DNA of 64,000 bases from assembly GCA_900315785.1 (NCBI GenBank), contig ONAL01000010.1, positions 4,437-68,436 on the forward strand, read 5' to 3'. The position numbers and the translations under genes are program-made. Positions within the stretch are counted from its first letter, which is position 1, and the number at the start of each line of letters is the position of its first letter. The stretch comes from an uncultured Eubacteriales bacterium (GTDB lineage Bacteria > Bacillota > Clostridia > Oscillospirales > Acutalibacteraceae). The notes beneath the pieces are model-generated. The model searched no databases, was not told the origin of the DNA, and worked only from the letters and a program-made list of their open reading frames with translations. Shown here piece after piece: positions 1-64,000 of this stretch.

Positions 1-347
1 TCGTGCCTATTCTGGCGGTTGTTGCAAGCTTCGCCGAGGGCAAAACCCGTATATATAACGCAGAGCGTCTGCGTATCAAGGAGAGCGACAGGCTCAGAAC
101 TACAGCCGATATGCTCAACGCTTTGGGCGGCAAGGTCACCGAAAAGCGCGACGAGCTCATCATCGAGGGCACAGGAAAGCTTCGAGGCGGCGAAGTCGAC
201 GGAGCCAACGACCACCGAATCGTGATGTCCGCGTCCGTGGCGGCGCTCGGCTGTGAAAGCAAAGTTACAATCACCGACAGGGAGAGCATAAACAAGAGCT
301 ATCCCGATTATTTCGAAGAATATTTCAGGTTAGGAGGCAGAGGCTGA
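1..347 (+). CDS. aroA: 3-phosphoshikimate 1-carboxyvinyltransferase (EPSP synthase), C-terminal part; 5' end lies outside the window
   Basis: Frame open to left edge; typical EPSP synthase C-terminus (RIKESDRL, DHRIVMSASVAAL, INKSYPDYF); stop overlaps aroC start (TGATG). Confidence 0.9.
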   Translation, partial: VPILAVVASFAEGKTRIYNAERLRIKESDRLRTTADMLNALGGKVTEKRDELIIEGTGKLRGGEVDGANDHRIVMSASVAALGCESKVTITDRESINKSYPDYFEEYFRLGGRG

Positions 348-1426
348 TGTCCTTTTACGGCGATAATTTAAAGCTTACCGTCTTTGGCGAAAGCCACGGC
401 GAAGCGATAGGAATGACCTTGGCGGGAATCCCCGCAGGTCACAAAATAGATATGGACAAGGTCCTCGTGCAGATGGCTCGCAGAGCTCCCGGCAAGGACA
501 AAACCGCGACTCCGAGACTTGAAAAGGATTTTCCGTCCGTGAAGTCGGGTTTTCTTAACTCCGTCACCACGGGCGCGCCGATTGCCTGTGTTATCGAGAA
601 CACCAACACGCGCAGCGGCGACTACGGAAATCTGCTCGATTTGCCCCGACCGGGTCACAGCGATTACACCGCGTATGTGAAGTACGACGGCAACAACGAT
701 ATCCGCGGCGGCGGTCATTTCAGCGGAAGGCTCACTGCGCCGCTCGTTTTTGCGGGCGCGGTTATCCGTCAGATACTTGAGGAAAAGGGCGTCAGAATTG
801 CCGCGCATATTCAGTCTATCGGCAGCGTCAGCGACGAGAAATTCGACCTCGTAAATATCCCCGACGAGCTCATAGAGCGTCTCAACAGCGAGAGCTTTGC
901 GCTTATCGACAGAACGGTTGAAGAAGCTATGCGCACTGAGGTGGAAGCCGCAAAGGCTGAGCTCGACAGCGTCGGCGGAGTTGTCGAGTGTGTCGTCAAG
1001 GGCTTGCCCGCGGGAATCGGCGGACCCCTCTTTGACGGTCTTGAGGGTGCAATCGCCAAGGCTGTGTTCGGCGTTCCCGCCGTCAAGGGCGTGGAATTCG
1101 GCATTGGCTTTGACTGTGCAAAACTTCGCGGCAGTGAGAACAACGACAGCTTCCGCTATAGCGGAACATCGGTTGTCACTGAAACGAACAACTGCGGCGG
1201 AATTCTGGGCGGCATAACTAACGGAATGCCCGTGATTTTCCGAGCGGCATTCAAGCCGACGCCCTCGATTTCCGTACCTCAAAAAACCGTAAACCTCAGC
1301 ACAGGCGAGAACGACGAGCTTGTCGTCAAGGGCAGACACGACCCGTGCATAGTTGCGCGCGCGGTCAGCGTTATCGAAGCTGTCGCGGCGATTGCGGTAT
1401 ATGATATGATGTTAGGTGAAGTATGA
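347..1426 (+). CDS. aroC: chorismate synthase
   Basis: Full-length ORF; N-terminal FGESHG and C-terminal KGRHDPC motifs; translationally coupled on both sides. Confidence 0.95.
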
Positions 1427-2550
1427 GAGATTTAACTGAAATCCGTAAGGATATTAACGACATAGACGAACAGCTCGTTAGGCTTTTCAAGGCGCGTATG
1501 GACTGTGCCAAGGAAGTCGGCGAGTACAAAAAAGAGAACAATATCCCTGTTTTCAACGAGAAAAGAGAGGGCGAAATCCTCGATAAGGTCGCTGTAAAGG
1601 GCGGCGAGTACGGCTCCTACACACGGCTTCTGTACTCGGATATTATGGAGCTTTCGCGCGCCTTGCAGCACAACATCATCGGCAGCGGAAAGGCTCTTCG
1701 AAGCCTTATCGAGACCGCCGAGAGCGATTATCCCGAGTCGGGCGTCAAGGTCGCCTATCAGGGAATAAAGGGCGCGAACGGTCACGAAGCGGCGCTAAGG
1801 CTTTTTCCGAACGGCGACTGCTTCGGGCTCAAGACCTTCTCCGACGTGTTCGACGCGGTCGACAGCGGTAAAGCCGAATTCGGAGTGCTCCCTGTGGAGA
1901 ACTCCACGTCTGGCTCTGTTTCGGCTGTTTATGATTTGATATTGAAGCACAGATTTTACATCGTCGGCGCGCTCGATATGCCGATTGATTACTGTCTCTG
2001 CGGTCTCAGACAGTCCGAGATTTCCGATATTGAGAAGGTCTGGACACATCCGCAGTCGATTTCCCAGTGCGAAAACTACATCGCGGCGCACAATTTTGAG
2101 CCGACGCCCTGTGCCAACACGGCGGTAGCCGCCCGTGACGTTTCGCGTGAAAAGCGCCTCAACGTCGCCGCAATCTGTTCCTACAAGGCTTGTGAGGAAT
2201 ACGGGCTCAAAATCCTCGACAATCACATTCAGGATATCGACAGCAACACCACGCGCTTTATCGTGATTTCGAAGAAGCTCTTTATCTCCTCCGACGCGGA
2301 CAAAATCAGTCTTTGCTTCAGTCTGCCGCACGTTTCGGGCTCGCTCTACAGCGTGCTCTGCAGATTCAATTCGCTGGGCTTCAACCTCACCAAGATTGAG
2401 AGCCGACCGATTTCGGGCAGAGGCTTTGAATACCTGTTTTATCTCGACTTTTCGGGTAACGCGCGCACAGCCGAAGCGACAAGACTGCTCTGTGCAATGT
2501 CCGAGGAACTCCCGAACTTTTCCTTCCTCGGAAACTACTGTGAAATATGA
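1423..2550 (+). CDS. pheA: bifunctional chorismate mutase / prephenate dehydratase
   Basis: N-terminal chorismate mutase helices (IRKDINDIDEQLVRLFKARM), dehydratase core (VAYQGIKGANGHEAA, TTRF), ACT region with ESRP; ATGA overlap with aroC. Confidence 0.9.
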   Translation: MRDLTEIRKDINDIDEQLVRLFKARMDCAKEVGEYKKENNIPVFNEKREGEILDKVAVKGGEYGSYTRLLYSDIMELSRALQHNIIGSGKALRSLIETAESDYPESGVKVAYQGIKGANGHEAALRLFPNGDCFGLKTFSDVFDAVDSGKAEFGVLPVENSTSGSVSAVYDLILKHRFYIVGALDMPIDYCLCGLRQSEISDIEKVWTHPQSISQCENYIAAHNFEPTPCANTAVAARDVSREKRLNVAAICSYKACEEYGLKILDNHIQDIDSNTTRFIVISKKLFISSDADKISLCFSLPHVSGSLYSVLCRFNSLGFNLTKIESRPISGRGFEYLFYLDFSGNARTAEATRLLCAMSEELPNFSFLGNYCEI

Positions 2551-2581
2551 GAAAAACTGTCAATAATTACTGAATCACGGC

Positions 2582-2609
2582 TTGATTTTTGTATATTGTG
2601 TGGTATAAT
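2582..2609 (+). promoter_or_regulatory. sigma-A type promoter candidate for the beta-helix gene
   Basis: TTGATT, 16-nt spacer, TGgTATAAT (extended -10) about 40 nt upstream of the ATG at 2649. Confidence 0.55.
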
Positions 2610-2648
2610 AGTTTGCGTGAATATTATTCATTAAAGAGGAGGATTTAT

Positions 2649-3824
2649 ATGAAAAGTATTAAACGTGTTATGAGTATCGCGTTATGCCTGCTAACAATTC
2701 TTACGGTTGTAACCGCCGCTCCGATTAGCGTATCTGCCAAGGAAGGCGATGTTGTTGTCGTGAACGGAATCGAAATCGGCGTTAAGCAGAAGGACGGAAG
2801 CGTTCTTCTCAACGTAAGCAAGGACGCCGCCGCTAACGGCAGAGTTATCAACGCCGCTCTGGGCGACAACAAAAAGCGCTCAATCGTTATCCCCGCAAGG
2901 ACATTTAAGATTGACCGCGCAATCTGGATAGGAAGCAACAAGACAGTCAAGGCGAAGGGCGCGACAATTTACCAGACCGTTCCCGAATCCCCGATTATCA
3001 TCCACGCCTGCAAAAAGACCGACTACAAATCTCTTGAGAATGTTACCATAAACGGCGGTATCTGGAAGAGCAAGAACAACGAAAAGGCTACCAAGCCGAC
3101 CTCGACCTTCCGCTTCAACCACGCAGGAAACATCACCATCAAGAACGCGAGCGTTGACACAAACTATGTCAGCCACGCTATCGAGCTTGTCGCCTGCAAG
3201 AACGTCAGAATTTACAACTGCAAGCTTCTTGCAAAGGGCAAGCAGAAGAACGATATTTACGCGGAGCCTCTGCAGATTGATATCGCGACAAAGGCTACGG
3301 CTCCGACCGTTGCGAGCTACGGAAGCAAATATGTAAACGGTCAGGTGTGCAAGAACATCACCGTCAAGAAATGCACAATCAAGGGCTCACGCGGAATTTC
3401 CACAAACAAAACCGACACCGAAAACGGAAAGTGGCTCTCAAGACACCACATCAAGATTACTATCATCGGCTGTACGGTAACAGGCACAAGAACCGAGGCT
3501 CTTTGCCTTCATAACGCTGTCGGCGTGACAGTCAAGAATTGTAAGGCGTTCTCAACAGGCAGCGATTATAACTATAACATCGGCTGTTATCTCGCAAGCC
3601 TCGGATACAACAATAGCACCTCGAAGTATAAGAATGTGTTTGAAAATAACACAATCAAGGGCGGACGAAGCGGACTGTATATCGCGACCTATAAGGGCAA
3701 CAAGTTCGGTCCCACCAGCGTGCTCAAAAACAATCTTTACGCAAAGAACGGTGCGGGCGCTGCACTCAGCGTGAGCGGCTGTACCAAAACCGAAATTAGG
3801 GGAAATAAGCTTTACAAATGGTAA
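2649..3824 (+). CDS. secreted right-handed parallel beta-helix (PbH1 repeat) protein
   Basis: ATG at 2649 preceded by AAAGAGGAGGA; signal peptide (MKSIKRVMSIALCLLTILTVVTAAPISVSA); repeated NITIKN / VRIYNC / ITVKKC / VTVKNC turns. Confidence 0.7.
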   Translation: MKSIKRVMSIALCLLTILTVVTAAPISVSAKEGDVVVVNGIEIGVKQKDGSVLLNVSKDAAANGRVINAALGDNKKRSIVIPARTFKIDRAIWIGSNKTVKAKGATIYQTVPESPIIIHACKKTDYKSLENVTINGGIWKSKNNEKATKPTSTFRFNHAGNITIKNASVDTNYVSHAIELVACKNVRIYNCKLLAKGKQKNDIYAEPLQIDIATKATAPTVASYGSKYVNGQVCKNITVKKCTIKGSRGISTNKTDTENGKWLSRHHIKITIIGCTVTGTRTEALCLHNAVGVTVKNCKAFSTGSDYNYNIGCYLASLGYNNSTSKYKNVFENNTIKGGRSGLYIATYKGNKFGPTSVLKNNLYAKNGAGAALSVSGCTKTEIRGNKLYKW

Positions 3825-3832
3825 AAATCACG

Positions 3833-3855
3833 GGCTGCCGTCTGACACGGCAGCC
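3833..3855 (+). terminator. GC hairpin after beta-helix gene (weak U tract)
   Basis: GGCTGCCG-tctgaca-CGGCAGCC, 8-bp stem directly after the stop codon. Confidence 0.4.
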
Positions 3856-3871
3856 TGCATTATTACGGTAG

Positions 3872-4888
3872 GTGGCTATGATTAAAGAAAGAGATTATTT
3901 GTGGGACAATATCAAGGCGCTGCTGATTTGCCTCGTCGTTACGGGACATTGTATCGAGGTCAGCGCGGTTCACCATTCGCTCACGAGAGCCGTCAATTAC
4001 TGGATTTATTCCTTCCATATGCCCGCGTTTATCTTTGTTTCGGGCTTCTGGGCTAAGAGCTACTGCAAAAACGGCAGAGTTCGGGCTGAAAAGCTCGCGA
4101 CGCTGATTTGCTATTACACGGCGTTTCAGATTCTGTTCTCGGTGCTCAAGCTGATTTTCAACATCAAAACGTCGAGTATCTCGTTCTTCTCGCCCGCAAG
4201 AGGTCTCTGGTACCTTCTGGCGATGATTTTCTTCTACCTGTTGGTGCCCCTGGCTGAAAGGCTCCCGTCGTATATAGTTCTTCCTGCGCTGATAACTCTC
4301 GGTGTGCTCATCGGAAAGGACAGGTCGCCGTCAAATTATCTTGCTCTGCTCAGGATTTTCAACTTCGCGCCCTATTTCTTTATGGGCTACTACCTCAGCA
4401 CCGATACGGTAAACAAGCTCCGCTCGCTGAAAGGCAGACTCAGGTATCCGCTCGGAGCGGCGCTCGTGGTGCTATCCTCCGCAATCTGGATTGTTCAGCG
4501 CAACACGTTCTCTCGTGAGATATTCTTCGGCAAGTTAACCTATCACAAAATTCACCTCGGTTTGCTTGAAGGAGCAGGTCTGAGGCTCCAGACCTACCTT
4601 ATCGCGGCAATTATGATAGCGGCGCTGCTGCTGGTTATGCCGTCGAAAAAGACAATCTTCTCGTTCGTCGGTAAAAATTCGCTGCAAATCTTCATTCTGC
4701 ATATGGCTCTTGTGATAATCCTTTTTGATTCCAAGCTCGTCCATACCGAGATAAACAGTAATCCTGAATTTGCCGTCGCGGTGTTCGCGGGCGCCGCTCT
4801 GACGATAATACTCGCGCTTCCCGTGTTCACATACCCGTTCAGGGCGATTTCACGCTTCAGCGAAAAGCTCTGCAAGCTCAAAAAGTAA
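3872..4888 (+). CDS. membrane acyltransferase, acyltransferase-3 family
   Basis: Polytopic hydrophobic ORF with family-typical N-terminus (WDNIKALLICLVVTGH); start GTG 3872 or ATG 3878. Confidence 0.75.
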   Translation: MAMIKERDYLWDNIKALLICLVVTGHCIEVSAVHHSLTRAVNYWIYSFHMPAFIFVSGFWAKSYCKNGRVRAEKLATLICYYTAFQILFSVLKLIFNIKTSSISFFSPARGLWYLLAMIFFYLLVPLAERLPSYIVLPALITLGVLIGKDRSPSNYLALLRIFNFAPYFFMGYYLSTDTVNKLRSLKGRLRYPLGAALVVLSSAIWIVQRNTFSREIFFGKLTYHKIHLGLLEGAGLRLQTYLIAAIMIAALLLVMPSKKTIFSFVGKNSLQIFILHMALVIILFDSKLVHTEINSNPEFAVAVFAGAALTIILALPVFTYPFRAISRFSEKLCKLKK

Positions 4889-4896
4889 CTCTTCAA

Positions 4897-4929
4897 GCCG
4901 TTATCCGTCAGGGTAACGGCTGAACTTTT
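4897..4929 (+). terminator. rho-independent terminator candidate
   Basis: GCCGTTAtCC-gtca-GGgTAACGGC followed by TGAACTTTT. Confidence 0.5.
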
Positions 4930-5077
4930 GCACAAAAAGTTTTAAAAATAATTTAATTTATTTATAGAAATATGACACCTTTTTAACCGCTTTGGTCATA
5001 ATCGGAATAAAAATTACAGCCAGCTGACAAAAGGTATACAAGATTACCAAATATAGGTTACAGTTTCCGAAAATCTA

Positions 5078-5106
5078 TTGACTTTGAGCCCGTAATGGAG
5101 TATTAT
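5078..5106 (+). promoter_or_regulatory. sigma-A type promoter upstream of murA
   Basis: TTGACT, 17-nt spacer, TATTAT. Confidence 0.6.
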
Positions 5107-5265
5107 TTTATCGGTTGAAATTGTGGTTTAGTGGTTGTCAGACCACTACAGATTGTGTTTTTCTTACATTTTCGTAACCTTTTCGCAAGAAAGCTGTTAT
5201 CAAGGAAGATTTAAGAAAACATAATCACGAAGGTAAATGAAAAACTAAGCATATACTGTTTTGGA

Positions 5266-6570
5266 GTGTGTACGTTGGAAAAATTTGTAATTAACGGCGG
5301 CAAGGCGCTTGACGGTGAAGTGGTTATCAGCGGCGCCAAGAACGCGGCTGTGGCTATCATCCCCGCGGTTATCCTCTGCGATGAGCCCTGCCGAATTGAA
5401 AATATACCTAACATCAGCGACGTTGCCCTTATCGGCAGAATCCTTCAGGAAATGGGCGCTGAGGTTAAAAGAGTAAACAAGAGCACATTATACATCGACC
5501 CCAAGGGTATCGATACAGCAAGCGCGACTTCCGACCTCGTAAGAGGTATGCGTGCTTCCTATTATCTTTTAGGAGCGCTTCTCGGTCGTTGCCACGAAGC
5601 CAGAGTCTGCCTCCCGGGCGGCTGTAACTTCGGCGCTCGTCCTATCGATTTACACCTCAAGGGCTTTGCGGCTATGGGCGCAAGACACGAGCTCGTTAAC
5701 GGCGCAATCATCGATGTAAGGTCTCCCTATAAGCTTCGCGGAGCTCACATCTATCTTGATTTTGCTTCCGTCGGAGCTACAATCAACATTATGCTCGCGG
5801 CTGTAAAGGCTGAGGGTCAGACTGTTATCGAGAACGCGGCTAAGGAACCCCACATCGTTGACCTCGCAAACTTCCTCAACTCTATGGGCGCTCAGATTCG
5901 CGGCGCCGGTACCGATACAATCAAAATCCGCGGAGTAGACTTCCTCCACGGCGTTAACTATTCGATTATCCCCGACCAGATTGAGGCGGGTACTTATATG
6001 TGCGCTGCGGCTGCTACAAGAGGCAGAGTTCTCGTCAAGAACGTAACTCCCAAGCACCTCGAGAGCATCACCGCTAAGCTCAGAGAAATCGGCTGTGAGA
6101 TTAAGGAATTTGACGAGGCTGTTCTCGTTGACGCGACAAAGCGTCCCCTGAATCGCTGCAACATCAAGACCATGCCTCACCCGGGCTTCCCGACAGACTG
6201 TCAGCCCCAGTTCGCGGTTCTTCTCGCGACTGTTGACGGCACAAGCATCATCAACGAGAGCGTTTGGGACAACCGTTATCAGTATGTTTCAGAGCTCACT
6301 TTGATGAACGCTCACATCTCTGTTGAGGGCAGACTTGCCATCATCGAAGGCGGTTCAAGACTTACTGCCGCTCCCGTCAAGGCTACCGACCTTCGCGCGG
6401 GCGCCGCTATGATTATCGCGGGTCTCTGCGCTGACGGTACAACCGAGGTAAGCTCAATCCAGTATATCGAGAGAGGCTACGAGGATATCGTTGAAAAGCT
6501 CACAAATCTCGGCGCGGACATCAAGAAGGTTTACTACGAGGAAAGCCGCGACAGAAGCCTCAGAGCTTAA
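5266..6570 (+). CDS. murA: UDP-N-acetylglucosamine 1-carboxyvinyltransferase
   Basis: Full-length; GAKNAAV N-terminus and active-site Cys loop (LPGGCNFGARPIDLH); start GTG 5266 or TTG 5275. Confidence 0.95.
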   Translation: MCTLEKFVINGGKALDGEVVISGAKNAAVAIIPAVILCDEPCRIENIPNISDVALIGRILQEMGAEVKRVNKSTLYIDPKGIDTASATSDLVRGMRASYYLLGALLGRCHEARVCLPGGCNFGARPIDLHLKGFAAMGARHELVNGAIIDVRSPYKLRGAHIYLDFASVGATINIMLAAVKAEGQTVIENAAKEPHIVDLANFLNSMGAQIRGAGTDTIKIRGVDFLHGVNYSIIPDQIEAGTYMCAAAATRGRVLVKNVTPKHLESITAKLREIGCEIKEFDEAVLVDATKRPLNRCNIKTMPHPGFPTDCQPQFAVLLATVDGTSIINESVWDNRYQYVSELTLMNAHISVEGRLAIIEGGSRLTAAPVKATDLRAGAAMIIAGLCADGTTEVSSIQYIERGYEDIVEKLTNLGADIKKVYYEESRDRSLRA

Positions 6571-6586
6571 TACTATAAATATTATT

Positions 6587-6620
6587 GCCCCGAAGTTCGC
6601 TGAACTTTGGGGCTTTTGTA
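6587..6620 (+). terminator. rho-independent terminator of murA
   Basis: GCCCCGAAGTTC-gct-GAACTTTGGGGC followed by TTTTGTATTT. Confidence 0.8.
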
Positions 6621-6676
6621 TTTCATTTTATTAAAAGCTATGATATAATGAAATGAATGTGTAAAGGAGAGATACT

Positions 6677-7465
6677 ATGGCTAAGGTCGTTCCGCTCTTT
6701 TCGGGGAGCAAGGGCAACAGCTATTATATAGGCTCGTCGGGCGAAGGCGTGCTGATTGACGCGGGCAGAAGCTGCAGGCAGCTTGATTCGGCGCTTGAGC
6801 AAAACGGAATCCGCCCCGAGAGCATCGGCGCGGTTTTCATAACTCACGAGCACGTCGACCACTGCTCGGGCGTCCGCGTGTTCGCAAAGAAGCACGGTCT
6901 CAGAATCTACGCAAGCGCAGGCACACTGAGCGCAATGGAGGAGAAGGGCTATATCGAGCCGAAGAACCTCTGCGACGTTATCGAGAACGACATAGCTGTC
7001 GGCAATATGCGGATAATCCGCTGTGACACACCTCACGACGCGCGTGAGAGCTGCTGTTATCAGGTCGTGACCGCCGACGGCAGACGCGCGACGATTGCCA
7101 CGGATATGGGCGTTATGACCGACAAGGTCAGAGAGCTCATCAGCTACAGCGACTTTGCCGTCGTAGAATCAAACCACGACGTAAATATGCTCAAAAGCGG
7201 CTTTTATCCGCCCGACGTAAAGCGCAGAATCCTGTCCGACAAGGGACATCTCAGCAACGACGCCTGCGCCGCCGAGCTCGCCGAGTTTGTGCGCTGCGGC
7301 GTGTTCAGGCTTATGCTCGGTCACATCTCCGAGCACAACAACATCCCCGCCCTTGCCGTCAACACAGGACTTGACGTGCTCGAAAAGGTCGGTATGAAGG
7401 AAGGGCTCGACTATACACTCTCTGCCGTTCCGACCGAAACCGACGGCACCGTCGTAGTATTCTGA
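6677..7465 (+). CDS. MBL-fold metallo-hydrolase (YycJ/WalJ-like)
   Basis: HxHxDH motif (THEHVDHCSG); position directly upstream of rlmH as in many Firmicutes. Confidence 0.85.
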   Translation: MAKVVPLFSGSKGNSYYIGSSGEGVLIDAGRSCRQLDSALEQNGIRPESIGAVFITHEHVDHCSGVRVFAKKHGLRIYASAGTLSAMEEKGYIEPKNLCDVIENDIAVGNMRIIRCDTPHDARESCCYQVVTADGRRATIATDMGVMTDKVRELISYSDFAVVESNHDVNMLKSGFYPPDVKRRILSDKGHLSNDACAAELAEFVRCGVFRLMLGHISEHNNIPALAVNTGLDVLEKVGMKEGLDYTLSAVPTETDGTVVVF

Positions 7466-7472
7466 GGTAGCT

Positions 7473-7955
7473 ATGCTAAGTGTAAATATTATTTGTATAG
7501 GAAAAATCAAGGAAAAATACTGGACAGACGCAATCGCCGAGTACTCAAAAAGGCTCCGCGCGTTCTGCAAGTTCAGCATAATCGAGCTCGACGAGGAAAA
7601 GACTTACCAGAATCCGAACCCGTCGCAGATTGAGTCAATCCTCAACGCCGAGGGCAAGCGAATTCTTTCGGCGCTCACAAAGGGCTCCTTTGTCGTGCCG
7701 ATGTGTATCGAGGGCAAGAGCCTGAGCTCCGAGGAGCTCGCCGCAAAGCTCGGCGATATCCCTCTCTGCGGCAAGAGCTCGGTGGACTTCATAATCGGCG
7801 GAAGCTGGGGTCTCAGCCCCGAGGTCAAGGCAAGATCCGACCTCAAGCTCTCGATGAGCAAAATGACCTTTCCGCACCAGATGGCGCGCGTCGTGCTCTG
7901 TGAGCAGATTTACCGCGCGTTTGAAATCAACTCCAACGGAAAATATCATAAGTAA
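7473..7955 (+). CDS. rlmH: 23S rRNA (pseudouridine1915-N3)-methyltransferase
   Basis: About 160 aa SPOUT protein; N-terminus IICIGKIKEKY, C-terminal IGGSWGLSPEV and MTFPHQ. Confidence 0.9.
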   Translation: MLSVNIICIGKIKEKYWTDAIAEYSKRLRAFCKFSIIELDEEKTYQNPNPSQIESILNAEGKRILSALTKGSFVVPMCIEGKSLSSEELAAKLGDIPLCGKSSVDFIIGGSWGLSPEVKARSDLKLSMSKMTFPHQMARVVLCEQIYRAFEINSNGKYHK

Positions 7956-7969
7956 CAGAAGGTGAGATA

Positions 7970-9712
7970 ATGTCACTTGACGGAATGATGCTTCGTCATG
8001 TCGTAAACGAAATCAAAACCGAGGCAATCGGCTCTCGTGTTTATCAGATATATCAGCCCAACCGCGACGAGCTTGTTTTTCTGCTCCGTACCAAGTCAGG
8101 CAACAAGAAGCTCTTAATTTCCACGCGCGCAAATTCGCCGCGCGTTCATTTTACAGAATACAACCTCGAAAACCCCGCAACTCCGCCTATGCTTTGTATG
8201 CTTCTCAGAAAGCGTCTCGGCGGCGGTCATCTGACCGATATCCGCCAGTCGGGGCTTGACCGCGTGCTCAGTCTTGACTTTGACTGCACAAACGAGCTCG
8301 GCGACAGGGTTATGCTCACGGTCGTTGTGGAGATTATGGGCAAGCACAGCAACGTGATTTTCGTCGATGAGAACGGTATCATAATTGACGCTCTCAAGCG
8401 CGTCGATATCACGATGTCGTCCCAGCGGCTTGTGCTCCCGAATATCCCTTACGAGGTCGCCGTGCCTCAGGACAAGCTCAATATCCTGCTCACGGACGTC
8501 GACGAGGTTGTTGAAAAAATAATTTCCACACCCGCGGAAATGCCGCTCAATAAGGCTATACTAAACGTAGTTCAGGGTATTTCGCCGATTGTCTGCCGAG
8601 AGCTCGAGTATCAGACGCTTTCGGGAGAAAGCGCCTCAAACAAAACGCTCAGCCCGTCTCAGCTCGAACGTCTCAGACAGGCGATAAAGAACCTCGCCGA
8701 TACGGTTCTGACCTACAAGGGTGCGCCTTACACGCTCTACCGCAAAGGCGACGCAAAGCCCTTTGATATGACCTTTCTGCCGATAAAGCAGTACGGAGCG
8801 ATGGGTGAGGGCAAGCGCTGGGACAGCTTCTGCGAGCTGCTCGACCGCTATTATATTGAGCGCGACAGCGCCGACCGAATGAAGGTCAAGGCGGCTGACC
8901 TGTCGCGTCTGCTCTCAAACCTCATTCACCGAGCGACCAACAAGCTCAATGTCCAGACGCGCGAGCTCAAGGCTACCGAGGACAGGGAACAGCTCCGCAT
9001 AAAGGGCGATTTGCTCCAGGCAAATCTCTACCGCATAGAGCGCGGAGCTCAAAAGGTTGTCGTCGAGAATTACTATAACAACAACGAGCCTATGGAAATC
9101 CTTCTCAACCCCGCGCTTCCTCCCGCACAGAACGCTCAGAAGTTCTACAAGGACTACAACAAGGCAAAGACCGCCGCAAGGGTTCTTGCGGTTCAGATAG
9201 AAAAGGGCAGAGAAGAGCTCGACTACCTCGAAACTTTGCGCGACACGCTCTCCAGAGCTTCAAGCGAGCGCGAGCTCAACGCAATCAGGCTCGAATTTAT
9301 GGAACAGGGCTACATCAAGCGCAACAAATCCGCTCAGAAAAAGCCCGTTTCTCTGCCGCCGATTGAGTACACCACCTCAGACGGCTTCAAGGTGCTTGTC
9401 GGACGCAACAACAAGCAGAACGACACGCTCACCTTAAAGACCGCGCGAAAGCACGACCTCTGGTTCCATACCAAGAATATCCCCGGTTCTCACACGGTTC
9501 TCATCACCGAGGGCGAGGCGGTACCCGACAGCTCTTTGCTCGAAGCCGCGCGCATTGCCGCCTATCACAGCAAGGCGCGTGAAAGCACCAACGTAGCGGT
9601 CGATTACACCCTCATCAAGCACGTCTCAAAGCCCAACGGCGCAAAGCCGGGAATGGTAATTTTTGTGAACAACAAAACGCTCTATGTAGACCCTGCCGTA
9701 CCCGAAAAATAA
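7970..9712 (+). CDS. rqcH: ribosome quality-control NFACT protein (FbpA/RqcH family)
   Basis: NFACT-N start, central coiled coil, NFACT-R/DUF814 block (GRNNKQND, HTKNIPGSH). Confidence 0.85.
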   Translation: MSLDGMMLRHVVNEIKTEAIGSRVYQIYQPNRDELVFLLRTKSGNKKLLISTRANSPRVHFTEYNLENPATPPMLCMLLRKRLGGGHLTDIRQSGLDRVLSLDFDCTNELGDRVMLTVVVEIMGKHSNVIFVDENGIIIDALKRVDITMSSQRLVLPNIPYEVAVPQDKLNILLTDVDEVVEKIISTPAEMPLNKAILNVVQGISPIVCRELEYQTLSGESASNKTLSPSQLERLRQAIKNLADTVLTYKGAPYTLYRKGDAKPFDMTFLPIKQYGAMGEGKRWDSFCELLDRYYIERDSADRMKVKAADLSRLLSNLIHRATNKLNVQTRELKATEDREQLRIKGDLLQANLYRIERGAQKVVVENYYNNNEPMEILLNPALPPAQNAQKFYKDYNKAKTAARVLAVQIEKGREELDYLETLRDTLSRASSERELNAIRLEFMEQGYIKRNKSAQKKPVSLPPIEYTTSDGFKVLVGRNNKQNDTLTLKTARKHDLWFHTKNIPGSHTVLITEGEAVPDSSLLEAARIAAYHSKARESTNVAVDYTLIKHVSKPNGAKPGMVIFVNNKTLYVDPAVPEK

Positions 9713-9856
9713 ATTTATTATAATTCTGCAGAAGAATTATCACGGACTGGCTATATATTATCATAAAAATGGTGAAACCTGACGTTTTTAGGAAAACTTT
9801 GGGTATTCATATCCGTGCTTCGGCTTCGGATATCCTATTATATTTGGGGAAAAACT

Positions 9857-11527
9857 ATGGATATTTTCAGCGTAATAAGCGTACTGGGCGGTCTGGGACT
9901 GTTTCTGATGGGTATGAAGCTGATGGGCGAGGGCTTGGAACTCGCCGCAGGTTCAAAGCTGAGAACTCTGCTCGAGAAAATCACGAGCAACAAGTTCATC
10001 GCTATGCTTGTCGGACTTCTCGTAACAGCCGTCATTCAGAGCTCGTCCGCTACCGACGCGATGGTAGTCGGTTTTGTCAACGCGGGACTGATGAACATTT
10101 ATCAGTCAATCGGTATTCTCTTTGGTTCCAAAATCGGTACCACTGCGACCTCGCTGCTGCTTTCTATCGATATCAAGGCGATTGTTCCTATTTTCGCATT
10201 TGCGGGCGCCGCGGTTATCACCTTTGCCAAGAAGAATAACTACAAGTATTACGGTCAGATTGCCGCAGGCTTCGGTATACTCTTTATGGGTATGTCGATG
10301 ATGAGCGAGAACTTCGGTTTCCTCAAGGAGAGCGCGGTTTTCGGAAATATGATTTCGGGAATGTCAAACCCCGTTCTCGGACTTCTTGCGGGTATGATTT
10401 TCACGGGTATTATCCAGAGCTCGTCCGCTTCCGTCGGTATCCTTATGGCGCTCGGTATGAGCGGCGTTGTGGAGCTCTCGGACTGCGTCTATATCATCTT
10501 CGGTATGAACGTCGGCGCGTGTATGCCTGTATTCCTTTCGGCTGCGGGCGCTAACCGCGAAAGTAAGCAGGTCGCTCTCTCGAACTTCCTCACGAGCTTT
10601 CTTGCCGCGCTTTTTGTCACGGGAATTGTTCTGGCTCTCGATATGACACCGTATTCGGTCACACATATCTGTGAGACAATTCCGTTCCTCAAGGGCAACA
10701 CTGCGGCTCAGATTTCAGCGGTTCACATCGCGTTCAACGTCATCAGAACTGTGGTGTTCCTGCCGCTTTCAACCCCGATAATCAAGCTTACCAAGCTTAT
10801 TATGCCCGATAAAAACGAGGAAGAGGAAGAAATCACCGTATACCTCGATTCCCGAATTCTCACCACGCCTCCTATGGCGGTTCAGCAGACCGAGAAGGAG
10901 TGCGCGCGTCTCGCGAGCCTCGCCAGAGCAAGCTTCGATATGGCAATGGAAGCTGTGGTCAACGGCGACGCAAAGGCAATCGAGCGCGTTTACGAGAACG
11001 AAAAGGTCGTGGACAAGCTTACCCACGGCATTACCAAGTATATAGTTAAGATTAACGGTCTCGATATCGTCGACTACGACCGAAAGGTTATGGGCGCGAT
11101 GTACAACGCGATTCAGGACCTCGAGCGTATCGGTGACCGAAGCGAGAATATGTGCGAAGCCGCCCAGAAGATGATAAAGGGCGAGGTTGTGCTGACCGAG
11201 GAAGCGAAGAAGGAGCTTCGTATCCTCTGCGAGACAGTCCAGCAAATCCTCGAGGACAGCTTCTATATGTTCACGCACCAGAGCAAGGACCCTGCGCTCA
11301 CCGAATCGGTATTGCAGGCTGAGGATCAGATTGACGAATACTGCGAGCTCTTCCGCCAGCACCACATCGAGCGTCTGTCAAAGGGCGTTTGCAGCGCCGA
11401 GGCAGGCACGGTATTTATCGAGCTGCTCACAAACCTTGAGCGCGTCGGCGACCACGCCGTTACGGTTGCGTTCTGTATTCCGTACAAACACGGCGCTTCG
11501 AGACCTGCTCTGACATCTTCAACCTGA
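9857..11527 (+). CDS. Na/Pi cotransporter family protein with C-terminal PhoU-like repeats
   Basis: Two QSSSAT/QSSSAS repeats in TM region; two PhoU-like ERIGDRSEN / ERVGDHAV repeats; ATG 9857 (MDIFSVISVLGG) chosen over upstream in-frame start. Confidence 0.85.
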   Translation: MDIFSVISVLGGLGLFLMGMKLMGEGLELAAGSKLRTLLEKITSNKFIAMLVGLLVTAVIQSSSATDAMVVGFVNAGLMNIYQSIGILFGSKIGTTATSLLLSIDIKAIVPIFAFAGAAVITFAKKNNYKYYGQIAAGFGILFMGMSMMSENFGFLKESAVFGNMISGMSNPVLGLLAGMIFTGIIQSSSASVGILMALGMSGVVELSDCVYIIFGMNVGACMPVFLSAAGANRESKQVALSNFLTSFLAALFVTGIVLALDMTPYSVTHICETIPFLKGNTAAQISAVHIAFNVIRTVVFLPLSTPIIKLTKLIMPDKNEEEEEITVYLDSRILTTPPMAVQQTEKECARLASLARASFDMAMEAVVNGDAKAIERVYENEKVVDKLTHGITKYIVKINGLDIVDYDRKVMGAMYNAIQDLERIGDRSENMCEAAQKMIKGEVVLTEEAKKELRILCETVQQILEDSFYMFTHQSKDPALTESVLQAEDQIDEYCELFRQHHIERLSKGVCSAEAGTVFIELLTNLERVGDHAVTVAFCIPYKHGASRPALTSST

Positions 11528-11532
11528 TAGTC

Positions 11533-11560
11533 AAACGCCGCCCGATTTGGGCGGCGTTTT
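11533..11560 (+). terminator. rho-independent terminator
   Basis: ACGCCGCCC-gattt-GGGCGGCGT followed by TTT. Confidence 0.8.
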
Positions 11561-11593
11561 CAGAGAATACGAATAAAGTTTAAAGAGGAAACT

Positions 11594-11776
11594 ATGTTGA
11601 CATTTTACCTGTCAATGATTGACAGCGACAGTGACAAGAGCAAATTTGAACAGCTCTATATAAAGTACAGGAACCCCATGCTCAACCGCGCTTATGATAT
11701 TCTCGGCGACAGGGGCTTGGCAGAGGACGCGGTACATAACGTCTTTCTGAGCATTTCTCAGACCATAACCACGTGA
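11594..11776 (+). pseudogene. truncated sigma-70/ECF-type sigma factor (region 2 only, 60 codons)
   Basis: N-terminus matches clostridial sigma factors (KSKFEQLYIKYRNPML..LAEDAVHNVFL) but stops before regions 3/4. Confidence 0.7.
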
Positions 11777-12156
11777 CAACCGTGATTGAGGAAGATGATT
11801 CCTCGCCGACAACACTTGAAGAAGTCTATGAGCTTAGTTATGTTCCTGAGGGGTATGTACTTAAACAGGAGAATATATATGAAGAAAAAGCCACTTATAT
11901 ATACATTAATGGTAGAAAGGATATAACATTTTCTCAGATTACAAGGGATTATTATTCAGCTTCTATTGATAACAAGGACGTTGATATTTCCGTTGAAAAA
12001 CACGACGGTCAAGATTATCTTGTTTATGGAATAGAAGATGGCAGTTTCATAATAATATACGACAACGGGCGATATGTTTTTTCTTTATCATCATATGAGT
12101 TGCCGAAGGAAACAATGATCAAAATGTTAGAAACAATAAAAATAAAAAAAGATTAA
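11773..12156 (+). pseudogene. C-terminal DUF4367-like domain of an anti-sigma factor, lacking zinc-finger and TM parts
   Basis: YVPEGYVLKQE...ITFSQ...LPKETMIKMLETI resembles the extracytoplasmic domain normally encoded after sigma genes of this type; GTG start overlaps the upstream stop; AT-rich. Confidence 0.6.
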
Positions 12157-12243
12157 CATAGTTGTCCTAAAATAGTAGTTCTGAATTGTTATATATATAG
12201 AAGTACCAAAAAGCTTCAAAGTTTTTCCGAAGGAGAGATTATT

Positions 12244-13374
12244 ATGAAAAAATTATTGGCATTATTCCTCGCCGTAATACTTGCGATGTCCGCCGCGGCG
12301 GTTGTATCGGCTGACGAAACATCGGATTACACCGCATTCAAGGATTACTGCCTGTCGCTGTTGAAGGTTTCAAAGCCCGACGCGACAGAAGCCGACATCA
12401 ATATTGACATTTTCGAGAAAATCGTTGACCAAAAGTACATTGCGCGCTGCTATTTTGCCGGCGCTAGCGGAGATGAATCCGACGGTGACGAGCAAATCGG
12501 CGACTACGTTTACTATGCGTCAAGCTCTGCGGATGACGTGTGTGTATTTGACGCCGCGAAGTCAAAGACATATTCGCTGTTTTCTCTTTATAAAAAGGGC
12601 GTTCTCAGCGACGCCGACCTTGATACCGTCGCCGCCGCCCTCAAGGATAAGCCCCGTATTAAGTTTGAGAAAGGGAAAGCGACCTACACTACCTCGGACG
12701 GTAGATATGATTATTACATGGTTAACGGCAACGAGGTTTGTATCAAGAAGTACCTCGGCAGTGATAATAAGGTTGTTATCCCCGAAAAGATTTACGGTCT
12801 GAAGGTCACCCGAATCGGTGAATCAGCTTTTTATAAGAGCTCAGTCAAAAGCATTACCATTCCCAAAACAATACGTCGTATCTGCAAGGGGGCAATTAAA
12901 GAGTGCCAAAGCCTGACGTCTCTGAAAATAACAGGCAGCTCAAAGCTCGTTATCGAGAGCAAAGCCTTCAGCTCTAACCATTATCTGAAAACCGCCGACC
13001 TTCCTCAATATAACGAGAAGAAGTCGGGAACAGGGTTCTTCTATTTGTGCGTGCGCCTCGGCAAGGTGAATATCTCGAACAAGGTTAAGGCAATTCCCGG
13101 TTACTGCTTCTATTATTGCCGCAGCCTCAAATCCGCAAAGCTCCCTGCTTCCGTCAAAACTATCGGAGAACGCGCGTTTATGTCCTGCCAAAAGCTCAGC
13201 AAGTATACCGTTCCGTCAACCGTTAAGAAGATAGGCGAAAAGGCAATCGGCTATAAACGTACGGGCGATTACTATGAGGAAATCAGAGATAAGAGCTTCG
13301 TCATCAGGTGCGCTAAAAACTCCGCCGCATATAAGTACGCCAAGGCCAATAAGCTAAAGGCAGAAACAAAATAA
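12244..13374 (+). CDS. secreted leucine-rich-repeat (BspA-like LRR) protein
   Basis: Signal peptide; repeats of the type IPEKIYGLKVTRIGESAF / ITIPKTIRRICKGAI / AKLPASVKTIGERAF. Confidence 0.75.
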   Translation: MKKLLALFLAVILAMSAAAVVSADETSDYTAFKDYCLSLLKVSKPDATEADINIDIFEKIVDQKYIARCYFAGASGDESDGDEQIGDYVYYASSSADDVCVFDAAKSKTYSLFSLYKKGVLSDADLDTVAAALKDKPRIKFEKGKATYTTSDGRYDYYMVNGNEVCIKKYLGSDNKVVIPEKIYGLKVTRIGESAFYKSSVKSITIPKTIRRICKGAIKECQSLTSLKITGSSKLVIESKAFSSNHYLKTADLPQYNEKKSGTGFFYLCVRLGKVNISNKVKAIPGYCFYYCRSLKSAKLPASVKTIGERAFMSCQKLSKYTVPSTVKKIGEKAIGYKRTGDYYEEIRDKSFVIRCAKNSAAYKYAKANKLKAETK

Positions 13375-13450
13375 CACCACGATGCTTGCGCTCTGCGATT
13401 TCTACAGTCATTTTCTGTATTTTACAGCCTAACCGACAGACTAAATACAA

Positions 13451-13476
13451 AAGCCGCTTGGTTTCCCAAGCGGCTT
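13451..13476. terminator. bidirectional terminator between LRR gene and lysC
   Basis: AAGCCGCTTGG-tttc-CCAAGCGGCTT, 11-bp stem with T-rich flank on both strands. Confidence 0.8.
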
Positions 13477-13494
13477 AATTATTTTACGTTTTGC

Positions 13495-14703
13495 TTATTC
13501 CTCAAAGAACTTGTCGTGGATTGCCGAAACAGCTCTGTCCGCGTCCTTCTTGTTGATAAGAACGGAGACCTTAATCTCGCTTGTAGCAATCATACGGATG
13601 TTAATCTGAGCGTCGTAGAGAGCCTCAAACATCTTTGTAGCAACGCCTGCGTGGCTTTCCATACCAGCGCCGACAATCGAAATCTTAGCGACGTCGGTGG
13701 AAGAAAGGATTTCCTTAGCGCCGATATTCTCTACATAATCGGCGAGCGCAGCCTTTGCGTCCTCAAGTCTGTCCGCAGCGATTGTGAACGAAATATCCTT
13801 TGTGCCGTCACGGCCGATTGACTGAAGAATGATGTCTACGTTGATGTTCTTCTTGGAGAGCTTCGAGAACATCTTGAACGCAAATCCGGGCTCATCGGGA
13901 ATACCGATTACCGAAACTCTCGCGATATCTGTGTCCTTGGCAACGCCGCTGATTAACATTTTTTCCATTTTAGTTTTCTCCTTTACGATTGTACCGGGCG
14001 CCTTGACCAAGCTCGAAAGCACCTCAAGTTCGATGTTGTATTTCTTAGCCATTTCTACGGAGCGGTTGTTGAGAACCTGTGCTCCGAGTGTTGCGAGCTC
14101 AAGCATTTCGTCATACGAGATTTCCTTGAGCTTTCTTGCGTTCTTGACCTTTCTGGGGTCGGCAGTGTAAACGCCCTCAACGTCAGTGTAAATCTGACAG
14201 AGGTCGGCGTGCATAGCCGCGGCAATCGCTACAGCGGATGTATCCGAGCCGCCGCGTCCGAGCGTTGTGATGTCATCATAACGTGACAGACCCTGGAAGC
14301 CTGCTACAACTACGATTGACTTCTTGTCGAGCTCCTTGCGGATACGGTTCGGCGTAACGCGTCTGATACGCGCCGAGGTGTGCGCCGAGCTTGTCTGGAA
14401 GCCTGCCTGCCAGCCCAGAAGCGAAACTACAGGGTAGCCGAGCTTCTCGATAGCCATTGCGAGCAGTGAAATGGAAATCTGTTCGCCTGCGGATACGAGC
14501 ATATCACGCTCTCTCTTTGAGGCGTTGGGGTTGATTTCGTTACCCTTGGCGATAAGGTCGTCGGTTGTGTCGCCCTGAGCGGACACTACGACGACAACAT
14601 CGTTGCCCTGGTCGTAGGTCTCTGTCACAATGCGGGCAACGTTGAACACGCGCTCGGCGTTTGCGACGGAGCTTCCTCCGAATTTCTGTACAATTAAACT
14701 CAT
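13495..14703 (-). CDS. lysC: aspartate kinase
   Basis: VQKFGGSSV N-terminus, kinase core, two C-terminal ACT-like repeats. Confidence 0.95.
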   Translation of the reverse strand: MSLIVQKFGGSSVANAERVFNVARIVTETYDQGNDVVVVVSAQGDTTDDLIAKGNEINPNASKRERDMLVSAGEQISISLLAMAIEKLGYPVVSLLGWQAGFQTSSAHTSARIRRVTPNRIRKELDKKSIVVVAGFQGLSRYDDITTLGRGGSDTSAVAIAAAMHADLCQIYTDVEGVYTADPRKVKNARKLKEISYDEMLELATLGAQVLNNRSVEMAKKYNIELEVLSSLVKAPGTIVKEKTKMEKMLISGVAKDTDIARVSVIGIPDEPGFAFKMFSKLSKKNINVDIILQSIGRDGTKDISFTIAADRLEDAKAALADYVENIGAKEILSSTDVAKISIVGAGMESHAGVATKMFEALYDAQINIRMIATSEIKVSVLINKKDADRAVSAIHDKFFEE

Positions 14704-14733
14704 CTGATTACTCCTTTAAAAAATTACCTTTTA

Positions 14734-15939
14734 TTATAAATCACCAATTCTGATTTTTGAGAGCACGTCGATTCCCTCGAGGTTCTGCTCAATCTCACCG
14801 ATTGTGAGCACGGGAGTGATAAGCGCGCACTCGTCGCCCTCAGCGATAACCTGAATATCGCCGAAGCGCTCGATAGCAACCGCCTTGTCGCCTGACTTGA
14901 GTCTCAGGAACATAGCCGTTCTGCTTTCATTATACGGCAGAATGTTCTCGTTGTCCGAGTCAACCCAGAAGAGGAACTTTCTTCTCTTGAGGTGCTTGCC
15001 GCAGTCGACGATGTCGGCTACAACGGCGCTGGCGGTCGGCATTGAGCCCGCGCCCTTGCCGTAGAATACTACGTCGTCAGTGCAGTCGCCGCGTACCATA
15101 ATGCCGTTGAACTCGTTGTCAATGTTCGCGAGCTGGCTGTTTTTGCTGATAAGCATGGGAGCTACAAAGATATCCATCCTGTCGTCGTCAAGAACCTTAA
15201 CATCGCCGATAAGCTTGATAACGCAGTCAAATTTCTTTGCGAATTTAACATCCTCGAGGGTGATGTTTGTGATACCCTCTGTATGTATGTTGTCGGGATA
15301 AATGTGTTTGCCGTAGGCGAGCGACGCGAGAATACAAATCTTGCGAACCGCGTCGTGACCCTCAATGTCAGCCGCGGGATTGCGCTCCGCGAAGCCGAGC
15401 TTCTGAGCGAGCTTCAATGCCTCGTCAAAGCCCATACCGTCCTTTATCATCTTGGTGAGGATAAAGTTGGTGGTACCGTTGAGGATACCCGCGATTTCCT
15501 TGACGTTGTTAGCGACAAGGCACTGGTTGAGCGGTCTGATAATCGGGATACCGCCGCCGACGGAAGCCTCAAACAGGAAGTTTACGTTGTTCTCCTTGGC
15601 AATTCTGAGAAGCTCCGCGCCCTTTGCGGCTACGAGCTCCTTGTTTGAGGTCGCAACGCTCTTGCCCGCGGCAAGCAGCTTGCTGACATACTCAAAAGCG
15701 GGGTGAATTCCGCCCATAACCTCTGCGACCACTCTGATTTCGACGTCGTTTAAGATTTCGTCAAAATTCTTTGTGAAGCGGTCCGCGAGGGGAGAGTCGG
15801 GGAACTCACGCAGGTCGAGGATTTTCTTGATGTGAATCTCCTCGCCGATTGCGGAGTAAAGCTTCTGTTTGTGAGATGTGATAATCTCAGCGACACCCGA
15901 GCCGACAACTCCGTGTCCCATTATAGCTATTTCAATCAT
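14734..15939 (-). CDS. hom: homoserine dehydrogenase
   Basis: N-terminal Rossmann GHGVVGSGV, catalytic domain, C-terminal ACT-like region. Confidence 0.95.
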   Translation of the reverse strand: MIEIAIMGHGVVGSGVAEIITSHKQKLYSAIGEEIHIKKILDLREFPDSPLADRFTKNFDEILNDVEIRVVAEVMGGIHPAFEYVSKLLAAGKSVATSNKELVAAKGAELLRIAKENNVNFLFEASVGGGIPIIRPLNQCLVANNVKEIAGILNGTTNFILTKMIKDGMGFDEALKLAQKLGFAERNPAADIEGHDAVRKICILASLAYGKHIYPDNIHTEGITNITLEDVKFAKKFDCVIKLIGDVKVLDDDRMDIFVAPMLISKNSQLANIDNEFNGIMVRGDCTDDVVFYGKGAGSMPTASAVVADIVDCGKHLKRRKFLFWVDSDNENILPYNESRTAMFLRLKSGDKAVAIERFGDIQVIAEGDECALITPVLTIGEIEQNLEGIDVLSKIRIGDL

Positions 15940-15967
15940 TTATATCCATCCTTTCGGTTCTTTACTG

Positions 15968-18319
15968 TTATTCAGTCTCGGCTTCTTCCTCAACGCTTTC
16001 GGGCTGAGTGTCCTCGGTGGCTTCGCTCGACTCTGAGGGCTGGGTGTCCTCGCTCGATTCGGGCTCGGTGTCTTCTTCCGAGCTTGCCTCGGGAGCTGCC
16101 GTGGTTTCCTCGCCTGCGTCCTCGGAAGCAGGTGTGGATTCCTCGCCGCCCTCGGAACCGCCGCCGCTGTCCGAGCCGTCGTAGTAATCTACGTAGTCGC
16201 CGCCGTCACTGGGCATATTGTCCTCGGTATAGTAGCCTAAATATCTGTCGTCCACGGCGCTGCCTACATTGTAGACCATACCGTTTGACGGACTGAAGTT
16301 TGCCTTGATAATCGAGCCGGGCATCGAGTATTCCTTGTGCTTCTTGCCCTCGAGATAATAGCTCATAACCTGCTGGAACAGCTTGGTCGCCGTCTGCTGA
16401 CCGTACATTGAGATTGTCTGCGGAATGTCAAAGCCTGTCCATACAGCCATTGAGCAGTAGGGGCTGAGACCGCAGTACCAGGAATCCTTGTCCTCATCGG
16501 TAGTACCTGTCTTGCCGATGATATCCCAGCCGTCAACACGCGCGTACGCCGCGTTCGTGTGAGCACAGTAGGTCATATTGTAGTGGAGCAGCCTGTTCAT
16601 AATATAGGCTGTCTCGGGAGAGTAGCTCTCCTTGGGTATCATATCTCTGTTGTCGATGATGATGTTGTCCTCGGAATCGGTCACATAGTAGTAGGTGTAG
16701 GGCTTGTAGTACTTGCCGCCGTTACCCATATATGTGAAGGTTCCAGCCATTTCTCTGACGGTAACGCCGCCGTTGAGACCTCCGATTGAAAGTCCGCCCG
16801 TGTTGACCTTGTCATCCTCGCTGAGGTGTTCAAAGCCTTGGAGCGTGAGAACCTGGTTGTACGCCGCCTGAGGTGAAATCATATCCATAACCTGAGCGGC
16901 TGTCGCGTTAGCCGACCATTCGATAGCGTCGGGGAGGAGCATATTGCCCTTGTAGCCCGAGTACCAGTTGTTCGGACCCGCAATCAGCGTGCCGTCCGCG
17001 CCGACCTTGTACTTTTCAAGGGGCTTGTCGGGAACGACCGAGCTGTAGTAGAGCTTGCCTCGCTCAATCGCGTAGGGATAAACGACTACGGGCTTGATTG
17101 AGGAACCCGGCTGGAGCACCGAGTCGGTAGCTCTGTCGAAGAGAAGGTTCGAGGTTTTTTCCTGTGACGAGCCTGTCGTCGCGATAATCGCGCCGTGCAT
17201 ATCGACCATAGTCGCCGCGCACTGGAGACCCGAGTCGTAGGTTGTGTCGATGTTCATCGCCGCGTCCTCGAGGTACTTCTGCATTTTGACATCCATAGCG
17301 CAGTAAATCTTGAGACCCTCTGTGAAGAGCTTGTCCGAAGCCGCCTTTTCGCTGATGTTGTAGTATACAGCCAAATCCTTTGTGAGGTCGTTCTGCAGCT
17401 CATCTATATACCAGTTCTGAACCTTGCTTCGCACGTTCGTCTTGTTGCTCTTTTTGTAGCCGACGAACTTCATTTTTGAGGACTCTTCCATAGCCTCGTC
17501 GTACTGTTCCTTGGTTATTTTCTTTTGGTCGAGCATTTCGGAGAGCACGAGCTCGCGCCTCTTCTGGTTCTCCTCGGGATAGACGAGAGGATTGAACCTG
17601 CTCGGGTTCTGGGTGATTCCCGCAATAGCCGCGCACTGGGCAAGCGTGCATTTGTCGATGTGCTTGCCGAAGTAAAGGTTAGCCGCCGCCTCAACTCCCT
17701 GGCAGTTATTGCCGAAGTTTACGACGTTGAGGTACGCCTCGAGGATTTCGTCCTTGGTGTACTCGGTCTCAAGCTTGAGCGCCTTTACAATCTCGCGTAT
17801 CTTACGGTTGAGCGAAACCTCGTTGTCGTCGGAAATATTCTTGATGAGCTGCTGGGTGAGCGTGGAGCCGCCGAAGCTCGACTTTCCGCTTGCGAGGTTG
17901 AGGATAGCGCCCATTGTTCGGGTGAAGTCAACGCCGTTGTGTTCTCTGAAGCGCTTGTCCTCGATAGCGATGACGGAGTTCTTCATATTGTCGGGAATGT
18001 TCTTGAAGTCCACCCAGACGCGGTTTTCCGTGTCGTAAAGTGACTGGTACTTCTTGAACTTGCCGCTGTCGTTCTTGACATAAATGAAGCTCGTCTGGTT
18101 AAGTGATTTTGCCTTGAGGTCGATGCCCGTCGGCTCGGTCGCTATTCCGATTATATAAACGGAAAGCGAAATCAGCACAACAAAGCCCGCGATTGCCCCG
18201 ACGGCAAACAGCGTAAAGAAAAACCGACCTATTGCTTTTAAGACTCTTTTTACAGAGCTTTCAGACGCCTGTTCGACGTTTATCTGCTCGGTAAATTTAC
18301 TTATATCTGTTTCACGCAT
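15968..18319 (-). CDS. class A penicillin-binding protein (transglycosylase/transpeptidase) with acidic C-terminal tail
   Basis: N-terminal TM; GT51 motifs EDKRFREHNG and GGSTLTQQL; transpeptidase SSIK and KTGT; about 90-aa D/E/S/T-rich tail. Confidence 0.9.
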   Translation of the reverse strand: MRETDISKFTEQINVEQASESSVKRVLKAIGRFFFTLFAVGAIAGFVVLISLSVYIIGIATEPTGIDLKAKSLNQTSFIYVKNDSGKFKKYQSLYDTENRVWVDFKNIPDNMKNSVIAIEDKRFREHNGVDFTRTMGAILNLASGKSSFGGSTLTQQLIKNISDDNEVSLNRKIREIVKALKLETEYTKDEILEAYLNVVNFGNNCQGVEAAANLYFGKHIDKCTLAQCAAIAGITQNPSRFNPLVYPEENQKRRELVLSEMLDQKKITKEQYDEAMEESSKMKFVGYKKSNKTNVRSKVQNWYIDELQNDLTKDLAVYYNISEKAASDKLFTEGLKIYCAMDVKMQKYLEDAAMNIDTTYDSGLQCAATMVDMHGAIIATTGSSQEKTSNLLFDRATDSVLQPGSSIKPVVVYPYAIERGKLYYSSVVPDKPLEKYKVGADGTLIAGPNNWYSGYKGNMLLPDAIEWSANATAAQVMDMISPQAAYNQVLTLQGFEHLSEDDKVNTGGLSIGGLNGGVTVREMAGTFTYMGNGGKYYKPYTYYYVTDSEDNIIIDNRDMIPKESYSPETAYIMNRLLHYNMTYCAHTNAAYARVDGWDIIGKTGTTDEDKDSWYCGLSPYCSMAVWTGFDIPQTISMYGQQTATKLFQQVMSYYLEGKKHKEYSMPGSIIKANFSPSNGMVYNVGSAVDDRYLGYYTEDNMPSDGGDYVDYYDGSDSGGGSEGGEESTPASEDAGEETTAAPEASSEEDTEPESSEDTQPSESSEATEDTQPESVEEEAETE

Positions 18320-18506
18320 AGGAAAATCTCCTTGATTTCAAAACTGAGATACACATAGTTGTACATTATTCTCTGTTATTTTACCATAAGTCAAGAAAAA
18401 AATAAACCTTTTGGACGTATTTTCTTGTAAGAAAATCAAAAATTTTTACTATAAATTGTATGAATAATACCGATAATTCCGCGAAAATTATTATTGAGGC
18501 GATTTT

Positions 18507-18836
18507 ATGAAGACAAAAATAACGGTAACACTGATTTCGGTTTATTTATTTCTGGCGGCTTTTTCGCTTGTATACAGCACCTTTGCCGCGCCTGTTTCTG
18601 TCCCCGAGCTTATTCCGACAGTCACGGTCACCGAGACCGCTCCGAAGGAAAAGTTTTTTACCGTCAGGTCTCTCGGCGGAAGAGTAGCGGTCGAGGACGA
18701 GGACGGAAACATTGTGCTTTCAACCTCGACGCGCGTCGCGATTCTCCCCGAAACCGACAGAGAACAGCTCGAAAACGGTATTAGAGCCAAAAATCCTCGC
18801 GAAGTGAAACGAATACTGGAGGATTTGTGCAGTTAG
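18507..18836 (+). CDS. small membrane-anchored or secreted protein, unknown function
   Basis: N-terminal hydrophobic segment, then a soluble ~70-aa domain (RVAVEDEDGNIV...LPETDREQLENGI...ILEDLCS); family not recognised with certainty. Confidence 0.5.
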   Translation: MKTKITVTLISVYLFLAAFSLVYSTFAAPVSVPELIPTVTVTETAPKEKFFTVRSLGGRVAVEDEDGNIVLSTSTRVAILPETDREQLENGIRAKNPREVKRILEDLCS

Positions 18837-18867
18837 CTGTATTTGCCAAAAAGAGTTGGATTTAGCA

Positions 18868-18896
18868 TTGACTATTTCGCCCTTATATAGTAAAAT
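18868..18896 (+). promoter_or_regulatory. sigma-A type promoter of the fab/acc cluster
   Basis: TTGACT, 17-nt spacer, TAAAAT. Confidence 0.6.
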
Positions 18897-18961
18897 ATAT
18901 TAGATATTGTAATATGAGTTGTTATGCGTATATTTGATATTTTTCAGAAAGGGTGATACAT

Positions 18962-19912
18962 ATGATTTCCACAGTAATCAATGAACAGCTCGGTATCGAG
19001 TATCCGATTTTCCAGGGCGGTATGGCTTGGGTAGCCGACGCTTCTCTCGCCGCGGGCGTGAGCAACGCGGGCGGTCTCGGATTAATCGCTGCTATGAACT
19101 CCAACGGAGAACAGCTCAGAGCCGAAATCAAGAAGTGCAAGGAGCTTACCGACAAGCCCTTCGGCGTTAACATTATGCTTATGAGCCCCTTTGCCGACGA
19201 GGTCGCGGACGTCGTCGTTGAGGAAGGCGTAAAGGTTGTTACCACAGGCGCGGGCAACCCCGGCAAATATATGGAAAAATGGACCGAAGCGGGAATCAAG
19301 GTTATCCCCGTAGTTCCCTCGACTGCTCTCGCCAAGCGTATGGAAAAGCTCGGCGCGTTTGCGGTAATCGCAGAGGGCGGCGAAAGCGGCGGTCATGTAG
19401 GCGACCTCACAACTATGGCGCTTGTGCCTCAGGTTGTTGACGCGGTCAGCATTCCCGTTATCGCGGCAGGTGGTATCGCCGACGGCCGTCAGGTTGCGGC
19501 TTGCTTTATGCTCGGCGCTGTCGGCGTTCAGGTCGGCACACGCTTCCTCGTTGCTACCGAGTGTACAATCGCTCAGGAGTACAAGGACAAGATTTTAAAG
19601 GCTAAGGATATCGACACGGTTGTCACAGGCAAGCGTCTCGGTCACCCCGTAAGATGTATCAAATCAAGCTATACAAGAGATTATACAAAGATGGAATACG
19701 ATTCCGCCAACTATCCCGACGACGTTCTCGAGGCTAAGGGCGCGGGCGTGCTTCGCCTTGCGGCTCGTGAGGGCGACGTAAAGAACGGCTGTGTTCTCGC
19801 TGGTCAGGTTGCTTCCATGGTCAAGAAGGAAGAGCCCGCAAGAGACATTATCTTAGACCTGTTCACAAAGGCAGAGGAAGTATTAGGCGGTGCGGCAAAA
19901 TGGGTAAAATAG
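18962..19912 (+). CDS. fabK: enoyl-[ACP] reductase II (FMN-dependent)
   Basis: PIFQGGMAWV and AAGGIADGR motifs; ATG 18962 preceded by AAAGGGTGA; first gene of the fab cluster. Confidence 0.9.
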   Translation: MISTVINEQLGIEYPIFQGGMAWVADASLAAGVSNAGGLGLIAAMNSNGEQLRAEIKKCKELTDKPFGVNIMLMSPFADEVADVVVEEGVKVVTTGAGNPGKYMEKWTEAGIKVIPVVPSTALAKRMEKLGAFAVIAEGGESGGHVGDLTTMALVPQVVDAVSIPVIAAGGIADGRQVAACFMLGAVGVQVGTRFLVATECTIAQEYKDKILKAKDIDTVVTGKRLGHPVRCIKSSYTRDYTKMEYDSANYPDDVLEAKGAGVLRLAAREGDVKNGCVLAGQVASMVKKEEPARDIILDLFTKAEEVLGGAAKWVK

Positions 19913-20802
19913 CGTTAATTTTTTCAGGACAGGGAGCTCAGTACAGCGGAATGGGCAAGGAGCTTTGCGAGTACAGCGAAGCCGCGAAGAAGGTTTTTGA
20001 TATTGCCGATTCCGTCAGAGAAGGCACCTCAAAGCAGTGCTTCGAGGGTACAGCCGAGGAACTCAGCGTCACCGTTAACACTCAGCCCTGCGTTTTCGCG
20101 GCTGATTTGGCGGCGGCTAGAGCCGTAGAGGAAAAGGGAATCAAGGTTGACTGCGTAGCGGGCTTCTCGCTCGGCGAAATCGCGGCGCTTGCGTTCTCGG
20201 GAATCCTCTCGGACGAAGAAGCGTTCAGGCTCGTGTGCAAGCGCGGCGAGCTTATGGATAAAGCGGCGAAGGCAAACCCGGGAGCAATGCTCGCGGTTAT
20301 GAAGCTTCCCGCGGACAAAATCGAGGAGGTCTGCGCAGGCTTTGACAGCACCTACCCCGTAAATTACAATTCACCCGCACAGACGGTTGTCGCCACCAAG
20401 GAGGAGAACGCCGACGCTCTCATCGAGGCTTTCTCAGAGCTCAAGGGCAGAGCAAAGCGTCTCGCGGTAAGCGGAGCGTTCCACTCTCCGTTTATGTCGG
20501 ACGCCGCAGAGGGTCTTGCGGAGTATATGAAGGACGTTTCCTTCGGCGAACCCTCCGTTCCGATTTACTCAAACTTCACGGCTAAGCCCTACGAGGGCGA
20601 CTACAAGGCGCTCGTCAAGGCTCAGGTCGAGAACCCCGTCCGCTGGCAGACTATCGTTGAGAATATGGTTGCCGACGGCGTCGATACATTTATCGAGGTC
20701 GGCGTGGGCAAAACCCTCACGGGACTTATCAAACGCATTAACGCGGACGTCAAGGCGGTCAAGGTCGAAACGCCCGACGACTTGAATTCGATAGAATTTT
20801 AA
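19900..20802 (+). CDS. fabD: malonyl-CoA:ACP transacylase
   Basis: GQGAQY and active-site GFSLGE motifs. Confidence 0.95.
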   Translation: MGKIALIFSGQGAQYSGMGKELCEYSEAAKKVFDIADSVREGTSKQCFEGTAEELSVTVNTQPCVFAADLAAARAVEEKGIKVDCVAGFSLGEIAALAFSGILSDEEAFRLVCKRGELMDKAAKANPGAMLAVMKLPADKIEEVCAGFDSTYPVNYNSPAQTVVATKEENADALIEAFSELKGRAKRLAVSGAFHSPFMSDAAEGLAEYMKDVSFGEPSVPIYSNFTAKPYEGDYKALVKAQVENPVRWQTIVENMVADGVDTFIEVGVGKTLTGLIKRINADVKAVKVETPDDLNSIEF

Positions 20803-20820
20803 TCCGAAAGGAGCTTACAT

Positions 20821-21564
20821 ATGGATTTAAAAGGTAAGGTAGCCGTTGTAACAGGCGGTTACAGCGGAATCGGCAGAGCAGTCTGCGTAAAGCTCGCGTC
20901 TCTCGGCGCGGATATCGCGATTGTCGGTATCGGCAGGGAAGAGGACAAGCAGGAGTCTGTAAAGGCTGTTTCCGATTTAGGAGTTAAGGTAGAAGCTTAT
21001 GACTGCGACGTCAGCAACTTTGAGGCAGGCGACGAGGTCGTAAAGAAGATTATCGAAGATTTCTCAAAGATTGATATCCTCGTTAATAACGCTGGTATCA
21101 CTCGTGACAAGCTTATGCTCAATATGACCGAGGCGGAGTTTGACGCGGTTATCGCGGTCAACCTCAAGGGCGCTTTCAATATGACAAAGCACGTTTACAA
21201 GCCCTTTATGCGCCAGAGAAGCGGACGTATCGTAAACCTGGCTTCAATCGTCGGCATTAACGGCAACGCGGGACAGGCTAACTACTGCGCGTCAAAGGCG
21301 GGCGTTATCGGTCTGACAAAGGCTGTAGCCAAGGAGCTCGCGGCACGCGGCGTAACCGTTAACGCGGTCGCTCCCGGATATATCGATACACCGATGACTC
21401 AGGCGCTCTCCGACAAGGTCAAGGACGAAATCGCTTCCCAGATTCCGATGAAGCGCCGTGGTCTCCCCGAGGACGTTGCGAACGTAATCGCGTTCTTGTG
21501 CAGCGACTATGCTTCCTATGTAACGGGAGAGGTAATCCGCGTAGACGGCGGTATCGCAATGTAA
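20821..21564 (+). CDS. fabG: 3-oxoacyl-[ACP] reductase
   Basis: SDR motifs TGGYSGIG, NNAG, YCASKAG. Confidence 0.95.
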   Translation: MDLKGKVAVVTGGYSGIGRAVCVKLASLGADIAIVGIGREEDKQESVKAVSDLGVKVEAYDCDVSNFEAGDEVVKKIIEDFSKIDILVNNAGITRDKLMLNMTEAEFDAVIAVNLKGAFNMTKHVYKPFMRQRSGRIVNLASIVGINGNAGQANYCASKAGVIGLTKAVAKELAARGVTVNAVAPGYIDTPMTQALSDKVKDEIASQIPMKRRGLPEDVANVIAFLCSDYASYVTGEVIRVDGGIAM

Positions 21565-21600
21565 TTAAATGTTAGTAACCTTAAGAAAGGCATTGGTATT

Positions 21601-22830
21601 ATGAGTAGAAGAGTAGTTGTTACCGGTATCGGCGCGGTAACTCCCGTCGGCAACGATATCCCCACAATGTGGAAGAATATGCTTGACGGAGTTTGCGGCA
21701 TTGATACGATAAAGAAATTTGACACCGAAGGTTTAGCGGTCAAGATTGCGGGCGAGGTCAAGGACTTTGACCCCACAACGGTAATCGAGAAGCGCGACGT
21801 CAGAAAAACCGATATGTACACGATTTTTGCGCTTGCGGCGGCACGAGAGGCAGTCGAGGACAGCGGAATTATCGGAACAGTCGAGCCCACACGTCTGGGC
21901 TCCTACATAGGCGCAGGTATCGGCGGACTCTATACCTTCTATGAAAACGCTCAGGGAATGATTGAGAAGGGACCCAGAAAGGTAAGCCCCCACTTCATCC
22001 CCAAGATGATAGGCAACATCGCCACAGGTCAGGTAGCTATCAAGTATGACGCGAAGGGACCGTCGCTCTCCACAATGTCAGCCTGCGCGTCGGGCTCCAA
22101 CTCCGTCGGAGAGGCGTTCCACGCGGTTAAGGACGGCTATGCCGACGCGGTTATCGCAGGCGGCGCCGAGTGCGTTGTACATCCTCTGACAATCGCGGGC
22201 TTCGCGAATATGAAGGCTCTTTCCACAACCGAGGACCCCAAGAAGGCGTCAATCCCCTTCGACGTAAAGCGCAACGGCTTTGTAATGGGCGAGGGCGCGG
22301 GCGTTCTTATCCTTGAGGAATACGAGCACGCCAAGGCGCGCGGCGCTAAGATTTACGCCGAGATGATAGGCTACGGCAACACCTGCGACGCTCACCACGT
22401 TACGGCTCCCGACCCCGAGGGCGAGGGACTTGCTCAGGCAATCCGCGTAAGCTTTGCCGAGGGCAACGTCACCGACGACGATGTAGTATATCTCAACGCT
22501 CACGGAACCTCAACTCCGATGAACGACAAGACCGAGACAATGGCTGTCAAGAAGGCTCTCGGCGACAAGGCCTATGACATCAGCATCAGCTCCACCAAAT
22601 CTATGACAGGTCATATGCTCGGCGCGACAGGCGCAATCGAGGCGATTGTAGCTGTTCTGGCAGTTCACGACGGCAAGATTCCGCCGACAATCGGCACCGA
22701 CGAGCTCGACCCCGAATGTGACCTCGACTACACACTCGGTCAGGCAAAGGACAGAGACATCACAGTTGCCGCGAGCACAAACCTCGGCTTCGGCGGTCAC
22801 GATACCTGTCTCGTTTTCAGAAAAATCTAA
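21601..22830 (+). CDS. fabF: 3-oxoacyl-[ACP] synthase II
   Basis: Active-site Cys (SACASG), HGTSTP and GHMLGATG motifs. Confidence 0.95.
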   Translation: MSRRVVVTGIGAVTPVGNDIPTMWKNMLDGVCGIDTIKKFDTEGLAVKIAGEVKDFDPTTVIEKRDVRKTDMYTIFALAAAREAVEDSGIIGTVEPTRLGSYIGAGIGGLYTFYENAQGMIEKGPRKVSPHFIPKMIGNIATGQVAIKYDAKGPSLSTMSACASGSNSVGEAFHAVKDGYADAVIAGGAECVVHPLTIAGFANMKALSTTEDPKKASIPFDVKRNGFVMGEGAGVLILEEYEHAKARGAKIYAEMIGYGNTCDAHHVTAPDPEGEGLAQAIRVSFAEGNVTDDDVVYLNAHGTSTPMNDKTETMAVKKALGDKAYDISISSTKSMTGHMLGATGAIEAIVAVLAVHDGKIPPTIGTDELDPECDLDYTLGQAKDRDITVAASTNLGFGGHDTCLVFRKI

Positions 22831-22844
22831 CGGAGGATTGAAAA

Positions 22845-23303
22845 ATGATAGATATTGAAACACTCAAGGAATATATAAAGGTGCTCGAGGACAGCTCTCT
22901 CGCCGAAATCGAAATCGGCGACGACGAGAACAATATCCGTCTGGCTAAGCCGACGGTCGATTCTCCCGTGGTTGCGTTCAACGCTCCGAACGCTTCGGTA
23001 CCCGCAGCTCCTGTTTCGGCTACTCCCGCTCCTGCCGCACCCGCTGCTCCCGCGGCTCCTGCTGTCAGCGGCAAGACAATCAAGAGCCCCATGGTCGGCG
23101 TGTTCTACGCCGCTCCGTCTCCCGAAAAGCCCGCTTATGTCAGCGTAGGCGACAAGGTCAGCAAGGGCGACATCGTCTGCATTATCGAGGCGATGAAGAT
23201 TATGAACGAAATCACAGCTGAGGAGAGCGGAACAGTTTCCGAAATCCTCGTCAATAACGGCGACGTTGTCGAGTTCGACCAGCCGCTGTTCAGAATTTCC
23301 TAA
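22845..23303 (+). CDS. accB: biotin carboxyl carrier protein
   Basis: Ala/Pro linker and biotinyl-lysine motif EAMKIMNEI. Confidence 0.95.
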
Positions 23304-23313
23304 AGGTGCAATT

Positions 23314-23733
23314 ATGTTAAATCAAGAACAGATTAAAGAGATTATCCCCCACCGCGACAATATGCTGCTCGTTCAGGAAGCCGAGAAGGTCGACGACACA
23401 ACTTCCTTCGGCAGATATACCGTAAGCGGCGACGAGTTCTTCCTCAAGGGACATTTCCCGGGCAACCCCGTTGTTCCGGGTGTAATCCTCTGTGAGATGA
23501 TGGCTCAGTCGAGCTGCGTAATGCTCGCCGACAAGTGCAAGGGCAAGACCCCTTACTTCACCAAGATGGACAACGTAAAGTTCAAGGGTATGGTAAAGCC
23601 GGGCGACACGCTCGAGACCACATGCACGCTCACACGCTCGAGGGGCAATTTCTACTTCATCAGCGCCAAGGGCTCGGTTAACGGCAAGCTCTGCGTAAGC
23701 GCGGATTTCAGCTTTGCGCTGATTGATAACTGA
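23314..23733 (+). CDS. fabZ: 3-hydroxyacyl-[ACP] dehydratase
   Basis: IPHRDNMLLV and GHFPGNPVVPGV; ATG 23314 chosen (upstream in-frame part overlaps accB). Confidence 0.95.
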   Translation: MLNQEQIKEIIPHRDNMLLVQEAEKVDDTTSFGRYTVSGDEFFLKGHFPGNPVVPGVILCEMMAQSSCVMLADKCKGKTPYFTKMDNVKFKGMVKPGDTLETTCTLTRSRGNFYFISAKGSVNGKLCVSADFSFALIDN

Positions 23734-23748
23734 TTTGGATGTGAAGAA

Positions 23749-25104
23749 ATGTTTAGTAAAATACTCATTGCGAACCGCGGAGAAATCGCGGTGCGCATTA
23801 TTCGCGCGTGCCGCGAAATGGGAATCGAAACCGTAGCGATTTATTCGACCGCGGACAAGGACGCTATGCACGTTCAGCTCGCCGACGAGAGCTACTGCGT
23901 GGGCGGAGCAAGGGTTGCCGAAAGCTACCTCAATATGCCCGCTATCCTCACGGTTGCGATGGAGAGCGGCGCTCAGGCGATTCACCCGGGTTACGGACTG
24001 CTTTCCGAGAACGCGAAGTTTGTCAAGCTCTGCGAGGAGTGCAACATCGAGTTCATCGGTCCCACCTCGGATATGATTAACCTGCTCGGCGACAAGGATA
24101 TGGCGCGAAAGACCATGCGCGCGGCAGGCGTTCCCGTTACTCCCGGTACAGATGTGCTCGAGGACGTCGAGAGCGCAAAGGTTCTCGCCGAGGAAGTCGG
24201 TTATCCGCTTCTTATCAAGGCTCGTTCGGGCGGCGGCGGACGCGGAATCCGTCTCGTTTCCACTCCCGAGGAATTTGAAAACGCATACAACAGCGCTTAT
24301 GCCGAGGCTCAGGCGGCTTTCGGTGACGGCGCGCTTTACATAGAAAAATTCTTGAAGCCTGTCAAGCATATCGAAATGCAGCTTCTCTGCGATAAGCACG
24401 GCAACGCGATTTGCCTGGGCGAGCGCGAATGCTCCGTTCAGCGCCATAACCAGAAGCTTATCGAGGAGAGCCCGTCTCCCTCGATTTCAAGTGAGACCAG
24501 AAAGGCTATGATTGACGCGGCGGTCAAGGCGGCTCACGCCGTCAACTACAACTCTGTAGGTACCGTAGAGTTCCTCTACGACAAGGACGGCAACTTCTAC
24601 TTTATGGAGATGAACACCCGTCTGCAGGTTGAGCACGGCGTTACCGAAATGGTAACGGGTATGGATATCGTCCAGTGGCAGATTCGCGTCGCCGCGGGTA
24701 TTGAGCTCAACCGAGCTCAGGAGGACGTTTACTTCCACGGTCACGCTATCGAGTGCCGTATCAATGCCGAGGACTCCGAGCACAACTACCGTCCGTCCTG
24801 CGGAACAATCACGGGACTTCACGTTCCGGGCGGTTCGTTTGTGCGCTTCGACACCGCGCTTTATCAGAACTACTCCATTCCGCCGTTCTACGATTCAATG
24901 GTCGGCAAGGTCATTGTTCAGGGCAGAACGCGCGAGCTTGCAATCAGGAAAATGAAGATGGCGCTCTCCGAGCTTTCGATTATCGGAGTAACCGTCAACC
25001 GCGACCTGATGATTGATATTCTCTCGGAAGAGGAGTTTCTCGACGGAACCTACACCACCGACTTTATGGAAGGTTTTGAAAAGAGAAAGAGCGAGAAAAA
25101 ATAG
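23749..25104 (+). CDS. accC: biotin carboxylase
   Basis: KILIANRGEIAVRIIRA, glycine-rich GGGGRGI, EMNTRLQVEH. Confidence 0.95.
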   Translation: MFSKILIANRGEIAVRIIRACREMGIETVAIYSTADKDAMHVQLADESYCVGGARVAESYLNMPAILTVAMESGAQAIHPGYGLLSENAKFVKLCEECNIEFIGPTSDMINLLGDKDMARKTMRAAGVPVTPGTDVLEDVESAKVLAEEVGYPLLIKARSGGGGRGIRLVSTPEEFENAYNSAYAEAQAAFGDGALYIEKFLKPVKHIEMQLLCDKHGNAICLGERECSVQRHNQKLIEESPSPSISSETRKAMIDAAVKAAHAVNYNSVGTVEFLYDKDGNFYFMEMNTRLQVEHGVTEMVTGMDIVQWQIRVAAGIELNRAQEDVYFHGHAIECRINAEDSEHNYRPSCGTITGLHVPGGSFVRFDTALYQNYSIPPFYDSMVGKVIVQGRTRELAIRKMKMALSELSIIGVTVNRDLMIDILSEEEFLDGTYTTDFMEGFEKRKSEKK

Positions 25105-25122
25105 ATTTACGAGGTAATCTAA

Positions 25123-25983
25123 ATGGATTTGTTTACATTTATAAAGCCTAAAAACGCGCTTGAAGGCGAGGACGCCGACGTCAAAAAGCCTTATGTTCCC
25201 GACGAAATGTGGGAGAAGTGCCCCGAATGCGGCACGCTTCTGCTCACCACCGACGTCGAGGAGAACTATCAGGTATGCTCCAAGTGCAACCATCACTTCC
25301 GTCTCAACGCGCGCAAGCGAATTGAGATGACCGCCGACAAGGACAGCTTTGTCGAGATGGACGCCGAGCTCGAGAGCGAGAACATCATCGATTTCCCGGG
25401 CTACGACGAAAAGCTCGAGAAGAGCCGACAGAGAAGCAAGGAAAAAGAAAGCGTTATCTGCGGCACCTGCAAGCTCGACGGAATCGAGGTTGTGCTCGTC
25501 AGTATGAATTCGGAGTTTATGATGGGCTCTATGGGTACGGTCACAGGCGACAAGATTACGCGCGCCTTTGAATATGCTACCGAAAAGAGACTTCCGATTA
25601 TCGTGTTCAGCGTTTCGGGCGGAGCAAGAATGCAGGAGGGTATTCTCTCGCTTATGCAGATGGCAAAGACCTCGGGCGCTGTCAAAAAGCACAGCGACGC
25701 GGGACTTTTGTATATCACGGTTCTCACCGACCCCACCTCGGGCGGCGTAACGGCGTCGTTCGCTATGGAGGGCGACATTATTCTTGCGGAGCCCAAGGCG
25801 CTTATCGCCTTTGCGGGTCCCAGAGTTATTGAGCAGACTATCCGTCAGAAGCTCCCCAAGGACTTCCAGACCGCTGAGTTTCTGGAAGCAAAGGGCTTTG
25901 TGGACAAGGTTGTCGACAGACGCGACCTCAAGGATACTCTCGTAAGTCTTCTGAAGATACACAACTACGGGGAGGTGGAGTAA
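25123..25983 (+). CDS. accD: acetyl-CoA carboxylase carboxyltransferase beta subunit
   Basis: N-terminal Cys4 zinc ribbon (CPECG...CSKCNHH) and carboxyltransferase domain. Confidence 0.95.
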   Translation: MDLFTFIKPKNALEGEDADVKKPYVPDEMWEKCPECGTLLLTTDVEENYQVCSKCNHHFRLNARKRIEMTADKDSFVEMDAELESENIIDFPGYDEKLEKSRQRSKEKESVICGTCKLDGIEVVLVSMNSEFMMGSMGTVTGDKITRAFEYATEKRLPIIVFSVSGGARMQEGILSLMQMAKTSGAVKKHSDAGLLYITVLTDPTSGGVTASFAMEGDIILAEPKALIAFAGPRVIEQTIRQKLPKDFQTAEFLEAKGFVDKVVDRRDLKDTLVSLLKIHNYGEVE

Positions 25984-26766
25984 ATGAGCGCATATGATAA
26001 GGTAATGGCGGCTCGCGACACGGGCAAGCTCACCTCTGTGGATTACATCAACGCGCTTTTCGGCGACAGCTTCATCGAGCTCCACGGCGACCGCGGCTTT
26101 GCGGATGACAAGGCGGTTGTCGGCGGCGTCGGAATGCTCAACAATATCCCCGTCACTGTTATCGGACTTGAAAAGGGCAGAAACACCAAGGAGCGTATGG
26201 AGCGCAACTTCGGCGCGGCTCATCCCGAGGGCTACCGAAAGGCTCTCAGACTGATGAAACAGGCTGAAAAGTTCCACCGTCCCGTGCTCTGCTTTGTAGA
26301 TACAAGCGGCGCGTTCTGCGGAATTGCCGCTGAGGAACGCGGACAGGGTCACGCTATCGCGACCAATCTTATGGAGATGATGGCGCTCAAAACCCCCGTA
26401 CTCTCGGTATTTATCGGCGAGGGCGGCTCGGGCGGCGCGATTGCGCTGGCTGTTGCCGACGAGGTCTGGATGATGGAAAACGCCGTCTACTCGGTCATTT
26501 CTCCCGAGGGCTGCGCGAGCATTCTCTGGAAGGACAGCTCCAAGGCTGCCGAAGCCGCGGAATGTCTCAAGATGACCGCCAAGGATTTGTTTGACCTCGG
26601 CGTTGTCGAGCGTATTCTCAGAGAGCCCGTCGCAGGCGACCAGAAGATGTTCGAGAGCTTGAAGCTCCTCATCTGCCGTACGTTTGAGAAGAACTTAGCT
26701 GTCGAGCCCGAGAGACTCGCTCAGCTCAGATACAACCGATTCAGAAAAATCGGACAGAAAAAATAA
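25984..26766 (+). CDS. accA: acetyl-CoA carboxylase carboxyltransferase alpha subunit
   Basis: IGEGGSGGAIALA motif; start abuts accD stop. Confidence 0.95.
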   Translation: MSAYDKVMAARDTGKLTSVDYINALFGDSFIELHGDRGFADDKAVVGGVGMLNNIPVTVIGLEKGRNTKERMERNFGAAHPEGYRKALRLMKQAEKFHRPVLCFVDTSGAFCGIAAEERGQGHAIATNLMEMMALKTPVLSVFIGEGGSGGAIALAVADEVWMMENAVYSVISPEGCASILWKDSSKAAEAAECLKMTAKDLFDLGVVERILREPVAGDQKMFESLKLLICRTFEKNLAVEPERLAQLRYNRFRKIGQKK

Positions 26767-26770
26767 AATC

Positions 26771-26797
26771 AGCCGACTCGTCCGAGTCGGCTTTTTT
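26771..26797 (+). terminator. rho-independent terminator of the fab/acc operon
   Basis: AGCCGACTCG-t-CGAGTCGGCT followed by TTTTTT. Confidence 0.85.
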
Positions 26798-26802
26798 GCG
26801 GG

Positions 26803-26991
26803 TTACATTCTGAGGTTCCCCGCAAGCTCGATGATGTAATTCCTGATTTCGTCCGTGGTTCTCAGCTCCCTTGCCTTCTGCAGAACGCGCTTCTGCTTGC
26901 GCGGCGGAAGCTCGCTGACGTACTTCATAGCGCAGAAATTCTTGCTCAGAGCCTGCTCGAAGCCCTCGGGCAGCTCACTGTTAAACAACAT
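26803..26991 (-). CDS. small hypothetical protein (62 aa)
   Basis: ORF with GAGGTGA 4-5 nt upstream of ATG, but that SD lies inside the mreB terminator hairpin; basic/helical sequence, family not recognised. Confidence 0.4.
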   Translation of the reverse strand: MLFNSELPEGFEQALSKNFCAMKYVSELPPRKQKRVLQKARELRTTDEIRNYIIELAGNLRM

Positions 26992-26994
26992 AAA

Positions 26995-27027
26995 ATCACC
27001 TCTGTCTTATTGTAGGACAGAGGTGAT
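26995..27027 (-). terminator. terminator hairpin downstream of mreB
   Basis: On minus strand ATCACCTCTGTC-ctacaataa-GACAGAGGTGAT followed by TTTT. Confidence 0.7.
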
Positions 27028-27050
27028 GATTTTATACCGTGGATATTAAA

Positions 27051-28076
27051 TTAATATGCCGCCATAAGGGGATTTATGTCCACCTTCGCGGTCTTTTCGA
27101 CTTCGCCGATGTACTGAATCGCCTCGCCGCAGCCGAGAATAACGCAGTCCTCGGGATTGTCGGCAACCGTGACCTTAACGTCGGTGTAATCGGCAATCAG
27201 CTGGGCAAAGCCCGTGATTTTCGCGAGAGCTCCCGTGAGCAGAATTCCGTCGGAGTAAACGTCGCCGACAAGCTCGGGAGGAGTTTTCTCAAGCACATCC
27301 TTGACAGCCGCGACAATCTCCATAGCGGGCTCCATAATAACTTCCATAATCTCACTCGCCGTAACGTCGACATATCTCGGAAGTCCTCCGAGCGCGTCAC
27401 GACCCTTTACGCGGAAAGCGATTTCCTGTTCGGGCTTCATCAGACAGCCGATTGTATTCTTGCACCTCTCAGCCATCGGGTTTCCGATAACGAGCGAATA
27501 CTCGCGCTTCATATATTTAACGATTTCGTCGTCCATTCTGTTGCCGCCGACCTTGATTGTCTTGCTGACGGCAATTCCGCCGAGCGAGAGCACGCCGACG
27601 CTCGAGGTTCCCGCGCCGAGGTTCGCTACCATCGTTCCGTGAGGTCCCATAATATCGGCGCCCGCGCCCATAGCCGCCGCCTTGGTGTTCTCGATGAGGT
27701 AAACCCGTCTTACACCGAACGAGCTGATTGCGTTTACAACCGCGCGCTTCTCAACCTCGGTAACGTCCCCGGGGATAGAAGCCACAACTCTTGGCATAAC
27801 AATCTTGCTTGTGCAGATGTGCTTCATAAGTATATTTACCATATCCTCAACGAGCAGCGACTGCGCGATAACGCCGTCTATAATCGGGTATTCAGCGTGG
27901 ATGCTGTCGGGGGTTTTGCCGAGCATTGCGTACGCCTCGTCGCCGACCGCGATAATCTTGTTCTCGGCTACGTTGTAGGCGGCGACGCTTGCTTCGTCAA
28001 GCACCTTACCCTTTTTATCAATAAATAATCTGGTGCGGCTGCTGCCTAAATCTATACCTATATCCAAATCTGACAC
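27051..28076 (-). CDS. mreB: rod-shape determining actin homologue MreB/Mbl
   Basis: GIDLGSSRTR phosphate-1 motif, full-length actin-like ATPase of about 340 aa. Confidence 0.9.
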   Translation of the reverse strand: MSDLDIGIDLGSSRTRLFIDKKGKVLDEASVAAYNVAENKIIAVGDEAYAMLGKTPDSIHAEYPIIDGVIAQSLLVEDMVNILMKHICTSKIVMPRVVASIPGDVTEVEKRAVVNAISSFGVRRVYLIENTKAAAMGAGADIMGPHGTMVANLGAGTSSVGVLSLGGIAVSKTIKVGGNRMDDEIVKYMKREYSLVIGNPMAERCKNTIGCLMKPEQEIAFRVKGRDALGGLPRYVDVTASEIMEVIMEPAMEIVAAVKDVLEKTPPELVGDVYSDGILLTGALAKITGFAQLIADYTDVKVTVADNPEDCVILGCGEAIQYIGEVEKTAKVDINPLMAAY

Positions 28077-28094
28077 CCCTTTTCTGTTTATTCC

Positions 28095-28123
28095 ATTATA
28101 TTCTATAGCCTTGATAATTTCAA
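28095..28123 (-). promoter_or_regulatory. sigma-A type promoter for mreB
   Basis: Minus strand reads TTGAAA, 17-nt spacer, TATAAT. Confidence 0.55.
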
Positions 28124-28146
28124 GCGAAATTTGTTAAATATTGGTA

Positions 28147-28785
28147 TTATCTGCCGCAAACGGACGCGCAGTACAGCTTTTTGGCTCCTGCCTTTTCAAG
28201 CACCTTACAGCATTCGCCCAGGGTGCAGCCCGTTGTGGAGATATCGTCAACCACAAGCACGGTTTTACCTTTTATTCTTTCCGTTTCAACCGCCTTATAT
28301 ACGCCCTTCACGTTAGCTTTTCGCTCGAGGCTTGACAGCTCGTGCTGAGTTTTGTTCTTTTTGTGCTGAATCAGCTGTCGTCTGCACGGAATCGACAGGA
28401 TTTTTGACATCTGCCGAGCCAGCAGCTCCGCCTGATTGTAGCCGCGCTTGATTTGCTTTGCTCTGCGCATCGGTACAAAGGTGATGAGGTCGATTTCGTC
28501 GCCGTATTCAGCCTTTACGCATTTGCAAATCTGCGCCGCGAGACCCTTGTCATATTCGGGCCTACTGTAGAATTTGAAGTTGTTGACAGCCTTGCGGAAA
28601 ACACCCTCGTACCGAAACGGCGCAACGCACCTGTAGCCGCCCACAACGCGGTTTTTTCGGTATTCCTTCGGGAAGAGCGTCCCGCAATTCTTGCAGTAAA
28701 GCTTGCCCGAGGGAACGGTTCGTCCGCAGTACGGACATCTGTCGCAGAAGAAAGCCGAGATAATCAGCTCAAAAATCTTAATCAC
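28147..28785 (-). CDS. comFC: ComF family phosphoribosyltransferase-like protein
   Basis: N-terminal Cys pairs (CDRCPYCG...CKNCG) and PRTase motif VLVVDDISTTG; overlaps recD2 stop. Confidence 0.85.
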   Translation of the reverse strand: MIKIFELIISAFFCDRCPYCGRTVPSGKLYCKNCGTLFPKEYRKNRVVGGYRCVAPFRYEGVFRKAVNNFKFYSRPEYDKGLAAQICKCVKAEYGDEIDLITFVPMRRAKQIKRGYNQAELLARQMSKILSIPCRRQLIQHKKNKTQHELSSLERKANVKGVYKAVETERIKGKTVLVVDDISTTGCTLGECCKVLEKAGAKKLYCASVCGR

Positions 28786-30997
28786 CGTCGGGCTCCTTCA
28801 AAAAATGCTTCAGACCGCTGTAACGCTTGTTTTTGCGGTTGTTTCTTACCATGTTTTCAATCACGGTTTCGCTTCCGACGATTATCATCAGCTTCTTGGA
28901 GCGGGTGACCGCCGTGTAGAGCAGGTTGCGGTACTGGAGCGTCGGCGCGCCTCTGAAAAGCGGCATAACGACCGCCTCGAACTCGTTTCCCTGACTCTTG
29001 TGAACCGTCGTGGCGTAGCTCAGGTCAAGGTCTGACGCGCAGTCAAAATCGTACGTCGCGCATTTGTCGTCAAACTGCACCCTGATAATCCTCGAGCGCT
29101 TGTTTATGCTCTCGATAACGCCGATTTCGCCGTTGAAAATTCCGCCGCCGACTTCGCCGTTTTCCCTGACCCAGCTCAAGTCGTAGTTGTTCTTGATTTG
29201 CATAACCTTGTCGCCCTCGCGCAGGGTCTTGTTTCCGATTTTGAGCTCGTTTTTCTCGGGGTCGGACGGATTGATGACCTCCTGGAGCATTGAGTTGAGC
29301 TCCGTCACGCCGAGCGCGCCCTTTCGACCGGGAGAGAGAATCTGAATATCCTTGTAGACGTCGTAGCCGTAAGCGTTCTTGAGCCTGTGCGAAGCGAGCT
29401 CAATCACCGTCTGCTCGATAACGCGCTTGTCCTCGGAGCGCAGAAAGAAGAAGTCCTTGTCCCGAGCCGTCAAATCGGGCATTTCGCCGTTCACGATTCT
29501 GTGCGCGTTTGTGACAATCAGGCTCTTCATCGACTGACGGAAAATCTCCGTCAGCTGAACCACGGGAACAATTCCCGAGCTGATGAGGTCGTCGAGCACG
29601 TTTCCTGCGCCTACCGACGGAAGCTGATGTGAATCGCCGACGAGTATCAGTCTGCAGCCGAGCGGAAGCGACTTCATCACGCACTCAAAGAGCTGCGCGT
29701 CGACCATACTCACCTCATCGATAATCAGCGCGTCGCAGTTTAAGAGGTTTTTTTCGTTGTGCTTGAATTCGAGCAGATTGTTCTTGCTCCACGAAACCTC
29801 GAGCAGCCTGTGGATAGTCTTTGCCTCGTCGCCCGTGACCTCGCTCATCCGCTGAGCCGCTCTGCCTGTCGGAGCGCAGAGCAGAACCTTTTGTCCCTTG
29901 TTTTTGAGGATTTTGATTATCGCGTTCAGCGTAGTGGTTTTGCCCGTTCCGGGTCCGCCAGTCAGCACCAGAAGTCCGCGTGAAAGCGCCTGAGTAATCG
30001 CTTCTTTCTGGAGCTCGGCGTATTCAATGCCGTTGTATTCCTCAATCGCCTTTATGTTCTCCGCGATATCCGAGAACGTCGGAGCGGGGAAGCGGAGCAT
30101 CATCTTGATTCTCGCCGCTATGTAGCTCTCCGACTGAAACATCGCCGTCGAGAATATGTAGCTTTTGTCATCGGCGGAAAAGCTTATCAGCGAGTTGTCC
30201 TCAATCATTGAGTCGAGCGCGTTCTGAGCGAGCTCGAGCGGCACGCTCAGGAACTTCGCCGAGGTCTCGCACAGTCTGTCCATCGGCAGACAGGTGTGGC
30301 CGTTGCCCATATTGTGCCTGAGCACAAACGCGAGCCCCGAGCGGATTCTCAGCCTGTCGTCGGGCTCTCTGCCGAGCTTTCTTATCGCGATTTCGTCAGC
30401 CTTTTCAAAGCCGATTCCGAAGTCGCCGTCGGAAAGGCAGTATGGGTTGCGCTCGATTTCCGCAATCGAGTTGGAGCCGAAGCTCTTGATAATCCTCACC
30501 GCCTCGGCGGGGCTTATGCCGTAGTCCGCGAGGTACAGCATAAGCTGACGTATTCCCGTGTTTTCTCTGAGCTGTTTGGAGATGTCGCTCGCCTTCTTGA
30601 GCGAAATTCCCTTGAGCTTCGCCACTCTCTGAGGCTCGTTTTCGAGCACCTCGAGAGTTTGCGAGCCGAAGTTCTGCACCAGCAAAGCCGCCGTCGAGGG
30701 TCCGATACCCTTTATCGAGCCCGAGCTCAGATAGTTGAGTATGCCCGCAACGTCCTTTGGCAGACTTTTTTCGTAGGTCGAAACGGCGAACTGCATTCCG
30801 TAGTTCGGGTGCGGCTTGTAAACGCCGATGAGCTTGACGCCCTCGCCGACGTTTGTATCGGGCATAATGCCAACGGCTACAGTCTCGTCCTCGTCGTCGA
30901 GCTCAAGCACGGTGTAGCCGTTCCGGTCGTTCCTGTATATAATTGTGGCAACAGTGCCCGAAAGCTCGAGCAGCTCTGAATTGTCCATATATTTCAC
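28778..30997 (-). CDS. recD2: RecD2-type SF1 DNA helicase
   Basis: Walker A GGPGTGKTT, DEVSMVD, C-terminal TVHKSQGNEF; N-terminal OB/HhH region typical of RecD2. Confidence 0.9.
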   Translation of the reverse strand: MKYMDNSELLELSGTVATIIYRNDRNGYTVLELDDEDETVAVGIMPDTNVGEGVKLIGVYKPHPNYGMQFAVSTYEKSLPKDVAGILNYLSSGSIKGIGPSTAALLVQNFGSQTLEVLENEPQRVAKLKGISLKKASDISKQLRENTGIRQLMLYLADYGISPAEAVRIIKSFGSNSIAEIERNPYCLSDGDFGIGFEKADEIAIRKLGREPDDRLRIRSGLAFVLRHNMGNGHTCLPMDRLCETSAKFLSVPLELAQNALDSMIEDNSLISFSADDKSYIFSTAMFQSESYIAARIKMMLRFPAPTFSDIAENIKAIEEYNGIEYAELQKEAITQALSRGLLVLTGGPGTGKTTTLNAIIKILKNKGQKVLLCAPTGRAAQRMSEVTGDEAKTIHRLLEVSWSKNNLLEFKHNEKNLLNCDALIIDEVSMVDAQLFECVMKSLPLGCRLILVGDSHQLPSVGAGNVLDDLISSGIVPVVQLTEIFRQSMKSLIVTNAHRIVNGEMPDLTARDKDFFFLRSEDKRVIEQTVIELASHRLKNAYGYDVYKDIQILSPGRKGALGVTELNSMLQEVINPSDPEKNELKIGNKTLREGDKVMQIKNNYDLSWVRENGEVGGGIFNGEIGVIESINKRSRIIRVQFDDKCATYDFDCASDLDLSYATTVHKSQGNEFEAVVMPLFRGAPTLQYRNLLYTAVTRSKKLMIIVGSETVIENMVRNNRKNKRYSGLKHFLKEPDGD

Positions 30998-31034
30998 CGT
31001 CCTAATTATACTATAAGGCTAAGTGAAAAACAAG

Positions 31035-31370
31035 CTAAATCTTTTCGATGCGCTCCTTGAGCTCGTCGCGTGAGCAGAGTTCCATAAACGGATAATCACC
31101 GCACACCAGCGAGCAGATTTTGCGCGTCTCGTCGTCCATTCCGCAGTCGAGCACAGCGACCCTGTCGGGCGCGAATCTGCCCATCCACATCACCTTTCCC
31201 GCAGCCGAACGCAGGAGATACTCGGCGTTATCCGACGCCTTTATCGGCTCGATAAGTATGATTTCCTTTGACTGAGGGCTTCTCGTCAAGCCTCTGATTA
31301 TTCCCGTCACAAAATGTACGAACCCTATAAGGGCAAAAATGCTAAGAACCGTAAACGCAAACCACTGCAT
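31035..31370 (-). CDS. hypothetical membrane-anchored protein (111 aa)
   Basis: Single N-terminal TM segment then soluble domain; no family recognised. Confidence 0.45.
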   Translation of the reverse strand: MQWFAFTVLSIFALIGFVHFVTGIIRGLTRSPQSKEIILIEPIKASDNAEYLLRSAAGKVMWMGRFAPDRVAVLDCGMDDETRKICSLVCGDYPFMELCSRDELKERIEKI

Positions 31371-31420
31371 AAACTCACCTCGGTATATTTTATCGGAAAT
31401 CCGAGGTTATGTGCCAACAA

Positions 31421-31449
31421 AGAAAAGAGCTGCCGCAGCGCGGCAGCCC
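31421..31449 (-). terminator. rho-independent terminator after the AGCS gene
   Basis: Minus strand GGGCTGCCG-cgctg-CGGCAGCTC followed by TTTTCTTTGTT. Confidence 0.75.
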
Positions 31450-31454
31450 GTAGT

Positions 31455-32868
31455 TTATTTCCAGAAGCTGAGCTTTGAGTCGTCGAGCCCGATATCACGA
31501 GCCCTGAACACGGGGTTAAGCCCTTTCTTTTTCTGCTTTTCGTAGTCTCTGAGCGCCTTAATCGCGACTCCCGACAGGATAACGCAGCACGGAATGTTGA
31601 TAAGCGTCATACCGCCCATCGTGATATCCGCCAGAATCCACGCGAGGTCTGCGGAAATCAGCGCGCCGACAAATACCACGAGCACGCAGAACGCGTAGAA
31701 GATGTTCATAAACAGCTTTGAGGGACGCTTTTTCTTGTTGAGATACGCGAGCGCGTTGTCGACGTAGTAGAGGTTTCCGATAAGCGTTGTGAACGTGAAC
31801 AGAACCATAGCGATGGTGATGAATATCGGACCGAAATCGTAAAAAACGGTCGAGATAGCCTTCTGAACGTACGGCGCGCCCGATACATCGGCGCCAAATG
31901 TCACGCCCGAGCTCAGGCACATAAGAGCCGTAGCCGTGCAGAGCAGCATTGTGTCGATATAAACGGAAACAGTCTGAACCAGACCCTGCTTAACGGGGTG
32001 AGTAACGTCGGCGGAAGCCGAAGCGTTCGGAGCCGAGCCTACGCCCGCCTCGTTCGAGAACAGACCTCTTTTGATACCGTAAACAAGGCACGAGCCGCTT
32101 ATTCCGCCGAAAATCTGAAGTTGAACGCGTCCTTGAAGATTTCGCCGAACATCGCAGGGATGTTTGTGACGTGGAACGCGATAACAATCAGAGCCGCGAG
32201 CACATAGAGGATACCCATAACGGGAACAATCTTCTCCGTGATTTTGATGATACGCTTGCCGCCGCCGAAAACGCAAAGTCCGACAGCCGCCGCAATCACG
32301 GCGCCGACAATCAACGGCGTCCAGGTAGCGTCGTAGAAGCTGTACGCCTCAAAGGTGGACTGCAGATTGTACGAGCAGAGAAGGTTAAATCCGAACGCGT
32401 ATGTAGCGATGAGGAACACGCAGAACAGCGCCGCGATAAACGGCTTTCTGAGCGCCTGTTCAATGTAGTACGCGGGACCGCCGAAGCAGTGACCATCCTT
32501 GTCCCTGCGCTTGTAAATCTGCGCGAGCGTACTCTCGATAAACGCCGACGAAGCGCCGATAATGCACATAATCCACATCCAGAAGCACGCTCCGGGACCG
32601 CCTATGCAAATCGCCGTGGAAACGCCTACGATGTTGCCTGTGCCGACTCGCGACGCGGTCGATACCATCAGCGCCTGAAACGAGCTTACGTGCTGTTTGC
32701 CCGACGGCTTTTCCATAATCAGTCGGCAGGATTCGCCGAAGAGCCTTACCTGTGCAAAGAGCGGCTGCGGATTGTAAAGAAAATTCCTGCCGCCGCGAGA
32801 ACGATAATCAGTATCGGAAAATACATTATATCGTCAACGCTGTTTAAAAATCCTGTTATTGCTTCCAT
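31455..32868 (-). pseudogene. alanine/glycine:cation symporter (AGCS family), interrupted by two 1-nt frame shifts
   Basis: Three consecutive frames give MEAITGFLNSVDDIMYFP.., then VRLFGES..SFQALMVSTASRVGTGNIVG.., then IFGGISGS..GLFSNEAGVGSAP..; breaks near 32756-32758 and 32115-32121; 1414 nt becomes 472 codons if two bases are added. Confidence 0.8.
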
Positions 32869-33689
32869 CATCCTGTCTCCTTTCTGATTCCGAAAACTCT
32901 GACGGCGTTTTTGTACATCAGATTTTCGTAATCCTCGGGGGAAATCATTTCCTTCAATTCGTTAAAATACTGCTGATAAAGCGAGCGGTCGCCTGTTCTG
33001 TTGTGCAGCAGCGTGTCCTTGCCGTCGATTGGGTTGTCGGTTCCGAAGAGCATTTTTTCCGAGCCGCAGCGCTTTATCGCCTCGACCGTGGTTTTCACGG
33101 GAACCCACGTCGTGTCGCCGTAGAGGTTCGGGAGCTTGCCGAGCAAATTGAGCGCCTCGCTGTTGTCCGTTCCCAAATCCATATGAACCATAACAAAGTT
33201 GATGTCGGGGTGAGCCTTTGCCGCGTTATATAAATGTATGGAGCGCGCCTGCTCATTGCCGCCTGTGTGCGACACAACCGTCAGCCCGAAATCCCTCGCG
33301 AGCGCGTACACGGGTTCCAGCTTTTCATCATCGGGGGCGACGAGCGAATGAAACGGGTGGAGCTTGATTCCGTAAATCAGCTCTCGGTTCTCGGCAATCA
33401 TATTCCTCAGTTCCTCGTCGGGAGTTTCCCGGAATATTCTGAGCCAGATTAATACCCCGAGCTTGTCGCTGTTGCGCCGAGCGATTTCAAGAGTTTTTCT
33501 GAGGAGCTTGTTCTGCGGCTTTCTCAGAAAGAACGGAACCTTCCGTCCCTTGTGGTCGTGCTCCGCCGCTTCGATATTGCTGACCAGGGAGAAGTCGATT
33601 CCGTACCTGTCCATAGAGTACAGAAGGTCAGCCTCGGTCATATTAAATCCTATCATATGCCCTACGTGGGCGTGTGTATCAATAATCAT
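32868..33689 (-). CDS. TIM-barrel metal-dependent amidohydrolase family protein
   Basis: IIDTHAHVG start and later HTGG / VHMD metal-ligand-like motifs. Confidence 0.75.
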   Translation of the reverse strand: MIIDTHAHVGHMIGFNMTEADLLYSMDRYGIDFSLVSNIEAAEHDHKGRKVPFFLRKPQNKLLRKTLEIARRNSDKLGVLIWLRIFRETPDEELRNMIAENRELIYGIKLHPFHSLVAPDDEKLEPVYALARDFGLTVVSHTGGNEQARSIHLYNAAKAHPDINFVMVHMDLGTDNSEALNLLGKLPNLYGDTTWVPVKTTVEAIKRCGSEKMLFGTDNPIDGKDTLLHNRTGDRSLYQQYFNELKEMISPEDYENLMYKNAVRVFGIRKETG

Positions 33690-34486
33690 AGCTCAACCGA
33701 CAGAAACGTGTGCAGAAAGTCCTTGAAGATTTCCGCCCAGGCGTCCTCGTGGTGCTTGTTTTCAAGGAGCACAACCTCGTTGAGGCTCTGCGGCGGATAG
33801 CATTCCGACAGAATGTCGTATACGCCCTCCATACACTGATAAATCATCTTTTCCATATCGTCGCCCGCACCGCTGTAGAGGTAGAGATACGGCATTTTTT
33901 CTCGGAGCGATTTGAAAATCCAGCCCGCTAAATCCTCGGGCTTGAAGAGCATAAAGCAGGGAGAGAACACTCCCGCCGCTCCGAACAAATCGGGGTGTGT
34001 AAGCGCCGTGTAGAACGACTGAACTCCGCCCGAAGAGCTGCCGCAGAACGCCGTGCTTTCTCTGCCTTTTTTCACAGGGAACCGAGCCTCGACCGCGGGC
34101 ATAACCGTGTTGATGATGAAGTCGTCGAACTCCTCACCCTCAGGTGAAACCATTTTTCTCGCTTCCTCGGGCATTTCGGGCGGAAGCATCAGCTCGCCGA
34201 TGGACTTCGGCATAAGCTCGTTTGCCCGCTCCCAAGGCGGTCCGTCGTTGTGGATTCCCACAATAATCGCCGCTTTGCCCGTGTTCTCGCGCTCTGCCTT
34301 GACCGCTTCACGCGTGTACCAGCAGCCAAACCTTACGTTGTCGTCATCAAAAAGATTCTGACCGTCCGTCATATAGATTACGGGCAGGGTTTCGCCCTCG
34401 TCGTGCGGCGGAACGAAAACGCGGACGAGCCTGTCGCCTTTATCGCGATAGGGCAGCAGCAATTCAACTGTTTTTTCGTCTGTCAT
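33686..34486 (-). CDS. alpha/beta-fold esterase family protein
   Basis: IYMTDGQNLFDD and nucleophile elbow GSSSG; ATGA overlap with downstream gene. Confidence 0.75.
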   Translation of the reverse strand: MTDEKTVELLLPYRDKGDRLVRVFVPPHDEGETLPVIYMTDGQNLFDDDNVRFGCWYTREAVKAERENTGKAAIIVGIHNDGPPWERANELMPKSIGELMLPPEMPEEARKMVSPEGEEFDDFIINTVMPAVEARFPVKKGRESTAFCGSSSGGVQSFYTALTHPDLFGAAGVFSPCFMLFKPEDLAGWIFKSLREKMPYLYLYSGAGDDMEKMIYQCMEGVYDILSECYPPQSLNEVVLLENKHHEDAWAEIFKDFLHTFLSVEL

Positions 34487-34501
34487 ATTGTCCTCCTCAT
34501 T

Positions 34502-35131
34502 TTATTCTCGCATTATTATAACAACCGTGAGCAGCAGTAAAACGGAAATCCATATCGTTCGGATTCCCCAAACGCCCGACAGAATACCGCCGACGCCTGC
34601 GCCGATTGCGAATATAAAGATTATTCCGAAGAAGTGCAGTGATTTGCGGAGAAACTGTCTGTCCTTTTCTCTCGCGTACTGCGAAATACTCTCGATTCCG
34701 CTCCGAAGGTTTCCGATGCACATTGTGCTCGCGTAGCCGTAGCCGTGAACCTTCCTGAACGTCTGCACCTGCATAGCGCACGAAAACGAGACTATCATAT
34801 TTGCTATCATATCAAATTTCCGACCGATAAATCCGACCGCAAGCAGCGAAAGGATTTCCAGAATCAGTATCATATGCCGCCAATGCCTGTTTTCAAAATG
34901 GCTTTCAATTCTCTCCGCAACGAGAATTCCTGCCGCAAACGCCAAAAGCGGCACCATATAGCTCAGCGCCGCCGCGACATTTCCGAGCATAAAGTTCTGG
35001 CTCATCAGTACGACGTTTCCCGTCTGAGCGTTTGCGAATACGTTTCCGCGGACGTTGTATGTGTACGCGTCCTGAAGCCCTCCCGAAAACGAAAGGACCG
35101 CGCTCAGCCGAAAGCTTTCAGATGTTTTCAT
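34502..35131 (-). CDS. YoaK/DUF1275 family membrane protein
   Basis: GGLQDAYTYNVRGNVFANAQTGNVVL motif and about 6 hydrophobic segments. Confidence 0.8.
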   Translation of the reverse strand: MKTSESFRLSAVLSFSGGLQDAYTYNVRGNVFANAQTGNVVLMSQNFMLGNVAAALSYMVPLLAFAAGILVAERIESHFENRHWRHMILILEILSLLAVGFIGRKFDMIANMIVSFSCAMQVQTFRKVHGYGYASTMCIGNLRSGIESISQYAREKDRQFLRKSLHFFGIIFIFAIGAGVGGILSGVWGIRTIWISVLLLLTVVIIMRE

Positions 35132-35144
35132 TCACACATTCCTT

Positions 35145-36506
35145 TCATTTCCTTATGAGCAGAGCCACCGTCTCGACGTGAGCCGTTCGGCTGAACATAT
35201 CGACGGGCGTAGCTTCTCTTACCTCATAGCCCTTTTCCGAGAAGAGCTTCAAATCCCTTGCGAGAGTTTCGGGGTCGCAGCTCACATAAACCGCGCGCTT
35301 CGGCGCCATCTTTACGATTGTGCCTATCAGCTCCGCGTCACAGCCCTTTCTCGGCGGGTCGATGATGACCACGTCAGGCTTTGTTCCTTCTTTTCTCAGC
35401 TCCTCGGCGGCATAAGCCGCGTCGCTGCAGATAAACCTCGCGTTGGTTATGCCGTTTGCCTTTGCGTTTTCCTCCGCGTCTCTGACCGCGTCGGCGATAA
35501 TCTCCACGCCGACAAGGCTCTTGCACTTCTCAGCCATACTCAGACCGATTGTGCCCGTGCCGCAGTAGAGGTCGAGCAGCGTTTCATTTCCTGTCAGATT
35601 AGCATAGTTCTCGGCGATTTCGTAGAGCTTCTCCGCCTGATTCCTGTTAACCTGATAGAACGACATAGGGGAGAGCTTGAAGCTTTTTCCCCTCAGCACG
35701 TCCGTAATGTGTCCCGAGCCGTAAGCCGTGCGGTTTCTGCCTCCGAGGATTACGTTTGTGTCCTCGCGGTTCGAGTTGATTACTACGGTTTTCAGCTCGG
35801 GGATTTCCTCTCTGAGCGTCTTGACGAGCAAATCCTCCTGCTTCAGTCCGTTTCCGTTCACAACCAGGCAAACCATAAGCTCGCCTGTCTGTTCCGCATA
35901 CCTTATATATATGTGTCTGAGCTTGCCCCTTTTAGAGCCCTCGTCGTAGGCGCTCTGGGCGGTCTCGTCCATAAACCTCTTGACTGTCGCGTTAACCCTG
36001 TTGAAAAGCTCGGGCTGGAGCATACAGTCGTCGAGCGGAATTATCCTGTGGCTGTGATTGGCAAAGAAGCCAAGCTCAACGCCGTTTTCGGAATTCCTCG
36101 CGGGAAGCTGAGCCTTGTTTCTGTAGCGGTCAACCCTGTCGTTTCCCGCAACGGGATTAATTTTCAGATTCTCAAAACCGCCGATACGCTCGAGCGCGTC
36201 CCTGACGCGGCTGTACTTGATTTCAAGCTCCGCTTCATAGGAGATGTGACGGTATACGCAGCCGCCGCATTTTCTGAAAACGGGACAGTCAACCTCAATT
36301 CTGTTCTCCGACGGAGAGACAATCGTCTCGATTTTTCCGTAAGCGTAGGTTTTCTTGGTTTTAAGTATTCTGACCTCGAGGTCGTCGCCGATTGCCGACA
36401 TCGGCACAAACACGACAACGCCGTCCTCTGTCTTGCCGACGCCGCTACCCTGAGCCGTCATAGAGGTTATCCTCAGCCTTATGATATCGTTCTTTTTCAA
36501 ATCCAT
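35145..36506 (-). CDS. rlmD: 23S rRNA (uracil-C5)-methyltransferase, RumA/RlmD family
   Basis: TRAM domain, Fe-S Cys cluster (CPVFRKCGGCVYRH), SAM fold (DLYCGTGTIG, IIDPPRKG); ATG 36506 (MDLKKND) preferred. Confidence 0.85.
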   Translation of the reverse strand: MDLKKNDIIRLRITSMTAQGSGVGKTEDGVVVFVPMSAIGDDLEVRILKTKKTYAYGKIETIVSPSENRIEVDCPVFRKCGGCVYRHISYEAELEIKYSRVRDALERIGGFENLKINPVAGNDRVDRYRNKAQLPARNSENGVELGFFANHSHRIIPLDDCMLQPELFNRVNATVKRFMDETAQSAYDEGSKRGKLRHIYIRYAEQTGELMVCLVVNGNGLKQEDLLVKTLREEIPELKTVVINSNREDTNVILGGRNRTAYGSGHITDVLRGKSFKLSPMSFYQVNRNQAEKLYEIAENYANLTGNETLLDLYCGTGTIGLSMAEKCKSLVGVEIIADAVRDAEENAKANGITNARFICSDAAYAAEELRKEGTKPDVVIIDPPRKGCDAELIGTIVKMAPKRAVYVSCDPETLARDLKLFSEKGYEVREATPVDMFSRTAHVETVALLIRK

Positions 36507-36661
36507 AAAATCAACCGCCAAAAAAGTATAGAAATATTGTACCATTTACCGCGATATTTGGCAATATGCGAGAAAATTAAAAAAAGGTATTTATTTTTAT
36601 CGGGAAAAGCAATATAATAATAGAAACGAATCGAAAACAAATCCGTAAGGAGATGTAGTTT

Positions 36662-38041
36662 ATGAAATACGATAATATTCTGGAAAATAAGAAGAGAATT
36701 CACTTTATCGGAATCGGCGGCAGCGGAATGTGCCCTCTCGCCGAAATCCTTATGAGCGAGGGCTTTGAGATTCAGGGCTCCGATATGAACGAGGGCGAAA
36801 CCCTCGACAAAATCAAAAGCTACGGAATCCCTGTATTTATGGGACACAGAGCCGAGAACATCGACGGCGCGGAGCTCGTTGTTTATTCCGCGGCTGTCAA
36901 GGAGGATAACCCCGAGCGCAAGGCGGCTAAGGAGAGAAACATTCCTCAGATTGAGCGCAGCGTAATGCTCGGTATCGTATCACGCCGCTACAGACGTTCA
37001 ATCGGCGTTTCGGGAACTCACGGCAAGACCTCGACCACAGGTATGCTCACCCAGACCTTAATCGGCGCGGGCTTCGACCCCTCGGCGATTATCGGCGGCA
37101 AGCTTCCTTTCATCGGCGGCAACAGCTACGTCGGTCACAGCGATATCATCGTGTGCGAAGCGTGCGAGTACGTGGACTCCTTCCTTGAGATGACGCCTTA
37201 TATCTCGATTGTACTCAACGTCGACGCAGACCACCTCGACTATTTCAAGAACCTCGACAATATCAAGAAGTCGTTCAACAAATTCGCTCACCAGACCTCT
37301 CAGCTCGTTGTCTACAACGGCGACGACGAGAATACCGTCGACTGTCTCAAGGATATCGAAATCGAAAAGCTCAGCTTCGGTATGAACGATACGAACGACT
37401 ACTATGCCGCCAACATCAGCGCAGATAAGGGTGTTCACGAAAAGTTTGACCTTATGTACAGAGGCGAAAAGCTCACCGAAATCAAGCTTATGGTACCAGG
37501 CAGACACAATATCTACAACGCTCTTGCGGCGGCAGCGGTTGCTCATTACCTCGGCGCAAGCCCCGAGAGCATTTCCGAGAACCTCTCGAAGTTCGGCGGA
37601 GTTCACCGCCGTTTCGAAATCCTCGGCAACCCGGGCGGAATCACCGTAGCCGACGACTTCGCTCATCATCCCACAGAGCTCAGGGCTACCCTCAACGCCG
37701 CGATGAAAATGGGCTTTGGCAAGGTCTGGGCGGTTTTCCAGCCTCACACCTTCTCCCGTACGGCTATGCTCCTCGACGACTTTGCCGAGGCTCTCAAAAT
37801 CCCCGACGAGGCGATTATCTCGGAAATTCTCCCTGTTCGTGAGACAAATACCTATAATATCTACAACACCGACCTCGGCGCGAAGGTTCCGAACTCAAAG
37901 TGTATCGACACCTTCGAGGATATTACAAGCTATGTGACCGAGAGCGCTCACGAGGGCGACCTCATCATCACAATGGGCGGCGGCAACGTCTATATGTGCG
38001 CGAATATGATTCTCGCAAAGCTCAAAGAAAAATACGAATAA
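36662..38041 (+). CDS. murC: UDP-N-acetylmuramate--L-alanine ligase
   Basis: GIGGSGM and Mur ligase P-loop GTHGKTSTT. Confidence 0.95.
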   Translation: MKYDNILENKKRIHFIGIGGSGMCPLAEILMSEGFEIQGSDMNEGETLDKIKSYGIPVFMGHRAENIDGAELVVYSAAVKEDNPERKAAKERNIPQIERSVMLGIVSRRYRRSIGVSGTHGKTSTTGMLTQTLIGAGFDPSAIIGGKLPFIGGNSYVGHSDIIVCEACEYVDSFLEMTPYISIVLNVDADHLDYFKNLDNIKKSFNKFAHQTSQLVVYNGDDENTVDCLKDIEIEKLSFGMNDTNDYYAANISADKGVHEKFDLMYRGEKLTEIKLMVPGRHNIYNALAAAAVAHYLGASPESISENLSKFGGVHRRFEILGNPGGITVADDFAHHPTELRATLNAAMKMGFGKVWAVFQPHTFSRTAMLLDDFAEALKIPDEAIISEILPVRETNTYNIYNTDLGAKVPNSKCIDTFEDITSYVTESAHEGDLIITMGGGNVYMCANMILAKLKEKYE

Positions 38042-38051
38042 CCCAAAAGCC

Positions 38052-38089
38052 AATCGGCAGAGCCAAGCGCTCTGCCGATTTATTTTTTA
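38052..38089. terminator. bidirectional terminator between murC and the DUF896 gene
   Basis: AATCGGCAGAGC-caagc-GCTCTGCCGATT followed by TATTTTTT. Confidence 0.8.
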
Positions 38090-38304
38090 TTCTCGTTTTT
38101 CATTTCCTTGAACGGCACAACTCTGCCGTCGGGGAACTCGACGTCCGTGTTGTCGAGCTGTCTCTCAAAGCTGTTTCTGAAGTTTTTCAGATATTTTTTG
38201 TAGAGCTCCTTCTGCTCAGCCTGTTCCTCAGCGCTGAGACCTTCTTCCTTTTTCTTCTTTGCAAGCTCGTTTATACGCTTAATCATTTCGTCCAATATTA
38301 TCAC
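38080..38304 (-). CDS. DUF896/UPF0291 family small protein
   Basis: IKRINELAKKKKEEGLSAEEQAEQKELYKKYL is typical of this family. Confidence 0.8.
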   Translation of the reverse strand: MIILDEMIKRINELAKKKKEEGLSAEEQAEQKELYKKYLKNFRNSFERQLDNTDVEFPDGRVVPFKEMKNENKK

Positions 38305-38464
38305 CTCGTCCCGATTATATCACATTTTTTACTAAAAATACATACCCAAAAAATCTTTTTTCCAAAACGAAATTAAAAAGGCGATAGACTGCACAAATTT
38401 TGACCCTTTAGTTTGGTGAAATCGCTAAAACATAAAATATGTACAAAAATTTTCCAACAATCTA

Positions 38465-38493
38465 TTGAAAATTATCAAAATAAATGTTACTAT
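38465..38493 (+). promoter_or_regulatory. sigma-A type promoter candidate for the surface-protein locus
   Basis: TTGAAA, 17-nt spacer, TACTAT; leaves a leader of about 145 nt. Confidence 0.45.
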
Positions 38494-38642
38494 TTAGTTA
38501 CGTTTTTAGTATAGGGACGGTTTGCGTGTTGAGTTTTGTTTCGAAGCTCTCGTTTCCACCGAGGAGGTCAGGCGGTAAAAGAACCCAATCTTATTTCCCT
38601 AACTAATCTCTGATAATTAATTCTAACGGAGGTAAAAAACTC

Positions 38643-40381
38643 ATGAAAACTATGACTAGGCGTTCATTAGCTATTGTTCTTGCAGTAATGATGGTATTTT
38701 CTTCCATGATTATGGGCGCGATTACAGCGAACGCCGCTAATTATGATTGGTATCTTGTCGGCGACAATGCTGATATCTTTGGCGCTGCTTGGACTCCTGC
38801 TCAGGATGCTAACGGTATGACAAAGCAGGCTGACGGCACCTACATCAAGACCTATGAAATCACCAAGGCTGCTACCGTAGAGTATAAGATTACTGATTCA
38901 CAGGGTTGGATCGGAGAAAATCAGGTTCCCAGATACAACAACCAGACAGTAACCGTTGCCGCAGGTGATACTCTTACATTTACTTATAACGGAACAACTC
39001 TTACGGCTTCAACAGGTAAACCTGTAGTAAGCTATGATTTCTATGTAGCAGGCGTAGCAGGTCTCTGCGGTGCAGAGTGGAATCCTTCCGCTGAGGCTAA
39101 CGGTATGACAAAGCAGGCTGACGGTTCTTACACAAAGGTTTATGAGAACGTAGCAGCAGGCACATACAAGTATAAGGTTACAAACGGCTCATGGAAGACC
39201 ACTTACACTGACGGTTCTGCAGGCGATAAAGACAACAACTCTCAGGTAGTTGTTGAAACTGCAGATTCCACTGTAACAATCACTCTGAGCTCTGACAAGA
39301 AGGTCAGCTCAGCAGTAGTTGCTCCCGCAGCTCCGACAACAGTTGAGCCCACAACAGTTGAGCCTACAACAGCAGAGCCTACAACAGCAGAGCCCACAAC
39401 AGTTGAGCCTACAACAGCTGAGCCTACAACACAGCCTGCACCCGTATTGGCTGACGGCTTCTATCTTGCAGGCGTAGACGGTCACTGGACTGTAGATACA
39501 ATCTCTGCTGACCTCAAGTTCAATGCTAACCCCGGTAAGGAAGGCGAGTATGTTCTCACAGCGTACAGTGGGAGAAGTTCGGCGGATACTTCTACATCAC
39601 TCCTCAGGCATTTGACTACACAGTAACTTATAACTACAACTATGACGACGAAGACCTCACAGTTACAAAGACAGTTACAGCTGAGGCTGCTAACATCGAG
39701 GACGCTATCAAGGCTAACGCTCCCAAGGTTGACAACTCCGTTTCCGATTACGCAGTTGGCGAAATCAAGAAGGGCGAGGGCAACACCTACTCAGTAACAC
39801 TCGACGCAACAGCTAAGAAGTACACAGTATCTCTTAACGGTCAGCCTATGGATCAGGAATTCGCTTATATGGACAAGGCTACAGTAACATCCGATAAGGA
39901 CGCTGCGTTCATCATTGACGGACAGGTAGTTGGCTACGGCAAGAGCTTCACATTCTTTGTAGTCGGCGATACAGATGTTACAACTGACGAGACAAAGACA
40001 ATCGAAGACTTCGCTTCCATCTCCAAGACAGCTACAATCGCTGCTGACGGCAAGGTAACAGTAGAGTTGCTGGCATCCGCAGTTGTTGAGAAGTTCGACA
40101 GAATGGGCGTTGCATTCGCTAAGGCTGAGAAGACACAGGCTGAGATTGAGGCTGCGGTTAAGGCTATTACAAGCGGCACAGCTGCAAGCAACAAGATCGC
40201 TGTTCACAACTCTGACGTTACAGAGGCTAACGAGTCCGGTCAGTATCAGTTCATCTATGCTCCGTATGTAACAGACGGATACAGCGGCAAGCTCTACTTC
40301 TACACATTCGCAGTTGATACAGACGGCAACGTTCTCGTAAGCGCTGCTTCAGAAGTTGATTACGCTAACATCGGCAAATAA
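38643..40381 (+). pseudogene. secreted multi-module carbohydrate-binding-like surface protein, reading frame broken once
   Basis: Signal peptide; two ~100-aa paralogous modules (YDWYLVG..GMTKQADGTY..YKIT / YDFYVAG..GMTKQADGSY..YKVT); TTxEP linker; frame switches between 39539 and 39600 (most likely near 39561-39566) to ..VQWEKFGGYFYITPQ.. which stays open to 40381; 1739 nt becomes 580 codons with one base added. Confidence 0.6.
39336..39437 (+). repeat. 15-nt tandem repeat, 6 full units plus a partial one, encoding (T-T-[VA]-E-P)n linker
   Basis: ACAACAGTTGAGCCC-type units in direct succession with only third-position and V/A codon changes. Confidence 0.95.
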
Positions 40382-40392
40382 GGAGGATTATA

Positions 40393-40512
40393 ATGAAAAA
40401 GTATGTTGCTCCTGAGCTCGAGAAAATCGAGTACGAAGTTGAGGAATGTCTCGGCACTTCCGGCATCGGCAAAGAGAGCGGAGATATTACTGATATCGTT
40501 AACGGTATCTAA
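40393..40512 (+). CDS. small peptide 1 (39 aa): MKKYVAPELEKIEYEVEECLGTSGIGKESGDITDIVNGI
   Basis: AGGAGG 6 nt upstream of ATG, 12 nt after the surface-protein stop; strong hairpin downstream; paralogue at 40730. Confidence 0.7.
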   Translation: MKKYVAPELEKIEYEVEECLGTSGIGKESGDITDIVNGI

Positions 40513-40528
40513 TTCGTTAATTTAACGC

Positions 40529-40557
40529 ATGAGGGCTGCCTCGGCGGCAGCCCTCAT
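40529..40557 (+). terminator. strong GC hairpin after small peptide 1 (no clear U tract)
   Basis: ATGAGGGCTGCC-tcggc-GGCAGCCCTCAT, 12-bp perfect stem. Confidence 0.55.
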
Positions 40558-40655
40558 CTGATATACTGTGCAATTTGACGGTGTGATTGTGCATAACGTA
40601 AAAATTTCTTTTGAAATTTTATGCAATATTCATCTATTAAAATGGCAGTTATCTA

Positions 40656-40684
40656 TTGATTTATTTATGAAATGATGATAAAAT
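40656..40684 (+). promoter_or_regulatory. sigma-A type promoter for small peptide 2
   Basis: TTGATT, 17-nt spacer, TAAAAT. Confidence 0.55.
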
Positions 40685-40729
40685 AGTCATGATGTGATGG
40701 TTTTATCCGAAATTTAGGAGGACGCAATT

Positions 40730-40855
40730 ATGAGACAATATATAGCTCCCGAAATCGAGAAAATCGAATATGAGGTTGCGGACTCTCTTTTGGGGTCAAA
40801 GACCATTCCAAGGGAGACCGATGACATCGGTGCTATTATTCACGATTTAGATTAA
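40730..40855 (+). CDS. small peptide 2 (41 aa): MRQYIAPEIEKIEYEVADSLLGSKTIPRETDDIGAIIHDLD
   Basis: AGGAGG 8 nt upstream of ATG; terminator downstream; residues 4-16 nearly identical to peptide 1, differing mostly by synonymous changes. Confidence 0.7.
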   Translation: MRQYIAPEIEKIEYEVADSLLGSKTIPRETDDIGAIIHDLD

Positions 40856-40876
40856 GTTCATAATAAAGTCTGATTA

Positions 40877-40911
40877 AGCGGACAGGTTCGCCTGTCCGCT
40901 TTGTTGTTTTT
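40877..40911 (+). terminator. rho-independent terminator after small peptide 2
   Basis: AGCGGACAGG-ttcg-CCTGTCCGCT followed by TTGTTGTTTTT. Confidence 0.85.
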
Positions 40912-40920
40912 ACGCAAAGA

Positions 40921-40944
40921 AAAAGCTCCCTTTCGGGAGCTTTT
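40921..40944 (-). terminator. terminator of the glucokinase gene (usable on both strands)
   Basis: AAAAGCTCCC-tttc-GGGAGCTTTT. Confidence 0.8.
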
Positions 40945-40965
40945 GTCGTTTTGGTTGTTATTGTA

Positions 40966-41937
40966 TCAGAGGCACGCCGCTCCGATAATTCCCGCGTCGT
41001 TGCCGAGGCTTGCGGCACAGATAATTGTCTGCTTGTCGTTGTGCTTTGTGATCCTCTCCTGCTCAACAATTGCTCTGACAGGCGCCAGGAGCGTGTCGCC
41101 CTGCTTGCTTACGCCGCCGCCTACACAGAGGATATCGGGCTGGAAGATGTTGATAACGTTAACGATACCGCACGCAAGGTAGCTTACATACTCGTCGATA
41201 ACCTTCTTACCTGTCGCGTCGCCGTCCTTCATAGCATCGAACGGTGTTTTGCCGTTAACCGCCTCGATGTCGCCGTCAACTGCGTCGAGCATATACGAGA
41301 ACTCCGCCTTTTCGCCGCGGATTGCGTCCTTTGTCTGGTTAATCAGAGCCGTAGCCGAAGCGTATGCTTCCCAGCAGCCGTGTCTGCCGCAGCCGCACTG
41401 CTTGCCGCCCTTGACAATTACCATATGACCGAGCTCAGCACCCGCAAAATTCGAACCGCTGTAGATTTTGCCGTCGATAATAATACCGCCGCCTACGCCT
41501 GTGCCGAGCGTAATGCAAACCGCGTTTTTGCAGCCCTTAGCCGAGCCCGCGAGGAACTCTCCGAGAGCCGCCGCGTTCGCGTCGTTCTCAATCTTAACAT
41601 ATTTGTGGAGCCTTTCCTCCATCATTTTGCTGACTTCCCAGTTGGTGAAGAAGAGGTTCGGTGAGGTCTCAACGATTCTTGTCTCGGGGTTAACCGCTCC
41701 GGGAACGCCGATTCCGACATACGCGATATCGTCCATTGTGAGCTTGGCTTTTTTGATTGCCTTCTTGACAACATCCGCCATGGAATCGCACACATCAGCC
41801 TCGGGACGGGGGATAGCCGTCTTGCAGTCCGCCTTTGCGATAATCTCGTATTCGTTAGCCTTTGTGTCGTGCTTGACAACGCCCGCGACAATGTTTGTGC
41901 CGCCCAAATCAATTCCGACTGTGTATTCTACTGACAT
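40966..41937 (-). CDS. glcK: ROK-family glucokinase
   Basis: DLGGTN N-terminus and ROK zinc motif (GHMVI...CGCGRHGCWE). Confidence 0.9.
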   Translation of the reverse strand: MSVEYTVGIDLGGTNIVAGVVKHDTKANEYEIIAKADCKTAIPRPEADVCDSMADVVKKAIKKAKLTMDDIAYVGIGVPGAVNPETRIVETSPNLFFTNWEVSKMMEERLHKYVKIENDANAAALGEFLAGSAKGCKNAVCITLGTGVGGGIIIDGKIYSGSNFAGAELGHMVIVKGGKQCGCGRHGCWEAYASATALINQTKDAIRGEKAEFSYMLDAVDGDIEAVNGKTPFDAMKDGDATGKKVIDEYVSYLACGIVNVINIFQPDILCVGGGVSKQGDTLLAPVRAIVEQERITKHNDKQTIICAASLGNDAGIIGAACL

Positions 41938-42122
41938 AGGAAAAACCCTCCCTTATTTTTATAGTTTAATTATATCAATGTTAATGGGAAAAGTCTATAT
42001 ATAATCGCAAGTTTCGGCAATAATTTTTTGTAAATCGCGTCTGAGTATAAAAGAGAAAAAACGAGCAAAACGGCGAAATCAAAAGAACGTGAAATCTATT
42101 TTAAAAAATACCGAAAAAAGTG

Positions 42123-42151
42123 TTGACATCCGCGCCTCAAAAGATTATAAT
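42123..42151 (+). promoter_or_regulatory. consensus sigma-A promoter of rplM-rpsI
   Basis: TTGACA, 17-nt spacer, TATAAT. Confidence 0.7.
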
Positions 42152-42185
42152 AACAAGGCACTAAAAAAGTTCAGGAGGAAACGCT

Positions 42186-42614
42186 ATGTCAACTTATATG
42201 GCTAAAAAAGGCGAAATCGATCGCAAGTGGTATGTAATCGACGCTGCGGGCAAGCCCCTCGGCCGAGTTGCCGCTCAGGCTGCCGTTCTCTTAAGAGGCA
42301 AGCACAAGACTACATTCACTCCCCATGTTGATTGCGGCGACCACGTAATCATCATCAACTGCAAGGACGCTGTTTTAACAGGCAACAAGCTCACTCAGAA
42401 GAAATGGCAGCGCCACACAGGCTACATCGGTCACTTAAAGGAAACACGTTACGATACTCTTATGGCTACACGCCCCACAAAGGCTATGGAGCTCGCAGTT
42501 AAGGGTATGATTCCTTCCAATACTATCGGCAGAAGCGCGCTTCTCAGACTTCGTCTGTTCGAGGGCGCTGAACACAACCACCAGGCTCAGAAGCCTGAGG
42601 CTGTAGAAGCTTAA
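42186..42614 (+). CDS. rplM: 50S ribosomal protein L13
   Basis: 142 aa; RKWYVIDA start and conserved L13 core. Confidence 0.97.
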   Translation: MSTYMAKKGEIDRKWYVIDAAGKPLGRVAAQAAVLLRGKHKTTFTPHVDCGDHVIIINCKDAVLTGNKLTQKKWQRHTGYIGHLKETRYDTLMATRPTKAMELAVKGMIPSNTIGRSALLRLRLFEGAEHNHQAQKPEAVEA

Positions 42615-42630
42615 GAAGGAGGAATAAATA

Positions 42631-43032
42631 ATGTACGATAAGGCACCTTATTTTTACGGCACAGGCAGAAGAAAGTCTTCTGTAGCTCGTGTAAGACTTT
42701 ACCAGGGTACAGGTAAGGTAACAATCAACGACAGAGATATCGACGATTACTTTGGTCTTGAGACACTCAAGTTAATCGTTCGCCAGCCCCTCGAGCTCAC
42801 CGAAACAGGCGAGAAGTTCGACGTTGTTTGTCGCGTAAACGGCGGCGGCGTTACAGGTCAGGCAGGCGCAATCCGTCACGGTATCGCAAGAGCTCTCCTT
42901 CAGTATGACAGCGACGCACTCCGTCACGCTCTCAAGAAGGCAGGCTTCCTCACTCGTGACCCGAGAATGAAGGAAAGAAAGAAGTACGGTCTCAAAGCCG
43001 CTCGTCGCGCTCCCCAGTTCTCGAAGAGATAA
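42631..43032 (+). CDS. rpsI: 30S ribosomal protein S9
   Basis: 133 aa; GTGRRK N-terminal region and C-terminal PQFSKR. Confidence 0.97.
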
Positions 43033-43089
43033 TCACATACTTTGGTTATTTATCAGACCTTCCGTTTTTTCGGGAGGTCTGTTCTTTTT
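42993..43089 (+). repeat. copy 1 (functional) of the rpsI 3' end plus terminator module
   Basis: CAAAGCCGC...AGTTCTCGAAGAGATAA, 23 nt, then CAGACCTTCCG-tttttt-CGGGAGGTCTG and TTCTTTTT; this is the rpsI terminator. Confidence 0.9.
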
Positions 43090-43111
43090 GACCACTGAGG
43101 CGTCCTCGGAG

Positions 43112-43195
43112 CAAAGCCGCGACAGTGCTCCAAGAGATAAAAGTTATATTTGTATTTTTTTCAAGGCTTCCGATTGTTGAGAGCCTTGCTTTTTA
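43112..43195 (+). repeat. copy 2 (decayed) of the rpsI 3' end plus terminator module
   Basis: Collinear CAAAGCCGC (9/9), GCTCC, a 10-nt gap, AAGAGATAA (9/9), T-rich spacer, CTTCCGATT inside a re-paired hairpin CAAGGCT/AGCCTTG, then CTTTTT. Confidence 0.7.
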
Positions 43196-43240
43196 TTGAT
43201 CATATTTCTCAAAAAACTTTGTAGTATTTGTCAAAAAACC

Positions 43241-43269
43241 TTGACATTCTGTTAATCGACCAGTATAAT
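43241..43269 (+). promoter_or_regulatory. consensus sigma-A promoter of the islet operon
   Basis: TTGACA, 17-nt spacer, TATAAT, 55 nt upstream of the ATG at 43325. Confidence 0.7.
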
Positions 43270-43324
43270 GTAATGATTTAGATTTAAGTCTAATTGGACG
43301 GATGTGGGCAGAAAGGAGAGTACA

Positions 43325-43981
43325 ATGTATCATTATATCGAAGATAAGGAATATATTCATAAAATGCGTATGCTTTGCGGCGAGGTAATGCAAGGGCTAT
43401 GCCACTGCCTGAAAGAAAATTATGATATCGGAGCTGTGTTTTACTTGGTTGGTAGTGGCGCAAGAAATCTGATTCTTCAAAACGCGGATAAACCTGTTGA
43501 TCTAGATTATAATTTAGAAATTATTAAATGTGAGGATTTTGAAGATTGCCGACATATCAATGATTGTATTCAAAAGTCATTTAATAAAATCCTGCGTGAA
43601 TATTGTTTATCTGACTGTCAAAACTCCACGTCATCGCTCGCTTCTGGAAGAATATATTTTACAAATGGAAATCAAACAGAGTTTTCAATGGATGTTTGTA
43701 TTACATGTAAGGATAATAATGGGAGCTACTATCGTTTGATATGCAAGAAGACAGGTTTTGTGTTCAATGATGAATACTATTGGAACATAGCACCTAAATC
43801 AAAAGAGTTAAAGAAAAGAGCGGATTATATCAAAAAAAGCGGGAAATGGCAATTAGTTCGTCAGCAGTATCTCAAAATAAAAAACAATTATTTGAAACGA
43901 AATGATACAAAAAACCACCCGTCTTTTATTTGTTATATTGAAGCCGTAAACAATGTGTATAATTCAAGGAAACATTGGTAA
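43325..43981 (+). CDS. minimal Pol-beta-superfamily nucleotidyltransferase (218 aa), subfamily unresolved (SMODS/CD-NTase-like by motif spacing)
   Basis: GAAAGGAGAG RBS; G43-S44, 14 residues, D59-L-D61, third acidic residue in FSMD123VCI about 60 residues later; AT-rich codon usage unlike its neighbours. Confidence 0.5.
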   Translation: MYHYIEDKEYIHKMRMLCGEVMQGLCHCLKENYDIGAVFYLVGSGARNLILQNADKPVDLDYNLEIIKCEDFEDCRHINDCIQKSFNKILREYCLSDCQNSTSSLASGRIYFTNGNQTEFSMDVCITCKDNNGSYYRLICKKTGFVFNDEYYWNIAPKSKELKKRADYIKKSGKWQLVRQQYLKIKNNYLKRNDTKNHPSFICYIEAVNNVYNSRKHW

Positions 43982-43995
43982 GAAGGAGGTTAACA

Positions 43996-44676
43996 ATGTA
44001 TTGTAGGAATTGCGGAAGCAAAATTGATGACAATTCAACATACTGTACTCGTTGCGGTGCGAGGATTGATGATATTGTACATCCTAATGATTCCGATGAA
44101 GGTTCAAGTGTTTGGTTTGCTGTTTTAGGATTTTTTATTCCGATTGTAGGGTTTATTTTGTTCCTAGTTTATGAAGGAAAGAAGCCCAAGAGGGCAAAAG
44201 CTGCGGGTAAAGGAGCGTTGATTGGTTTTATAACTAAAATTGCTGTATCAATTATTCTTACGATTTTATATGTTATTTTTGCATCGTCGATATTTAATAC
44301 AATTGTTAACGTAAATGATATAACAGTCCCTAACATCAGTAGTATTTTCCAAGAAGAGAGTACAGATGAAATCCTGAAGAATTATATAGATGTTAGTTTT
44401 GGTGAGTTTAGGGTTTCGGGAGATAAGTATTTGCCTGAAACATCGCTTGATGTTACAGTAAAAAACAAATCGAAAAAACAGTTAAGCTTTTACATAACAA
44501 TAGAAGCAGTGGATAAAACAGGAAAAAGAATAGGGACGGATGAGGTTAACGTTGAGGATTTGAATCCGAGACAGAATGTAACGCTAACAGCTTTTGAATT
44601 TGTAGATGAAGAGATGATACCGAAACTGGAAAAGGCAACATTTCAAGTGTTAAAAGCTGAAAAGTTTGATTATTAG
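43996..44676 (+). CDS. zinc-ribbon protein with two hydrophobic segments and a C-terminal beta-rich domain
   Basis: GAAGGAGG RBS; CRNCG...CTRCG ribbon; VWFAVLGFFIPIVGFILFLVY, KKPKRAKAAGKG, ALIGFITKIAVSIILTILYVIF; soluble tail of about 120 aa; 14 nt after the NTase stop. Confidence 0.7.
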   Translation: MYCRNCGSKIDDNSTYCTRCGARIDDIVHPNDSDEGSSVWFAVLGFFIPIVGFILFLVYEGKKPKRAKAAGKGALIGFITKIAVSIILTILYVIFASSIFNTIVNVNDITVPNISSIFQEESTDEILKNYIDVSFGEFRVSGDKYLPETSLDVTVKNKSKKQLSFYITIEAVDKTGKRIGTDEVNVEDLNPRQNVTLTAFEFVDEEMIPKLEKATFQVLKAEKFDY

Positions 44677-44748
44677 GTTTTGTGAGTTGCTGTGAGATTC
44701 TTTCCGTACACAACACACAAGAAACAAAACAACGCAAAAGCCCTGTAA

Positions 44749-44845
44749 ACAAGCCAACTTTAGCGTTTGAAAAGTTCTCAAAGAGATAATATTTTCTTTA
44801 TGTTTTCTGCAAACCTTCCGATTATTCGGGAGGTTTGTTTTTGTT
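44749..44845 (+). repeat. copy 3 (decayed) of the rpsI 3' end plus terminator module; acts as terminator of the islet operon
   Basis: AGTTCTCaAAGAGATAAT is 17/18 identical to the rpsI end; hairpin CAAACCTTCCG-attatt-CGGGAGGTTTG has identical 8-nt cores and a compensatory G:C to A:T change; then TTTTTGTT. Confidence 0.8.
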
Positions 44846-44945
44846 GAAAAATCGTTTGCGTTATGCCAGACTGGCAGTGTAAGGGAGTGATTGATAATGA
44901 GCTGCAAATCCGAAATTGAATCGCCGCGCAAAAGAGCGGCTTTGA

Positions 44946-45026
44946 ACGGTATTTAAGCTGATTGCGATTATTGCAATGACGGTAGACCACCTGACCTGGC
45001 TTTTTATCGGGAACACAGGCGATTGA
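44946..45026 (+). pseudogene. possible relic of a TraX-family acyltransferase N-terminus
   Basis: Short open frame ..FKLIAIIAMTVDHLTWLFIGNTGD-stop resembles the LKxIAxxxMxxDHxxW start of TraX proteins; stop codons on both sides, no RBS. Confidence 0.3.
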
Positions 45027-45250
45027 TTTTGTATTCCGGACGTTTATTTACGCCTTGCGGTTCACGGAATTATTCCGATAATTATGTGACCGTATAGTTT
45101 TAAGGCTCCTTTGTACAATCTGCATAAATAACAGCCCTGATTTTTGGATAGTAAAATCAATGGTTTTATGGTACAATTAAAATGTGGGAAAGGTTATTCC
45201 CGCGAAGGCAAAAGCCTTTTGGCTCTATTATCTGAAAAGGAGTGCTATTT

Positions 45251-45613
45251 ATGAAAAAGTTTTTGAGAGTTATTGCGGTTGTAATGGCTATGTCGCTCTT
45301 GGTTCTGACCTTCGGCGCCTGCGGCTCGTCGGGCGGCTCGGACACCTCCTCAAAGGCTGAGGAAAAAACAGGAATCATCGGCAGCTGGGAGTATGAGACA
45401 GGCGGTTACACCTATACCTTTAACGATGACGGCACAGGCTCATACGCTGTAGGCGAAAACAAGATGGAATTCACCTACAAGGACAACGGCAAGGCTGTAG
45501 AAATCCTCTACACAGGCAACACTGACGCGAGCACATATGAGTACAAAATCGACGGCGATATGCTCATCATCAAGGATAGTCTCGGCAATGATGTTAAGTA
45601 CAAGAAGAAGTAA
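45251..45613 (+). CDS. small lipoprotein (lipocalin-like/DUF5640-like)
   Basis: Signal peptide with lipobox LTFGAC; IIGSWEYETGGYTYTFNDDGTGSY pattern. Confidence 0.7.
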   Translation: MKKFLRVIAVVMAMSLLVLTFGACGSSGGSDTSSKAEEKTGIIGSWEYETGGYTYTFNDDGTGSYAVGENKMEFTYKDNGKAVEILYTGNTDASTYEYKIDGDMLIIKDSLGNDVKYKKK

Positions 45614-45657
45614 TTAATCAAAGGTTATTTGGTATTGAAAAAATAGGAAACTCAGCT

Positions 45658-45694
45658 CGGGAGCGGTTCATACCGCTCCCGTTCGTTGTTTTCG
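45658..45694 (+). terminator. rho-independent terminator
   Basis: CGGGAGCGGT-tcat-ACCGCTCCCG followed by TTCGTTGTTTTCG. Confidence 0.8.
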
Positions 45695-45706
45695 TTCTAT
45701 TTTTAA

Positions 45707-45735
45707 TTGACTATATCCTCCCGAAATGTTATAAT
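45707..45735 (+). promoter_or_regulatory. near-consensus sigma-A promoter of the AsnB-like gene
   Basis: TTGACT, 17-nt spacer, TATAAT; CAGGAGGAA RBS before the ATG at 45765. Confidence 0.7.
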
Positions 45736-45764
45736 TTCTACATAATTCGACAGGAGGAATACTA

Positions 45765-47297
45765 ATGGAAACAGCTACTGTAAAAATCCGATATTTCAGC
45801 GGTTACATCCGCAACTGGAGAAGCCTTTGCTCCGAGCTGGGCGTAAATCCCGAGCTCAACCGTGAGCAGCGCGAGGAGGAAATCCTCAAGGCGGCGTTCT
45901 CAAAGTGGCGTATGGAGATGATGAGCCGCATCTACGGAATGTTCGCAATCGCGATTTTTGACGAGGCAGAAAACAAGCTTTATATCGTGAGAGACCAGGT
46001 CGGTCAGAAGCAGATGTTCTACGCGGTTGTCGGCGGCGAGCTGCTCTGCTCGGGTGATATCGACGCAATTGTGTCCGATTCTCGCTTTGAAAAACGTCTT
46101 AACAAGCGTATGCTTCAGCAGTATCTGTTCTACGGCTATCCCATAGGCGACGAGACCTTCTACGAGGGCATTTTCAAGCTTATGCCCGGCCATTATGCAG
46201 TCTGGGACGGAAAGGAAGTCAGCGTTAACCGCTACTTTATGCCCCTTTTCAAGCCCGACAAATCCAAGTCTGTTGACGAATATGCCGAGAAAATCAGAGC
46301 CACAGTCGAGGAAATCCTCTCCGAGGAAAAGGGCGACAGCGAGTTCCCGTACAAGGAATCCTTCCTTTCGGGCGGCGTAGATTCCTCATATCTGCTCGCG
46401 GCGAGCGACGCAGTCGCCGCGAACACCGTCGGCTACGGCGAAGAGGGCTTCGACGAGTCCTCGCTTGCGCGTCAGACCGCGGATATTCTCGGCAAGGGCT
46501 TCAACGTAAAGACAATTACTCCCGAGGAGTATTTCGAGAGACTCCCCGAGGTTATCGATAAAATGGGTCAGCCGCTCGGCGACGCTTCGGCGGTCGCTTT
46601 CTCAATCGGCTGCAAGGCTGTGCGCGAGCACGCAAAGGTCGTTTATTCGGGAGAGGGTATCGACGAATTCTTCGGCGGCTACAACGCTCACAAGCGCCAC
46701 ATTCCCGCCGAATGGACATACCTCACCTGTTCGCACATTATGTCGGGCGACGTTGTAAAGAGCCTTATGCGTGACTTTGACGAGACCGTCAAGCCCGAGG
46801 ACCCTGTAAAGGAGCTCTGGGACGCCGTAAAGGGCGACGACGAGCTCGCTCAGAAGCTCACCGTAGACATTTCCCTTTGGCTTGAGGGCGACATCTACCT
46901 CAACACCGACCGCACCTCGACAGCCTGCGGCGTGGAGCTTCACACTCCGTTCAGCGACCTGAGACTTTTCAACGTCGCGGCGAAAATCCCCGCAGAGTAC
47001 AAGTTTATGAACGACCAGAACAAGTACGCCTTCCGCAAGGCGGCAAGCTCTCTGCTACCCGACGAGGTCGCCTTCCGCAAAAAGGTCGGCTTCCCTGTTC
47101 CCGTAAGGTGCTGGCTCGGCGACAGCCGCTACAACGGCGATGTCGAAAAGCGTCTCTTCTCCGAAACGTCCAAAAAATTCTTCAACGAGGACGCGATAAA
47201 GGAGCTCTGGACAAGCTTCACGGGCGGCGAGGCTCTGCTCTGGAACCGCGTTTACGCACTCTATGCTTTCCTGCTCTGGTACGACTTAAAATTCTGA
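45765..47297 (+). CDS. asparagine synthase (AsnB)-family protein lacking the N-terminal glutaminase nucleophile
   Basis: PP-loop FLSGGVDSS, AsnB-like GMFAIAIFD..LYIVRDQVGQK; begins METATVKIRYFSGYIRNW, so there is no MCG start and about 45 N-terminal residues are missing relative to canonical AsnB. Confidence 0.75.
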   Translation: METATVKIRYFSGYIRNWRSLCSELGVNPELNREQREEEILKAAFSKWRMEMMSRIYGMFAIAIFDEAENKLYIVRDQVGQKQMFYAVVGGELLCSGDIDAIVSDSRFEKRLNKRMLQQYLFYGYPIGDETFYEGIFKLMPGHYAVWDGKEVSVNRYFMPLFKPDKSKSVDEYAEKIRATVEEILSEEKGDSEFPYKESFLSGGVDSSYLLAASDAVAANTVGYGEEGFDESSLARQTADILGKGFNVKTITPEEYFERLPEVIDKMGQPLGDASAVAFSIGCKAVREHAKVVYSGEGIDEFFGGYNAHKRHIPAEWTYLTCSHIMSGDVVKSLMRDFDETVKPEDPVKELWDAVKGDDELAQKLTVDISLWLEGDIYLNTDRTSTACGVELHTPFSDLRLFNVAAKIPAEYKFMNDQNKYAFRKAASSLLPDEVAFRKKVGFPVPVRCWLGDSRYNGDVEKRLFSETSKKFFNEDAIKELWTSFTGGEALLWNRVYALYAFLLWYDLKF

Positions 47298-47347
47298 TAA
47301 TAATTCCCACAACGGGGCGGTTAATCCGCAATATCATTTAGTTAAGA

Positions 47348-47387
47348 AACAAGACACTCACGAAAAGTGGGTGCCTTGTTTTTTTTG
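47348..47387 (+). terminator. rho-independent terminator
   Basis: AACAAGACACTCAC-gaaaa-GTGGGTGCCTTGTT followed by T8. Confidence 0.8.
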
Positions 47388-47503
47388 AAACAATTTTAAG
47401 AAATTTTTAATAAAAGGCTTGACAAAATAGTATTATAATGGTAAATTTTTGGATTTACAGGATATTTTATTATGCCTTACGGCATATGAAAGGAAGTTTT
47501 GAA

Positions 47504-50500
47504 ATGAACAAAATCATCTCTGTGCTGCTGTGCGTTGTGATGATAACGACCGCGGTTATCTGCGCGGTTCCGTCAGCCACGGCGTACAACCAGAAAACTC
47601 CGCTTGAGAATGCAAGCGACTTTTCGTGGGATAACGCTTCGGTCTATTTCCTTCTGACCGACCGTTTCCAGAACGGAAACACCTCAAACGACCATTCCTA
47701 CGGTCGTGCGCTTGACGCGAGCGGTCAGCCGATTTCGGGCTGGAACACCTCTCCGGGTACATTCCACGGCGGCGACTTCGCGGGTATTACCCAGAAAATC
47801 AACGAGGGCTACTTTAATGACCTCGGCGTAAACGCAATCTGGATTTCCGCTCCTTACGAGCAGATTCATGGCTACGTTACCCCGGGCGGCAGCAACGACT
47901 TTGCCCACTATTCCTACCACGGCTACTATGTTCTCGACTACACCGAGACCGACGCGAACTTCGGTACAAAAGAGGAGTTCCGTACAATGGTAGACACAGC
48001 TCATAAGAACGGTATCCGTGTTATAATGGACGTTGTTATGAACCACGCGGGCTACAACACCTTAAAATGTTCCAGTACAACTTCGGTACCTTCAAGGACA
48101 GGGACGCGGCTCAGTCCTACCTTTACAAGATTACGGGCGTAAACGACCTTCACAGCACCGTAAACTATGATGGGACCGCAGCTGACTGGGGTCGCTGGTG
48201 GGGCGCAGACTGGGTGCGTTCGGGACTTCCCGGCTATGCCGAAGGCTCGGGCAGCGACGAAATGCAGTGTCTTGCGGGACTTCCCGACTTCAAGACAGAG
48301 CAGACCCAGAGCGTGTCGATTCCTCCGATTCTCCAGACAAAATGGAACGCTGAGGGAACCTATTCGCAGAAGGTATCCAAGTACGGTTCCTCAGACACGG
48401 TTTCAAACTATATCGTAAAATGGCTTTCCGAGTGGGTTTCTCAGTACGGCGTTGACGGCTTCCGCTGCGATACCGCAAAGCACGTTGAGAAGTCTTCATG
48501 GAAAAAGCTCAAGGAGTCATGTTCCGCGGCTCTCAAGCAGTGGCGTACAAACCACCCCTCAAGCTACGGCGCTGAATGGACAGACGACTTCTGGATGACA
48601 GGCGAGCATTGGGACCACAAGCTCGGCTACGATTCCTACTACACCGAGGGCGGCTTTGACTCGATGATTAACTTTGATTTCTCGGGCTCAGGCGTTCCCG
48701 CTGCGGGCAGCATTAACGGCGTTTATCAGAGATACGCCGACACAATCAACAATCAGGCGGGCTTCAACGCTCTCACCTATATTTCTTCTCACGACTCCAA
48801 CCTCGCGCGCGGTGACCTCATCTATCAGGGCTCGGCGTTCCAGCTCCTGCCGGGCGCGATACAGATATTCTACGGCGACGAAACCAACCGACCGACTGTC
48901 GCGGGAATGGGCTTTGACGGTCACGGCGGCAGCGGACATTCGCTGCGTTCCGATATGAACTGGACGACGGCTGACCAGAGCATACTTAAACACTGGCAAA
49001 AGGTCGGAAAATTCCGAAGCAATCACGTCGCGGTCGGCGCTGGTGACCACCAGCAGATTTCCGCGTATTCAGCCGATACGGGCTACACCTTCTCTCGAAG
49101 CTACGATAACGGCGAAATGAGCGACGGTATCATCGCGGTAATCTCGGCTCCCGCAAACAAGACAATCGATGTCAGCGTTTCCTCGATGTGGGGCAACGGA
49201 GTTACACTTACCAATGCTTACGACGGCACAACCGCAGTTGTTCAGGGCGGCAAGGCGCGCTTCAACTCAGGTCCCAACGGCACAATCCTTATCGAAGGAC
49301 CTCAGTCCTCAATCCGTATGAGCCTCAAGGGCGCGTACTCCTTCTATAACAGCGAAACCGTAACCGTTTCGCTCAGAGGCGCGGACTACGCTATGGCGAG
49401 CGTCAACGGCGGCGCCGAGTTCAGAGTCGTTGACGGACAGACCTTCACTATCGGTGAAAACGTCGGCGTCGGCGAGATTTTCGAGGTAACGCTCAAGGCT
49501 TCCAACGCAGAGGATACGCTCGAAAAATCCTATTCCTTCAAGAAGAAGGACCCCGACGCGGTAATAAGTGTTTACTTTGACAACACGGATTTCAGATGGA
49601 CAACCGTAAACGCATACATTTACGACGAGAGCACGGGCGAGGTTCTCAAAAACGGCGCTTGGCCTGGAAAACCGATGACCTACGATTCGTCCCTCGGCTA
49701 CTACGTCTACGAGGTTGAGGATGAGCTCACAAACGGACGCGTAATCTTCAACGGCGGAGGCGACGCCAACAAGTATCCCACAGGCGCAAACGCACCGGGA
49801 CTTGAAATCGGCGAGACCAATATGGTTCTTATGGCAGGCAACCAGTGGGTTCCCTACACGGGACAGGTTCCTCAGAAGCCTACAGAGCCCGACCCGTCGG
49901 AAACTACCACTGTTTTCTTTGACAATACTTCCTCAAAATTCGCTATTCCCTGCGTTTACTGCTGGAGAGACAGCGACAAAAAGGAGCTCGCGGCTTGGCC
50001 TGGAACTCCCATGACAAAGTATAAGGACAACATCTACACAGCTTCTTTCCCGAAGATTTACGACAGATGTATCTTCAGCGACAACAAGGCAAACAAGACG
50101 GGCGACCTCACTATCCCCGGTACAAACCAGATTTTCAACGGTACAAGCTGGTCGGCATACACGGTTGCAACTCAGCCGACAAATCCCTCGGCACCGACAG
50201 GCGCGAGCGAGACTGTAACCTACTTGTACGGCGACGCCGACTGCAACGGTACGGTTAACATCAACGACGTTACCTGGATTCAGATGGCGCTTGCCCGCTA
50301 TTTTACTAACGGCGAGTTCACCGAGCTCGGTCAGATTCTCGCGGATGTAGACGGCGTCAAGGGCGTTTCTATCGGCGACGCTAACGCGATTCAGTGCTCT
50401 CTCGCAAATATTGTGAGCCAGAAGGGCAAGACGGGCGAAATCTATACTCAGACGGTAACTCCGTCCAATCCCGAAAATCCGACAACTCCGTCGAGCCCGA

Positions 50501-50810
50501 CACAGCCTCAAGCTCCGATTCAACTGACCCGACTGTCGCTCCCGCGAAGAACACGGTTTACTACAAGAACGTCAACAACTGGAACCCTGTTCACGCGTAT
50601 TTCTGGTCGGATACAAACGAGCATATGATGGAGTGGTCGGGTATCCCGATGACCCTCGTCAGCGGCAACATCTTCTCGATTGAGGTTCCCGAAGGCGCAA
50701 CGATGGTTATCTTCACTCAGGGCGACTGGAGAACCCAGACCGCCAACATCCAGCTCGCGGGTCCGAATAAAATCTACGAGGACAACACCTGGAAGGACTA
50801 CACAGGCTGA
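47504..50810 (+). pseudogene. secreted GH13 alpha-amylase with starch-binding-like modules and a dockerin; frame broken twice
   Basis: Signal peptide; GH13 regions DVVMNHAG, GFRCDTAKH, MTGEHW, ISSHDS; three W-P-G modules; shift 1 at the A4 run 48064-48067 (A5 would give NTLKMFQYNFG); shift 2 near 50490-50512; 3307 nt becomes 1103 codons with two bases added. Confidence 0.8.
50227..50415 (+). other. type I dockerin module within the amylase
   Basis: Two Ca-binding repeats: GDADCNGTVNINDVTWIQ and ADVDGVKGVSIGDANAIQ. Confidence 0.8.
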
Positions 50811-50828
50811 AACCGAATATAAATGAAT

Positions 50829-50865
50829 TAACCCTCAGAGTTTCCTCTGAGGGTTAGCTTTTGTC
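50829..50865. terminator. bidirectional terminator between amylase and murE
   Basis: TAACCCTCAGAG-tttc-CTCTGAGGGTTA followed by GCTTTTGT. Confidence 0.85.
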
Positions 50866-50870
50866 TGAAA

Positions 50871-52328
50871 TTATTTCTCTTCAAGGATTTCCTTAATCAG
50901 CTCGCGCTCGTCCATATGGTACTTGACGCCCTTGATTTCCTGATAATCCTCGTGACCCTTGCCCGCCAGAACAATGATATCGCCGTCCTGAGCGTTCTCG
51001 ATACAGTAGCGGATAGCGTCCTTGCGGTTTGGAACCACAACGTACTTGCCGTCGGTCTTTGCGAGACCCGTCTTGATGTCCTCGATGATGTCCATAACAT
51101 CCTCAAAACGGCTGTTGTCCTCGGTGATAACGCTGAGGTCGGAGAGCCTGCCGCTCGTTTCGCCCATCTCATATCGGCGAACCTTGGGTCTGTTTCCGCC
51201 TGCTCCGAAGAGCGTGATAAGGCGGTTGGGCTTGTACTGTCTGAGGGTTGTGAGCACGTTCTCCATAGAAAGCGCGTTGTGAGCGTAGTCAATGAGCAGC
51301 GTGTAGTTGCCGTTTACGGGGACGATTTCAACTCTGCCCTTTACCGCAACTGTGCGCAGACCCTCGAGAATATCCTCGTCGCTGATTCCCATATCGATAC
51401 ACACCGCGATAGCCGCCAGCGCGTTATACGCGCTGAAATGACCGGGAATTGAAACGACGGGGGAGAAATCGCGCTTGCCGCTGAGTCTGAACTTAACTCC
51501 GAGGAAACCAGCCTTCGAGAGCAGCTCGTCGTCCGAGGCTCTCAGCTCGCTTTTTTCGTCAAAACCGAAGGTTTCGATTTTGCACGTCGCGTCCTTTGTG
51601 ATTTCGCTCCACTTCTCGTCGTCGCGGTTGATGATTCCGACCTTGCACTTTTTGAAGAGCATAGCCTTGCACGCGAGATACTCGTCCATATCCTTGTGCT
51701 CAACGCCGCCTATGTGGTCGTGCGAGAAGTTGGTGAAGATACCGTAGTCAAAGTCAATCGCGTCAACTCTGTGCCATTTAAGACCGATAGACGACGCCTC
51801 AATAATCATCGCCTTGCAGCCGCTGTCGACCATTTCGCGCATTGCCTTCTGGATTTCGTAGCTTTCGGGCGTGGTGTTGTCGGTTTTGATGAGCTTGTCG
51901 CCGATGATGATGCCGAGCGTTCCGACGGTGCCCACCTTGATTCCCGCAACCTCGAGGATTCGCTTAATCATCGCGACGGTTGTGGTCTTGCCCTTTGTGC
52001 CCGTGATTGCGATTGTGGTGAGCTCCTTTGCGGGATTTCCGAAGAACTCGGCGCTGATGTGCGCGAGCGCCTCTCTCGTGTCGTCAACCTTAATTATTGC
52101 CGCGTCGCCGTTTATCTCGACGTCGTCGCTCACAACAAGCGCCGCCGCGCCGCTGTCCACAGCGCTCTGAGCGTACTTGTGACCGTCCGCGTTGTATCCC
52201 TTGAGGCACACAAAGAGCGAGCCCTTTTCGACCTTTCTGGAGTCGTAGGCGACCGAGCGGATATCGATATTGGTGTCGCCCGAGACTGCCTCGTGTTTAA
52301 TATTTTTGAAAATTTCGGATAAAATCAT
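50871..52328 (-). CDS. murE: UDP-N-acetylmuramoyl-L-alanyl-D-glutamate--diamino acid ligase
   Basis: Mur ligase P-loop GTKGKTT; ATG 52328 follows GAAGGTG (the upstream GTG lies inside that RBS); the DNPR specificity position reads DNSR, so DAP versus Lys is unresolved. Confidence 0.9.
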   Translation of the reverse strand: MILSEIFKNIKHEAVSGDTNIDIRSVAYDSRKVEKGSLFVCLKGYNADGHKYAQSAVDSGAAALVVSDDVEINGDAAIIKVDDTREALAHISAEFFGNPAKELTTIAITGTKGKTTTVAMIKRILEVAGIKVGTVGTLGIIIGDKLIKTDNTTPESYEIQKAMREMVDSGCKAMIIEASSIGLKWHRVDAIDFDYGIFTNFSHDHIGGVEHKDMDEYLACKAMLFKKCKVGIINRDDEKWSEITKDATCKIETFGFDEKSELRASDDELLSKAGFLGVKFRLSGKRDFSPVVSIPGHFSAYNALAAIAVCIDMGISDEDILEGLRTVAVKGRVEIVPVNGNYTLLIDYAHNALSMENVLTTLRQYKPNRLITLFGAGGNRPKVRRYEMGETSGRLSDLSVITEDNSRFEDVMDIIEDIKTGLAKTDGKYVVVPNRKDAIRYCIENAQDGDIIVLAGKGHEDYQEIKGVKYHMDERELIKEILEEK

Positions 52329-52425
52329 AAAAATCACCTTCTATAATCTATGTGATAATTATAACAATATAGTAGAGAAAAGGCAAGAGAAAAGATGATA
52401 AATCGCATAGCTCTGCGCTTTGCGG

Positions 52426-52632
52426 TAAAATTGCACAAATAAAACAAAAAGCGGTCTGATTTTAGCTGTTTTGACCTCTGTCGATTGGCTTGGTTTGGGC
52501 GAAAAGTCTATAATTTTAAATTAGTAATAGGTAAATTGCACAAAAGTCATATGTGCGTTTTCAACATAAATAAATACGCAAAATTGTGCAATCCTACAAA
52601 AGACTGAATTTTCGATGTCATAATGCACAAAT
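52426..52632. promoter_or_regulatory. cluster of four TTGCACAA / TTGTGCAA motifs (candidate operator sites) upstream of the ABC operon
   Basis: GGTAAAATTGCACAAA (52431-38 core), GGTAAATTGCACAAA (52536-43), inverted TTGTGCAATCC (52584-91), ATGCACAA (52623-30). Confidence 0.4.
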
Positions 52633-52813
52633 ATCTGTATCTGATTTGATATTTTAGACAAAAAGTACAAAGGGAGTTGTATTTTTATGCTAAATTGTGG
52701 TATTATTTATGTAGTGATATGGTGCCGTAGTCCCCGATAAAGCGGCGCTCCACTAGGCGCTTGGTAAAAGTGCCGAGAATACATATTTATTTTTCAGAAA
52801 GAAGGAATTCACA

Positions 52814-54166
52814 ATGAAAAAAATCGTTGCGCTGTTATTGGCAGCAATGATGATGGTTGCTGTTTTCGCTTCATGCGGCGGCGACAATGGCGGCAGCTCC
52901 AGCTCTAAGGGTTCGGGCAGCGGCTCCGACACACAGAAGTATGAGAACGCCGGTAAGGGCTTCGATGCTAACGTAGCAGACGCTGACTTCGGCGACGAGA
53001 AGGACGCTACACTCAAGGTATGGGGTCCTGACGAGTACACTACTCTTCTCACAGAGCAGTGCGAAGCTTTCAAGAAGAAGTTCCCCGGTAAGGTTAAGAA
53101 GATCGAAGTAGTTGTTCAGTCTGAGTCTGACTCCGCTACAATGATGCAGAACGACCCGAAGGCGGGCGCTGATGTATTCGGCTTCGCTTCCGACCAGTTC
53201 ACAAACCTCACAAACGCTAAGATCTTAGCTCCCGTAAACGCTAAGTATGCTGCTGACGTAGAGGCTACCAACAACAAGGCTGCTGTTGATATCTCCAAGG
53301 CTAAGAACTCCGCTACAGGTCAGGACGCTCTCTATGCGTTCCCCGAGACAGGTAACGGCTACTTCCTCGTTTACGATAAGAGAGTTATCAAGGACGAAGA
53401 CGCCAAGACATTTGAGGGCCTCTTAGCTGCTTGTAAGAAGGCAGGCAAGAAGTTCATCATGGACGTTGGTAACGGCTACTATGCTTGTATGTTCGCATTC
53501 ACAGGCGGACTTTCACTCGAGGGTCTCGACAAGGACGGCAACCAGCTCTTCAACGACTACAACAAGGACGACGTTGTTGCTTCCTTAAAGGCTTTCTCCA
53601 AGCTCATGCATGACTACAAGGGCACATTTATGACAGACGCTACAGCTGCTATTCCCTCCGGCTTCACATCAACTGCTACAAGACCCACAAAGGTTGGCGC
53701 AGGTATCGATGGTAACTGGGATACTTCCGGTATCAAGAAGGCTTTAGGCGAAGAGAACTTCGGCGCTGCCAAGATCCCGACAATCAACATCGACGGTAAG
53801 GACACTCAGGTTGTTTCCATGTACGGCTACAAGATGGTAGGCGTTAACGCTAACTCCAAGTTCCCGAGAACTGCTCAGATTCTTGCTTACTACCTCGCTT
53901 CCGAGGAGTGCCAGAATCAGAGAGCTGAGAAGCTCGGCTGGAGCCCGACAAACAACGCAGTTGTTGACTCCGACACAGTAAAGAACGACGTAGCTATCTC
54001 CGCACTTCTTGCGCAGAGCGAGTTCTCCGTTCCTCAGGCTAACGTTGGTTCCATCTGGGATCCCTTCAAGGCTATGGGTAACACACTTATCGCTGACGAG
54101 ACCAACCCCGACACCTACGATTTCGCTGGTCTCCTCGACAAGACAATTAAGAACATCAACTCTTAA
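52814..54166 (+). CDS. sugar ABC transporter substrate-binding lipoprotein (maltodextrin/MalE-like)
   Basis: Lipobox VFASC; family-1 solute-binding protein features; followed by two permeases and a GH13. Confidence 0.8.
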   Translation: MKKIVALLLAAMMMVAVFASCGGDNGGSSSSKGSGSGSDTQKYENAGKGFDANVADADFGDEKDATLKVWGPDEYTTLLTEQCEAFKKKFPGKVKKIEVVVQSESDSATMMQNDPKAGADVFGFASDQFTNLTNAKILAPVNAKYAADVEATNNKAAVDISKAKNSATGQDALYAFPETGNGYFLVYDKRVIKDEDAKTFEGLLAACKKAGKKFIMDVGNGYYACMFAFTGGLSLEGLDKDGNQLFNDYNKDDVVASLKAFSKLMHDYKGTFMTDATAAIPSGFTSTATRPTKVGAGIDGNWDTSGIKKALGEENFGAAKIPTINIDGKDTQVVSMYGYKMVGVNANSKFPRTAQILAYYLASEECQNQRAEKLGWSPTNNAVVDSDTVKNDVAISALLAQSEFSVPQANVGSIWDPFKAMGNTLIADETNPDTYDFAGLLDKTIKNINS

Positions 54167-54184
54167 TTATTAACTGAAATTAAC

Positions 54185-54210
54185 GGGCGGCCCGAACATT
54201 CGGGCTGCCC
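54185..54210 (+). other. GC-rich intercistronic hairpin after the binding-protein gene
   Basis: GGGCGGCCCGAA-ca-TTCGGGCTGCCC, no U tract. Confidence 0.6.
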
Positions 54211-54260
54211 TGATCCCGTAAGGGAGCTACGTTATCATGTAGTTTTAAAAATTGTTTAGC

Positions 54261-54314
54261 TTAAATAATAATTTTTAAAACGAGGGGAACAGGATAACGA
54301 AAATTATTATTTAA
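54261..54314 (+). other. perfect 15-bp AT-only inverted repeat between binding-protein and permease genes
   Basis: TTAAATAATAATTTT, 24 nt, AAAATTATTATTTAA. Confidence 0.8.
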
Positions 54315-54339
54315 ACTAATCAAAAGGGAGAGTGATTTG

Positions 54340-55893
54340 ATGAGATATATTGATTATATGCAGCTAAATCCTTTCCAGAAATTCGGCTATAACTTCGTAA
54401 ACTTCTTCAAGAAGCTGCCCGGAAATATCGCGAGGTTCTTCAAATTCATTGGACATGCGATAGTACGCTTCTTCGTTGGAATCGGCAAGGGATTGGCCGG
54501 ATACGGAAAAAGATTCGTTAAGGGCGATATTTTCGTAAAATTATCTTATCTTGTTTTCGGCGTCTCCAACATGGTGAGAGGCCAGATTATCAAGGGTCTT
54601 ATTTTCCTGTTCAGTGAAGTTGCGTACATACTGTTTATGATTAACTTCGGATGGGGTTATATTTCCAAGATCAACGTAACAGGTACAGGCGTTGTCAACG
54701 GTGAGACTGTATCTTATCCTCACTCCCTCGGTTACGAGGCTATGAGACAGACATTCACACCCGACGGCTTCCCCGAGACTGTTTATGTTGATAACTCAAT
54801 GCTTATCCTTCTCTACTCCGTTCTTACAATCATCATCACGGTTGTATTCTTAGCTGTTTATATCGCGAACACCAAGAGCGCGTTCAAGGTATACGAAGCA
54901 AAGAAGAACGGCGAGAAGATTATGGGCTTCAGAGAAGAAATCAAGTCTTTCTTCGACGAGAAGTTCCACATCACACTTATGTCGCTTCCGTGCTTGCTGA
55001 TCGGCTGCTTCACGGTGCTCCCGCTTATCTTCATGATTCTTATCGCGTTCACAACGTACGATAAGTCTCACCTCCCGCCCGGAACACTCTTCCAGTGGGC
55101 AGGTCTCAAGAACTTCGGCGAGCTCGTAAACTTCGTCGGCGGCGACGTAAAGGCACGTACATTCTTAAGCCTTGCTGAATGGACTGTTATCTGGGCTATC
55201 TTCGCTACCTTCTCGAACTACATCCTCGGTATGGTAGTAGCTCTTATGATTAACAAGAAGGGCATCAAGCTCAAGGCTTTATGGAGAACACTCTTCGTAG
55301 TAGTAGTAGCTGTTCCCCAGTTCGTATCCCTTCTCCTTATGGCTCAGATCCTGGCTGAGAACGGCGGTGCTCTCAACCAGCTCATCGAAATGATTACAGG
55401 CAACCACACGCCGATCAAGTTCCTTAACGGTACTCCTTTGGCGGCGCGTATAACCGTAATTATAGTCAATATCTGGGTAGGTATCCCGTATACCATCCTT
55501 ATCACATCCGGTATTCTTATGAACATTCCTGCCGACCTTTACGAATCGGCAACAATCGACGGCGCGGGCCCTGTCAAGAGCTTTACAAAGATTACTCTTC
55601 CGTACATGCTCTTCGTTACAACCCCGTACCTCATCACAAGCTTTATCGGAAACATCAACAACTTCAACGTTATCTATCTGTTATCAGGCGGCGGTCCGTC
55701 GAACCCCGACGCGTACAACGCGGGTCACACCGATATCCTTGTAACCTGGCTCTTTAACCTCACCATGGGTGAGAAACAGGACTACAAGCTCGCTGCTGCG
55801 ATAGGTATCCTCGTATTTATTGTCTGCGCGACCTTGTCACTCATCACGTTCAATATGACGAAGTCCGCAAAGGATGAGGAGGCGTTCTCATGA
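54340..55893 (+). CDS. sugar ABC transporter permease (MalF-like, extended N-terminus)
   Basis: Polytopic; EAA-type loop (ESATIDGAGPVKSFTKITLP). Confidence 0.85.
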   Translation: MRYIDYMQLNPFQKFGYNFVNFFKKLPGNIARFFKFIGHAIVRFFVGIGKGLAGYGKRFVKGDIFVKLSYLVFGVSNMVRGQIIKGLIFLFSEVAYILFMINFGWGYISKINVTGTGVVNGETVSYPHSLGYEAMRQTFTPDGFPETVYVDNSMLILLYSVLTIIITVVFLAVYIANTKSAFKVYEAKKNGEKIMGFREEIKSFFDEKFHITLMSLPCLLIGCFTVLPLIFMILIAFTTYDKSHLPPGTLFQWAGLKNFGELVNFVGGDVKARTFLSLAEWTVIWAIFATFSNYILGMVVALMINKKGIKLKALWRTLFVVVVAVPQFVSLLLMAQILAENGGALNQLIEMITGNHTPIKFLNGTPLAARITVIIVNIWVGIPYTILITSGILMNIPADLYESATIDGAGPVKSFTKITLPYMLFVTTPYLITSFIGNINNFNVIYLLSGGGPSNPDAYNAGHTDILVTWLFNLTMGEKQDYKLAAAIGILVFIVCATLSLITFNMTKSAKDEEAFS

Positions 55894-56780
55894 TAAAAAG
55901 TTATAAGCTCAGACGCGGCCTCGCAAATACGTTTATTTACATTATCCTTGCTGTTTTAGGTATTATCTGGGTTTCTCCCCTTGTATACTTAATCCTGCAG
56001 TCATTCTCAGCTGACCCCGAGGCTATTCCTCAGTCGCTGGTTCCCGCAAGTTACGGATTTGACAACTATGTAAAGCTCTTTACAGAGACAAGTTCGCTTA
56101 ACTTCCCGAGATGGTACATCAACACATTCGTTATCGCTTGCTTCAGCTGCGTAATTTCTACAATCAGCGTACTCATGGTAGCGTATGCGTTCTCCCGTCT
56201 CCGCTTTAAGAGCCGTAAAAAGTTCATCAACATCGGTATGATCCTCGGTATGTTCCCCGGCTTCATGACCATGATCGCTATCTACTACCTCTTAAAGGCT
56301 ATGGGTCTCCTTGACCTGACAAACATTCTCGGTATCCCCGGCTTTGACGGACCTATTCTCTCATTGATTATTTGTTATTCGTCAGGCGCAGGTCTGGGCT
56401 ACCAGATTTCCAAGGGCTTCTTCGATACAATCCCGAGAGCTCTTGATGAGGCTGCGACAATCGACGGCGCAACACGTAACCAGATTTTCTGGAAGATTAT
56501 TCTTCCCATGTCCAAGCCTATCGTTGTTTACACGGTACTTACATCCTTCATCGGACCTTGGACAGACTTTATCCTTGCAAAGATTATCGCGGGCGATAAG
56601 GTTAACAACTACACTGTTGCTATCGGTCTCCAGCGTATGATCGACGTTGACCACAAGAACCAGTGGTTCAAGCGATTCCTTGCAGGCTCGGTACTCGTTG
56701 CTGTTCCTGTAACAGCCCTGTTCCTCAAGATGCAGAATTACTACGTTGGCGGCGTAACAGCCGGTGGCGTAAAGGGTTAA
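55890..56780 (+). CDS. sugar ABC transporter permease (MalG-like)
   Basis: EAA loop (DEAATIDGATRNQIFWKIILP); ATGA overlap with the upstream permease. Confidence 0.9.
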   Translation: MIKSYKLRRGLANTFIYIILAVLGIIWVSPLVYLILQSFSADPEAIPQSLVPASYGFDNYVKLFTETSSLNFPRWYINTFVIACFSCVISTISVLMVAYAFSRLRFKSRKKFINIGMILGMFPGFMTMIAIYYLLKAMGLLDLTNILGIPGFDGPILSLIICYSSGAGLGYQISKGFFDTIPRALDEAATIDGATRNQIFWKIILPMSKPIVVYTVLTSFIGPWTDFILAKIIAGDKVNNYTVAIGLQRMIDVDHKNQWFKRFLAGSVLVAVPVTALFLKMQNYYVGGVTAGGVKG

Positions 56781-56800
56781 TCCCTGATTCCAAAACCATT

Positions 56801-56829
56801 AGGGGCGACTTCGGTCGCCCCTTTTTGTT
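56801..56829 (+). terminator. rho-independent terminator between permease and GH13 gene
   Basis: AGGGGCGAC-ttcg-GTCGCCCCT followed by TTTTGTT. Confidence 0.75.
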
Positions 56830-56841
56830 AGAGGTGAACTT

Positions 56842-58455
56842 ATGAAAAGGATATTTGCCTTATTACTGACTTTGACAATAATTGCTTCGTGTCTCTGCTC
56901 CTGCTCAAAAAGCAGCAGCGAGTACGTTGACCCGACAGCTTCAATAAAGGTACAGAAATCGACAGATAAATACCGCAACTACTACGAAATCTTCGTCTCA
57001 GCCTTCAACGACAGCGACGGCGACGGCGTAGGAGATTTGCGCGGTATTATCGACAAGCTCGATTATCTCAACGACGGCGACCCCAAGACCGACACAGACC
57101 TCGGTATCGACGGAATCTGGCTTACGCCGATTATGCCGTCCCCGTCATATCACAAGTACGACGTTGACAACTACTTTGACATCGACGAAAACTTCGGCAC
57201 GCTCGACGACTTCGACGAGCTCGTGACCGAGTGCCATAAGCGCGGTATCAATCTGATTATCGATATGGTGCTCAATCACTGCTCGAGCACAAATCCGCTC
57301 TTCAAGTCAGCTTGCGAACAGGCACTGAGCGGCAATATGAAGGGTGACGCCGAGTATTTTGAAATTCACAAGTTTGACGAGAGCCCCGGTGAGGGCTACA
57401 CAGGTATCGGCAAGAACCTGTTCTATGAGAGCAACTTCTCCGAGCATATGCCCGAGTGGAACCTCAACTCCGACAAAACACGCGACTATTTTGAGAAGAT
57501 AGCTAAGTTCTGGCTCAAAAAGCACAAGGTGGACGGCTTCCGCCTTGACGCGACGCTCTACTATACCAACGACCACACCGACGGACAGGCGTTCCTCAAG
57601 TGGTATTACTCAATGGCTCAGAAATACAAGTCCGACGTTTATATGGTCGGCGAGCACTGGACAGGCAACGCGGAAATCGAGGAGATGTACAACTCGGGTA
57701 TCGACAGCTTCTTTGCCTTCGGCTTTGCAGGCTCCGCGGGCGGTTTTGTGAACTCCGTAATCACCTCGAACGGCTCGGGTCTTGCCAAGAACGTCAAGTC
57801 CTATATCGAGGAGACCAAGAAGTCGAACCCCAACGCAATCAACAGCTTCTTCCTCTCAAATCACGACCAGATTCGAAGCGGAAACTATCTCAGTCTCCGT
57901 GACTCCGCGGGCACCAAAATGGCTGCCGCGCTCTATATGCTTATGCCGGGCAATTCCTTCTTCTACTACGGCGAGGAAATCGGCACAACTCAGGACGCAA
58001 CCAAGAACGACGACCAGTACAAGCGTGAGCCGATGATCTGGGACAGCGAAAACCTTCCCGATATCCGCGTCAGCGGAGCAGGCGCCGACGCTAACCACGC
58101 GTCCTACGGCGGCGTTAAGCAGCAGGAAAAGGACAAGAAATCAATTCTCAACTTCTACAAGAGGGTTATTAAGGTCAAGAACCAGAACCCCGCAATCGCG
58201 CGCGGTATAATCACCAAAACCGACGGCTTCAAGGACGAATGCATCTGCGGCTATTATGTCGAGTACAAGGGCGAAAAGCTCCTGATTGTCCATAACGTCT
58301 CCGACGAGCTGAGCAAGACGGTCGAGCTCTCCGACGACTGCGAGCTCCGCGCCGACCTCGTCGCTTCGGAAAAGAACGGCAAGAAGCACATCAACCTTGA
58401 CGGCAAGAAGCTGAAGCTCCTGCCTTATTCAACGGCGGTTCTCAAGGTGAAGTGA
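56842..58455 (+). CDS. GH13 alpha-glucan hydrolase lipoprotein (amylase/oligo-glucosidase type)
   Basis: Lipobox IIASC; GH13 regions DMVLNH, GFRLDA, GEHW, LSNHDQ. Confidence 0.85.
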   Translation: MKRIFALLLTLTIIASCLCSCSKSSSEYVDPTASIKVQKSTDKYRNYYEIFVSAFNDSDGDGVGDLRGIIDKLDYLNDGDPKTDTDLGIDGIWLTPIMPSPSYHKYDVDNYFDIDENFGTLDDFDELVTECHKRGINLIIDMVLNHCSSTNPLFKSACEQALSGNMKGDAEYFEIHKFDESPGEGYTGIGKNLFYESNFSEHMPEWNLNSDKTRDYFEKIAKFWLKKHKVDGFRLDATLYYTNDHTDGQAFLKWYYSMAQKYKSDVYMVGEHWTGNAEIEEMYNSGIDSFFAFGFAGSAGGFVNSVITSNGSGLAKNVKSYIEETKKSNPNAINSFFLSNHDQIRSGNYLSLRDSAGTKMAAALYMLMPGNSFFYYGEEIGTTQDATKNDDQYKREPMIWDSENLPDIRVSGAGADANHASYGGVKQQEKDKKSILNFYKRVIKVKNQNPAIARGIITKTDGFKDECICGYYVEYKGEKLLIVHNVSDELSKTVELSDDCELRADLVASEKNGKKHINLDGKKLKLLPYSTAVLKVK

Positions 58456-58760
58456 TGACCGACTTTGAACTAAGTGTTTACAACGCGGTCAAAAAAGTAC
58501 CGAGAGGTTTCGTCACAACCTACGGCGATATTGCGCGCTATCTCGGAAACCGAGGGCTTGCGCGAGCCGTCGGAAACGCTCTCCACAAGAACCCTTATGA
58601 GGGAATTGTCCCCTGTCACCGTGTTGTGAAGGGCGACGGAAGCCTTGCTCCGAGCTTTGTTTTCGGGGGAATAACCCGTCAGAAGGAGCTTCTGGAGTTC
58701 GAGGAAGTGGAAGTGATTAACTTCAAGGTAGATTTGGAAGTATTCAGATATATTTTTTAA
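58455..58760 (+). CDS. ogt: methylated-DNA--protein-cysteine methyltransferase, single-domain (about 100 aa)
   Basis: Active-site PCHRVV with Cys retained; start overlaps the GH13 stop (TGATG). Confidence 0.8.
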   Translation: MTDFELSVYNAVKKVPRGFVTTYGDIARYLGNRGLARAVGNALHKNPYEGIVPCHRVVKGDGSLAPSFVFGGITRQKELLEFEEVEVINFKVDLEVFRYIF

Positions 58761-58765
58761 AAACG

Positions 58766-58796
58766 TCAGCCGACTTGTGAAAGTCGGCTGATTTTC
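58766..58796 (+). terminator. rho-independent terminator
   Basis: TCAGCCGACTT-gtga-AAGTCGGCTGA followed by TTTTCA. Confidence 0.8.
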
Positions 58797-58910
58797 ATTA
58801 TTTCTACATCATTTCCGAAAATGTTTCCGAAAACCGCCCACACTTTATGACAAAACTTTGACCGCGCCGTCCTTATAATAGTAGGTACCAAATCAAAAGG
58901 AAGTATAAAG

Positions 58911-61229
58911 ATGAACACAATCGGAACAGCGAGACAGCGCAAGGGAGAAAACACACAGCTTATAAGGGAGATAGTCGAGTCTGGCGTCAGCTTTTTGCTT
59001 GGAATAATCGTATGCCGCGGAGTGATATTCTCGTCGCTCGCTCCGTTCGGCGTAAGCTACACCGCCGCTTGCCGCAGAAACCGCCTTATCTGGGCTCTGC
59101 TCGGCTCGTCGCTGGGCTACATAATCCTCAACCCGTCCCAGCCGTTTCGGTACATCGCGGTCTGTATTGCGGTAGGAGTGATACGCTGGACGCTTGAGGA
59201 CGTGAAGCTTCTCAGCCGTTCAATGCTCTACGCGCCCACAATCGCGTTTCTGCCGATTTTTGCGTCGGGAATAGCGATGATTTTTGTCAAGACAAGCACG
59301 CTCGGCGACTTCTCAACCGTGCTCACCGAAGCGCTTTTGTCGGCGGGAGCGGCGTTCTTTATGAAGAAAAGTATTGCGGTAATCTCCGAGGAGCGCAGAC
59401 TCTACGGGCTCAGCCAGTCTGATACCGCTTCGCTTGCGCTCACGGGCTGTATCCTGATGCTTTCGCTCGGCAGCGTCGAGGTCGAGAACGTCTCGCTCGG
59501 CAGAATCCTCTCCGTAATGACAATTCTCCTGTGCGCGCGCTACGGCTCAGCCGCGGGCGGCGCGGTCGCGGGAGCCGCCACAGGCTCGGTTTTCGGAATG
59601 AGCTCGTCGGGCTACGCTTACATCTGCGCGGGCTACAGCTTCGGCGGTCTCATCGGCGGTCTGTTTTCGCTGTCGGGCAAGCTCGGAGTAACCGTCAGCT
59701 TTTTGATTTGCAACGGGATTATGCTCCTGTCCTCGGGCGAAACGCGCGAAGCGCTGCCGCTTTTTATTGAGACAGTAATCGGCGCCGCCGCGTTTATGCT
59801 GCTTCCGCGCGAGCTCGAAAGGTACGTTACGCCGCTGTTTATGCCGCGCGACAGCTCGAGAGGGGAGAGGTCGCTCCGCGATTCGCTCGTAATGCGGCTC
59901 GACTTTGCCTCAAACGCCCTCAAAAACGTCAGCGGAAGCGTCAACAACGTAAGCCGCCGCCTGTCTCGGCTCTACGCTCCAAACGCAACCTCAATTTACG
60001 AGAACGTCAGAGGCGAGGTCTGCTCGACCTGCGGGCTGAAAACCTACTGCTGGGAGCGTCAGCAAAAGGTTACCGAGGAGGATTTCTCACGTCTCGCCGC
60101 TCCGCTCAGGGCTCAGGGCTTTGTTACCGAGGCAGATGTCGAGAGCCTGTTCTCGAAAAAGTGCTGTCGTCCGCTTGAAATTGCCGACAGTCTCACGCGC
60201 GGCTACCGCGACTACCTCGGCGGTCTTGAAGCCGCCCGACGCGTCGGAGAAATCCGCTCCGTAACCGCGGGACAATTCTCGGGCTTGTCGGAAATCCTCA
60301 GCGATTTGGCTGGCGAGCTGGAACGCTACAAGAGCTTTGACCCCGACTGCTCCGCTCGAGTGCTTGAGCATTTGCGCTCAATAGGTCTGGAGCCGAACGA
60401 CTGCGGCTGTATGCTCGACCAGAACGGCAGAATGAGCGTGGAAATCCGCTTGGAGAACGGCAGCAAAACCGCGATTAAGCGCAACGCTCTCGCAAAGGAG
60501 CTTTCGGGGCTCTGCGGCCGCTGCTTTGACACACCCGTCATAACGGAAATCGGCAGCAGAAGGCGAATAACTCTCAGCGAGATTCCGCTGTTCGACGCGG
60601 AGGTCGGCGTGTATCAGCACATCTGCGGCGGAGGAAAGCTCTGCGGCGACTGCGTCGGCTGCTTCTCCAACGGGTTCGGCGAGTTTGTAGCGCTCATCAG
60701 CGACGGAATGGGCACAGGCGGCAGAGCGGCGGTCGACAGCAATATGACCGTCTCAATCCTCAAGCGGCTTCTCAAGTCGGGCTTGTCTGACGACACGGCG
60801 CTCAAGGTCGTCAACTCCGCCCTTATGGTCAAGAGCGAGGACGAGAGCCTCAGCACGGTAGATTTGCTCAAGGTCGATTTGTTCAGCGGCAGAGCCGTAA
60901 TCGGCAAGGCTGGAGCGCCCGCAACCTTCGTCAGAAAGGGCGGACGCGTCGTAATCAAGAACGCTCCGTCGCTTCCCGTCGGAATTCTCGGCGAGGTCAG
61001 CTTTTCAAAGCAGAGCGTAAAATTATCGGAGGGAGATGTAGTTGTAATGGTATCCGACGGGGCTTTCACAGGAGAAGAAAGGTGGCTCGAAAATCTGATA
61101 AAGAGCTACGAGGACGGCACCTGTCAGGATTTGGCAAAGAAGGTTGTCGAGGAAGCGATAAAACGCCGCAACGACGGTCACGACGACGACGTTACGGCAG
61201 TAGTTTTGAAATTGCATAACGATAAATAG
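58911..61229 (+). CDS. spoIIE: stage II sporulation protein E (membrane PP2C phosphatase)
   Basis: About 10 N-terminal TM segments, central regulatory region, C-terminal PP2C domain (LISDGMGTGGRAA, VVMVSDGA, DDVTAVV). Confidence 0.9.
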   Translation: MNTIGTARQRKGENTQLIREIVESGVSFLLGIIVCRGVIFSSLAPFGVSYTAACRRNRLIWALLGSSLGYIILNPSQPFRYIAVCIAVGVIRWTLEDVKLLSRSMLYAPTIAFLPIFASGIAMIFVKTSTLGDFSTVLTEALLSAGAAFFMKKSIAVISEERRLYGLSQSDTASLALTGCILMLSLGSVEVENVSLGRILSVMTILLCARYGSAAGGAVAGAATGSVFGMSSSGYAYICAGYSFGGLIGGLFSLSGKLGVTVSFLICNGIMLLSSGETREALPLFIETVIGAAAFMLLPRELERYVTPLFMPRDSSRGERSLRDSLVMRLDFASNALKNVSGSVNNVSRRLSRLYAPNATSIYENVRGEVCSTCGLKTYCWERQQKVTEEDFSRLAAPLRAQGFVTEADVESLFSKKCCRPLEIADSLTRGYRDYLGGLEAARRVGEIRSVTAGQFSGLSEILSDLAGELERYKSFDPDCSARVLEHLRSIGLEPNDCGCMLDQNGRMSVEIRLENGSKTAIKRNALAKELSGLCGRCFDTPVITEIGSRRRITLSEIPLFDAEVGVYQHICGGGKLCGDCVGCFSNGFGEFVALISDGMGTGGRAAVDSNMTVSILKRLLKSGLSDDTALKVVNSALMVKSEDESLSTVDLLKVDLFSGRAVIGKAGAPATFVRKGGRVVIKNAPSLPVGILGEVSFSKQSVKLSEGDVVVMVSDGAFTGEERWLENLIKSYEDGTCQDLAKKVVEEAIKRRNDGHDDDVTAVVLKLHNDK

Positions 61230-61230
61230 A

Positions 61231-61254
61231 AAAGGCAGTCACACGACTGCCTTT
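61231..61254. terminator. bidirectional terminator
   Basis: AAAGGCAGTC-acac-GACTGCCTTT. Confidence 0.75.
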
Positions 61255-61256
61255 GT

Positions 61257-62318
61257 TTATGCCTTTATTTGTTTTTCTTCCTCGGCTTTTGCCGCGTCTG
61301 TCTTGTCCTTGGAGAGGTACGCGAACGGCGCGGTTACGAACACAACGAGGTAGTAGTTGATGAATCTCCAGATAAGCGCCGCGCTCTTGAGCGTTCCGTG
61401 CAGGAAGAACACGCTGAAGAACGCCGTGAATCCGAGCTCCGCGGCACCCGAAGCGCCCGGAATCGGTATCATTCCGCTCATCAGGTTAACGTACGCCTGA
61501 CACGACATAATCTGTACGGGGCTAGCGGCGTTGAAGCCGAGCGCCCTGTAGATGAAGTACGACACCATAAACATCGCCACAAACTGACAGAACGTCAGGA
61601 TTGTCGCCTTTGTCAGCAGCTTCGGCTTTTTGTAAATCTCACGGTTCGAGGTGTGGAACTCGTCGAGCTGCTTCTCGATTCCTTCGATTTTTTCATCGAC
61701 GTTCTTGATAATGCGGATTTTGTGGAGAAGCTTTGTCACAAACATTACGATTTTGTGCGACAGCTTTTCAGAAAAGCTGAAGATGAGGAATAGCACCGTA
61801 ACGCCGATTTGAGTGATGAATCCGAGCGCAAGCAGCATAATAACGAGCTTGACGTTCGGGGTCGACAGAATGAACGGAAGGTTGATGATTACGGACGCGA
61901 TGTTAATCAGCGTCAGCACAACCTGATACACCATAAATTTCTGCGTCAGACGCGAGGTCGCGTAGCCGACCTCAACCTTCATCGAGTGGAGCAGATAGAC
62001 CTGCATCGGCTGACCGCCCGTCGAGCTCGGCGTAACAGCGCACCAGAAAAGTCCCATAAGCGCCGTTTTGACCGCGTCGATGAACCTGAAATTTTTGTAA
62101 TCATCCTTGATGAAAACGTAGATTACCGACGATTCAAACAGCATAAATACCGCTTCGCTAATCAGCGCCGCGACGAACCACTGCCACAGCAGCGGCGTTT
62201 TGGAGCGAAGCAAGTCGCGCAGACCGTTCTCGCTGAAGAAGAAGTAAAGTATAATTCCGACGCACAGTCCGATGACCGCGACGTTGAGAATGTATTTAGG
62301 TTTTAGAAATTTCTTCAT
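61257..62318 (-). CDS. UPF0104 / lysyl-PG-synthase-TM-like (flippase-like) membrane protein
   Basis: 8 hydrophobic segments; TPSSTGGQPMQVY motif typical of the family. Confidence 0.75.
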   Translation of the reverse strand: MKKFLKPKYILNVAVIGLCVGIILYFFFSENGLRDLLRSKTPLLWQWFVAALISEAVFMLFESSVIYVFIKDDYKNFRFIDAVKTALMGLFWCAVTPSSTGGQPMQVYLLHSMKVEVGYATSRLTQKFMVYQVVLTLINIASVIINLPFILSTPNVKLVIMLLALGFITQIGVTVLFLIFSFSEKLSHKIVMFVTKLLHKIRIIKNVDEKIEGIEKQLDEFHTSNREIYKKPKLLTKATILTFCQFVAMFMVSYFIYRALGFNAASPVQIMSCQAYVNLMSGMIPIPGASGAAELGFTAFFSVFFLHGTLKSAALIWRFINYYLVVFVTAPFAYLSKDKTDAAKAEEEKQIKA

Positions 62319-62360
62319 AAATTTCCGTTGCCTTTCCGATTCTATTCGGCTGAGCCGAGC

Positions 62361-63536
62361 TTAGCCTTTGATTCCCGAGATAATCGGGATGTTGCTTTCG
62401 TTGTCAATGATAAAGAAAACATAGGGGCGGTCAAAGCTGAGCTTGGTTTCTGCCTCTTGCTTTTTTGACTTCGCCTTGACCTTGTCCGAGGTGTTCACGC
62501 CCGCGGCGTTAATGTTTACCGAGCAGTACTGCGCGACTGCGCCAGTCGAAGCTGTTTTACGGAACGTAAGTCCCGAGAAGCTGCCGTCCCCAAAAATCTC
62601 GCTTACGCCCGATTTTTTGACGAGCCCGCTGTAATCCTCACAGCTTTCGAGCTTAAAGGGAGCAATACTCACGTCCGCCGTTTTGAAAATATTCATAGAC
62701 TCGATAATCTCCGAATAGCTCTCGCTGTTCAGAGCTTTGAGCAGGTCGGAAACATCCTTGTCGGGGAGCAGAGCCACAAACTTGCACGGCGTGCCCTTGA
62801 AATCCTTGATGAAGCCCTTGCAGCTTTTGCCCTTGAGCAGATATTCCGTGCCCGTGAGCATATCTGAGCCGCTCTCGTCAAAGCAGCCGAGCCAGCTGTC
62901 CGAAATTACAGTCGTTCCCGACAGCGTCATATTGCCGCTCAGAGCGCTGAGGAGCTCCTTTGCCTTGCCGCCGCTCTTCTCGGAAATGTAGCCGTTCGCC
63001 TTGTCAAGCGACGAGCTGTCCGAGAAGTTCAGCTTGAACAATCCGTGATTGTAGTAGCTCACGTTTGTTCTAAGCACTGAGCCGCTGACAGGAGTGTTCT
63101 CCTCAAAGAAAATATTGTTGTCGAGCTTCACGCTCGCCTTTTTTGTTTTGATAGCCTCAAGTCGGCTGACAAAGTAGCCGTTGCCCTCGTTGATTGCGGT
63201 CGCAGACGCTTTCTTGCCAAGCAGAGTCTTGAGCTCAAGCTGCGTCGTGCCCGAAGCAATATTGTTCAGCAGCGACAGCGACGAGTAAAGCCCCGCAGTC
63301 GGAATGACGGTGTCCTTGCCGTCGTACGCGTTTCTGAGCATTTCAAGGCTGAAATCCGTCGCGGCTGTCCTGTACTCCGAGTACGAGCTAGGCGACGCGG
63401 TTTCGTTTGTGTAGCCGTAGGTCGCGCCTTCCTCGGGCTTGGTGTCCGCGGACAGGCTGTCGTTCTCGCTCAGCGCGCAGGACGCGAGAATAACCGCCGC
63501 CAGTATCAGCGAAATTGCCGTTAATAACTTCTTCAC
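62361..63536 (-). CDS. serpin-fold lipoprotein
   Basis: Lipobox ILASC; serpin-like blocks FSLEMLRN..., FVALLPDK..., C-terminal FDRPYVFFIIDN...; GTG start overlaps the upstream stop (GTGA). Confidence 0.7.
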   Translation of the reverse strand: MKKLLTAISLILAAVILASCALSENDSLSADTKPEEGATYGYTNETASPSSYSEYRTAATDFSLEMLRNAYDGKDTVIPTAGLYSSLSLLNNIASGTTQLELKTLLGKKASATAINEGNGYFVSRLEAIKTKKASVKLDNNIFFEENTPVSGSVLRTNVSYYNHGLFKLNFSDSSSLDKANGYISEKSGGKAKELLSALSGNMTLSGTTVISDSWLGCFDESGSDMLTGTEYLLKGKSCKGFIKDFKGTPCKFVALLPDKDVSDLLKALNSESYSEIIESMNIFKTADVSIAPFKLESCEDYSGLVKKSGVSEIFGDGSFSGLTFRKTASTGAVAQYCSVNINAAGVNTSDKVKAKSKKQEAETKLSFDRPYVFFIIDNESNIPIISGIKG

Positions 63537-64000
63537 TTTTTGAGTATCTCCTCAACAAGTCCGAGAATCTGCTCGGACGAATTGCCCTTGCAGGCTTTTT
63601 TGCAGTTTTCGGTCATCTGATTCAGCTTGCTGTCGTAGTTGATAAGCGCAGAAACCGTCTCGCCCGGGTTCTTGCCGAGCATAATCGCAAGACCGCTCTC
63701 GACGAGGTAATCCGCGTTGTCCTTTTCCTGTCCAGGGAAAGCCGAATAAATCGCCATCGGCAGACCGCACTGAATGCTCTCGCTGACGGTGAGACCGCCC
63801 GGCTTGGTAATAATCAGGTCGGAGCAGTGCATATAATCCTCTACGTTGTCAACGAACATCAAAAGCTTCGTGCGGTTGTTGACATAGCCCTTGAACTTCT
63901 CGTAGAGCTTCTGATTGTTGCCCGTGATAACGATGAACTGGCTGTTTGTCGCCTTGTCGGCGATGTCTCTGTAGATGTCGAGAACGTCGGTCACGCCGAA
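63533..64000 (-). CDS. MGDG synthase / diacylglycerol glycosyltransferase (GT28 C-terminal domain); 5' part outside the window
   Basis: ITKPGGLTVSE and PGQEKDNADYL motifs; frame open to the right edge. Confidence 0.8.
   Translation of the reverse strand, partial: FGVTDVLDIYRDIADKATNSQFIVITGNNQKLYEKFKGYVNNRTKLLMFVDNVEDYMHCSDLIITKPGGLTVSESIQCGLPMAIYSAFPGQEKDNADYLVESGLAIMLGKNPGETVSALINYDSKLNQMTENCKKACKGNSSEQILGLVEEILKK

Follow-up and report, generated by a model that had tools for sequence, protein, structure and literature searches.

How did the 3′ end of rpsI, the gene for ribosomal protein S9, come to stand three times in the same order, each time followed by a terminator, around an AT-rich islet with two genes of its own? 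The locus lies in a 64-kb stretch of DNA from an uncultured rumen Oscillospirales bacterium (the window in what follows), which has a GC content of 50.6% overall, of ~34% in the islet and of ~52% in the islet's flanks. An earlier note, made from the sequence alone, had read the copies as attL/attR scars of site-specific integration that left cargo stranded between them. Repeat search, alignment, shuffling and the GC profile confirm the three collinear copies around the islet, and the integration reading is strongly supported by a cassette-free and an occupied haplotype of the same species (L115 and L193), by an integrase-bearing element in a further conspecific contig (L199) and by integrases at the rpsI end of related genomes. 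Because this reading has been borne out while several details had to be corrected, the islet is best described as a decayed cis-mobilizable element (CIME): with a probability of about 0.85, 43016–44790 is what remains, over 1.76 kb and without an integrase, of an integrative mobilizable element that targets rpsI. Elements of this kind are already known, and it is the cargo pair of the islet that is uncharacterised. The promoter and the two genes that had been claimed for the islet are both present, and the features of the locus are as follows.

42123–42151, + strand: consensus promoter of the rplM-rpsI operon (TTGACA-17-TATAAT, 12/12)
42186–42614, + strand: rplM (ribosomal protein L13), a 142-aa ORF whose product is marked by PF00572 on conspecific contigs
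42631–43032, + strand: rpsI (ribosomal protein S9), the target gene (Pfam Ribosomal_S9, E 2.6e-51)
43016–43033, + strand: core copy 1 (attL core), AGTTCTCGAAGAGATAAT, the last 5 codons of rpsI, its stop and one extra base
43034–43095, + strand: imported spacer and terminator 1, with a hairpin at 43054–43081, a T tract and then GACCAC
43096–43123, + strand: inter-core segment TGAGGCGTCCTCGGAGCAAAGCCGCGAC, the short form of a conserved segment that is ~50 nt longer elsewhere
43124–43141, + strand: core copy 2, AGTGCTCCAAGAGATAAA, of repeat family D2, with counterparts at the corresponding position of L123 and L193
43142–43195, + strand: spacer and decayed terminator 2, with a hairpin at 43162–43188
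43241–43269, + strand: consensus promoter of the cargo operon (TTGACA-17-TATAAT, 12/12)
43325–43981, + strand: isl1, 218 aa, with a predicted CD-NTase-like nucleotidyltransferase fold (AF2 model and Foldseek)
43996–44676, + strand: isl2, 226 aa, a zinc-ribbon membrane protein (Pfam Zn_Ribbon_1, E 5e-8; AF2 secondary structure)
44712–44772, + strand: the element's right arm, in which CCCTGTAAACAAGCC lies at 44741–44755
44773–44790, + strand: core copy 3 (attR core), AGTTCTCAAAGAGATAAT, 17/18 identical to copy 1
44791–44847, + strand: spacer and terminator 3, with a hairpin at 44809–44838

All three copies are present with order and spacing kept. The 18-nt rpsI end at 43016–43033 recurs at 43124–43141 (83% identity) and at 44773–44790 (94%), and the 38-nt terminator block at 43054–43091 recurs at 44810–44847 (84%). 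Just as had been claimed, copies 1 and 3 share identical stem cores, ACCTTCCG and CGGGAGGT, and CAGACC/GGTCTG of copy 1 has become CAAACC/GGTTTG in copy 3. Copies 1 and 3 reach a Smith-Waterman score of 60, compared to 15.7 ± 2.4 for dinucleotide shuffles, none of which attained that score in 1000 trials. For copies 2 and 3, whose likeness was to be weighed against the background of AT-rich terminators, the score is 53 and the count of shuffles again 0/1000, and copies 1 and 2 score 28 (1/1000 shuffles, or 5/1000 with the whole region scanned). The 64-kb window contains AAGAGATAA no more than three times, every copy having one instance, and relatives have sequences closely homologous to each of the copies at their own rpsI ends.

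The copies had been thought to decay progressively, with copy 2 having lost 10 nt of coding sequence and copy 3 starting at 44749, and none of these three points stands. Copy 2 alone is decayed, since the hairpins fold at −20.0, −11.3 and −20.5 kcal/mol for copies 1, 2 and 3, that of copy 3 being the strongest. The counterpart of terminator 2 in contig L123 is an 11-bp uninterrupted stem as judged by eye, and the stem type is that of the rpsI terminators of L022 and L115. Alignment puts the loss of coding sequence in copy 2 at 12 nt. Homology of copy 3 to rpsI begins at 44773; only ~7 of the 24 positions upstream match rpsI by hand count, and these 24 nt align with the right-arm repeat of L123.

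The boundaries of the imported DNA are given by that same contig, L123, which has a GC content of 37.7%. Window positions 43016–44801 match its positions 4908–6691 with 95% identity over 1787 nt, a two-gene cassette being shared in this way between genomes of very different GC content. The matching block has core copy 1 as its left edge, runs exactly from there to just beyond core 3, where it stops 11 nt past the core, and includes the terminator of copy 1, copy 2 and the islet. Terminator 1, which was picked up by a terminator scan, aligns without mismatch to junction J1 of L123. The terminator of copy 1, formerly taken for the real one of rpsI, is therefore an imported one, at which rpsI transcription is now predicted to end. 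When the three are scored against the terminator that follows rpsI in L018, the nearest species, terminator 3 is the best match with 35, compared to 20 for terminator 1 and 15 for terminator 2, and terminator 3 is probably the native rpsI terminator, shifted 1.76 kb downstream.

In L123, three composite junctions, each consisting of right arm, core, terminator, inter-core segment, core and terminator, divide a cassette of isl1 and isl2 and a cassette with an acyltransferase, and this tandem array stands behind an AlwI restriction-modification block, whose identity to the L199 element is 88%. The right arm precedes each outer core there with 75–89% identity. The long form of the inter-core segment, with its AAAACAGTCC..GGACTGTTTT hairpin, is found in L193, in L035 and in junctions J2 and J3 of L123. 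Furthermore, the left end of the element in the conspecific contig L199 contains an 11-mer of the right arm in inverted orientation, the end motif CCCTGTAAACA being common to both. That inverted left-end motif was not found in the window cassette, which may no longer be mobile.

Occupancy of the site differs among members of the species, as the comparison with relatives proposed in the earlier note has brought out. L199 is 99.86% identical to the window over 40900–43034 and diverges directly after ...GAGATAAT (43034), where it carries a mobilizable element that encodes, in order, a tyrosine integrase (PF00589), an HTH repressor, AAA_25, a Mob_Pre relaxase (PF01076), TnpV, two methyltransferases and RE_AlwI, the contig having been read up to its last 1.5 kb. 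L193 equals L115 plus a core-to-core cassette insertion of 1801 bp, and the 266 nt downstream of this insertion are 99.6% identical to the empty contig. L115 is the sole islet-free haplotype of the species, yet it has a mini-insert of its own, of 137 nt, with a second copy of the rpsI end, and was for that reason rejected as a simple empty site. Its two copies, together with a distal terminator unlike that of copy 3, imply that the history of the site is more tangled than a single insertion. In total, at least four occupancy states exist at the rpsI end within this one species. A single-copy empty site (rpsI, core and terminator 3) was not found, nor was a circular junction of the cassette, and a scan of JGI metagenomes with a 35-nt rpsI-end pattern returned other species only and no further haplotype of this one.

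Integrases also stand at the same gene end in other species. Of 80 related Oscillospirales genomes, there are 11 in which an integrase follows rpsI downstream within 6 kb; in eight it is a convergent tyrosine integrase no more than 213 nt from the rpsI stop, and in three more it lies within 3.5 kb. Four of these rpsI-adjacent integrases are 48–71% identical to that of L199. A complete 4.7-kb element with CTCAAAGAGATA at both flanks is found in L042, and integrase-less remnants between copies of the rpsI end, comparable to the one in the window, are found in L024, L088, L035 and L030. The distal terminator of L035 is identical to the rpsI terminator of its sister species L092, which indicates that the distal copy in L035 is the ancestral one. 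The core-bounded architecture thus recurs in L123 and in other genera, and on the sequence evidence it is the last 17–18 nt of rpsI at which such elements insert, through tyrosine-integrase recombination.

The window itself holds no such enzyme. The absence of an integrase that the earlier note had reported is borne out by phmmer searches with tyrosine-integrase and serine-recombinase seeds and one relaxase seed (PF03432-type, from L098), in which no ORF of the 64-kb window matched, and the gene content of the islet is limited to isl1 and isl2. Since an integrase is absent here and present in L199, the window element is a remnant and not itself a mobilizable element. A search of the junction and of the islet against Rfam identified no RNA family, the 311-nt L123 junction had no BLAST match in plasmid and phage collections, and scans of IMG/VR for CCCTGTAAACAAGCC and GAGGCGTCCTCGGAGC gave essentially chance matches, none longer than the seed except one of 36 nt. 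The features of a CIME that are seen at this locus are direct repeats of the target end, the lack of integrase, excisionase and transfer genes, autonomous relatives at the same att site and a precise occupancy polymorphism.

From these observations we infer both the kind of integrase responsible and an order of events. The incoming element would bring its own copy of the rpsI end together with its own terminator, so that integration would rebuild rpsI with the imported terminator (attL) and displace the original rpsI end and terminator to the far side of the element (attR). Copy 1 would then be the true rpsI end fused to a terminator brought in with the element, copy 2 an att scar of older date already contained in the imported unit, and copy 3 the right arm of the element and a core followed by the native terminator. 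Most probably, an element of the L199/L123 type first gained the cassette by tandem accretion in another, lower-GC host, then excised with it by means of the att site on the far side of the cassette and inserted at the rpsI gene of this species, and finally departed alone or was lost, leaving the cassette stranded. At least two integration events had been thought necessary, but with copy 2 inside the imported unit one integration of a composite unit suffices for this genome. Two successive integrations were considered and dropped, as terminator 1, copy 2 and the islet form one block with 95% identity to L123.

The last of these steps could have taken another course, in which no integration occurred in this strain and the occupied haplotype was inherited, or was gained by homologous recombination through rpsI and the downstream flanks from a conspecific or close donor, the scars having been made in an ancestor or in the donor. 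We consider this unlikely on the whole, although it deserves to be taken seriously. The same junction is present at 41 loci with the rpsI end of this species (in part the same contig counted more than once), those compared in full being 99.5–100% identical across the site even though gene content upstream of the ROK gene differs, as would be expected of an old, fixed or recombining allele, and haplotypes differ by entire blocks from the rpsI stop to 44848. On the other hand, this account bears on the last step alone and still requires site-specific integration, and the presence of the same cassette in two downstream backgrounds, those of the window and L193, favours repeated insertion at the core.

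Remnant formation by a site-specific element also has to be set against a purely local origin, in which slippage or unequal crossing-over duplicated the rpsI terminator region and illegitimate recombination later placed foreign DNA between the copies. Such a course is highly improbable. The copies are indeed short, tandem and mutually homologous, terminators included; the imported block, however, begins and ends at cores and takes in the terminator of copy 1 as well as copy 2, its core-bounded architecture is found elsewhere, and an integrase-bearing element occupies the same nucleotide in L199. The local course is already contradicted by these data unless the L123, L199 and L193/L115 contigs are chimeric assemblies. 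We see scarcely any chance that the islet arrived on a Tn4451-like mobilizable transposon, moved by a large serine recombinase, that decayed afterwards. Homologues of the isl1-isl2 pair do fill the cargo slot of Tn4451-like elements in L098–L103, but nucleotide homology to them is confined to 43263–44681, that is, to the genes, at ~68%, the window shows no trace of TnpV, TnpX or a relaxase, and the islet ends in rpsI cores and a right arm common to the tyrosine-integrase element family. That the copies are nothing but a chance likeness of AT-rich intrinsic terminators is next to impossible, for only the match between copies 1 and 2 is of modest significance, whereas those involving copy 3, the restriction of AAGAGATAA to the copies and the homologues in relatives speak against it.

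The rpsI end had been presented as a previously unreported hotspot, but it is well documented in streptococci, where it is the target of three tyrosine-integrase families (Tyr_4, Tyr_5 and Tyr_7) of mobilizable and conjugative elements, IMESag-rpsI and IME_Sag2603_rpsI among them, and where tandem accretion is frequent (PMC5357655, PMC5090054, PMC5704250). The same hotspot is thus also active in uncultured rumen and gut Oscillospirales. Both settings share the target gene and its end, the use of a tyrosine integrase, direct repeats of that end on either side of the element, and tandem accretion in which decayed elements take part; moreover, the Mob_Pre relaxase of L199 is of the MobV class, as is the one encoded by IMESag-rpsI. 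In contrast, the host here is a rumen Oscillospirales, integrase and relaxase are missing from the window copy, and the cargo is a different one. The published sequence of integration, decay to a CIME and accretion (PMC5704250; PMC5357655) fits the case of the window point by point.

CIMEs and tandem accretion are known from ICESt1/ICESt3 in Streptococcus thermophilus (Pavlovic 2004; Bellanger 2011; both cited through PMC5704250 and PMC5357655). Those elements likewise have attL and attR flanks, no recombination or transfer genes and a site used by autonomous relatives, and their arrays grow by integration into a resident att site, whereas the window unit is unusually small (1.76 kb with two genes) and has an extra internal core. 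If the remnant was captured by an incoming element and transferred along with it, the 95% identity to L123 would be explained, while cis-mobilization by an accreted element is only implied by that identity. The locus offers a concrete case of how small cargo cassettes can be gained, carried and dropped by a mobilizable element. In Dehalococcoides, horizontally acquired islands stacked at ssrA, a single-copy housekeeping RNA gene, are reported to be integrated and site-specifically mobilised there (PMC3146451), a case that differs from ours in its target, a tmRNA gene, its hosts and its cargo.

The most useful lead from this locus is the cargo, a large, tightly conserved and unannotated protein family that has a predicted CD-NTase-like fold and is accompanied by a membrane protein with a zinc ribbon. 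Homologues of isl1 fall into at least 1260 protein clusters, but searches with it found nothing in Pfam (bar one weak sub-threshold match), PADLOC, NCBIfam or the SMODS model, and a sequence-profile search of the PDB gave no match. Its AF2 model (pLDDT 76.5) was compared to the PDB with Foldseek, in which the best 27 matches are all CD-NTases, with a best E of 1e-5 and TM-scores of at most 0.49. The residues G43, S44, G45, D59, D61 and D123 are invariant. In the isl2 protein, a zinc ribbon at the N terminus is followed by two long membrane helices and, at the C terminus, an Ig-like beta sandwich (Pfam; AF2). In Foldseek the protein drew only generic beta-sandwich matches from the PDB, and no SAVED, STING or Cap15-like match was found.

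Type I CBASS pairs a CD-NTase with a membrane effector. The islet pair resembles it in the predicted fold of isl1 with its invariant G-S-G ... D-x-D ... D pattern, in a membrane protein as the neighbouring gene and in its association with mobile elements, including the cassette array behind the restriction-modification block of L123. It differs in the size of isl1 (218 aa, compared to 271–384 aa for the matched CD-NTase chains), in the lack of a SMODS or PADLOC match, in TM-scores that stay below 0.5 and in an isl2 without a recognisable nucleotide-sensing domain. In the Tn4451-like elements of L098–L103, whose order is serine recombinase, TnpW, relaxase, NikA-like protein, cargo and TnpV, the cargo consists of homologues of the same pair, that of isl1 with ~65% amino-acid identity; Tn4451/Tn4453-type transposons nevertheless differ from the window element in being moved by a large serine recombinase without rpsI specificity, and their backbone is absent from the window. 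The pair is carried by two or more unrelated kinds of mobile element and stands behind a restriction-modification block in L123, which makes it a candidate for a new compact defence module. Our tentative interpretation of isl1-isl2, with their own consensus promoter, modelled fold and membrane protein, is that of a CBASS-like pair which would act by nucleotide signalling in defence or abortive infection.

An integron consists of an IntI integrase with attI, and its cassettes end in attC hairpins. The window differs from it in having no integrase and in junction units made of rpsI-end copies and terminators instead of attC sites, with the Rfam search negative. A broader and rather doubtful proposal is that the rpsI end could serve rumen and gut Oscillospirales as an integron-like platform, on which cassettes with their own promoter and a right arm and core as their end would be stacked, captured and moved between species by the integrases of mobilizable elements acting in trans, and that the stranded cassette would encode an unrecognised compact CD-NTase-like enzyme with a membrane effector, a nucleotide-signalling defence pair widespread on mobile elements of Clostridia.

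A minor observation concerns the right edge of the site. One further haplotype, L005, has 85 unrelated nt in place of 44636–44843, and the window, L115 and L005 haplotypes all diverge just left of AAAAATCG at 44848, which may point to a further breakpoint where the terminator ends, outside the integration model.

The 18-nt sequence AGTTCTCGAAGAGATAAT, which comprises the final five codons of rpsI, its stop codon and one additional nucleotide, was found again in a repeat search of the window at 43124 (83%) and at 44773 (17/18), and a second copy of the terminator block at 43054-43091, 84% identical, lies at 44810-44847. The features concerned are as follows.

42186-42614, + strand, rplM, with a consensus promoter upstream of rplM-rpsI
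42631-43032, + strand, rpsI, under the same consensus promoter
43016-43033, core 1 (rpsI end)
43124-43141, core 2
43241-43269, + strand, islet promoter, 12/12 match to consensus
43325-43981, isl1, first cargo gene
43996-44676, isl2, second cargo gene
44712-44772, right arm
44773-44790, core 3

MAFFT alignment places core, spacer, hairpin and T tract in identical order in copies 1, 2 and 3. Copies 1 and 3 align with a score of 60, compared to 15.7 ± 2.4 for dinucleotide shuffles (0/1000 reach it), copies 2 and 3 with 53 (0/1000) and copies 1 and 2 with 28 (1/1000), and AAGAGATAA has no occurrence in the 64 kb outside the three copies. This likeness is far beyond chance, and the three collinear copies claimed in the earlier note are thus confirmed by repeat search, alignment and shuffle statistics, as is an AT-rich islet with its own consensus promoter and two genes, GC being about 34% between copies 2 and 3 vs. 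about 52% in the flanks. Some details had to be revised: copy 2 lacks 12 nt rather than 10, rpsI homology in copy 3 begins only at 44773 and not at 44749, and copy 3, described as decayed, is undecayed, its hairpin folding at -20.5 kcal/mol (copies 1 and 2, -20.0 and -11.3 kcal/mol). At the contig end of L007 (3031-3081), copy 3 reads AGTTCTCGAAGAGATAATCA, identical to copy 1, so that either gene conversion has occurred between the copies or the contig was joined through the repeat during assembly.

The rpsI-end site is polymorphic within the species and exists in several states. The window-type junction is common to 41 loci, some of them the same contig counted more than once, and those fully compared are 99.5-100% identical across the site. 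The islet is absent from L115 and from the short locus L008; L115 runs from rpsI through a core, terminator A, 57 nt, a second core and terminator B into the flank. L193 equals L115 plus an 1801-bp insertion from core to core, which contains a terminator, an inter-core segment of the long form, core 2 and terminator 2, both cargo genes (isl1 and isl2), the right arm and a core; past the insertion the two are 99.6% identical over 266 nt, and they form a clean empty/occupied pair. Another conspecific contig, L199, is 99.86% identical to window 40900-43034 and diverges directly after ...GAGATAAT, beyond which lie genes for a 350-aa tyrosine integrase (PF00589), an HTH repressor, AAA_25, a Mob_Pre relaxase, TnpV, two D12 methyltransferases and RE_AlwI; this insert is an integrative mobilizable element and occupies the nucleotide that is also used in the window. 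The occupancy comparison proposed earlier yields empty (L115), cassette (L193) and integrase-bearing (L199) sites. In L005, 85 unrelated nt (4927-5011) stand in place of window 44636-44843, so that isl2 loses its end and the right arm, core 3 and terminator 3 are missing; the stretch has its own GGGGGAGC...CTCCCCC hairpin, and its right breakpoint, AAAAATCG, is the point where the window and L115 haplotypes part. Conspecific contigs also differ in the genes that lie upstream of ROK (window 40966-41937 and beyond it in that direction; L002, L012, L016), with LytTR and sigma-70 genes in some and an X25/CBM26 amylase-like gene in others, which looks like a second variable region near the hotspot.

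The extent of the imported DNA can be read from L123, a contig of 37.7% GC, in which positions 4908-6691 match window 43016-44801 with 95% identity over 1787 nt. The shared block begins exactly at core 1 and ends 11 nt beyond core 3, so that the import takes in the terminator of copy 1, the short inter-core segment and copy 2 as well as the promoter, the two genes and the right arm. In L123, three composite junctions, each about 270 nt long and built of right arm, core, terminator, inter-core segment, core and terminator, set apart the cassettes [isl1 isl2] and [acyltransferase]; the AlwI restriction-modification block that precedes this array shares 88% identity with its counterpart in the L199 element. 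The 22 nt that separate copies 1 and 2 in the window are a shortened version of the longer inter-core segment present in L193, in the second and third L123 junctions and in L035. Within the right arm lies CCCTGTAAACAAGCC (44741-44755), an 11-mer of which recurs in inverse orientation at the left end of the element in L199, the pattern expected of binding sites flanking an attP crossover region. Downstream of the cassette array (L123 10137-10481), a 69-nt unit is repeated 4-5 times in tandem within a 386-aa ORF.

Of the species in the genome collection, L018 is the nearest (identity of RpsI 94%, RplM 94%, ROK 83%); it lacks the islet and has only one rpsI terminator, AAAACCTCCGATTTATTCGGAGGTTTT, which matches copy 3 with a score of 35, copy 1 with 20 and copy 2 with 15. 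The earlier note's assignment of the native terminator to copy 1 does not hold: copy 3 fits L018 best (35 vs. 20), and the terminator of copy 1 lies in the L123-like block. The copy 2 stem AAGGCTTCCG...CGGGAGCCTT is the rpsI terminator type of loci L022, L008 and L115; every copy is homologous to a real rpsI end. A small conserved hairpin of TCCCGAATGGGA form occurs between rpsI stop codon and terminator in many Oscillospirales (directly 3′ of the stop in L041, L073, L075 and L091; L035 6590-6605; L088 around 7430), and also in some displaced rpsI-end copies.

Copy 1 is attL, joining the true rpsI end to an imported terminator, copy 2 an older scar within the imported unit, and copy 3 attR, made of right arm, core and the probably native terminator. 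Site-specific integration at the rpsI end, as first proposed, is the right mechanism and is strongly supported by the L115/L193 pair, the L199 element and the bounds of the L123 block. At least two events had been deemed necessary; with copy 2 inside the imported unit, a single integration of a composite suffices. The most economical route, in which the order of events is inferred, would be delivery by an L199/L123-type element that later departed or was lost. The window data agree with the published model, in which an element integrates at such a site, decays to a cis-mobilizable element (CIME) and is then joined by accretion, a newcomer integrating into a resident att site; transfer of whole composites is also possible (PMC5704250, PMC5357655).

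Use of this site extends across the order. Eight of 80 related Oscillospirales genomes carry a convergent tyrosine integrase 119-213 nt past the rpsI stop, and in a further 3/80 an integrase lies no more than 3.5 kb away; these rpsI-adjacent enzymes represent at least three families, and four of them share 48-71% identity with the integrase of L199. L042 (6399-11142) holds a complete 4.7-kb element at the rpsI end, flanked by CTCAAAGAGATA and bearing TTGGTCATTG-type arm repeats at both ends. It encodes a replication-organiser-like Lin1244_N protein, a CI-like repressor and an integrase, and looks like a small phage satellite. Integrase-less remnants between rpsI-end copies occur in four genomes: L024 (3.1 kb, a LuxR-type protein and an amidohydrolase), L088 (1.0 kb), L035 (182 nt) and L030 (45 nt). 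The distal terminator of L035 is identical to the rpsI terminator of its sister species L092, so in that genome the distal copy is ancestral and the rpsI-adjacent copy imported. Tandem short repeats, GGGGACAAC four times 3′ of the rpsI terminator in L122 (around 7560-7680) and a TTGGTCAAC-like repeat twice directly past rpsI in L068, L069, L072 and L083, are probably integrase arm-type sites marking further integrated elements.

The hotspot, which the earlier note held to be previously unreported, is already established in streptococci, where the rpsI 3′ end is a target of three tyrosine-integrase families, where direct repeats are long in some cases and short in others, tandems are common and decayed partners occur (PMC5357655, PMC5090054, PMC5704250), and where IMESag-rpsI carries a MobV relaxase (PMC5704250). 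The target is the rpsI 3′ end in both systems. Neither an integron nor a Tn4451-type transposon fits the window element, nor does an autonomous mobilizable element, since no recombinase or relaxase was found in the 64-kb window with tyrosine-integrase, serine-recombinase and PF03432-type relaxase seeds, in line with the integrase loss noted before. All sequence-level features of a CIME are present, and the element is best read as one of this known kind at an rpsI-end hotspot, the host group being what is new.

For isl1 (218 aa), no significant Pfam match and no match in PADLOC or NCBIfam was found, and its family comprises at least 1260 clusters 65-70% identical to it. An AF2 model (pLDDT 76.5) searched with Foldseek against the PDB gave CD-NTases (CdnB, CdnE, CdnD, CdnG, CdnC, DncV) as 27 of the 27 best matches, with OAS and cGAS ranking below, at a best E-value of 1e-5 and TM-scores of at most 0.49; G43 S44 G45, D59, D61 and D123 do not vary across the alignment of the family. 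In the partner isl2 (226 aa), a zinc ribbon is combined with a pair of long membrane helices and an Ig-like beta sandwich, and the structure search found no specific match for it. The pair occupies the cargo slot of Tn4451-like transposons, adjoins serine recombinases, and in L123 sits in the cassette array behind the restriction-modification block; a candidate function, and a plausible one, would be signalling and defence of the CBASS kind. In L098-L103 (e.g., L098 492-6968) it is cargo of a Tn4451/Tn4453-like mobilizable transposon (large serine recombinase, TnpW, relaxase, NikA-like protein, cargo, TnpV) whose insertion sites differ between genomes. The islet promoter may have been rebuilt at the junction of this homology, because its -35 box, within window 43241-43262, lies outside the similarity to Tn4451-borne cargo, which starts at 43263, and its -10 box inside. 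A solo isl1 homologue (66% identity, no isl2) is found in the Candidatus Fimenecus genome L035 at 1258-1902, 4 kb upstream of rplM and adjoining a lipoprotein gene.

Follow-up and report, generated by a model that had tools for sequence, protein, structure and literature searches.

Type I CBASS combines the nucleotidyltransferase CdnE with Cap15, a beta-barrel protein with two transmembrane (TM) helices (Pfam families SMODS and S_2TMBeta). In the MntA-HepT (MNT-HEPN) modules a small Pol-beta nucleotidyltransferase, whose minimal form measures about 100-140 aa, is the constitutive controller of a toxic HEPN RNase, and solo nucleotidyltransferases are common. Hailong joins the nucleotidyltransferase HalB to the membrane ion channel HalA, and its constitutive product restrains the effector (PMC13434031). 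Panoptes consists of a minimal nucleotide synthase, the Cas10-palm-like mCpol protein OptS, and the 2TM-beta effector OptE; it employs a constitutive decoy signal and behaves in a toxin-antitoxin-like manner (PMC13434031). Hailong and Panoptes thereby set a precedent for a nucleotidyltransferase acting with a membrane effector through constitutive inhibitory signals (PMC13434031).

Here we analysed a window of 64,000 nucleotides (the whole stretch of DNA under study) from an uncultured Eubacteriales bacterium, which contains an operon of two genes, termed A and B, encoding a nucleotidyltransferase-like protein and a zinc-ribbon membrane protein. The cassette shares features with each of the systems above and, on the reading favoured here, is a member of none of CBASS, Hailong, Panoptes or the antibiotic nucleotidyltransferases (ANT/Lnu). 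Widely distributed by mobile elements among gut Clostridia, the A-B operon is a credible candidate for a new conflict module.

Results

The A-B operon occupies an islet next to rpsI

The operon lies in an islet of 33% GC between rpsI and a lipoprotein gene, with a GC content of 0.32-0.36 over positions 43200-44800 versus about 0.50 in the flanks. All features named in the initial annotation are in place at its coordinates. The features of the region are as follows.

42631-43032, forward strand: rpsI open reading frame (list of open reading frames; Pfam Ribosomal_S9 in the identical loci).
43016..43091, forward strand: 3' end of rpsI with its intrinsic terminator (stem-loop 43054-43081), copy 1 of the repeat bracketing the islet (direct-repeat families D1 and D2; terminator scan).
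43124..43200, forward strand: copy 2, a degenerate repeat of the rpsI 3' end and terminator, AGTGCTCCAAGAGATAAA ... hairpin CAAGGCTTCCGATTGTTGAGAGCCTTG and a T-run (families D2 and D6).
43241..43269, forward strand: sigma-70-type promoter, TTGACA (43241-43246), 17-nt spacer and TATAAT (43264-43269), with an A-rich tract upstream.
43276..43318, forward strand: 5' leader of gene A, comprising a hairpin at 43276-43295 (AUUUAGAU / GUCUAAUU), a G-rich box at 43296-43308 (GGACGGAUGUGGG) and the Shine-Dalgarno sequence AAAGGAG at 43312-43318.
43325..43981, forward strand: gene A, ATG at 43325, stop at 43979-43981, 218 aa, ribosome-binding site AAAGGAG; Pol-beta-superfamily nucleotidyltransferase-like.
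43996..44676, forward strand: gene B, ATG at 43996, stop at 44676, 226 aa, ribosome-binding site GAAGGAGG; zinc ribbon, two hydrophobic helices and a C-terminal beta-sandwich.
44773..44847, forward strand: copy 3 of the rpsI 3' end and terminator, terminator at 44809-44838 (families D1, D2 and D6; terminator scan).

The fall in GC content starts at copy 2 (43124..43200), which is probably the left junction of the islet, and copy 3 (44773..44847) is both its right junction and the terminator of the A-B operon. The stop codon of gene A and the start of gene B are 14 nt apart; a terminator follows gene B and none lies between the two genes. The initial annotation had suggested horizontal acquisition, which is borne out by the drop in GC content and by islet DNA that is 98.4% identical in a second species, while the rplM-rpsI region of that species is only 79% identical; sequence shared with another species stops at 44842. 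In the window none of the operon's elements is damaged, whether the two open reading frames, the promoter, the two ribosome-binding sites or the terminator, and many samples contain the A-B arrangement, likewise intact, at 89-100% identity. The initial annotation does not mention the rpsI-end repeats on the flanks, nor two features described below: the conserved leader, and the setting as cargo of mobile elements (Tn4451-like transposon, ICE).

Conserved motifs support a Pol-beta-type nucleotidyltransferase

The product of gene A contains the motifs G43-S44-G45, D59-L-D61 and D123 (in FSMDVCI), with G43, S44, D59, D61 and D123 invariant or nearly so in 47 close homologues. In a set of 56 diverse family members reaching down to some 30% identity, G43 and D61 never vary, and conservation is 90% or higher for S44, D59, D123, N53, N63, S101, R137, K142, K186 and N187. 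Because the motifs are retained in both sets they are not due to chance, and they support the assignment of this 218-aa protein, made from the Pol-beta signature in the initial annotation, as a putative Pol-beta-type nucleotidyltransferase. The signature is common to all Pol-beta nucleotidyltransferases and is thus necessary, not sufficient, for membership of the CD-NTases.

The A family amounts to thousands of clusters at 90% identity, its sole name being 'hypothetical protein'. Of 185,579 species genomes 188 carry it, and searches gave 1260 homologues, free of Pfam domains, and 763 representatives at 50% identity. A subfamily, A', is only 24% identical to A, retains the catalytic motifs and matches the A-family profile at E=1e-38. 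Pfam, NCBIfam, PADLOC and PHROG hold no model for the A family, and searches of the latter three returned nothing for either A or A'. Gene A gave no match at E<=10 to the Pfam SMODS or PADLOC CBASS cyclase models, and the 56 diverse members none at E<=1 to CBASS cyclase or SMODS-type profiles. A Pfam scan of the same 56 proteins at E<=1 produced no recurrent family, with single sub-threshold matches to Polbeta, MTPAP-like and DUF294. Comparison of the A sequence and two family profiles with all PDB chains yielded noise only (E>0.4), and hhalign detected no relationship between the A family and Vibrio cholerae DncV, the sole CD-NTase compared in this way, which makes the comparison a weak one (probability 0.3%; the DncV sequence used agrees with PDB 4U03/5GO3 at 946-975 bits).

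One of five AlphaFold models of gene A was confident (pLDDT 81, pTM 0.78; the other four scored 47-59). A Foldseek search with this model against a PDB library current to April 2026, with the best 50 matches considered, placed bacterial CD-NTases in all of the first 24 positions, led by CdnE, CdnB, CdnD, CdnG and CdnC (E 2e-5 to 1e-3), followed by cGAS, OAS and DncV. The matches are of moderate quality (TM 0.40-0.53 overall and 0.40-0.48 for CD-NTase chains), with A falling some 70-100 aa short of the CD-NTases. These best 50 contain no structure of an ANT, Lnu, KNTase, MNT or AbiEii protein, and a search of the viral fold collection BFVD returned one giant-virus hypothetical protein and generic NTase/LicD matches. 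On the predicted model the CD-NTases are the best family match to the fold of A, at TM values below 0.55. The likeness to cGAS, DncV and SMODS-type synthases first noted from the spacing of the motifs agrees with this ranking, and the protein is, as was also noted, much shorter than typical CD-NTases.

Promoter and structured leader of the A family

The perfect TTGACA-17-TATAAT promoter reported for this locus was confirmed and is the sole 12/12 match to the consensus in the interval 42600-45700. It recurs before gene A homologues in unrelated contexts, and in most of 70 distinct upstream regions it stands at a fixed distance 5' of the A-family gene. Between promoter and gene lies a leader, without a leader peptide, whose hairpin is 94% paired in an alignment of 44 leaders. 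Here 19 cells are changed on both sides of the helix, none of 500 shuffles reached the observed covariation, controls with slid positions were 18-45% paired, and RNAalifold recovered the same helix. A covariance model built on the leader (R1) has a single match in the window, at the leader of gene A itself (60.8 bits), and its matches in 592 kb of loci fall exclusively at sites directly 5' of A or A' genes. An Rfam scan at E<=10 gave noise only. The palindrome was also considered as a double-stranded DNA operator; this was rejected as the main reading because in nine sequences the pair is retained as U-G, and the complementary strand would then carry C-A. Taken together, the promoter and the leader, tied exclusively to A-family genes, predict a constitutive design for the expression of gene A.

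Gene B encodes a predicted zinc-ribbon membrane protein

Gene B has the architecture that was described from its sequence at the outset: a zinc ribbon (C3xxC6...C17xxC20), two hydrophobic helices (approximately residues 37-61 and 70-108) around a Lys-rich loop, EGKKPKRAKAAGKG, and a beta-rich C-terminus. It matches Pfam Zn_Ribbon_1 (E=5e-8, 32.9 bits, cut-off 25) and, below the cut-off of 23, FxLYD_dom (19.3 bits); 744 homologues are named 'zinc-ribbon domain-containing protein'. The AlphaFold model has a pLDDT of 78, rising above 90 in the beta-sandwich at residues 131-224, and its fold matches are generic Ig-like sandwiches, with no Cap15, HalA or OptE among the best 50 in the PDB. Searches of PADLOC, NCBIfam and PHROGs produced zinc-ribbon or unknown-function matches only, and neither Pfam nor PADLOC revealed HEPN or another known toxin domain. 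These profile scans and fold matches agree with the earlier statement that B carries no recognisable nucleotide sensor. Six Lys/Arg residues lie in the loop between the helices and acidic flanks at both outer sides, such that the positive-inside rule predicts an extracytoplasmic location for the zinc ribbon as well as the beta-sandwich. An external beta-sandwich could not sense a cytoplasmic nucleotide. In transposon lineages the dN/dS of B is 0.06-0.2.

The pairing of A and B is real and asymmetric

Viewed from gene B, either A or A' is directly upstream in about 41 of about 49 informative loci. The exceptions are six loci in which an HTH protein (P362) takes the upstream position and two with a truncated A. 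Viewed from gene A, about 10 of 80 species-level loci also contain B and roughly 70 have A alone. The distance between the genes is 14-23 nt, with no internal promoter or terminator, across both A subfamilies. Simple co-location of two unrelated genes, an alternative raised in the initial annotation, is therefore unlikely, given that about 41 of about 49 B loci have A upstream even at 24% identity. The co-occurrence analysis proposed there was borne out from the side of B, nearly always preceded by the A family, and not from the side of A. The pairing is thus real but asymmetric.

Since A is alone in most loci, its function does not need B. Conversely, B is found beside a 5'-truncated A (locus L107), beside an A' remnant (locus L108) and after P362, indicating that it is not strictly dependent on A. 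P362 was considered as a hidden member of the A family and rejected; it resembles an HTH regulator and has weak matches to PHROG repressors. In other elements A precedes a second, unrelated membrane protein with a double zinc ribbon and TM segment. No SAVED, STING, Cap15/S_2TMBeta, patatin or endonuclease-type effector domain was found next to A; B offers a zinc ribbon and the sub-threshold FxLYD match, and most A genes have no partner.

The cassette is cargo of transposons and integrative elements

In Tn4451-like elements, A, B and a small acidic open reading frame occupy the accessory slot between the mobilisation genes and TnpV (relatives 63-70% identical). These elements encode a TnpX-like large serine recombinase (Resolvase, Recombinase, Zn_ribbon_recom and DUF4368 domains), TnpW, a relaxase (PF03432), a NikA-like protein and TnpV. 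Transposon genes flank the homologues at loci L001-L008 and L062-L067 and are found neither in the window nor at the identical loci L009-L014. A search of the window 3' of gene B for remnants of the small acidic open reading frame or of TnpV found none. The likeness to Tn4451/Tn4453-family transposons concerns the vehicle and not the function. A PF03432 relaxase with its NikA-like partner is one difference from that family, and the window copy differs in consisting of cargo only, set between repeats of the rpsI 3' end.

A second setting is provided by ICEs, and several sites in chromosomes carry A+B or A'+B as bare islets. The gene was absent from 72,556 plasmids, and phage collections gave two weak matches in phage records and 10 loci in IMG/VR; by these searches A is not a plasmid or phage gene family. 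The window locus is best explained as a bare copy of a mobile-element cargo cassette.

Discussion

Relation to described systems

Type I CBASS resembles the cassette in having a Pol-beta-fold nucleotidyltransferase followed by a small, beta-rich protein with two TM helices, in supplying the best structural matches of A and in being located on mobile DNA. However, A is shorter than the CBASS enzymes by the 70-100 aa given above and matches no SMODS, CD-NTase or PADLOC profile, whereas B has a zinc ribbon in addition, shows an Ig-like sandwich where Cap15 has its barrel and does not match S_2TMBeta. Moreover, A usually lacks an effector and appears built for constitutive expression. The parallel with minimal CBASS or SMODS-plus-TM systems drawn in the initial annotation is supported in part, by the ranking of the predicted fold and by the pairing, but the pair is not obligate and neither protein matches a CBASS, SMODS or PADLOC profile.

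Hailong likewise couples a nucleotidyltransferase to a membrane protein, and its logic fits both the constitutive promoter of A and the rarity of B without a controller. On the other hand, the best 50 fold matches of the two proteins include neither HalB nor HalA, no channel with a cytoplasmic crown is predicted for B, and B can persist beside a truncated A. The conserved C-terminal tyrosine of A, Y212, is Phe in several members, so Tyr-primed synthesis is not indicated. Panoptes shares the combination of a minimal nucleotide synthase with a two-TM, beta-rich effector, but OptS has a Cas10/GGDEF palm fold as opposed to the Pol-beta fold of A, and B does not match the 2TM-beta family model. MntA-HepT offers a small Pol-beta nucleotidyltransferase as constitutive controller with frequent solo copies, and one A member carries a PIN-type nuclease; in contrast, B is a membrane protein and not a HEPN RNase, and A is larger (218 aa) with an overall fold like that of CD-NTases.

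A candidate conflict module and its alternatives

We tentatively favour the explanation that the cassette is an accessory conflict module of mobile elements, in which a CD-NTase-like A is constitutively expressed and B is an optional membrane partner, and we rate it plausible, if somewhat short of evenly balanced. According to this model, A would be expressed constitutively from its own promoter through the structured leader. We infer that it would possess enzymatic activity, either forming a product derived from nucleotides, such as an oligonucleotide or a cyclic nucleotide, or nucleotidylating a partner, and that B, co-transcribed with A, would be coupled to it functionally as an optional partner or effector in the membrane, which the activity of A either restrains or informs. 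Such guard or addiction logic would be closer to Hailong and Panoptes than to inducible CBASS. As for its biological role, the cassette would act in conflict between genomes, through defence, exclusion or addiction, on behalf of the transposons, ICEs and chromosomes in which it resides.

Alternatively, A could work by itself in the service of conjugative and mobilisable elements, as an accessory enzyme that might help them to establish or counter host defence, for instance by consuming, mimicking or jamming nucleotide immune signals or by modifying a host factor or incoming DNA. B would then be independent cargo (for example in envelope, exclusion or receptor-masking functions) that shares the slot and the transcript. 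Consistent with this, A is solo in most loci, and in ICEs it forms a cassette running from promoter and leader through the reading frame to its own terminator, inserted at varying positions in T4SS operons and adjoining an orphan MT-A70 methylase, a typical anti-restriction cargo. In the Tn4451-like element A diverges from the nikA-relaxase operon across the presumed oriT, a position in the leading region as that concept is defined (PMC11541004). Furthermore, A, B, the small open reading frame and P362 occur in all combinations, and the folded domains of B are predicted outside the cell. However, in ICEs A lies outside the leading region, and the enrichment of the A family before B is extreme (about 41 of about 49 loci, against A in 188 of 185,579 species genomes), spanning two subfamilies that are 24% identical, with the short spacing and uninterrupted transcript described above. 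Chromosomal bare A+B islets have been retained without transfer genes, which argues for host benefit and not for transfer. On balance, a stand-alone role for A seems somewhat unlikely.

It is also conceivable, albeit improbable, that in this genome the islet is what remains of a mobile element in decay, left behind at the rpsI 3' end as a cis-mobilisable fragment with no current function, irrespective of the role of the cassette in other genomes. Neither a recombinase, a relaxase, TnpV nor the small acidic open reading frame is found in the islet, its flanks are degenerate rpsI-end repeats, and a sister islet has lost the promoter and the 5' two-thirds of A with B still in place. The window leader has a U-U mismatch in its hairpin where 41 of 44 sequences have U-A. 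Within the Ruminococcus lineage of the window dN/dS is 0.38-0.9 for A and 0.5-0.9 for B, estimates that are imprecise as they rest on 2-27 substitutions, and the window copy may be under relaxed selection. Against decay stand the integrity of both reading frames, promoter, ribosome-binding sites and terminator, and the recurrence of the intact arrangement at 89-100% identity in many samples.

A further possibility, which we consider quite improbable, is that A is an antitoxin-like protein nucleotidyltransferase (MntA-like) that AMPylates or otherwise nucleotidylates a toxic B, the small acidic protein or a fused PIN nuclease in an addiction or abortive-infection module. The asymmetry of the pairing, B being rarely without a controller and A often alone, is typical of toxin-antitoxin systems; constitutive expression of A and carriage on mobile elements would suit such a role, as would the single A-family member fused to a PIN7 nuclease domain (E=6e-16). 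Nevertheless, MNT antitoxins are roughly half as large as A, whose predicted fold groups with CD-NTases and not with MNTs in the ranking; the searches revealed no HEPN or other recognised toxin domain in B, and B survives beside truncated A. The remaining alternative, already considered in the initial annotation, that A is an antibiotic or small-molecule nucleotidyltransferase (ANT/Lnu-like) with B unrelated, seems very improbable: the cargo position in a Tn4451-family transposon, where the classical Tn4451 cargo is a resistance gene in the catP slot, the strong constitutive promoter and a length of 218 aa within the ANT/Lnu range would suit it, but NCBIfam, including its resistance-gene models, gave nothing at E<=10, no ANT, Lnu or KNTase is among the best 50 fold matches despite several being in the PDB, no copy was found on 72,556 plasmids, and the deep divergence of the family, its consistent linkage to membrane partners and its dedicated leader, which has no leader peptide, also speak against it.

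Returning to the conflict-module explanation, a bolder version would make the A family a minimal new CD-NTase-like branch whose constitutive signal holds B inactive in paired loci, as an immune module of the guard or addiction type that transposons and ICEs disseminate among gut Clostridia; solo ICE copies would then act as an anti-addiction or anti-defence 'jammer', and the leader would be a new cis-regulatory RNA sensing the enzyme or its product. We regard this full picture as clearly unlikely.

Implications

Apart from the proteins, the leader motif, specific to the A family and not in Rfam, is itself a candidate regulatory RNA of a new kind. The asymmetric pairing of A and B leads to the prediction that inhibitory signalling is constitutive or that the module is addictive, in the manner of Hailong and Panoptes. 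Should A prove to be an active signalling nucleotidyltransferase, it would extend the cGAS/CD-NTase world by a much smaller form of the enzyme and carry it into the anaerobic Clostridia of gut and rumen, their ICEs and their mobilisable transposons, a niche thinly covered by current defence catalogues. Even if the outcome is the least exciting one, the cassette is of use as a marker of accessory-gene slots in Tn4451-like elements and Firmicute T4SS operons.

Results

The islet consists of two genes, A and B, behind a single promoter, with degenerate repeats on either side:

43016-43091, 43124-43200 and 44773-44847: three degenerate direct repeats, each comprising the final ~18 nt of rpsI and its intrinsic terminator, bracketing the islet
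43241-43269, + strand: sigma-70-type promoter, TTGACA-17-TATAAT (12/12 match)
43276-43318, + strand: leader with covarying hairpin, invariant G-rich box and strong SD (model hit 43265-43327, 60.8 bits)
43325-43981, + strand: gene A, 218 aa, from ATG through stop, with a good ribosome-binding site; G43-S44-G45, D59-L-D61 and D123
43996-44676, + strand: gene B, 226 aa, starting 14 nt past the A stop; C3xxC6 and C17xxC20

The promoter, NTase motifs, 14-nt gap and ribbon/two-helix/beta-tail architecture described in the initial annotation are all present in the sequence, and the promoter is the sole perfect match within 42600-45700. In gene B a pair of hydrophobic helices surrounds the loop EGKKPKRAKAAGKG and the C-terminus is beta-rich. 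GC content is 0.32-0.36 over both genes versus ~0.50 in the flanks, which are housekeeping genes (upstream a ROK kinase, rplM and rpsI; downstream a DUF5640 lipoprotein gene and asnB). The nearest genomes are uncultured Ruminococcus MAGs of ruminant source, with A identity of 89-96%.

Searches with gene A returned 1260 homologues from a 5.8-billion-protein database (90% clustering) and, with a family profile, 763 representatives (50% clustering), none with a Pfam domain and all named only 'hypothetical protein'. Gene A itself matched nothing in Pfam, NCBIfam, PADLOC or PHROGs, and a Pfam scan of 56 diverse family members found no recurrent family. Across these 56, with identity down to ~30%, G43 and D61 are invariant and conservation is 90% or more at S44, N53, D59, N63, S101, D123, R137, K142, W153, K186, N187 and S200, a polar residue set as would be expected of an active Pol-beta-type nucleotidyltransferase. 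Some members have C-terminal extensions (P0225, 351 aa; P0226/P0261, 354-373 aa; P0163/P0186, 300-304 aa); one extension matches the PIN7 nuclease domain (E=6e-16) and the other two are conserved and match no known family.

From an input of 47 sequences, the best AlphaFold2 model of A (pLDDT 81, pTM 0.78; the other four models were poor) predicts a long N-terminal helix, a beta-alpha-beta NTase core, an extended sheet and, at the C-terminus, three helices. When this model was compared with the PDB using Foldseek, the best 24 matches were all bacterial CD-NTases, led by ClCdnE (E=2.3e-5), EmCdnE, BfCdnB, PaCdnD, DwCdnB, BdCdnG and EcCdnC, followed by cGAS, OAS1/2, DncV and Pol beta (query-normalised TM 0.40-0.53); ANT, Lnu, KNTase, MNT and AbiEii/MenT structures were absent from the best 50. 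The resemblance to cGAS, DncV and SMODS synthases proposed earlier fits this ranking but has no counterpart in profiles: no CD-NTase profile matched, sequence-level searches of gene A against solved structures found no link, and hhalign found no relationship between the A family and DncV. Because the assignment rests on a moderately reliable predicted structure and generic motifs, 'CD-NTase-like' is the best-supported placement of A, and not family membership.

Gene B matched Zn_Ribbon_1 in Pfam (E=5e-8) and, below the cut-off, an FxLYD domain in NCBIfam. Its AlphaFold model (pLDDT 78) places the ribbon in residues 1-23, the two helices in 37-61 and 70-108, and a confident seven-stranded beta-sandwich at 131-224. 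The sandwich resembles generic Ig-like domains alone (ApaG, DUF1425, the TMEM106B luminal domain and IrmA); Cap15, HalA and OptE were absent from the best 50 fold matches. The loop between the helices holds six Lys/Arg residues, and both helices have acidic stretches on their other side; by the positive-inside rule this loop would be cytoplasmic, with ribbon and sandwich outside. An extracellular zinc ribbon is unusual, and the topology bears on mechanism. B is a real, constrained protein, with dN/dS of 0.06-0.2 among transposon-borne copies.

In every context found, A-family genes are preceded by a consensus promoter at a fixed distance and by a conserved leader of ~50 nt, GAUUUAG-loop-CUAAAUGG-NN-GG-N-UUGGG, then GAAAGGAG and the ATG; the same promoter and leader precede A', a divergent subfamily only 24% identical to A in protein sequence. 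Among 44 sequences the hairpin is 94% paired (slid controls, 18-45%), with compensatory changes such as UUUUGG/CCAAAA and UUUAAC/GUUAAA and nine U-G pairs, and 0/500 shuffles reached the observed covariation. The U-G pairs point to a sense-strand RNA structure and argue against a double-stranded DNA operator. A covariance model of the leader matched the window once and, in 592 kb of retrieved loci, nowhere but immediately upstream of A or A' genes; the leader had no match in Rfam 15. We regard it as a candidate new cis-regulatory RNA, which might act as a 5'-terminal stabiliser with translation enhancer, be bound by A or another protein, or sense a small ligand. Further instances lie at L065:5939-6003 and L129:3257-3321. 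The window hairpin has a U-U mismatch where 41/44 sequences pair U-A.

A is encoded in 188 of 185,579 species (GTDB, one genome per species), all gut or rumen Firmicutes; it was found in none of 72,556 plasmids and is nearly absent from phage collections, and is neither a plasmid nor a phage family. A 65%-identical homologue, P0051, was seen in 254 collection blocks. The eight P0051 loci examined share one gene arrangement: large serine recombinase (Resolvase, Recombinase, Zn_ribbon_recom and DUF4368 domains), TnpW, relaxase, NikA-like protein, divergent A-B-small and TnpV, where 'small' is an acidic ORF of 59-68 aa. The elements, inserted at various chromosomal sites, are Tn4451/Tn4453-type mobilisable transposons with A-B-small in the cargo slot. 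The small ORF (L003:6371-6577; L095:4696-4875; L028:6648-6839; L074:6729-6926) is very acidic, with MGKHFFDFEDGDFAHSISDNMAIDSDGDLL...DEDDD and a repeated DNMAIDxDG(D/E)L, and had no match in Pfam or PHROG. In almost every transposon copy it comes after B, and where there is no B it comes directly after A; a role as DNA mimic, inhibitor or substrate is conceivable.

In the species-level sample, B adjoins A in only ~10 of 80 loci. Otherwise A is found most often in an ICE conjugation operon, ordered relaxase, DUF3801, T4CP, VirB2-like, (MT-A70 methylase), TrbL_2/VirB6-like, [A], PrgI, VirB4, DUF6075, sortase and lysozyme/CHAP. A lies before PrgI in some ICEs and after it in others, and has its own terminator hairpin behind it; since its position varies and it has this terminator, A in ICEs is an inserted, self-contained cassette. 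In L159-L163, an MT-A70 orphan DNA methyltransferase gene (4533-5015) lies beside A (6001-6657) in the T4SS operon, the inserts falling between pilin-like and VirB6-like genes, an interval where accessory cassettes of anti-restriction type seem to accumulate as at a hotspot. Other partners of A include a second zinc-ribbon membrane protein (257 aa), the small ORF alone or a DUF4320 protein. This second zinc-ribbon protein, unrelated to B, follows A in other elements (L025:5062-5835; L155:6666-7436), beside serine recombinase genes; it has a double zinc ribbon, a Lys-rich segment, one TM and a ~150-aa helical outer domain. Since it too follows A, 'A plus zinc-ribbon membrane protein' is a recurring theme.

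Seen from B, the pairing is tighter. In loci reached with B as query, 12 of them through exact look-up and 48 by scanning metagenomes, the gene directly upstream was A in ~12, A' in ~29 (two with P362 as well), P362 alone, an unrelated 362-aa HTH-like protein, in ~6, and a truncated A or A' in 2; the rest were without upstream sequence. A' retains GS...FDFD...DST...CDF, matches the family profile (E=1e-38) and comprises 1713 clusters, all unnamed; bare A'+B islets and A'+B-remnant+small islets lie between housekeeping genes. Because B is mostly preceded by A or A', despite their 24% identity, the association is strong and old when viewed from B but loose when viewed from A, an asymmetry that toxin/antitoxin-like or guard systems also show, though not an absolute one given the P362-alone and truncated-A loci. 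P362-type proteins (362-368 aa; L095:2901-3989; L143:2216-3322) have an N-terminal HTH-like region with weak PHROG repressor matches and replace A, or precede A'. Their promoter region holds a perfect palindrome, AGACAACAAAAGTTGTCT, probably an auto-operator.

The window is 68% identical to transposon cargo DNA over 43264-44681, a stretch limited to A, B and the region next to the promoter; it has no small ORF, no TnpV and none of the transfer genes. Site-specific integration into the 3' end of rpsI and later decay would leave repeats of this kind, which look like att-site remnants. Elements integrating at this site are known in streptococci. A sister A+B islet lies after rplS (L101). In a related species, L107:3600-4850 is 98.4% identical to window 43808-44842, whereas host rplM-rpsI is 79% identical, a disparity that indicates recent inter-species transfer and bears out the earlier proposal of a horizontally acquired islet. 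There, the B protein is 100% identical; A is cut to its last ~57 codons and the promoter is lost, indicating ongoing decay as well. Within the Ruminococcus islet lineage (window versus L015-L017), dN/dS is high, at 0.38-0.91 for A and 0.53-0.91 for B, from 2-27 substitutions, compared with 0.05-0.2 in transposon lineages, and selection on the window copy may be relaxed. In L016, A starts with GTG, not ATG.

Discussion

A is a conserved, constitutively promoted NTase-like gene carried as mobile-element cargo and in many cases transcribed together with the gene of a zinc-ribbon membrane protein. The reading we favour, tentatively, is that A would constitutively make a nucleotide-derived product, that B, where present, would be its membrane partner or effector, and that the module would serve conflict between genomes, whether as defence, exclusion or addiction. 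Such logic would be closer to Hailong and Panoptes, which are constitutive-inhibitory-signal systems (PMC13434031), than to inducible CBASS. The locus differs from CBASS in profile match and effector features, and from Panoptes in synthase fold. For Hailong, no fold match appeared among the best 50, and B, though mostly preceded by an A-family gene, also occurs behind P362 alone or beside truncated A; the locus is not a demonstrated Hailong member either. It works like the broad class of NTase plus membrane partner on mobile DNA, but its A family is unannotated and unusually small, its partner is different, the pairing is optional and the gene family has its own leader.

Less probable, though the strongest competitor, is that A acts on its own as an enzyme of anti-defence or establishment, B being independent cargo. 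That the window copy is a non-functional remnant, which is compatible with the other alternatives, we consider doubtful. Somewhat more doubtful still is an MNT-like protein-nucleotidylating antitoxin: one A-family member is fused to PIN7, but the locus departs from MNT-HEPN in its partner. A drug nucleotidyltransferase, the antibiotic (ANT/Lnu) alternative raised in the initial annotation, is very unlikely, with no match to resistance profiles in NCBIfam and no such structure among the best 50 fold matches. For the favoured reading of a constitutive product with a membrane partner, the functional role is one that we infer for the module; tempered by the signs of decay in this copy, the locus merits experiments.
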